In this document: one piece after another, positions 1 to 32,000 of the stretch | How the letters are laid out: each line of letters begins with the position of its first letter | Position numbering within the stretch: position 1 is the first letter of the stretch | DNA from: an uncultured archaeon | GTDB taxonomy: Archaea; Asgardarchaeota; Jordiarchaeia; Jordiarchaeales; Jordiarchaeaceae | NCBI GenBank assembly: GCA_964510585.1 | Contig: CAZECW010000196.1 | Span: forward strand, 1 to 32,000 | DNA length: 32,000 nt | Direction of reading: 5' to 3' | Translations under genes and position numbers: made by a program | Notes under the pieces: model-generated | What the model was told of the DNA's origin: nothing | The model's input: the letters and a program-made list of their open reading frames with translations, nothing else | Databases searched by the model: none

Positions 1-972
1 AACCAAAAGCAAGGAGGAGTATAGAAGGGCGGAGGCAGTCCTCTACAAGGCGGAGGGACTCTCCTACAGAGCCATCGCAAAGAAGATGAACGCAGCATAC
101 CTCTCCGTCTACAAGTGGATCCAGAGATACAAGGAGGGAGGGGTAAACGCCCTCCGCACCAAAACCCGCCCAGGAAAAAAGCCCAGAATAACCCCCGAAC
201 AGAGGAAAGCCATAGTTCAAACCGCCCTCCAAAGCCCCCAGGCCTTCGGCTACCCCAAAAACGAGTGGAGCGTAAGACTCCTTGCGAAACACCTCACCCA
301 GGAGATGGGAATCCACATAAGCAAGACCCACGTGTGGGAAATCCTCCACGAGCTAGGCATAGCCTACAAGAGAGCTAAAGCTGTGGTTGAGAGCCCCGAC
401 CCCGAATACCCGGAGAAAGCCCGCCGGGCGGAGGACTAAAAGAAAATCGCCCCCCCACCCCTTAAAAAAGGGGTTGCAGTAGCCTTCAAGGACGAGAAGC
501 GGCTGGAACCCAAACACAATAATAGGGTCTGGGTGGACGCCCCGAGGAAAGCAAAGGAGGATTCCCACGCCAGGCGTTAATCAGAGGATAAACACCTTCA
601 CAAACCCTGCTCTGGCCCTCCGGGAAGAAGCTCCACCATATCCGCAGGAGGAGGAGAAGCCGAGAATTCAAAGAGCACCTACAACAGCTGCTAAGGTACA
701 TAAAGAAGCACAGACTATCTATAAGAGGATCATCCTCATCATGGACAATGCAACCATCCACCGCAGCCGGGAAACCAGACAGTTCCTTGAGAAACACGCG
801 GAGAAAATAATTCCCCTCTTCTATCTGCCGAAGTACGCACCGCGGTTCAACGAGGTTGAAGGCCAGGTGAACAGACACATCGCACGCAGCGTGCGCACAA
901 ACCACAACTATAAGTATTGAAGACCTAGAGAAAGCGGCACTGTTAACCCAATGGTACCTGTTGTGTGCTGTA
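1..972 (+). mobile_element. IS630-family element, decayed; left part lies outside the window
   Basis: Frame 2 is open from the window start and reads as an HTH/winged-helix region (YRAIAKKM..SVYKWIQRY..WSVRLLAKHL). In-frame TAA at 437-439 is followed by AFKDE (first D of DDE), with another stop at 578-580. A different frame carries IILIMDNATIH and FYLPKYAPRFNEVE and ends at TGA 918-920. The right end is placed at TA 971-972, the IS630 target dinucleotide. Confidence 0.88.
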
Positions 973-1089
973 CATTTTTCGTCTCAAACGCCCTTCTTCC
1001 TGGACGTATTTTTCAAATTGCTTCACTGGTGGAACAACTGTGAGCAGGCTCCCATCAAGGGGCTTAAGGACACTTTCCAAATTGCACAC
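971..1089 (-). pseudogene. N-terminal 39-codon stub of a gene interrupted by the IS630
   Basis: AGGAG lies 9 nt before GTG at 1089. The frame MCNLESVLKPLDGSLLTVVPPVKQFEKYVQEEGRLRRKM runs without a stop into the TA at 972-971. Confidence 0.4.
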
Positions 1090-1306
1090 AATAGGTAACT
1101 CCTAGTTAATTGTGCAAAGAAAGCAACAAGAAAATATACAAGCTCAAATAGATATCACAAATAATCGGACGTATACTCGTTAGTTGCAGATATAAAATCT
1201 TGGGATATGTTTAATTTGCCTTTCTGCTTATTGATAATTGTAACTTATTGTTTTTTTAGTGGATTACGGTATTTATTTCCTCCGCAGGAAGATAAGGCGA
1301 TTGGTG

Positions 1307-1822
1307 ATGCCCACAAAAAACGTCGAAAATTTAGACAGACTGCCCGAGCTTCTAAGCTCGATTAGCAAAATAATCAATGATTTGACCGAAGCTTTTAGTA
1401 TAATATTGGGTGAGATTAATAATCGGCTTAAAGATATAGAGACTAAACACTTGGAGCTTGAGGCGCACGTGAAAAAAGAGGATTCAAACTTAAAAGATAA
1501 TCTTAAAAAATTAAAAGAGGAGCAGGAGAACTTAAATAACAAAATGGAACAAGGCGCAGCGAGTTTCCAAGCATCAATTAGAAATCTTACTGATGTCCAG
1601 ACAAGCATTCAATCAAATCTAAACTCTCTTGAAATTTCCATTCAAAAAATGGATAGAAAATATGAGGATGTAAATAGACTGATGGAAAAACGCTTAATGG
1701 AAATTGTGGAGAATATTTCAAACGTTGTTCACCCAGTTGAGATCTGGAATAAGGAGATGAGCGTTATTAAGGCTGAAGTAGCCAGGCTGTCTCGTGAAAT
1801 AGAAAAAAAGATTATCCGGTGA
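1307..1822 (+). CDS. Coiled-coil hypothetical protein
   Basis: Start moved to ATG 1307 (preceded by GGTG). Heptad-like L/I pattern over most of its 171 aa. Ends 7 nt before the amidohydrolase start. Confidence 0.75.
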   Translation: MPTKNVENLDRLPELLSSISKIINDLTEAFSIILGEINNRLKDIETKHLELEAHVKKEDSNLKDNLKKLKEEQENLNNKMEQGAASFQASIRNLTDVQTSIQSNLNSLEISIQKMDRKYEDVNRLMEKRLMEIVENISNVVHPVEIWNKEMSVIKAEVARLSREIEKKIIR

Positions 1823-1829
1823 TTAGTAA

Positions 1830-3305
1830 ATGCTTGAGTTTGAGGATGTCGAATCAAAAACAATTTTTCGTTTTTACATTGTGGACGCCCATCACCACTT
1901 GGGTGCGGATATCGATGGTCACAGTAATAGAAACCCAGTTGCACCAGGAGGGACCTTCGACTTCTACGTTAAAGTGGGAAAGAAACTCTCAAAGTTATTT
2001 TCCGATAAACCCCATATTTTCAGATACAGCCCACATGGTTTTTTAAATGAATTTATTAGAAATAATAAGAAATGGAAGGACACCCTAAATGGGTCTTGGG
2101 CTGTAGACCAAGTTGTTGTGTTCCCTTTTAACGATGAATTCAAATGGAGGGAGGGGGACGAAGGCAAGGCGATTTACTGGCGTTCCAATGACAACATCGG
2201 AAGATGGGTTACCCGTGCCCCTTACTCTTTAAGATTAATTGGCTTTGGGAGAGTAGTTCCCACCCAGAGAGAACTAGCTATAAGTGAGCTACACAGAGCT
2301 GTAGAACAATTAGGTCTGAGAGGATTGAAACTACATCCCAGATCCGACGGTTGGAGTAGCGATATTGCATCCCCAGAAGTGAAAAATGTTCTCGTTGAAG
2401 CGGCAAAACTTAACATTCCAGTTCTCTTTGACACACGGGGATTTGGTCAAGTGATGGATATACTCGAAGTAACAAAAATGGCTAGAAGCGAACTCCAATC
2501 CCAAAATAAGGCTTTGGTGGAGAACCTAAAGGTAATTATAGCCCACATTGGATTCCACCTGGGACAAAATGAACTATTCGACGTGTTGAGTCACCCCAAC
2601 ATTTATGGTGATACCTCTGGGGTTCACGACACCGGAATCCCTAGATTATTCGAGGAGGCCGTGCAATTATTACAGCCCAATCTTGGAAAGTATAGAAGCT
2701 GGTCAGAAAAAATAATTTTTGGAACAGATTACAACTATTTCGACGTGCCACACGCGGTGCAGTTCATTTCCTTCGTGTTGGGTAATGATTTTCCAGGCAC
2801 TCCTGAAGACGCTCAACGCATACTCGGTTCTAACCTTTTGAAACTGGTTCCCCCCTTTAATAGGGAAACAAAGTCAACCTTCAGGAAAGTACATGTACCC
2901 TTCGAATTGGCGGAATTAACCGAAAAAACTTTAGCGAAACAAATTGCCGATCTGGTGAGTAGTGAAACATATGATCTTTCAAGCATTGATTTCTTCATAG
3001 ATCCGCATCCTAAATTTCAAGTTAGACCCCAAGACTTCAAGATAACCATTTCCCGAAGAGAAAATGAGAGCTGTGAAGACATAAATCTTATAGTACTCTC
3101 CATGCTTGATATATTAACTATAGCAAGATTAGACAACACACTGATGAACTCGTCACCCATAAAAAACAGAATACTTAGATATGATGATGCTGCCTCCCGC
3201 AGAAGCTTTTACAAAAAGCTATGGCCGAGCCACCTAGAAAACAATCCCCAGGAAATGCACGACTTCATAAAATCGATTACTGAAATTGAGAGTTCAAAAC
3301 AATAA
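1830..3305 (+). CDS. Amidohydrolase_2-type TIM-barrel metallohydrolase with a ~140-aa C-terminal extension
   Basis: Motifs DAHHH, RGLKLHP, IIAHIG, IYGDTSG and KIIFGTDY. Confidence 0.88.
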   Translation: MLEFEDVESKTIFRFYIVDAHHHLGADIDGHSNRNPVAPGGTFDFYVKVGKKLSKLFSDKPHIFRYSPHGFLNEFIRNNKKWKDTLNGSWAVDQVVVFPFNDEFKWREGDEGKAIYWRSNDNIGRWVTRAPYSLRLIGFGRVVPTQRELAISELHRAVEQLGLRGLKLHPRSDGWSSDIASPEVKNVLVEAAKLNIPVLFDTRGFGQVMDILEVTKMARSELQSQNKALVENLKVIIAHIGFHLGQNELFDVLSHPNIYGDTSGVHDTGIPRLFEEAVQLLQPNLGKYRSWSEKIIFGTDYNYFDVPHAVQFISFVLGNDFPGTPEDAQRILGSNLLKLVPPFNRETKSTFRKVHVPFELAELTEKTLAKQIADLVSSETYDLSSIDFFIDPHPKFQVRPQDFKITISRRENESCEDINLIVLSMLDILTIARLDNTLMNSSPIKNRILRYDDAASRRSFYKKLWPSHLENNPQEMHDFIKSITEIESSKQ

Positions 3306-3451
3306 ATTTCAAAAAATAAGTAAAAATCTCCTTTAATAAATTTAAGTTTGTTTACACCACAAAAGAATTTAAGCTTTGAATCGAACCTTATCATAGGAAA
3401 AACCCGAAATTAAAGGGGGTCCTCTAAAAAAATAGGGAGGAAAGCCAAAAA

Positions 3452-4948
3452 ATGTCTGAAAAAGATGAAGAATCGGAAAATTTGGATGAACCCGAAGAGG
3501 GTGATTTCAAAAAGTTGGAAAAACTTCCAAAGAAGGAAGATGTTTCAGGAGAACCTGCTGGAAAGCCCATAGAAGAAATCGTGGAAAAAATAGATACACT
3601 AACCGAAGAGGCGGAAAAAGCCGCCGAGAAGGAAGAAGAAATAGTGGAAGAACCAAAAGAAGCGCCAGAAGCCCCCGGAGTGAAACTCAAAATCACAACT
3701 CAAGAAGGGTTAGGCGGATATGTTCTAATAAATGAAGGCGATGCTCAAAAACTTAATGCTATGGAGGGGTCAGTCATAGAATTCGAAGACCCCCTTTCTG
3801 GAACTTGGGGTGTAGCTCTGGCCCGCCCCGACTATGACACCCCCGCTGGTGATATTGTGATGGAGCCTTCTCTCTGCGAAGCCGTGGGGCTAGATGAAGA
3901 TTTTGAGGTAACCGTGAGAAAATTTACTGGTAAACCACAAAAAATTTACAAAATTGTCTTCGGAATCGAGTCGCTTAGTGGCTCCTCAGAGGACGCCATA
4001 CAGGCAGTTGTGGAATCTAAAGAAAAATTCCAAGAGTTTATGGATCACCGGGTAATTTTCAAAGATTGGGTTTTGAAGTGGCCCCAAAAAGAGATAAACA
4101 TTCACATTTCTTCAACAGAGCCGAGCCTGTCTGGGAAGCAAATCGGTGTAATTAATTTCTCAGAGCTCAAAGATTATGAAATAAAACCTTGGAGAGCTGC
4201 GGTGCCATTTAACGCTATACTCCTAATTGACGTATCAAAAAGTATGCTGACGGAAGATATGACGGTTAAAAACATCACCCCTGCGGTGGAAGCTATAAAG
4301 ACGCTGGGAGCCGAAATACCGGAGCTAAAGGAGTTTCTAGAACAGTTCAAAGAGGGAGAAAAAGTAAAACGGGTGAGTGGAGCAGTTTTTGCAGCGCTGC
4401 TCTACTTGGTGGAAAAGGTTGGAAGGGGATATGGCGAAAAAATCGCGGTAATCACGTATAGCGAAACAGCAGATCCACTAACTTTCCTCATGACCGGAGG
4501 GAAAAAATTACCTTACTTCCATCCCGGTAAAAGTAAAATGTCTGGTGTTTCACAACTGGGCCGCCTAATTATAGACCGATTAAACAAAGTTTCCAGTAGC
4601 CACACCAACATGTCCGAAGCCTTAATAAAAGCGCATAAAATGATTAGCATGTGGGAGGAAGAAGCCCCTCAAGAAAAGAAGCCCTCCATGATAGTGCTTC
4701 TGAGCGACGGATTTCCTGACCTTTGGGAGGAGGGACCCCCTGTTGAGATTGCTTACAAGTACTACTCAAACAGAAAAGACACAGTAATTTTTACTGTGGG
4801 GATAGGCAGCGAAGTCCAAGAAAGAATAATGGAAGCCATCGCTAATGCGGGTAAAGGGATATTCTTTAAAGCAGAAGACCTTGGACAGTTGTTGAACTGG
4901 TATCAAAAACTGGCGCGAGACCTGATTGTCAGGTTAGAAGTAGCTTAA
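3452..4948 (+). CDS. Acidic N-tail + Cdc48/VAT N-domain-like region + von Willebrand A domain; no AAA ATPase
   Basis: Residues ~78-160 (VLINEGDAQKLNAMEGSVIEF..GDIVMEPSLCEAVGLDEDFEVTVRK) follow the Cdc48-N double-psi barrel pattern. The VWA domain has MIDAS DVSKS, HTNMSEAL, IVLLSDG and IFTVGIG. Confidence 0.8.
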   Translation: MSEKDEESENLDEPEEGDFKKLEKLPKKEDVSGEPAGKPIEEIVEKIDTLTEEAEKAAEKEEEIVEEPKEAPEAPGVKLKITTQEGLGGYVLINEGDAQKLNAMEGSVIEFEDPLSGTWGVALARPDYDTPAGDIVMEPSLCEAVGLDEDFEVTVRKFTGKPQKIYKIVFGIESLSGSSEDAIQAVVESKEKFQEFMDHRVIFKDWVLKWPQKEINIHISSTEPSLSGKQIGVINFSELKDYEIKPWRAAVPFNAILLIDVSKSMLTEDMTVKNITPAVEAIKTLGAEIPELKEFLEQFKEGEKVKRVSGAVFAALLYLVEKVGRGYGEKIAVITYSETADPLTFLMTGGKKLPYFHPGKSKMSGVSQLGRLIIDRLNKVSSSHTNMSEALIKAHKMISMWEEEAPQEKKPSMIVLLSDGFPDLWEEGPPVEIAYKYYSNRKDTVIFTVGIGSEVQERIMEAIANAGKGIFFKAEDLGQLLNWYQKLARDLIVRLEVA

Positions 4949-4990
4949 CTCCCCCTTTTTTATTTCAAACAAGAATAATTAAAAAAAGGG
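4949..4990. terminator. Probable bidirectional U-rich terminator region between convergent genes
   Basis: CCCCCTTTTTT follows the + gene, and AAAAAAAGGG on the + strand gives a T-run after the - gene. Confidence 0.35.
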
Positions 4991-5007
4991 CGACCTAGAT
5001 TTCAGTT

Positions 5008-8000
5008 TTAAGCTTCGGGGACTATCGTTACCTCCACCAGCGAGTTTAACACTAGTTTGTTTGGTATTTCTTTGGGTTCGTCTGGTTTTTCTAGGTCGAA
5101 AATCATTGTTCCAAGGTAGTAGGTTTTGAGTTCTTTGGGCCTTTGGATCTCCCACACTATGGGTTGGTCTAGGGGCCTTATGGGTTTTCCTCTTGGAAGC
5201 ATGATGGTCTTTTTTTCCTGTGCGATTACTTCTTTTGTTTTTTTATCGAAAATTGCGAATACTATTCTGGCGTTAATATCATAGTCGATAAAGCTTTGAA
5301 CTATTGGAGTTATGCTAAACTCCATTTTTTCTCCTTGAAACATGACGTACTCGGCTAATGGAGGTTTGCTACTGTAACCAACTCTGAACCTCGGCTTGTC
5401 TGAGTAGACTTTTATTTTCTTCCTGTTCACCCAACCCACTATGCCATTCTGACTTAGTTGAAGGTTTATGGTGCACTCATTATCTGTAATGTAGGTGGGT
5501 ATTTTGATGCCTACTTGGGCTAATAGTGTCTCATTTGGTTTAAGGTGTATTGGTATGTCTTCTCTGAAGATTTTCTCCCCCTCTATTTCTCCTTCGCAGT
5601 TAAGGTCGAAGCTGATTTTGTCATCGATTCTATTTGCTATTTGTACCATAAGATTATGCATTGCTCCGGGAGCCAACTGTTTTGGCAGATTCTGGAAAAC
5701 CACTTCCACTGCCCTCCCGATGTTTATAACTGGGACTTCCCGGGTGGATTCCAAGATGTTTTTTCCATTTTTAATGAGGGTAGCCCTTAAACAGAAGTGT
5801 TCGGTGCCTTGAGGTACAATAATAGGATTTATCTCAATGAGGGTTTCTGACTGTACACTATCTATGCTTCTTGTGGTAATCATGTGGGGTTGATCGTTAA
5901 TTAGGGCTTCGACATTAAGAATGAGGGGTTTTTCGCTTTCCCTGATTTTTCCAATTTTGAGACCTCCACTAATGGGCATATTAATGAAGGCTTTTTCGGG
6001 TACATTTAACCATTCTATTTCTATGGGAGGCCCTTTCACCAGTTTAAACTTGTGGGGGAGCTCTTCATACTCAAGTAGGCTTCCCCCTTGATAAAGTTCT
6101 ATGCCGACCTTCATTATGTCGCTACGGAGGTTATTTAGCACGTCCTCGGTGGCTTTCCAACTCGTGGTTATTATTGCCTTCTTTGTGGGATTTATTGTTT
6201 CTTCTTTAAGTACCATCTCAAACTCTTTTCTGGTTGTGGATTTTAGCTTGACAACCACGCTAACTGGATCTGTTGACGCTATTCTGGTGGCGTCTACGGA
6301 AAAGCTGATTTCAATTGGTTCACCTATTTGGTAGATTTTGTTTGGCTCCTTCTTTACTTCGAGGGAAACTTCCGGCGTCTGGAAGAAAACCCTAAATGCG
6401 GGAGACCTGCTTTCAGAAATGATCTTCCCATCTTGGTCTATGACCTGTGCTACAATGGAACACTGAGGACTGAGAAATGACGACTTGGCCATACGGGGAT
6501 GTAGAACTAGTGGTGGAATCTCATTCCAACTGCCCTCTTGCTGGGCTTCCAATGCGTCTTTGGCCCACTGGAGTTTAGACATTTCCTCAGACATGGCAAC
6601 AAAGAGCTCCTGCTCTTTGGCACGCATATTTTTTAGCTTTTCTCCCCAGGGTTGACCTTCGCTGCTAATCGAGTAAAACGTTTGCCCCTGATCAATATCC
6701 ACAATTGAAACCTTCAGCGTTAAATTCATGTCCAGAGGTGTAGCATTCTCTATAAAGACTGCATAAGGCACTTCTGTTGCCCCAGTAACTATCACTCCAT
6801 CGACTTGAGCGATAAGGTTGCTCTTGCAGGTAACATGGTAAGCCTGTATTGAGGTTCTCTCAATGGCTATTGTTTCAGTTCCAACTTTTAATTCACTCTT
6901 CAGAATGTATTGTGGCACGCCCATTATTGTTTCGAATTCGATTTCTCCCACTCTTTTCTCCGCAGGCTCCAGTCTATCCACTACAAAGGTTTCCCTCAGT
7001 CTCTCTTCGCCTAAACTGTCATAGACTAGACTCTCAATTGATATATTCTCCAATGGCTTCTTGCCCTTGTTCTCTAAGAACAGCCTACAGGTTACGGGTT
7101 GGCCCTCGAAAACAACTTCGGGTTTTATTTGAATCTCCATGCTAGCGGTTACAGGGAATATTTCTTGTAGGTTAGGTGTGCCGTGAATGGGGTCACTCCA
7201 AACATCGGCGCAGCTCTGATCGGCTATGATTTGTAACTCTCGAGAGAGGCGTTCCATATTTGCCTTGAGTTCCACGAATTTTAAGAGTTGGTAATCAGCG
7301 GTTGTAAGTGGTGTGGGGAAGCTACCTGACAGGTCCCCGTAGATTGTTAGCATAATTGGTTTAAGATATTCTGAACGCAGTATTCCCATTTCCTCTAGTT
7401 CATCCTTAATGTAGAGTATCATGTTTTTTACTGCTTCATGCATCCTTCTCAGGAACTCTGTTCCCTCTTCTGGGTTTTCATAGTAGTAGAATTTGGAGAA
7501 CTCCGGATAATCTTTTAGGAAGCTATCTATCTCCTTCTGTTTAAAGAAGGGCCCCATAAGGCCCCATCTAATTGCTGATCTGCGATTCTTTATCAAAGTC
7601 TCGGAATCCACATTGGGAATCTTTTCCCCTTTTTCAAAAATTTTCTTGGCCTTCAGAGCCAAAGCTTGAATCAGAGCTGCTAAGGCTATTCTTCTAATTA
7701 AACTTATTTGGGAGTCGAAAACTCTTACCTCTACTGTGCCAAAGGAAGTGAAGGGAAACATGTCACACATTCGGGCGGGTACACGGCCCACAACGCTTTC
7801 AAATTTCTTTTCATCATAACTTTCAACATAAGGTATATAGTGCTGGGCATCGTCCGGTCCCAATTGTTTAATGTTCCTCTCTAACCTTATGCTCCTCACG
7901 CACCCCGGAGCATGCAGCTTTCCATCCTTTATCTGAACAATATCTGTTGGTTTTCCCTCCACAAAGGGCGAATTCACGGACAACGCTATTAAATGGGGTA

Positions 8001-8574
8001 AAAACGCCCTCAATAAATTATAGACATGAATACGTAGCTTGGGGTCGGGGACACCAATGTGGTGGTGGTCTCCGAAACTGAGTCCCTGCTGGTAATCCAT
8101 AAGAGGGTTTAAACCCGTTGTGACAACCTTAACACCTGGAGGGAGTGCATCATGAGACAGTTTAACAAGAGTGTGCGCCCACCAAGTCAACTCCTCGAAG
8201 GTGTCGCAGGGCGGAGTTGCTACCTCCAAAATCCAAGTTATGGCTGTCATATGGGGGTCTTTCCCCATAATTTCCACATCTATCTGTTTCCCATCTGGAA
8301 GCTTGTAGCTACATATTAGTGTGTCTCCTCTTTTTTGCACCTGTTCCACTCTTACGTTTGAAACCTTTCTGCTAATGTAGGTTGTTATGGGATCCTGTGG
8401 TTTCTTTAGAATGTTTTTTAGGTTTTTGGCTGCTTCTTCCACGATTTTGCCCATGATGCTAACCATTTTTTCGCCGTCAATCCACGTTCCTTTAAGGTTT
8501 ACAATCTGGATTTCCATCTCTATGCCGTGTGTGAACGGCATCTTCAACAATTGTAGGTTGTTCTGGGTTGGCAT
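5008..8574 (-). CDS. YbdK/GCS2-family carboxylate-amine ligase fused to ~700 aa of repeated beta-sandwich (Ig-like) domains
   Basis: Motifs THGIEMEIQIVN, LEVATPPC, TGLNP, FGDHHHIG, LPHLIALSVNSPF and DMFPFTSFGTVEVRVFDSQ. The tail has alternating beta patterns such as VFEGQPVTCRLFLENKG and LAPGAMHNLMVQIANR. GGAGG lies upstream of the ATG. Confidence 0.88.
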   Translation of the reverse strand: MPTQNNLQLLKMPFTHGIEMEIQIVNLKGTWIDGEKMVSIMGKIVEEAAKNLKNILKKPQDPITTYISRKVSNVRVEQVQKRGDTLICSYKLPDGKQIDVEIMGKDPHMTAITWILEVATPPCDTFEELTWWAHTLVKLSHDALPPGVKVVTTGLNPLMDYQQGLSFGDHHHIGVPDPKLRIHVYNLLRAFLPHLIALSVNSPFVEGKPTDIVQIKDGKLHAPGCVRSIRLERNIKQLGPDDAQHYIPYVESYDEKKFESVVGRVPARMCDMFPFTSFGTVEVRVFDSQISLIRRIALAALIQALALKAKKIFEKGEKIPNVDSETLIKNRRSAIRWGLMGPFFKQKEIDSFLKDYPEFSKFYYYENPEEGTEFLRRMHEAVKNMILYIKDELEEMGILRSEYLKPIMLTIYGDLSGSFPTPLTTADYQLLKFVELKANMERLSRELQIIADQSCADVWSDPIHGTPNLQEIFPVTASMEIQIKPEVVFEGQPVTCRLFLENKGKKPLENISIESLVYDSLGEERLRETFVVDRLEPAEKRVGEIEFETIMGVPQYILKSELKVGTETIAIERTSIQAYHVTCKSNLIAQVDGVIVTGATEVPYAVFIENATPLDMNLTLKVSIVDIDQGQTFYSISSEGQPWGEKLKNMRAKEQELFVAMSEEMSKLQWAKDALEAQQEGSWNEIPPLVLHPRMAKSSFLSPQCSIVAQVIDQDGKIISESRSPAFRVFFQTPEVSLEVKKEPNKIYQIGEPIEISFSVDATRIASTDPVSVVVKLKSTTRKEFEMVLKEETINPTKKAIITTSWKATEDVLNNLRSDIMKVGIELYQGGSLLEYEELPHKFKLVKGPPIEIEWLNVPEKAFINMPISGGLKIGKIRESEKPLILNVEALINDQPHMITTRSIDSVQSETLIEINPIIVPQGTEHFCLRATLIKNGKNILESTREVPVINIGRAVEVVFQNLPKQLAPGAMHNLMVQIANRIDDKISFDLNCEGEIEGEKIFREDIPIHLKPNETLLAQVGIKIPTYITDNECTINLQLSQNGIVGWVNRKKIKVYSDKPRFRVGYSSKPPLAEYVMFQGEKMEFSITPIVQSFIDYDINARIVFAIFDKKTKEVIAQEKKTIMLPRGKPIRPLDQPIVWEIQRPKELKTYYLGTMIFDLEKPDEPKEIPNKLVLNSLVEVTIVPEA

Positions 8575-8590
8575 TTTCTAATACCCTCCA

Positions 8591-9376
8591 CTAGGTGAAT
8601 TCTTTTTCGGCTATTTCACTAAAAGCTTGAATCAAATTGCGAATCTTGTCTGCTTCTACAATGTCGCTGGTAATAGTTAAGTCCAAGATGGAAACATCAA
8701 TATTTGCTGATTCCGCTATAACTTTTAAGCAGTAGGTGAGACTTCCCCCACCAAATACTCTGTCATCATCTATTATTTTATAACTTTCATTTAGCAATCC
8801 CTTAAGTTTACCGATAATATTGTGAGGATCTCTCCGAATATTTTTGTCGACAAAAATTTTACTTCCACCAGAGGGTAACATGGGAAGCGTTCTCAAATTA
8901 ACTATGATTCCCCCCTTACCCTTAGAGCTGCTAACCTTATCTACAAATAGCAGTTGAACAATTCTTGCTATGTTCTCGCTTACTTCCAATCTTCCTTCAG
9001 GGTCTGAAAAGAAAAAATATGAGAAAGGCTTACTCATACTCTCAAATTCCTGGTAAATCTTCTGAATAATGTCAAACAGCACTTCGTCGTCCTCTCCGTA
9101 GGAGGTGGAGCATACTGCAAAAGGAATTCCCACATTTTCAGTTTCGGAAACAGGACTTATTCTACCATAATTCTTGAAACTTTCCAACTCTTCCGTTACT
9201 AAGATCCTATCTACTGCCTTTTCTAAAAACGGAAAAACTTCCGTTTTATAGTTCGTAATCAACAAAACCGCCTCGTCCAGGGCAACCTTATATCTCTTTA
9301 ACAATTCCAAGAATTCCTCAGTTACTCGTTCAAACCTGCTAGTAATTTTCCCTGTTTCATTTTGGGTTTCCAACAT
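8591..9376 (-). CDS. Hypothetical protein; possibly a degenerate N-formylglutamate amidohydrolase / Zn-exopeptidase fold
   Basis: The ORF is clear. The motif order PFAVCSTSYG .. GIIVNLRT .. VFGGGSLTY .. ILDLTI parallels FGase PHxG .. IDxHS .. PYxGGxxT .. QIEI, but without the His/Glu ligands. Confidence 0.6.
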   Translation of the reverse strand: MLETQNETGKITSRFERVTEEFLELLKRYKVALDEAVLLITNYKTEVFPFLEKAVDRILVTEELESFKNYGRISPVSETENVGIPFAVCSTSYGEDDEVLFDIIQKIYQEFESMSKPFSYFFFSDPEGRLEVSENIARIVQLLFVDKVSSSKGKGGIIVNLRTLPMLPSGGSKIFVDKNIRRDPHNIIGKLKGLLNESYKIIDDDRVFGGGSLTYCLKVIAESANIDVSILDLTITSDIVEADKIRNLIQAFSEIAEKEFT

Positions 9377-9383
9377 CTGTCAC

Positions 9384-17702: not shown

Positions 17703-17956
17703 GCGTCCGCCTCATAAGACTTTTTTTCGAATTCTTTCCAGCTTTCGATAGCTTCTACGCCTAGGTCTACTTGGTCAAAATGTTCGGTAAGATCGACGCG
17801 TTGCTTGGGGATTATTTTCAAGTAACCCCTTTTCTTTATAATGTAGAGTTCTCGGCTTTCCCCGATTTCCTCCTCACGCCAGTCTGCAGGTAAAATAAGG
17901 CGGCCCTGAGCATCGATCTTTCTAACTTCTACTCCAATTTTCATTTTTTTCACCAT
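17699..17956 (-). CDS. vapB: AbrB/SpoVT-type antitoxin
   Basis: Motif RKIDAQGRLILPADWR; overlaps the PIN gene start by 4 nt. Confidence 0.85.
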   Translation of the reverse strand: MVKKMKIGVEVRKIDAQGRLILPADWREEEIGESRELYIIKKRGYLKIIPKQRVDLTEHFDQVDLGVEAIESWKEFEKKSYEADA

Positions 17957-18233
17957 AAAAAGGTTAAATTCACCATTAATAAAGTTTTTCCTCCAAAAAA
18001 TTCAACAAGCACCTGAAAAATTTGGCCAAAGAGCTAAGAACTGGTTGCAGATTCAATTTAAGAAAAAGTCTCGAGAAAGCCGCCGACTTGAAGTGTCAAA
18101 ACTTAAAAAAAGAATTATTTTTGGTGGGGGGACAGAAGCTTTTTTACTGGTTTGTTGGGGGTGGTCGGCGGTTGAGCTGGTGTTTGGTGAATTTGAAGAG
18201 TGGGTAGGAGAGGATGGTTTTGTGGAATTCCTG

Positions 18234-19793
18234 TTAGAAGAATTCGCTTCTGTCTACCCACTTTGGGAAGTACTGGTAATATTCTTTAGGTTTTGCCTTT
18301 TTGAGTCCCTGGTATGTTGCTCTGGTGAGGGCTATTACGCCTCTCTTATCTCTGTAGTTTTTGGCGAGTCCTTTTTCCTCTAGTGACATAAGAATTTCAT
18401 CCAGTTTTTCTTCATCAGTTCTTAATCGGGCTAAGAGTTGGTCGCGGCTGAAGTGAAGTCCGGGGTTAATTTTCCAGTATTCTGCTAAAACATTGAGCAC
18501 AGTGTTTTCGTCGATTTCGGTGCCTTCGGGAAGAGGGATTACTTCCATGTGTGGGATTGGCATTTGGAGTTCGGGGTGCATTTCGCGCCAGGGAGCCTTG
18601 AAGTCACTCGCGTGAATCCTTAAGCCCTGCCTGTACAAGAGAAGTCTAAGCACTTCGTTAGTGCCGGCGCCGATTTCGAGGATTTTAACATCTCTCAAAA
18701 TTGCCTCTATGGGATAGAAGCGTGTGAGGCCATCTCCACCCATAATCTGGATGCAGTCCAGCGCAGCCTTTCTCATAGCCTCAGTAATGTAAATTTTTGC
18801 TGCGGTGGATTCCAGGAAGGGGCCAAGTGGAGCCATTCCGCCTATGTCTATCTGGTAGGCGATATAGTAGGCGAGGAGTCTGAGTATTTTCCAGTTCGCA
18901 ATCATGTCCGCCACCTTTAACTGGTTAGCTTGGAATTCCCTTGTGGGTTGACCGAACTGGACTCTTCTATCCATACTGAAAGCTGCGTATCTCACACATT
19001 CTCTAATGGCAGAAACGCCTGCTATGGCGCCCAGTGTTCTCTCAAAATTCAGTCCTGAGATCATAATGTTCCAGCCCATTCCCTCACCTGCTAAAACGTT
19101 TGCGGCAGGAACACGCGCATCGTCAAAGTTCAGATAGCCGTTGCGGACACCATCCCAACCTATTAACTCGTTAATTTTTTCTACGGTAAATCCGGGTGTG
19201 CCTTTTTCCACCAAAAACCCCGTTAGGTGCTTGTATGCCTTGATATCTGCGGGATTATCACTAGTTTTGGCGTAAACCATATAGACATCCGCCAATCCGG
19301 CGTTAGTGATGAATCTCTTTTTGCCGTTGAGTATGTACTCATCTCCATCCCTAACCGCAGTGGTTTCAATACCAGCTGCGTCACTGCCGATGAACGGTTC
19401 TGTGATGCAAACCGCGCCCATTATTTCTCCCCGAGCAAATTTGGGAAGCCACTTCTCCTTTTGCTCCTCGTTACCGAAATGTACAGTCTGGTGGCATCCT
19501 CCAAACATGGTGGTGGCGAAGGATGTTGCGATGGCCCCGAGGCGTGCTATTCCCTCCATTCCTATGCAGCACCCGGTGACTCCCGCTTCTTTTCCCATTC
19601 CACCGTATTCTTCGGGAATAATTGTCGCAGGCCAACCGTCTTTTAAGACTTTGTCCATTAGGTCGTAGGGGAACTCCTTCTTATAGGCAGCCTCAGTGGC
19701 CCTTCCAATATTTTTATCCACAAAATCTTCAATTTTGTCTGCTAATTCACACTGGGTCTTATTCCACCAAGGATACTTGTCCAAAACAATCAC
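18234..19793 (-). CDS. Acyl-CoA dehydrogenase with a C-terminal winged-helix-like extension
   Basis: Motifs IPEEYGG, CITEPFIGSD, LNGKKRFITNA, LNFERT, QIMGGDG and EIGAGTNEV. About 110 extra C-terminal residues include SRDQLLARL..LDEILMSLEEKGLAK. Confidence 0.92.
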   Translation of the reverse strand: MIVLDKYPWWNKTQCELADKIEDFVDKNIGRATEAAYKKEFPYDLMDKVLKDGWPATIIPEEYGGMGKEAGVTGCCIGMEGIARLGAIATSFATTMFGGCHQTVHFGNEEQKEKWLPKFARGEIMGAVCITEPFIGSDAAGIETTAVRDGDEYILNGKKRFITNAGLADVYMVYAKTSDNPADIKAYKHLTGFLVEKGTPGFTVEKINELIGWDGVRNGYLNFDDARVPAANVLAGEGMGWNIMISGLNFERTLGAIAGVSAIRECVRYAAFSMDRRVQFGQPTREFQANQLKVADMIANWKILRLLAYYIAYQIDIGGMAPLGPFLESTAAKIYITEAMRKAALDCIQIMGGDGLTRFYPIEAILRDVKILEIGAGTNEVLRLLLYRQGLRIHASDFKAPWREMHPELQMPIPHMEVIPLPEGTEIDENTVLNVLAEYWKINPGLHFSRDQLLARLRTDEEKLDEILMSLEEKGLAKNYRDKRGVIALTRATYQGLKKAKPKEYYQYFPKWVDRSEFF

Positions 19794-19932
19794 CTAAAAG
19801 AGTACTTCTTTTCCAATGAATTGGAATGCTTAATAAAGCTATTTGAAAAAAGTTCCAGAAAATGCGAAATATAGTTAACAAAAAATATTGTTTGAAAACT
19901 GGAGTAAATTGAATAAATAAAGGGATTTGAAT

Positions 19933-20382
19933 TTACCATAATCTGGTGTTTGACACCATGGCCGAGGCTTCCCCGTCTACGCAAACTTCGCCTCGTTGGT
20001 TCTTAATCTGCATCTTGATGGTGACCACTCCGCCGTTATACTTGGCTACATCCTTCTTGTTTATTATCTCTAATTCGGCATGTATGGTGTCTCCAATTTT
20101 TACGGGGGCGGTGAACTTGTAATGTGCGCCTAGGAAGGCTATCGCTGTTCCACTTAGCAGTTGTCCCAGGTATCCAGATAGCACGCTGACTGAGAGCAGC
20201 CCGTGGGCTATTCTAGTTTTGAATGGGGTTTTCTTGGCAAACTCTTCATCAATGTGGAGTGGGTTATAATCGCCGGAGAGGGACGCGAAAAGGATTATAT
20301 GTGCATCAGTAATTGTTACGGCTGGAGATTTATCTTTGGCTCCTATTTGGAATTCCCCATAAGTTTTTCCTAACTGACTCAT
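19933..20382 (-). CDS. MaoC-family (R)-specific enoyl-CoA hydratase/dehydratase
   Basis: Motifs FASLSGDYNPLHIDEEFAK, RIAHGLL and FTAPVKIGDT. Confidence 0.92.
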   Translation of the reverse strand: MSQLGKTYGEFQIGAKDKSPAVTITDAHIILFASLSGDYNPLHIDEEFAKKTPFKTRIAHGLLSVSVLSGYLGQLLSGTAIAFLGAHYKFTAPVKIGDTIHAELEIINKKDVAKYNGGVVTIKMQIKNQRGEVCVDGEASAMVSNTRLW

Positions 20383-20452
20383 TTTATTCAACCTCGTATC
20401 CCAGAGATTGCATGTTTTACTTAAATCTTTCCAAAGCTTTTATTCTCTAACC

Positions 20453-21856
20453 TTACCTGTTTTTATTCCAGTCTGAAATCTCTTTGATTGTTTTCACCGC
20501 CGTTCTGATTGTGGGGTATGTGGGTATTTTATTTTCGAGGAGTAAATTGTGGGCTTTTTGTGAGAGGATTCTTGATGCTAGCCAACAGACTATCAACGGT
20601 TTATTGAATTTCCTCACTTCTTGTGAGACTTTGACTATATCTTCTGCGAGGAGAACTGCAGGGTCGTCTACCGCGCTTGTTATGATGAGTAGGATGGTGT
20701 TTAGATAATCCTCTCCGCAGAGGGTTTCTATGCATTGTTTAAACATTCCCAAGTTTAATATTATCTGGCCGGTGACATCTAGAGGATTTTTAATTTGGGC
20801 GAATTCTGGTAGTATCCCTTTCAACTTCCCCTTCACTTGTTCTTTAAATTCTGGTATCTCAAGCCCAAATTCTTCACATAGATCTGCGGCCATTGTACAG
20901 GCGGCGCCACTGGTTGCAATTACCGCTATTCTGTTGTCTATAGGCTTGGGTTGCCATGAGAGCGCCATGGGCATGTGGTAAAGGTCGTCTAAGTCCTGGC
21001 AGGGGATGATTTTTGAATCTTTAAGTAGTTTGTTGTCCTCCTCTCTGGCTCGTGGGGTTAAACCTGTATGGTACTGGGTGAGATTCATTCCCTTTTTGGA
21101 CCATGCTGCTTTTAAAACCACTACGGCTTTTCCAGCCATTTTAGCCTTCTCCGCCGCTTGGTGGAACAGTTCTTTGTTTTTGATGGCTTCCACATAGACC
21201 ACAATATTTTTGGTGTAGGGATCCTCAGCCATAAAGTCTAGGAATTCAGCTGTTTCCAAATCCGCCTCGTTCCCCGTGGATACACATCGACTTACCCCCA
21301 ATCCTAAGTCCCACATGTGGGTGAGGGTGCTGCCCATAACGGCTCCAGAGTGTGAAATTAGGCCCACATCTCCCTTTATGGGAGTGTTGGGAACAAGCAA
21401 TGTGGGCGAGAAGGATGCACAGAAATCATTGGGGGTGGAAATAACCCCCTGCGAGTTGGGACCGCAGAGGCGCAGTCCACCCTTACTAGCTTTCGTCACA
21501 AGAGTTTTTTGCTCCTCAACTTTTCCCACTTCTGCGAAGCCAGCGGATCCAATTATGGCGCATTTTACCCCCTTATTAACACAATCTTCAACTATTTTTT
21601 CAACGGTAGCTGCGGGAGTAAGTATGTATACTAAATCCACTTTCTTGGGGATATCGCTCACGGAGGGGTAACACTTTAGACCCATAACGCTTTCTTCTGA
21701 TGGATTAACGGGAAAAGCGCGTTCCTTTGGGAACCCTCTTTGAAGAAGAAAGTTCAAAGCTATGCTACCCAACTTTGAAGGATTATTAGAAGCACCCACA
21801 ATAGCAACAGAATCTGGATCAAACATGGCGCTTATGCTTTCATCCAAACAGATCAC
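20453..21856 (-). CDS. ADP-forming acyl-CoA synthetase, alpha subunit (CoA-binding + succinyl-CoA-ligase-like domains)
   Basis: Motifs VAIVGASNNP, CGPNSQG, SHSGA, TGNEAD, YHTG (phospho-His position) and NPLDVTG. No ATP-grasp beta subunit is seen in the window. Confidence 0.9.
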   Translation of the reverse strand: MICLDESISAMFDPDSVAIVGASNNPSKLGSIALNFLLQRGFPKERAFPVNPSEESVMGLKCYPSVSDIPKKVDLVYILTPAATVEKIVEDCVNKGVKCAIIGSAGFAEVGKVEEQKTLVTKASKGGLRLCGPNSQGVISTPNDFCASFSPTLLVPNTPIKGDVGLISHSGAVMGSTLTHMWDLGLGVSRCVSTGNEADLETAEFLDFMAEDPYTKNIVVYVEAIKNKELFHQAAEKAKMAGKAVVVLKAAWSKKGMNLTQYHTGLTPRAREEDNKLLKDSKIIPCQDLDDLYHMPMALSWQPKPIDNRIAVIATSGAACTMAADLCEEFGLEIPEFKEQVKGKLKGILPEFAQIKNPLDVTGQIILNLGMFKQCIETLCGEDYLNTILLIITSAVDDPAVLLAEDIVKVSQEVRKFNKPLIVCWLASRILSQKAHNLLLENKIPTYPTIRTAVKTIKEISDWNKNR

Positions 21857-22193
21857 CTCTAACCCAAAGCTTTTGACGCAATAAACTTCACGTTTTCATA
21901 GTAGTCCATTTCTCCCCTAAAGATAATTTGCTTTGTGTTAAATTACCCTAGGATACTTGTTTTTTTATAACCACTCTCATTTTTAACACGTTATTGACTC
22001 TTATCAAACAAATTTCTTTTATAAAAGAGATTATTGGCTTCAGGAACCAAAAAATTTTATTGATTACCTAGAGATTTAGCTAAAAGTTATATATATTAAT
22101 AGACCCTTAATTTCAGGGACATATTGGTTTTTTGAGGTGGTTCTGTTGTCAGTTAGTAAAATGTTTGCTTTGTGGAACCTCGTTCCGGGTGGA

Positions 22194-22631
22194 ATGAGGG
22201 CAAATCTTGTGCAGGAATCCTTAATGGACACCGTAGCTGCGCTTTCAGCTGCCATAATTAAGGCTTATAAAAAAGAGGGTGAAAAACTGATAGCTGATGT
22301 TTTTAGGGAGCAAGGCCGGAATCAGGGAAATCTGCTCAAAGAAAGGCTTGGGTTGGGAAACACTCTTAAGGATGCTGTGGATGCTTGGAAAATTGCTGGT
22401 AATTTAACAAAACTGAAGGCGAAATTTGAAAAGAGCGGCGAAAACTCCTACGATGCTTATCATCTAAACTGTCCAATGCATGAAGCGTTTAGGAAATATA
22501 AAATTTTATGCGATGTAGCTTGTTTCCCTATGGTTGAAGCCATGGCTAAAACTGTTTGTCCCCAAGCCAAAATGTCAGTAGTTCGGAAGCCTACCCTTGA
22601 AGAAACCTGCATTAAACGGTTAACTCTGTGA
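22194..22631 (+). CDS. Small ligand/metal-binding alpha-beta protein (ATC-hydrolase/V4R-like)
   Basis: N-terminal helices followed by NCPMHEA, LCDVAC and a final TCIK (Cys triad pattern). Start moved to ATG 22194 after GGTGGA. Confidence 0.6.
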   Translation: MRANLVQESLMDTVAALSAAIIKAYKKEGEKLIADVFREQGRNQGNLLKERLGLGNTLKDAVDAWKIAGNLTKLKAKFEKSGENSYDAYHLNCPMHEAFRKYKILCDVACFPMVEAMAKTVCPQAKMSVVRKPTLEETCIKRLTL

Positions 22632-22966
22632 TTTCTATAAATACTAGGGCGCCTGGTCAGGAGTAGCTTATAGCTTTCGGGTGTTTAAATTTTCCTTTAT
22701 TTGCTATAAAAACATGTTTTCGTTCTTTGTCTAAGAAGCGCAGCTTATGTACGTTTTTAAATTTTTATGGATTTCCCTTGTATAAGCATTTTTCATTTGA
22801 AATTTAATTTTCTCACCAAAATGAACATTTGCGGGTTTTGATATTTATTTTCTTTAATGTTTTTAAAAAATATTATTTGTTTTATACTATTTTTATATTT
22901 AATTCCCTAAATCCTTATTAGTCCAGTTTATAATTCTTATATTAAACATGTAATCTGTTTCAGGTT

Positions 22967-23251
22967 GTGTTAGAAGTGACGGCGGGAGAGTATAAATTGG
23001 TACTCTACAAGTCTCAAAGAACACCTAAATATAACCAGGTTTTAAACAACATTAAGAAAAGTCTGGAAAATCTGAAATTAGATCTCGAGATTGAGGAGGT
23101 AGATTTAGATAAAAATCCTGAGAGAGCCTTAAGAGATGGGGTATTAACAACGCCAACACTGGATCTTGTAGGTTTAAATTGGAGATTTATTGGGGTACCA
23201 ACTGTGGATGAGCTTACAGAGATTTTAGAAGACATCAAAAAGCGGAGGTAA
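22967..23251 (+). CDS. KaiB-like thioredoxin-fold protein without CxxC
   Basis: LVLYKSQRTPK and EVDLDKNPERALRDGVLTTPTL align by eye with KaiB LKLYVAGxTP and [22 protein letters not shown]. Confidence 0.8.
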   Translation: MLEVTAGEYKLVLYKSQRTPKYNQVLNNIKKSLENLKLDLEIEEVDLDKNPERALRDGVLTTPTLDLVGLNWRFIGVPTVDELTEILEDIKKRR

Positions 23252-23259
23252 AAACAATC

Positions 23260-24054
23260 ATGGGTGATAGAGGTAGCCCCCGCCGTGATACTCTTCTGGG
23301 GGAGCTTCGGAGAAGGACAAAAATGTTTGAGGGTGAATCAGAGTTGGGTGAAAGGACGCCCACAGGCATTAAGGGGTTCGACGAGATGGTTCAAGGAGGA
23401 CTGCTACGGGGCGAAACTTACATAGTTACTGGTATTTCTGGTGCTGGGAAATCCATTTTCTCACTGGAGTTTTTGTACAGAGGAGCTTCTCAATTTGATG
23501 AACCAGGACTGTATGTAACCTTTGAGGAAACCATGCAGAGTTTGCTTCGCAATGGCAAAAACTTTGGATGGAACCTGCCTGAGCTTATTAGGCAGAAGAG
23601 GCTACTAATCGCAGATTTTACACTTATGACTGTGGGTGATAGAGCTCTATCTTTGAATCCTGAAGCCTTCAACCTTGATGGCTTGTATGTTACGCTCGAA
23701 GCCGCTGTGAGAGAGTTGGGGATAAAGAGAGTTGTTCTTGATTCCGTATCTGTGCTATTCTTACAATATCCCAATACTGGTGTGATACGCAGAGAACTGA
23801 ATATTATCTCCAGCATGCTGCGAAAGAACAAGTGTACCTCCATATTTGTAACTGAGACTGGTAGCGAACCAAGTGCTATCACTCGTTTTGGGGTGGAAGA
23901 ATATCTAGCAAATGGAGTTATAGTACTATACTGGGAAGCTGAAGGTGATAAAAGGAATAGGTATATTGAAGTTTTCAAGATGAGGGGCACAGCTCACTAT
24001 ATGGGTAGGAGGAGACTTTCCATCACCAACGATGGCATTAGCGTAATCTACTAG
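23260..24054 (+). CDS. Single-domain KaiC-like ATPase, catalytically intact, resembling the KaiC CI domain
   Basis: Walker A GISGAGKS, YVTFEE, VVLDS, ITRFGVEEYLANGVIVL and arginine-finger FKMRGT. Confidence 0.92.
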   Translation: MGDRGSPRRDTLLGELRRRTKMFEGESELGERTPTGIKGFDEMVQGGLLRGETYIVTGISGAGKSIFSLEFLYRGASQFDEPGLYVTFEETMQSLLRNGKNFGWNLPELIRQKRLLIADFTLMTVGDRALSLNPEAFNLDGLYVTLEAAVRELGIKRVVLDSVSVLFLQYPNTGVIRRELNIISSMLRKNKCTSIFVTETGSEPSAITRFGVEEYLANGVIVLYWEAEGDKRNRYIEVFKMRGTAHYMGRRRLSITNDGISVIY

Positions 24055-24062
24055 GAGACATT

Positions 24063-25235
24063 GTGCCCATGTTAAAAACAAACATTCCCTTTTTTGACAA
24101 AAAAATTGGAGGAATTCCGGAAAGCAAAAAAATCGTGTTCATGGTAGCGCCAGAAATAGACCCCTCAATAATAGGTCTGCATTTCGCAAAGGTAGGTTTG
24201 GACAATGGATACCGTATAATGTATGTGGTTAACAACAAGTTTCCCGACGCTGTGAGGAAAAAGGCCAAAGCCTTGGGTTGGGCAACTGACCCTTTTGAGA
24301 AAGAAGGCTCCTTCATCTTAGTAGATGCCTACTGCGGATACAGTGGTATAGATAGTAAAGAAAAGTTTGTCACAAATCCCTACGATGCTGAGGAAACCCG
24401 AGAAAAATTATCCCAGTTATCATCTGCAAAAACCGTTGTGATCTTTGACTCAATAAGTAGCTTCATAGATATGCATGGGAATGGAGTAGAAGAGATTCTG
24501 AATCTAATTGGTTGCCTTCGTGAAGCCATTGTTATTGGACTCTTCTCCCTATGGACGTACCAGCCAGAGCAAGTTGGTAAGATCAACGAATTTTTTGAAG
24601 GTGTTTTCGAAATTAAACCCAGTAAAAAGCTCTTCTACATTAGGGAATCCCTTTACATAAAAAAGGTGACATGGACTAATAATGCAGGTTTTGAAATTCC
24701 AGTAAGGATACTAATTCCTGGGGGATTAAGAGTATACATACCAAAAATTGTAGTGACCGGAGCCTACCACGCGGGAAAAACAACCTTCCTCCATGCAGTA
24801 GCCGATGAAGCGATAAGCGTAGATCGTATGGGAACAACGGTAGCTCTCGACTATGGAAAATTGGATTATCGAGGGTTCTACATAGAATTCTTTGGAACCC
24901 CTGGCCAGCCACAGTTTGATCCTCTGGTGGAAATGATAGCTAGGGAAGCCATGGGATTAATTCTAATAGTGGATAGTAGTGATGTGGGAACTTTTGAGAG
25001 AGCCAGAATCCTTTTTGAGAAGTGCGGAGGTTACAACTTACCCTCCGTAATAGCGGCAAACAAGCAGGATCTCAAAGAAGCCCTACCTCCTCTAAGTGTT
25101 CAGGAGAAGTTGGCTCTTCCCTTAAGAATACCGGTGATAGGTTGCAGTGCGAAGACCAAAAATAACTTAACTCTGGTGATTGATGTTCTCCTCGATATCA
25201 TTTTGTTTGGAGGAATTAGAATTGAGAATGGGTGA
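24063..25235 (+). CDS. Degenerate KaiC/RecA-fold domain fused to a C-terminal small (MglA/Ras-like) GTPase
   Basis: The N-terminal domain starts LKTNIPFFDKKIGG but has APEIDPS in place of Walker A. The C-terminal domain has GAYHAGKTT, TTVALDYG, FGTPGQ, ANKQD and CSAK. Confidence 0.9.
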   Translation: MPMLKTNIPFFDKKIGGIPESKKIVFMVAPEIDPSIIGLHFAKVGLDNGYRIMYVVNNKFPDAVRKKAKALGWATDPFEKEGSFILVDAYCGYSGIDSKEKFVTNPYDAEETREKLSQLSSAKTVVIFDSISSFIDMHGNGVEEILNLIGCLREAIVIGLFSLWTYQPEQVGKINEFFEGVFEIKPSKKLFYIRESLYIKKVTWTNNAGFEIPVRILIPGGLRVYIPKIVVTGAYHAGKTTFLHAVADEAISVDRMGTTVALDYGKLDYRGFYIEFFGTPGQPQFDPLVEMIAREAMGLILIVDSSDVGTFERARILFEKCGGYNLPSVIAANKQDLKEALPPLSVQEKLALPLRIPVIGCSAKTKNNLTLVIDVLLDIILFGGIRIENG

Positions 25236-25590
25236 CACAGGAGAGTTGGATAGGGTTTTGGCCAGCTTACAAAACATTTCAGATGTGGATGGCGCTGCTG
25301 TAGTAACCAGAAATGGTATACTGATAACTAGCAGCCTTCCACAGGACGTCGATGGACAAAAATTTGCGGCTATGGCTGCGTCTTTAGTTGGTGCGTCGGA
25401 AACAGTGGCAGCTTTACTAAAGTCATTCATGAAAAGAGCAATAATAGAAGTGGAAAGGGGGAAATTGCTAGCCTTAGGTGCAGGACCCAAAGCGATTCTT
25501 ATTGTATTACTCAATGATAGGGCGGATGTCGAAAGTCTATTAAGAGAAATAGAACCTCGCCGAAAAGACATTATGAAAATATTTAAATAA
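25228..25590 (+). CDS. Roadblock/LC7 (MglB-like) protein
   Basis: Motifs VDGAAVVTRNGILI, FAAMAASLVGASE and AIIEVERGKLL; overlaps the GTPase stop by 8 nt. Confidence 0.92.
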   Translation: MGDTGELDRVLASLQNISDVDGAAVVTRNGILITSSLPQDVDGQKFAAMAASLVGASETVAALLKSFMKRAIIEVERGKLLALGAGPKAILIVLLNDRADVESLLREIEPRRKDIMKIFK

Positions 25591-25721
25591 TCACTAAATT
25601 TTATTTTACAAAACTCAAGTTTACTAACAAAAGATTAACTTTTTAATTTATAGAGTATTGCTATCTTGTTGCGGAGCTTAAGAAATAATTGGAAGGGCTT
25701 TATTGGAAGGAGTGACTTTAC

Positions 25722-26447
25722 TTGTCAGAGCGGGAAAAAGAAAAGAGAATACCCACAGGAATACGGGGCTTAGATGAATTGCTAAATAGTGGTTTGCGTC
25801 CGGGTTCTCTCTGCATAATTATGGGTGAGCCGCTCTGCGGAAAAGAGGTTCTAGCGAAGGAATTCTTTTATCGGGGTCTCGAGAGGGGAGAGGCGGGTAT
25901 TTATGTTACTACGAATAATTTTGCTGAAGACATATTTAGTGAAATGGAAGATTTCGGCTGGTCTCTAATTCCTTATGGTGACGAGGAAAAAGTTGCATAC
26001 AAAATAATTGATACCTATACTCAAACAGTGAACCCCCATGTGGAAGACACAAAAACAGTCATGTATGTTCCTGCCGCAACTGACTTAGCGGGACTAAGCT
26101 CAAAAATAGTGGAAGCAATAACTATTTTGACTGAGAATTTTAAAAGGCTGAGAATGGTCTTAGACTCCCTATCAAGCATCATTACTTTTACCACCGATGC
26201 TGCTGCCATTAGGTTTCTCTCCTTCCTCAAAGCGCGAATACGGCTGGTTAAGGGATTATTTGTTGCCCTTCTAGAATCCGAACTAACTGAGAAGAGTGTA
26301 ATGATGCAAATATTGCAACTAGCAGACGTTATAATCGAAATTAAAGGTAACAAGCTACACGTGAGGCAAAGCGGAAAAGCGGCGACAATGGGAGAATTTA
26401 AAATAACCGAGAAAGGAATGGAAATACGCCTAGCAAAGTCAGAGTAA
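25722..26447 (+). CDS. Single-domain KaiC/RAD55-like protein with degenerate catalytic motifs
   Basis: RIPTGIRGLDELL and GEPLCGKE (Walker A S/T replaced by E). YVTTNN lacks the catalytic EE, and there is no KxRG finger. Confidence 0.85.
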   Translation: MSEREKEKRIPTGIRGLDELLNSGLRPGSLCIIMGEPLCGKEVLAKEFFYRGLERGEAGIYVTTNNFAEDIFSEMEDFGWSLIPYGDEEKVAYKIIDTYTQTVNPHVEDTKTVMYVPAATDLAGLSSKIVEAITILTENFKRLRMVLDSLSSIITFTTDAAAIRFLSFLKARIRLVKGLFVALLESELTEKSVMMQILQLADVIIEIKGNKLHVRQSGKAATMGEFKITEKGMEIRLAKSE

Positions 26448-26762
26448 ACCGCTCACCATATAACTATTCTAATTTTAAACCAAGAATTGGTAAACACCAA
26501 AATTGAAACAATTAATACCCTGATTTGTTCCTATTTCACTCTGTTCACAAGATTACGGCTGATACTATATGATGTATTCCAGAGGGAAAACAATGATTCT
26601 CCAAAAAAGGCGGGTGGTAGCTGGGAATGTGAACCAAGAACTCGTAGAATCTAACTTGGGAAATGTGAAAAAATCATTAATTTTTTAGTGAAATTTAGAA
26701 TAGAAAAAAAATATAATGAACCAGACTAATATTCTAATATGATTATTTGTGGAGGAAGAACT

Positions 26763-32000: not shown

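Follow-up and report, generated by a model that had tools for sequence, protein, structure and literature searches.

An Asgard-specific carboxylate-amine ligase fused to a predicted cytoplasmic arm of six Ig-like domains, and its conserved gene neighborhood

Organization of the Locus

The window, the whole stretch of 32,000 nucleotides that was analyzed (positions 1 to 32,000 of contig CAZECW010000196.1, GenBank assembly GCA_964510585.1), comes from a hot-spring Asgard archaeon. An uninterrupted minus-strand ORF of 1188 aa at positions 5008-8574 encodes a ligase part followed by an Ig-like arm. It belongs to a minus-strand operon and is accompanied by two genes on the plus strand. The features are as follows, with the boundaries of the six modeled sandwiches being approximate.

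1830..3305, plus strand: Amidohydro_2 metal hydrolase, 491 aa; its linkage with the ligase holds across Asgard lineages
3452..4948, plus strand: Cdc48N-like plus VWA protein, 498 aa, convergent with the ligase gene; MIDAS D-V-S-K-S at aa 260
5008..8574, minus strand: whole ORF, ligase plus Ig-like arm, 1188 aa (stop codon 5008-5010)
7195..8574, minus strand: carboxylate-amine ligase domain, aa 1-460, YbdK/GCS2 fold with intact motifs
7147..7194, minus strand: flexible linker, aa 461-476, pLDDT <50
6832..7146, minus strand: Ig-like domain 1, aa 477-581, CARDB/NEW3/MG-like, with the motif F-E-G-Q-x-V ... N-x-G
6370..6831, minus strand: Ig-like domain 2, aa 582-735, better conserved than any other domain of the tail
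6469..6663, minus strand: insert within domain 2, aa 638-702, partly helical, Jordarchaeia-specific and highly conserved
6031..6369, minus strand: Ig-like domain 3, aa 736-848, modeled sandwich
5725..6030, minus strand: Ig-like domain 4, aa 849-950, with weak similarity to domains 1 and 5
5395..5724, minus strand: Ig-like domain 5, aa 951-1060, MG-like (Z 11-13.5 to the dextranase Ig domain and to alpha-2-macroglobulin/complement MG domains)
5011..5394, minus strand: Ig-like domain 6, aa 1061-1188, modeled sandwich
8591..9376, minus strand: small partner gene, 261 aa, without a Pfam family, upstream of the ligase and separated from its start by 16 nt
9384..10667, minus strand: first gene of the operon, 427 aa, with a C-terminal coiled coil; its conservation is confined to Jordarchaeia

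Occurrence and Cellular Location of the Fusion

An ORF of this kind could also arise if assembly or gene calling had united a ligase gene with a separate beta-rich gene. However, the ligase-tail junction is covered by independent contigs from other studies, two of which (X4 and X5) span the whole ORF over 14 kb at ~98% identity and a third (X9) over 5.6 kb at ~94% identity, all without frame-breaking indels. The same long frame (~1140-1190 aa) is found in 74 of the 301 sampled Asgard genomes, distributed over Jordarchaeia, Thorarchaeota, and a small number of further lineages. The fusion is also present in G038, a genome of the same genus that is closed into a single contig. Full-length homologs number 17, with identities from 96 to 31%. 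These data refute an artifact to near certainty. The sequence-only reading of this DNA had allowed that the fusion might be absent from other assemblies; it is confirmed as real in many independent ones.

The N-terminus of the protein is hydrophilic, and in a Kyte-Doolittle scan the highest 19-residue mean (1.54) falls inside a helix of the ligase, which argues against a membrane segment. Neither a signal peptide nor a membrane segment was found in the 1188-aa protein or in seven homologs, in line with what had been noted at the outset. The ligase-arm protein is thus predicted to be cytoplasmic.

The Ligase Domain

Initial inspection had placed a complete ligase domain in the first ~475 aa, and this domain is recovered at aa 1-460 with its motifs intact. 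Residues 12-452 of the AlphaFold model align with YbdK 1tt4 at Z 32.1 (327 residues, 2.7 A, 23% identity), followed by plant GCL (Z 24.6), Dop (Z 19.1), and PafA (Z 17.8). The fold, as modeled, is glutamine-synthetase-like and nearest to YbdK, and is followed by a low-confidence linker at residues 465-475. At the sequence level, the ligase matches the YbdK entries 1r8g/1tt4 in the PDB with E 1e-10, and reaches 39 bits against Pfam GCS2 (PF04107; cutoff 21) in an alignment limited to residues 162-210.

GhExE, a strand Glu, HxH, and ExR are the metal/ATP motifs of GCS2/YbdK ligases (PMC2588565). In the 1188-aa protein they appear as G-I-E-M-E (aa 17-21), L-E (116-117), H-H-H (170-172), and E-V-R (282-284), and all family members keep GhExE, LE, HxH, and ExR unchanged. 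The substrate loop differs from that of YbdK, wherein W-D-[VI]-R precedes strand 5. This sequence is replaced by D-M-[YF]-P in 14/14 aligned members of the Asgard clade, every one of which has an invariant Arg three residues upstream (R268-x-x-D-M-F-P in the 1188-aa protein). With the loop arginine displaced in this way, the acid substrate may differ from that of ordinary YbdK.

A phylogeny of the ligase domain, which had been proposed as a check, gives an Asgard-specific clade with 100/100 support and a long stem. Bit scores are 265-395 within this clade as opposed to 60-75 toward ordinary YbdK, and the nearest ordinary YbdKs are 350-460 aa long, bearing out the earlier statement that such enzymes have no comparable tail. 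None of the NCBIfam YbdK/GshA-2 cutoffs is reached, the best being TIGR02050 (101.9 bits against 176.4) and the others falling far below theirs. The ligase belongs to a distinct Asgard-specific branch of the GCS2/YbdK family, present in 168 of the 301 sampled Asgard genomes. The literature search found no paper on Asgard carboxylate-amine ligases; the paper on Klebsiella CfmP deals with an ATP-grasp enzyme and has no bearing here.

The branch also includes tail-less members (Loki, Hod, and Sigyn forms). These nest within the tail-bearing forms in the tree, and a single clade of tail-type forms remains compatible with the data in an AU test (p 0.119). The tail-less forms retain the VWA and hydrolase genes as neighbors. 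This indicates that the tail is accessory to the system rather than its core, and that the arm is dispensable for the core reaction. A 645-aa gene upstream of the tail-less Lokiarchaeum ligase was considered as a detached arm but gives no more than a faint TIG match (E 0.047).

The Ig-Like Arm

Residues 477-1188 are all-beta in the AlphaFold model and fold into six Ig-like (CARDB/MG-like) beta-sandwiches, with pLDDT mostly 70-90 and a mean of 82 when the tail is modeled alone. Five to six beta-rich Ig-like units of ~110-130 aa, one with a helical insertion, had been anticipated from the letters of the sequence; structure prediction, domain parsing, and structural search settle on six, and the helical segment (residues 646-676) lies inside domain 2, where it is modeled as partly helical at low confidence. 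Single tail domains match solved Ig-like domains over ~100 residues at Z 10-13.5 and 2.1-2.7 A, including dextranase and GH2 Ig domains, CARDB 3idu, MG domains of alpha-2-macroglobulin and complement, and arrestin N-lobes. The match of domain 1 to 3idu (Z 10.8, 99 residues, rmsd 2.7 A) is tied with many Ig-like folds and thus defines the fold class only.

The 1188-aa protein has no match to Pfam CARDB (PF07705) and reaches the cutoff of no Pfam Ig family, its scores below cutoff including Transglut_C at 12.5 bits and NPCBM_assoc at 12.1 bits. One relative (P0042) passes the CARDB cutoff with 24 against 22.7 bits, and MG2 is matched only weakly, in a relative (22.6 bits, cutoff 32.8). A search for the thioester motif C-G-E-Q or a variant of it in the 1188-aa protein was negative. 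A profile of the tail found only 50 matches among 1.84 billion proteins, the strong ones lying behind the same ligase domain, and the tail occurs almost only on the Asgard-branch ligase.

Conservation along the arm is uneven. At the divergence that leaves 66% identity in the ligase, the value is ~60% for domain 2 including the insert and 21-37% for domains 3-5; domains 1, 2, and 6 are far better conserved than domains 3-5. Internal repeats leave only traces, at 77% probability for domains 4-5 and 44% for domains 1-4 and 3-6.

The Associated Genes

The small partner, the ligase, the Cdc48N-VWA protein, and the Amidohydro_2 hydrolase travel together and constitute a conserved, undescribed set. 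The VWA and hydrolase genes are linked to the ligase in 18 loci, including the tail-less Lokiarchaeum locus. A conserved C-terminal acidic residue was considered as a MIDAS ligand and rejected, since C-termini vary between clades. The gene of the small partner immediately precedes that of the ligase in Jordarchaeia, Thorarchaeota, and three further lineages, and its distribution among Asgard families is identical to that of the tail, a co-distribution that amounts to ~5 independent lineages only, as kin share features. A thorarchaeal upstream gene of 145 aa was examined as a match to the 427-aa Jordarchaeia gene and dismissed, having no similarity to it and no named Atlas neighbor.

Homologs of the small partner are 220-261 aa long and their C-terminus is not conserved. 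Pfam searches of all 15 members and a profile search of the PDB returned nothing beyond coiled-coil noise. The Atlas points to FGase, poly-gamma-glutamate hydrolase, and MATCAP (features 0.90-0.91, structure TM 0.52-0.57), and kinship with FGase/poly-gamma-glutamate hydrolase folds is an unconfirmed lead that comes from the Atlas and not from Pfam or PDB profiles. Since no conserved His was found in the small partner, the likeness is taken as a lead for a non-catalytic fold. A predicted complex of the tail with this protein scored 0.21 (mark 0.32), which counts neither for nor against an interaction.

Jordarchaeia have a second ligase-VWA pair, the tail of the second ligase having domains 4-6 in common with the arm described above. 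The VWA paralog adjoins the second ligase, the two genes having been duplicated as a pair, and the convergent order is kept in 3/3 other Jordarchaeia genomes checked. In the present genome the paralog adjoins Cdc48 and Hsp20 genes, with ArsR also a neighbor. These were discarded as functional context, not being kept in the three other genomes.

Possible Functions

The reading that we tentatively prefer is that of a cytoplasmic carboxylate-amine ligase whose Ig arm docks a partner and/or a large target, with the VWA protein as adaptor and the hydrolase reversing the bond. As part of this explanation the ligase domain may be catalytically competent, to judge from its predicted fold and intact motifs. 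It would couple a carboxylate, activated as its acyl phosphate, to an amine. The six-domain arm would be non-chemical, a fairly rigid platform for docking and positioning. Its conserved base (domains 1-2 and the insert) adjoins the catalytic domain and domain 6 would be a conserved tip, and together they might hold the small upstream partner and/or a large target such as a protein, peptide, or polymer, with the poorly conserved domains 3-5 as spacers. Cdc48N-VWA would serve as adaptor, and undoing the amide bond would fall to the Amidohydro_2 enzyme. The partner co-distribution and the uneven conservation of the tail domains are indirect evidence, and make it plausible that the tail is a platform for binding macromolecules; we likewise infer a large substrate and a writer/eraser relation between ligase and hydrolase. 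A broader scheme, doubtful as it stands, would make the ligase, the Amidohydro_2 enzyme, and the Cdc48N-VWA protein the writer, eraser, and adaptor of an Asgard-wide reversible amide modification independent of E1/E2, with the Ig arm and small partner selecting targets in Jordarchaeia and Thorarchaeota.

A somewhat less likely alternative has the ligase form a gamma-glutamyl-type or other amide metabolite, with the amidohydrolase in the same pathway and the arm used only for oligomerization, assembly, or localization. All characterized close fold relatives (YbdK, GCL, GshF) use small molecules, tail-less relatives retain the same neighbors, and in f27 genomes the amidohydrolase gene immediately precedes the ligase gene in the manner of a metabolic operon. 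The fast evolution of domains 3-5 is spacer-like, and a small amine or acid substrate is compatible with all findings. However, a 700-aa arm of six domains kept across class-level divergence would be costly for a metabolic enzyme, the protein-interaction partner Cdc48N-VWA was co-duplicated with the ligase, and the substrate loop is remodeled relative to YbdK.

The presence of a Cdc48 N-domain on the VWA partner, and of Cdc48 and Hsp20 genes beside the paralog in this genome, could instead point to tagging in the manner of Pup, wherein the ligase would join a protein tag to lysines, Cdc48N-VWA would hand the targets over to the proteasome or Cdc48, with the hydrolase detaching the tag. PafA and Dop belong to the same carboxylate-amine ligase superfamily and probably derive from GCS2 (PMC2588565), which agrees with their structural matches (Z 17.8-19.1). 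This scheme is nonetheless improbable: the Cdc48, Hsp20, and ArsR genes are not kept as neighbors in the three other Jordarchaeia genomes, no proteasome genes occur in any neighborhood examined, and the gene set contains no tag-like gene, that is, no small gene whose product ends in a conserved Gln/Glu or Gly-Gly, the upstream protein being 220-261 aa with a variable C-terminus. Export or S-layer association of the protein, suggested by the nearest predicted arrays being archaeal CARDB/NPCBM_assoc "S-layer family" proteins (TM 0.36-0.42), is very improbable given the lack of a signal peptide or membrane segment here and in seven homologs, the cytoplasmic type of the partner proteins, and an ATP-dependent ligase that would not function outside the cell.

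Because Asgard archaea are the nearest relatives of eukaryotes known so far, their protein-handling machinery is closely watched. The ligase family is the one from which the bacterial Pup ligase probably originated, and a long cytoplasmic Ig arm with ties to a Cdc48N-VWA protein and a hydrolase makes the enzyme a concrete candidate for a new kind of covalent modification. If the broader scheme were true, a protein or other polymer would be modified by a hitherto unrecognized system, apart from ubiquitin-type E1/E2 chemistry. Even if the substrate is a small molecule, a distinct ligase branch shared by over half of the Asgard genomes sampled would stand, as would the intracellular reuse of surface-type CARDB arrays.

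Comparison With Known Systems

YbdK is a stand-alone protein of ~370 aa, and known GCS2/YbdK enzymes act on small-molecule substrates. The Asgard ligase shares with this family (PF04107; E. coli 1r8g, Salmonella 1tt4) the predicted fold and the GhExE, E, HxH, and ExR motifs. It differs in ~100 additional catalytic-domain residues, a displaced loop Arg, the fused 700-aa Ig arm, scores under the NCBIfam YbdK cutoffs, and its place in a conserved set with the VWA, hydrolase, and small partner genes. With PafA and Dop it has in common the superfamily, the pairing of a ligase with an amide hydrolase, and a possible macromolecular target. However, the hydrolase here is an Amidohydro_2 enzyme rather than a paralog of the ligase, the neighborhoods examined contain no Pup-like gene and no proteasome or unfoldase linkage, and the Asgard ligase is nearer to YbdK than to PafA.

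The arm resembles CARDB/NEW3/MG arrays (the archaeal COG1361 S-layer family; alpha-2-macroglobulin and complement C3/C4/C5) as a string of ~100-residue beta-sandwiches, with array-level Foldseek E values of 1e-17 but low array TM-scores (0.1-0.4). Those arrays are extracellular, whereas the Asgard arm is predicted to be cytoplasmic, is linked to an enzyme, and is without the thioester motif. Transglutaminases (factor XIII, TG3) likewise place C-terminal Ig-like barrels behind an amide-bond enzyme. The matches to them are weak (Pfam Transglut_C; VIA Z 10.5-11 at rmsd 23-33 A) and the likeness is one of layout only, as the catalytic fold and chemistry are unrelated and two barrels there correspond to six domains here.

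Reading Frame and Gene Order

The ligase gene and its immediate neighbours in the window are:

5008-8574, minus strand, the ligase, one ORF of 1188 aa
8591-9376, minus strand, small partner protein of 261 aa, 16 nt from the ligase
9384-10667, minus strand, coiled-coil protein of 427 aa, abutting the small partner (gap 7 nt)
1830-3305, plus strand, Amidohydro_2 hydrolase, converging on the ligase operon
3452-4948, plus strand, protein with Cdc48N-like and VWA domains, convergent, MIDAS motif D-V-S-K-S intact
plus strand, 187-aa coiled-coil gene, converging on the ligase operon

Homologues of the ligase carry the database labels 'Freyarchaeota' or Jordarchaeum (Jordarchaeia, Asgard), and the runs holding the window DNA derive from hot-spring metagenomes. 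Contigs of independent studies, namely X4 and X5 (14 kb, about 98% identity) and X9 (5.6 kb, about 94%), cover the ORF from end to end, across the point near nt 7150 where ligase and tail join, and none of them carries a frame-breaking indel. The long frame does not arise from misassembly, and the chance that it reflects faulty assembly or gene calling is negligible. Among other hot-spring populations, the ligase ORF varies by substitutions only; the small partner gene shows small in-frame length differences at 9077-9084 (3 nt total).

The Ligase Domain

Pfam GCS2 is matched above cutoff in the N-terminal domain (aa 1-460), with the alignment confined to residues 162-210, and YbdK structures are matched by sequence at E 1e-10. 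A whole-protein AlphaFold model, built on 17 homologues (mean pLDDT 75), aligns with YbdK-like 1tt4 at Z 32.1 over 327 residues (2.7 A), with plant GCL at Z 24.6, GshF at 20.2, Dop at 19.1, PafA at 17.8, and glutamine synthetases at about 15. The catalytic signature of the ligase superfamily includes GhExE and a strand-5 Arg (PMC2588565). Both are retained, along with the HxH and LE motifs, and every one of these residues is unchanged throughout the family, so that the enzyme looks active as judged from its motifs.

The ligase stands apart from ordinary YbdK proteins. None of the NCBIfam YbdK/GshA-2 models reaches its cutoff, and the tree places the ligase on a long stem within an Asgard clade (support 100/100), inside which scores are 265-395 bits, as opposed to 60-75 bits for ordinary YbdKs. 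Whereas YbdK features a W-D-[VI]-R loop, all 14 aligned clade members read D-M-[YF]-P, with an invariant Arg displaced to three residues upstream. The altered loop and displaced Arg suggest a substrate pocket remodelled relative to YbdK.

The Ig-like Tail

The sequence-only reading had described the tail (aa 477-1188) as roughly five to six beta-rich Ig-like units, one with a helical insertion. In both the whole-protein and the tail-only model (mean pLDDT 82 for the latter), the tail is all-beta and forms six sandwiches, and the helical segment is located at residues 646-676, inside a Jordarchaeia-specific insert (638-702). Few stretches of the tail are better conserved than this insert, although its model is of low confidence. 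At a depth where ligase identity is 66%, domain 2 with the insert retains about 60%, domains 1 and 6 about 47%, and domains 3-5 only 21-37%. Traces of internal duplication link domains 4-5 at 77% probability, and domains 1-4 and 3-6 at 44%.

Solved Ig-like domains align with domains 1 and 5 over about 100 residues, at Z 10-13.5 and 2.1-2.7 A; among them are dextranase and GH2 Ig domains, Spo0M, HAP2 domain 3, CARDB 3idu, MG domains of alpha-2-macroglobulin and complement, and arrestin N-lobes. For the whole array, the top Foldseek matches are alpha-2-macroglobulin/complement and ciliary central-apparatus proteins (E 1e-17, low TM), and those in the ESM Atlas are archaeal CARDB/NPCBM_assoc 'S-layer family' arrays (TM 0.36-0.42).

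Distribution of the Tail and Small Partner

When 1.84 billion representative proteins were searched with a profile of the tail, just 50 reached E <=1e-3, and 23 reached E <=1e-10. Most strong full-length hits measure 850-1170 aa and have a tail that begins near residue 450-480, and GCS2 was also matched in 7 of the 9 scanned; the remaining weak hits are short domain-1-motif matches in giant repeat proteins. The tail occurs in 74 of 301 sampled genomes of the phylum, nearly always in ORFs of 1140-1190 aa. Database labels of homologues point to f1 and f2 as Jordarchaeia, and f7 is probably Thorarchaeota by the same labels.

Tail and small partner by genome family (profile scans of the phylum)
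f1 and f2: tail in all 10 genomes; small partner in 5/5 and 5/5
f7: tail in 61/76 genomes; small partner in 56/76
f6: tail in 1/1 genome; small partner in 1/1
f26: tail in 1/1 genome; small partner in 1/1

In Jordarchaeia, Thorarchaeota, f6, f26, and an 'Asgardarchaeia' MAG, the gene immediately upstream of the ligase encodes a recognisable relative of the small partner (217-263 aa), and the profile scan of the phylum found none beyond the tabulated families. The families with the small partner are those with the tail; among the indirect evidence, this co-distribution, over only about five lineages, speaks most strongly for a functional link between tail and partner.

The 427-aa protein encoded first in the operon ends in a long coiled coil, matches no Pfam family, and is kept only in Jordarchaeia. 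In three lineages that are neither Jordarchaeia nor Thorarchaeota, the gene preceding that of the small partner encodes about 760-805 aa:

L026:5462-7879, plus strand
L025:12560-14944, minus strand
L004:4997-7285, plus strand

These three proteins share 22-35% identity, and the C-terminal domain of one clearly matches EAP30/Vps36 (ESCRT-II-type; E 3e-19).

The ligase clade is wider than the tail, reaching 168 of 301 genomes. Families f9 (61/68) and f23 have forms of about 560-600 aa, and those of this type that carry names (Loki, Hod, Sigyn) have an N-terminal extension of 100-150 aa and lack the tail. In f27 (11/11), ligases of 1080-1094 aa (about 1085) combine a basic low-complexity linker with a beta-rich C-terminus:

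L039:5365-8619, minus strand
L040:5034-8276, minus strand

The f27 linker is about 250 aa and the C-terminus is barely detected by the tail profile. An amidohydrolase lies directly upstream of the ligase at f27 loci, and L039 has a ubiquitin-conjugating-enzyme (UQ_con) gene about 3 kb away. The tail may have been gained once or lost in the tail-less forms: the tree nests tail-less ligases within tail-bearing ones, but an AU test does not reject a single clade of the tail-bearing type (p 0.119).

Conserved Neighbours and a Duplicated Pair

The hydrolase, VWA, and ligase genes are adjacent in genomes at 52% and 32% ligase identity. At thorarchaeal loci no more than about 7 kb separates the VWA gene from the ligase, and the hydrolase gene, where the fetched stretch reaches it, lies beside the VWA gene and within the same distance. 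At a tail-less Lokiarchaeum locus the hydrolase directly follows the ligase, with a homologue of the Cdc48N-VWA protein (755 aa) encoded 4 kb upstream.

The thorarchaeal ligase sits in a syntenic block (L019:4314-6368 and L019:11434-12360, both plus strand) with two ABC ATPase genes of the oligopeptide type and an orphan gene of 145 aa upstream, a DUF92 membrane protein downstream, and five to seven unrelated-looking genes between ligase and VWA gene. Beside the window operon are:

10948-11328, minus strand, SCP2 sterol-carrier-like gene
11401-12729, minus strand, PaaK-type AMP-binding gene
14054-15406, plus strand, second PaaK-type AMP-binding gene, preceded by a gene of 340 aa whose sole match, a faint one, is to a zinc ribbon

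The same genome encodes a second ligase of 1371 aa, 40% identical in the ligase domain, in which a strongly basic Lys/Pro-rich linker separates two beta-rich blocks and the last ~340 aa are homologous to domains 4-6 of the window tail. It too faces a VWA gene, on contig C47 of genome G000:

L003:3789-7904, minus strand, paralogous ligase
L003:2442-3770, plus strand, paralogous Cdc48N-VWA protein (31% identical to that of the window), converging on the ligase

This pair is retained in all three other Jordarchaeia genomes checked, in which the paralogue's Cdc48, Hsp20, and ArsR neighbours are not kept. That ligase and VWA protein were duplicated together points to a specific partnership. The window VWA protein has a very acidic 76-aa N-terminal stretch that is absent from its paralogue.

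Possible Roles and Comparison With Known Systems

The analysis establishes that the ligase is intact and represents a new Asgard branch, that its six-domain Ig-like arm is permanent, and that its gene set is conserved. Our leading, still tentative, reading is a ligase that works on a large substrate, in which the arm would dock a partner or large target, the VWA protein would act as adaptor, and the hydrolase may reverse the bond made by the ligase. A small-molecule ligase with the arm as scaffold is somewhat less likely, and Pup-like tagging is improbable, as the neighbourhoods examined show neither a tag gene nor a link to the proteasome. Export to the cell surface is effectively excluded; in agreement with what had been read from sequence, neither the protein nor seven homologues has a signal peptide or membrane segment.

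The Ig-like arm resembles alpha-2-macroglobulin and complement in its MG-like sandwiches; a thioester motif was sought and is absent. Our literature search found no paper on this ligase, which belongs to a known enzyme family but has an architecture and a gene set not described before.

Follow-up and report, generated by a model that had tools for sequence, protein, structure and literature searches.

Five genes lie side by side on the forward strand (22967..26447) of the window, i.e. the whole 32,000-nucleotide stretch analysed here, and they bring together a KaiB-like protein, KaiC-family proteins, a small GTPase and a Roadblock protein. The question raised by this locus is whether such a set constitutes a timer or energy sensor paced by ATP hydrolysis and joined to eukaryote-like small-GTPase signalling, as an earlier note on this DNA proposed, or a system of another kind. 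The source organism is an Asgard archaeon of the order Jordarchaeales, known from hot-spring metagenomes. The gene content given in that note, with its domain and motif calls, was borne out: the coordinates of all five ORFs (here g1 to g5) were verified on the + strand and every domain call was confirmed.

The genes are separated by 8 nt (g1-g2), 14 nt (g2-g3) and 131 nt (g4-g5), and g3 and g4 overlap by 8 nt. A survey of operon conservation, as the note had suggested, revealed that all 10 of the other Jordarchaeales genomes sampled share the five genes and their order (one copy is truncated by a contig end). These represent two families of the order, between which identity is 34-64%. Since gene set and order are retained to this extent, the arrangement is not due to chance.

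The first gene, g1 (22967..23251, + strand; a GTG at 22976 may be an alternative start), encodes a KaiB-like protein of 94 aa, described by Pfam and PDB phmmer searches and an AF2 model as a Cys-free protein of the thioredoxin fold. It reaches none of the curated KaiB family cut-offs: its score for Pfam KaiB (PF07689) is 26.0 bits, just below the cut-off of 27, in an alignment limited to residues 9-67, and those for NCBIfam TIGR02654 (circ_KaiB) and NF006798 are 19.4 (cut-off 145.3) and 19.6 (cut-off 110), respectively. The cut-off of Pfam Thioredoxin_3 is passed (25.1 bits vs 24.8). In the PDB, KaiB 8fwj_M matches the N-terminal two thirds of g1, and the MJ0307 thioredoxin (1fo5) matches its whole length (phmmer, 1.5e-5 in both cases). 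The alignments show that the N-terminal two thirds retain the TPK and TPTL motifs of KaiB, and that the C-terminal third to half finds its counterpart in thioredoxins of the MJ0307 type and not in KaiB. The AF2 model (pLDDT 82.6) has the fsKaiB/thioredoxin topology b-a-b-a-b-b-a, which is that of the KaiC-binding state of KaiB (PMC11665890); with this modelled topology and without cysteines, g1 has a thioredoxin-derived fold that can take up this KaiC-binding state. The alignment of the C-terminal third argues against a switch to KaiB's ground-state fold (b-a-b-b-a-a-b), and g1 appears, from its model, to be locked in a single thioredoxin fold. A search for the CxxC active site of redox thioredoxins found no Cys among the 94 aa; the corresponding position is occupied by RTPKY, which is invariant across 10 orthologues. 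The best Foldseek matches of the model are ordinary thioredoxins (TM about 0.7). Orthologues of g1, which some sources label "thioredoxin family protein", were found in Jordarchaeales only. The closest relative outside the order (P0140) is likewise Cys-free and is encoded directly upstream of a double-domain KaiC.

The second gene, g2 (23260..24054, + strand), encodes KaiC1, an intact single-domain KaiC of the CI type (264 aa; Pfam KaiC 223 bits). Its catalytic site is complete, comprising Walker A (GISGAGKS), the catalytic EE (FEET) and Walker B (VVLDS), and the KMRGT motif is also present. Compared with KaiC structures, KaiC1 attains 183-186 bits when matched to the CI half; for the CII half the values are 51-61 bits. 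Against the circadian KaiC models TIGR02655 / PRK09302 it attains 226.7 bits vs a cut-off of 408, with only profile positions 11-239 covered; one domain of 264 aa does not provide the tandem CI + CII architecture with CII phosphosites. The other single-domain KaiCs found share at most 41% identity with KaiC1, and the CI half of true KaiC is closer. Orthologues of KaiC1, like those of g1, were found in Jordarchaeales only.

In every Jordarchaeales operon sampled g1 directly precedes KaiC1, including all 10 of the other genomes, and the interaction supposed in the earlier note was examined with a complex model. The g1+g2 complex obtained a score of 0.67, vs 0.02 for the best control, and so passed a mark that 51 out of 78 solved complexes attained, along with 2 out of 108 mismatched pairs. 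In three runs at least 92% of the contacts were in common, with a partner pLDDT of at least 82. The modelled interface on KaiC1 comprises residues 118-148, which align with the B-loop of KaiC CI and the next helix, in what we take to be the B-loop numbering. The model thus supports binding of g1 to KaiC1 at the B-loop-aligned region, although the good score may stem from solved KaiB-KaiC structures that the predictor has memorised; it shows likeness and not binding by this copy. The Rhodobacter KaiB binds the ADP state of CI and accelerates its ATPase activity (PMC10076222). The rarity of KaiB partners in archaea, on which the note had remarked, needs correction, as KaiB-like partners of archaeal KaiC were noted earlier (PMC4858521).

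A comparison with KaiC of the Rhodobacter sphaeroides hourglass (PDB 8FWJ) and the Thermosynechococcus fsKaiB-CI complexes (5JWO, 5JWQ) placed g2 at about 45-48% identity to CI, in one alignment block. The pair resembles kaiBC systems in its order (a kaiB-like gene followed, after the 8-nt spacer, by a kaiC-like gene) and in the position of the modelled interface. Unlike the KaiC of these systems, g2 has a single domain, without CII, S/T phosphosites or A-loop, and is not accompanied by KaiA; unlike KaiB, g1 has a thioredoxin-like C-terminal half (RFIGVPT) without the refolding segment. KaiC-binding domains that are constitutively thioredoxin-like occur in the N-terminal domain of SasA and in Legionella KaiB (PMC11665890). 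By fold description the g1 model shares its topology with both, but g1, unlike them, is a free-standing archaeal protein encoded beside a single-domain KaiC.

The third gene, g3, encodes a fusion protein. Its better start is the ATG at 24069, which gives 388 aa, as in the homologues. The N-terminal domain (24069..24740, + strand; Pfam KaiC 60 bits) is an inactivated KaiC-like domain (iKaiC), i.e. it has the KaiC fold and has lost the Walker A Lys-Ser/Thr and the catalytic Glu pair: APEIDPS stands at the P-loop position and NN in place of EE. Both losses are general, since Walker A is absent from 108/108 aligned homologues and EE from every one of them (NN is found in about half, as in g3). The AF2 model of this domain superposes on PH0284 with a TM of 0.81. 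The C-terminal domain (24741..25235, + strand; Arf, Ras and small_GTP matches) is a small GTPase with the motifs G1 GAYHAGKT, G2 GTTVAL, G3 GTPGQ (FFGTPGQ), G4 NKQD and G5 SAK. G1 (GxxxxGKT), the G2 TT, GTPGQ and NKQD are kept across the homologues; the TT pair and the Gly-Gln of G3 are invariant in a 38-sequence alignment, and GTPGQ holds, with few variants, across the 108 sequences. In MglA groups 2-5, G3 is GTPGQ and G2 has Thr-Thr at the position of the group 1 Arg finger (PMC4316618). The GTPase of g3 bears this prokaryotic signature, which contradicts its designation as eukaryote-like in the earlier note; by plain sequence search the closest solved GTPases are Arl and Rab, not MglA. It differs from single-domain small GTPases in being part of a fusion, and the identity of fusion family members outside the phylum to g3 goes down to 29-39%.

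The fourth gene, g4 (25228..25590, + strand), encodes a Roadblock/LC7 protein of the MglB/CvnB-like type (120 aa; Pfam Robl_LC7 56.8 bits). Translation probably begins at the ATG at 25228; this codon follows a GGAGGA sequence and accounts for the 8-nt overlap with the g3 stop. Its matches in the PDB are Roadblock 9jue_D (1.5e-11), cvnB5 3leq (5.8e-9) and, weakly, MglB. It thus represents the coupled MglB-type Roadblock gene of MglA groups 2-5, and its DG pair resembles the Roadblock DG pair in Wuichet and Sogaard-Andersen 2014 (PMC4316618). The link between GTPase and Roadblock made in the earlier note is sustained by three-domain fusions of iKaiC, GTPase and Roadblock (P0118, P0119). A Roadblock gene adjoins the iKaiC-GTPase fusion in five of six loci from other lineages, and in the sixth (L025) an unannotated gene of 122 aa takes this place. 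The pairing with a Roadblock protein, together with GTPGQ and TT, is a feature shared with MglA/MglB and the actinobacterial conservon proteins CvnB/CvnD. Unlike MglA and CvnD, the GTPase of g3 has a dead KaiC domain as its fusion partner, and its operon also encodes KaiC proteins. A 2014 survey of single-domain GTPases found archaeal MglA group 4 to be without conserved neighbours (PMC4316618).

The product of the last gene, g5 (25722..26447, + strand), is KaiC3, a 241-aa KaiC of the DUF7504 type whose P-loop is degenerate (Pfam KaiC 90 bits, DUF7504 45 bits). Its P-loop reads GEPLCGKE, with GKE at its end, and NN replaces EE, so that it too is an iKaiC. As the P-loop Lys is kept, "dead" here means no hydrolysis, and judging from the sequence g5 may have retained nucleotide binding. 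Relatives with 24-48% identity, taken as orthologues, are present in every module locus checked.

Together g3, g4 and g5 are the local copy of an archaea-wide trio. Clusters in Bathyarchaeota, Methanobacterium, a Methanomassiliicoccales MAG and other metagenome contigs contain the matching fusion, Roadblock and DUF7504-type KaiC genes, and their order is shuffled between Bathyarchaeota, Methanobacterium and the metagenome contigs. The neighbours elsewhere are PAS, V4R or two-component (HK+RR) genes; in Jordarchaeales these are replaced, upstream of the trio, by the KaiB-like protein and the CI-type active KaiC. The clusters often hold one or two extra KaiC-family genes, of which some have kept an intact P-loop, and at least one extra gene of this family is present in 4 of the 6 trio loci from other lineages. 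Two loci (L024 and L025) have no evident active KaiC, which indicates that such a protein is not obligatory for the module. A search of 290 other Asgard genomes did not find the iKaiC-GTPase fusion. It therefore has no particular bearing on eukaryote origin, and the special link to eukaryote-type signalling drawn in the earlier note falls away. We regard the trio as an uncharacterised archaeal signalling module. It falls within the concept of "KaiC-like ATPases as signal transduction hubs", reportedly put forward by Makarova, Galperin and Koonin in 2017.

We propose, with moderate confidence, that the operon is the Jordarchaeales version of the archaea-wide GTPase/iKaiC module combined with a KaiB-like/KaiC1 pair, and that it acts as a sensor-switch of energy or nucleotide state and not as an oscillator. 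KaiC1 would assemble as a ring and hydrolyse ATP, and g1, fixed in its thioredoxin fold, would dock at the B-loop region in a manner dependent on nucleotide state. Known KaiB-KaiC pairs prefer the post-hydrolysis ADP state for binding, and g1 may share this preference. Through interfaces of the KaiC type, g3 and g5 would attach their dead KaiC-fold domains to the KaiC1 assembly or insert them into it, and the state of KaiC1 would then decide whether the tethered GTPase is in its GTP or its GDP state. The GTPase cycle would be driven by a dimer of the g4 Roadblock protein acting as GAP and/or GEF, and the GTP-bound form of g3 would engage effectors. The whole would thus be a fast sensor and switch that responds to the energy or nucleotide state of the cell. 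One may conjecture a hetero-hexameric ring with the GTPase as its output. It is doubtful that the two dead KaiC-fold subunits, one bearing an MglA-type GTPase, share a mixed ring of which the CII-less KaiB-KaiC(CI) pair is a physical part. Were this so, ATP hydrolysis by KaiC1 and binding of the KaiB-like protein would gate a G-protein switch on another subunit. It would be the first case in which a clock-type ATPase acts directly on small-GTPase signalling, and g1 would represent, in a living organism, the state before fold switching that has been proposed for the ancestors of KaiB.

The operon could also hold two independent units on one transcript, physically uncoupled, namely a reduced kaiBC pair (g1-KaiC1) and the iKaiC-GTPase/Roadblock/iKaiC trio. 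This is rather unlikely, although KaiC1 is nearer to the CI of true KaiC than to the active KaiCs of modules in other phyla, and is not orthologous to the latter, so the pair could be a separate, merely co-transcribed unit. The restriction of the pair to Jordarchaeales, and the far wider distribution of the trio, sometimes without an active KaiC, point the same way. They have to be set against the invariant adjacency and order across two families, the tight or overlapping junctions and the extra KaiC-family genes of trio loci elsewhere. KaiC-fold domains of the RecA/KaiC superfamily also typically oligomerise together. A role in controlling cell polarity or surface structures (type IV pili, archaellum), in the manner of Myxococcus MglA/MglB and with the KaiCs in ArlH-type control, is distinctly unlikely. 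Among characterised GTPase-Roadblock pairs MglA/MglB comes closest (PMC4316618), KaiC and Roadblock genes have been reported close to archaeal pilus loci (PMC4858521), the L025 trio adjoins pilin and T2SSE genes, and in L042 a KaiC1-like gene and a DUF7504 KaiC stand ahead of T2SSE/T2SSF. However, a scan of four ORFs next to the operon gave no Pfam pilus or archaellum match, no such family occurs at the locus of the sister family, and the neighbours of the trio differ from lineage to lineage.

The timer of the earlier note, with CI-type ATP hydrolysis setting the pace of an hourglass or an oscillator, is very improbable. In its favour, g2 is strongly CI-like and predicted to bind g1, and in cyanobacteria the clock takes its pace from the CI ATPase, to whose post-hydrolysis state KaiB binds (PMC10076222). 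However, with CII missing from KaiC1, the KaiA-binding tail and the phosphorylation sites are missing too, and the genome showed no KaiC with two domains. As g1, with its thioredoxin-like C-terminal half, is modelled as one stable thioredoxin fold, the slow fold-switching delay would be missing as well. The absence of CII, phosphosites and KaiA and the apparently fixed fold of g1 make a clock unlikely. The organism, moreover, comes from hot-spring metagenomes and belongs to the Asgard archaea, which to our knowledge are not phototrophs. A published survey found KaiB solely alongside full-length KaiC (PMC5520375). There is next to no probability that g1 has nothing to do with KaiC and is a common redox thioredoxin or glutaredoxin, as its Thioredoxin_3 and Foldseek matches and the label of its orthologues might suggest: it has RTPKY for CxxC, it always stands directly ahead of KaiC1, its nearest outside relative likewise precedes a KaiC gene, and its modelled complex with g2 passes with clean controls. 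Of the earlier reading, then, the gene content, the operon, the modelled g1-g2 pair and the GTPase-Roadblock link stand; the eukaryote-like GTPase and the eukaryote link do not, and the timer is unlikely.

The intergenic region upstream of g1 (22632..22966; 335 nt) is AT-rich, the G+C content of that kilobase being 0.35, and is likely to be the promoter region. The spacer between g4 and g5 (25591..25721; 131 nt), also AT-rich, may contain an internal promoter. It is strain-variable: in the contigs of relatives 59 nt are replaced by 65 different letters, and in the sister family the spacer has 22 nt. The region upstream of g1 also includes one copy (22696-22760) of a dispersed repeat of about 65 nt, of which at least 16 near-identical copies are present in the same genome.

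Five ORFs were found on the plus strand of the window between positions 22967 and 26447, as the earlier note had proposed. The first (g1; 22967-23251) encodes a protein of 94 aa with zero cysteines, which scores 26.0 bits against the Pfam KaiB profile (cut-off 27) and 25.1 bits against Thioredoxin_3 (cut-off 24.8). It is followed by (i) g2 (23260-24054), encoding KaiC1 (264 aa), with a strong Pfam KaiC match (223 bits), (ii) g3, predicted to encode a weak KaiC domain (60 bits) joined to an Arf/Ras-type GTPase, (iii) g4, encoding a Roadblock/LC7 protein (56.8 bits) and (iv) g5 (25722-26447), encoding KaiC3 (241 aa), which matches KaiC (90 bits) and also DUF7504. The most likely start of g3 is the ATG at 24069, since the resulting protein of 388 aa equals its homologues in length, and that of g4 is most likely the ATG at 25228, which is preceded by GGAGGA. 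The first four genes are indeed tightly packed: g1 and g2 are separated by 8 nt, g2 and g3 by 14 nt, and reading of the next junction revealed that g4 overlaps the stop of g3 by 8 nt. The AT-rich spacer between g4 and g5 is 131 nt long and is a hot spot of variation; at 25623-25683, 59 nt are swapped for 65 unrelated letters in contigs of approximately 94%-identical relatives, with the coding flanks retained.

The motifs of KaiC1 are intact (Walker A GISGAGKS, catalytic pair FEET, Walker B VVLDS and KMRGT), and in comparisons with KaiC structures the protein scores 183-186 bits with the CI half and 51-61 bits with the CII half, which agrees with its proposed identity as a CI-like KaiC, active as judged from these motifs. 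In the N-terminal domain of the g3 product the P-loop is replaced by APEIDPS and the EE pair by NN. An alignment of 108 homologues of this fusion lacks the P-loop in every sequence (108/108), so its inactivation is a family trait and not local decay; EE is lost in all of them and is replaced by NN in about half. The predicted fusion of a dead KaiC to a small GTPase was thus recovered, and the AlphaFold model of the protein (pLDDT 89.8, pTM 0.84) superimposes its N-terminal domain on PH0284, a single-domain KaiC-like protein, with a TM score of 0.81. KaiC3, also described as dead, retains GxxxxGK and carries Glu at the Ser/Thr position and NN in place of EE. Hydrolysis of ATP is therefore unlikely, but nucleotides may still be bound, and "dead" refers here to hydrolysis.

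The GTPase domain of the fusion contains complete G1, G4 and G5 motifs, with TT as G2 and GTPGQ as G3. The nearest structures identified by plain sequence search are those of Arl and Rab. The TT/GTPGQ signature is that of MglA groups 2-5 of Wuichet and Sogaard-Andersen, including archaeal group 4 and CvnD of the actinobacterial conservons (PMC4316618), and the Asp-to-Gly change in G3, together with the coupled Roadblock gene, fits the MglA family better. The g4 protein matches solved structures of Roadblock proteins, including cvnB5, and, weakly, MglB, in accordance with its original assignment.

The g1 product was compared with both KaiB and thioredoxins. Among solved structures, Rhodobacter KaiB matches the first two thirds of the protein and the M. 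jannaschii thioredoxin MJ0307 matches all of it, with equal E-values. The position of the CxxC motif is occupied by RTPKY, which is invariant in the orthologues. The AlphaFold model (pLDDT 82.6) has the topology b-a-b-a-b-b-a, which KaiB adopts in its "fold-switched" state, thioredoxin-like and able to bind KaiC (PMC11665890). When this model was used as a Foldseek query, ordinary thioredoxins were returned, and the 50 matches listed include no KaiB or SasA chains, a result which does not separate the fold-switched KaiB fold from thioredoxin. From its sequence and model, the g1 product is best regarded as a thioredoxin-fold protein that is redox-dead and carries hallmarks of KaiB, and which is probably fixed in a KaiC-binding-competent fold. 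These features fit the idea that the ancestors of KaiB were plain thioredoxin-fold proteins (PMC11665890).

The host genome contains one copy of g1. A search of 5.8 billion proteins identified 19 homologues, and those with a taxon name originate from Jordarchaeia or Freyarchaeia, with the exception of one labelled Lokiarchaeia. A profile search of 1.84 billion representatives gave only 20 matches at E <=0.001, in which genuine KaiBs and thioredoxins with CxxC are mixed with a small number of proteins that have no cysteine. Outside the order, the closest relative is P0140; it too has no cysteine, and its gene lies immediately before that of a 497-aa double-domain KaiC, which indicates that the KaiC association of this small family reaches beyond the order. 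Another Cys-free relative (P0142) lies on a contig of only 714 nt, with no usable context.

The closest homologues are named as Jordarchaeia or Freyarchaeia (Asgard archaea), and DNA matching the window was detected in hot-spring metagenome runs of six studies, of which one may be its source. A locus search from the fusion protein alone reached close relatives only, and the distribution was surveyed by contig and genome searches. The fusion was identified in 11 of the 301 sampled Asgard genomes, all of one order (5/5 in each of two families, plus the genome of the window itself); none of the 290 sampled genomes of the remaining 28 families yielded it, with six candidates scored per genome throughout. 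The operon conservation survey that had been suggested revealed the same g1-g5 order in all 10 other Jordarchaeales genomes sampled, one of which ends at a contig edge. Identities between the two families are about 57% (g1), 63% (g2), 47% (g3), 34% (g4) and 48% (g5). The earlier note had linked the module to eukaryote-like small-GTPase signalling; since the GTPase appears to be of the prokaryotic MglA type and the module was not found in the other Asgard lineages sampled, it has little bearing on the origin of eukaryotes. A sister-family locus (L018) contains, less than 3 kb beyond the end of the operon, two further stand-alone small GTPase genes with Arf/Ras/Roc matches (8147-8677, 176 aa, and 9469-9984, 171 aa), which are missing at the matching position in the window.

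Homologues of the fusion (29-39% identity) also occur outside the Asgard archaea, in proteins named Bathyarchaeota, Methanobacterium, Thermoplasmata and Euryarchaeota, as well as in a Methanomassiliicoccales MAG. In all six neighbourhoods examined the fusion gene is accompanied by a relative of g5 (24-48% identity), and in five of them by an annotated Roadblock gene, with variable gene order. Four of the six, like the sister Jordarchaeales family, contain additional KaiC-family genes (one or two, in part with an intact P-loop); the other two (L024 and L025) contain none. The trio is flanked by interchangeable sensor-type genes, encoding multi-PAS proteins, a V4R protein, or a histidine kinase plus receiver. 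Single-chain proteins of about 526-530 aa, composed of the inactivated KaiC, the GTPase and Roadblock (P0118 and P0119), are strong genomic support for a joint function of these parts.

The front pair, g1 and g2, appears from these comparisons to be a lineage-specific addition of Jordarchaeales to the trio. Orthologues of KaiC1 with at least 59% identity are all from Jordarchaeales, and the next single-domain KaiCs in the database share at most 41%. KaiC1 shares about 29-33% identity with the active KaiCs that this module has in other phyla and roughly 45-48%, counted over one alignment block, with the CI half of cyanobacterial-type KaiC; judged from bit scores, it is closer to the CI domain of true KaiC. 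Descent of g1-g2 from a kaiBC-type pair after loss of CII is thus suggested, though not proven. Two single-domain KaiCs approximately 40% identical to KaiC1 (P0182 and P0184) were considered as further KaiB-linked cases and rejected, as they have no KaiB-like neighbour; a 95-aa ORF upstream in L042 proved to be the end of an unrelated protein.

Modelling of the g1+g2 complex gave a score of 0.67, and the best control reached 0.02. Of 78 solved complexes 51 attained this mark of 0.67, as did 2 of 108 mismatched pairs. Three runs had at least 92% of contacts in common, with a partner pLDDT of at least 82. The modelled interface on KaiC1 comprises residues 118-148, which align with the KaiC segment DASPDPEGQEVVGGFDLSALIERIN; this segment comprises the B-loop, whose equivalent in KaiC1 is at about residues 128-140, and the following helix, where KaiB and SasA bind. 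The pair thus passes this check, but KaiB-CI complexes have already been solved and the pass may derive from likeness to them; the model indicates resemblance to a KaiB-KaiC pair and does not imply actual binding.

Based on these data a mechanism may be proposed. KaiC1 would form a CI-like, ATP-hydrolyzing ring, as suggested by its intact motifs and its homology to hexameric CI and PH0186. The g1 protein would bind the B-loop region, as the model supports, and, by analogy with KaiB of Rhodobacter and cyanobacteria, would prefer the post-hydrolysis state (PMC10076222). Rhodobacter KaiB accelerates the ATPase and also dissociates isolated CI rings to monomers (PMC10076222), so g1 could remodel the single-tier KaiC1 ring. 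The inactive KaiC-fold domains encoded by g3 and g5 may join KaiC1 via KaiC-type interfaces, and this association would bias which nucleotide state the tethered GTPase adopts; the GTPase cycle would be run by a Roadblock dimer, as the MglA/MglB system and the three-domain fusions suggest. At four of six loci examined in other lineages a sensor gene adjoins the trio, so that the simplest reading makes g1-g2 the input, sensing ATP/ADP or some factor that alters KaiC1 activity; the opposite direction of signalling is possible.

The earlier proposal of a timer paced by ATP hydrolysis is not favoured. A CII domain is lacking, and with it a phosphorylation cycle, as is KaiA. The about 19 KaiC-family ORFs of this 96%-complete genome include no evident double-domain KaiC. 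The slow fold switch of KaiB, the source of delay in the cyanobacterial clock, appears from the model to be absent in g1.

Searches of the accessible full-text literature found no description of the fusion, the trio or the operon. According to PMC4858521 and PMC5847659, archaeal KaiC hubs with inactivated KaiC domains are an established concept, and KaiCs of arCOG01174 are often linked to a KaiB-like protein of the thioredoxin family. The trio core is thus of an uncharacterized kind known computationally, and what is new is the front end composed of a KaiB-like protein and a CI-only KaiC, together with its strict linkage, within a single Asgard order, to the trio. In a survey of 11,264 genomes KaiB was found only with full-length KaiC, and in just four archaeal genera (PMC5520375); here, in contrast, a KaiB-like protein pairs with a natural CI-only KaiC. 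The trio may be a widespread archaeal signalling device, whose input would usually be a sensor. The biochemistry of KaiB and KaiC is well understood from cyanobacteria and Rhodobacter, so that a pair of this kind in the sensor position gives defined inputs (ATP or ADP, and the KaiB-like protein) with which to reconstitute the whole module in vitro.

A weak hint that the five genes are expressed comes from one RNA-Seq run (X20), in which contigs of a roughly 94%-identical relative cover parts of all five; such contigs cannot reveal transcription, strand or operon structure, and the uncovered parts are uninformative. Two runs labelled metatranscriptomic WGS (X14 and X17) were rejected as expression data, as they are probably DNA.

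Downstream of g5 there are a 56-aa ORF (26739-26909) with a CxxC...CxxC zinc-ribbon pattern and a weak DUF7837 match, and an 80-aa ORF (26970-27212) without an assigned family; both are absent after the operon in the sister family. The intergenic region upstream of g1 contains a sequence of about 65 nt (22696-22760), present in at least 16 copies (95-100% identity) on other contigs of the same genome. In metagenome contigs of relatives its depth is far above that of the flanks, and the flanking sequences are many and different. It looks like a dispersed short repeat, either MITE-like or a shared intergenic element. Folding revealed no RNA-structure signal in this repeat (z = 0.29), and Rfam and tRNA scans of the window gave zero matches.

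The genome carries about 19 KaiC-family ORFs, as mentioned, and 16 Roadblock matches. Contig C117 (L039:270-2767) contains, on one strand, genes for a KaiC of 268 aa that is intact (233 bits), a Roadblock-like protein of 196 aa and an unfused, eukaryote-like Ras/Rab-type GTPase (176 aa; Pfam Ras, 181 bits), so that this genome has two loci combining KaiC and Roadblock with a small GTPase. On the minus strand of contig C149 (L040:1214-2946) a gene for a winged-helix-KaiC fusion (297 aa) adjoins one encoding another Roadblock protein (140 aa).
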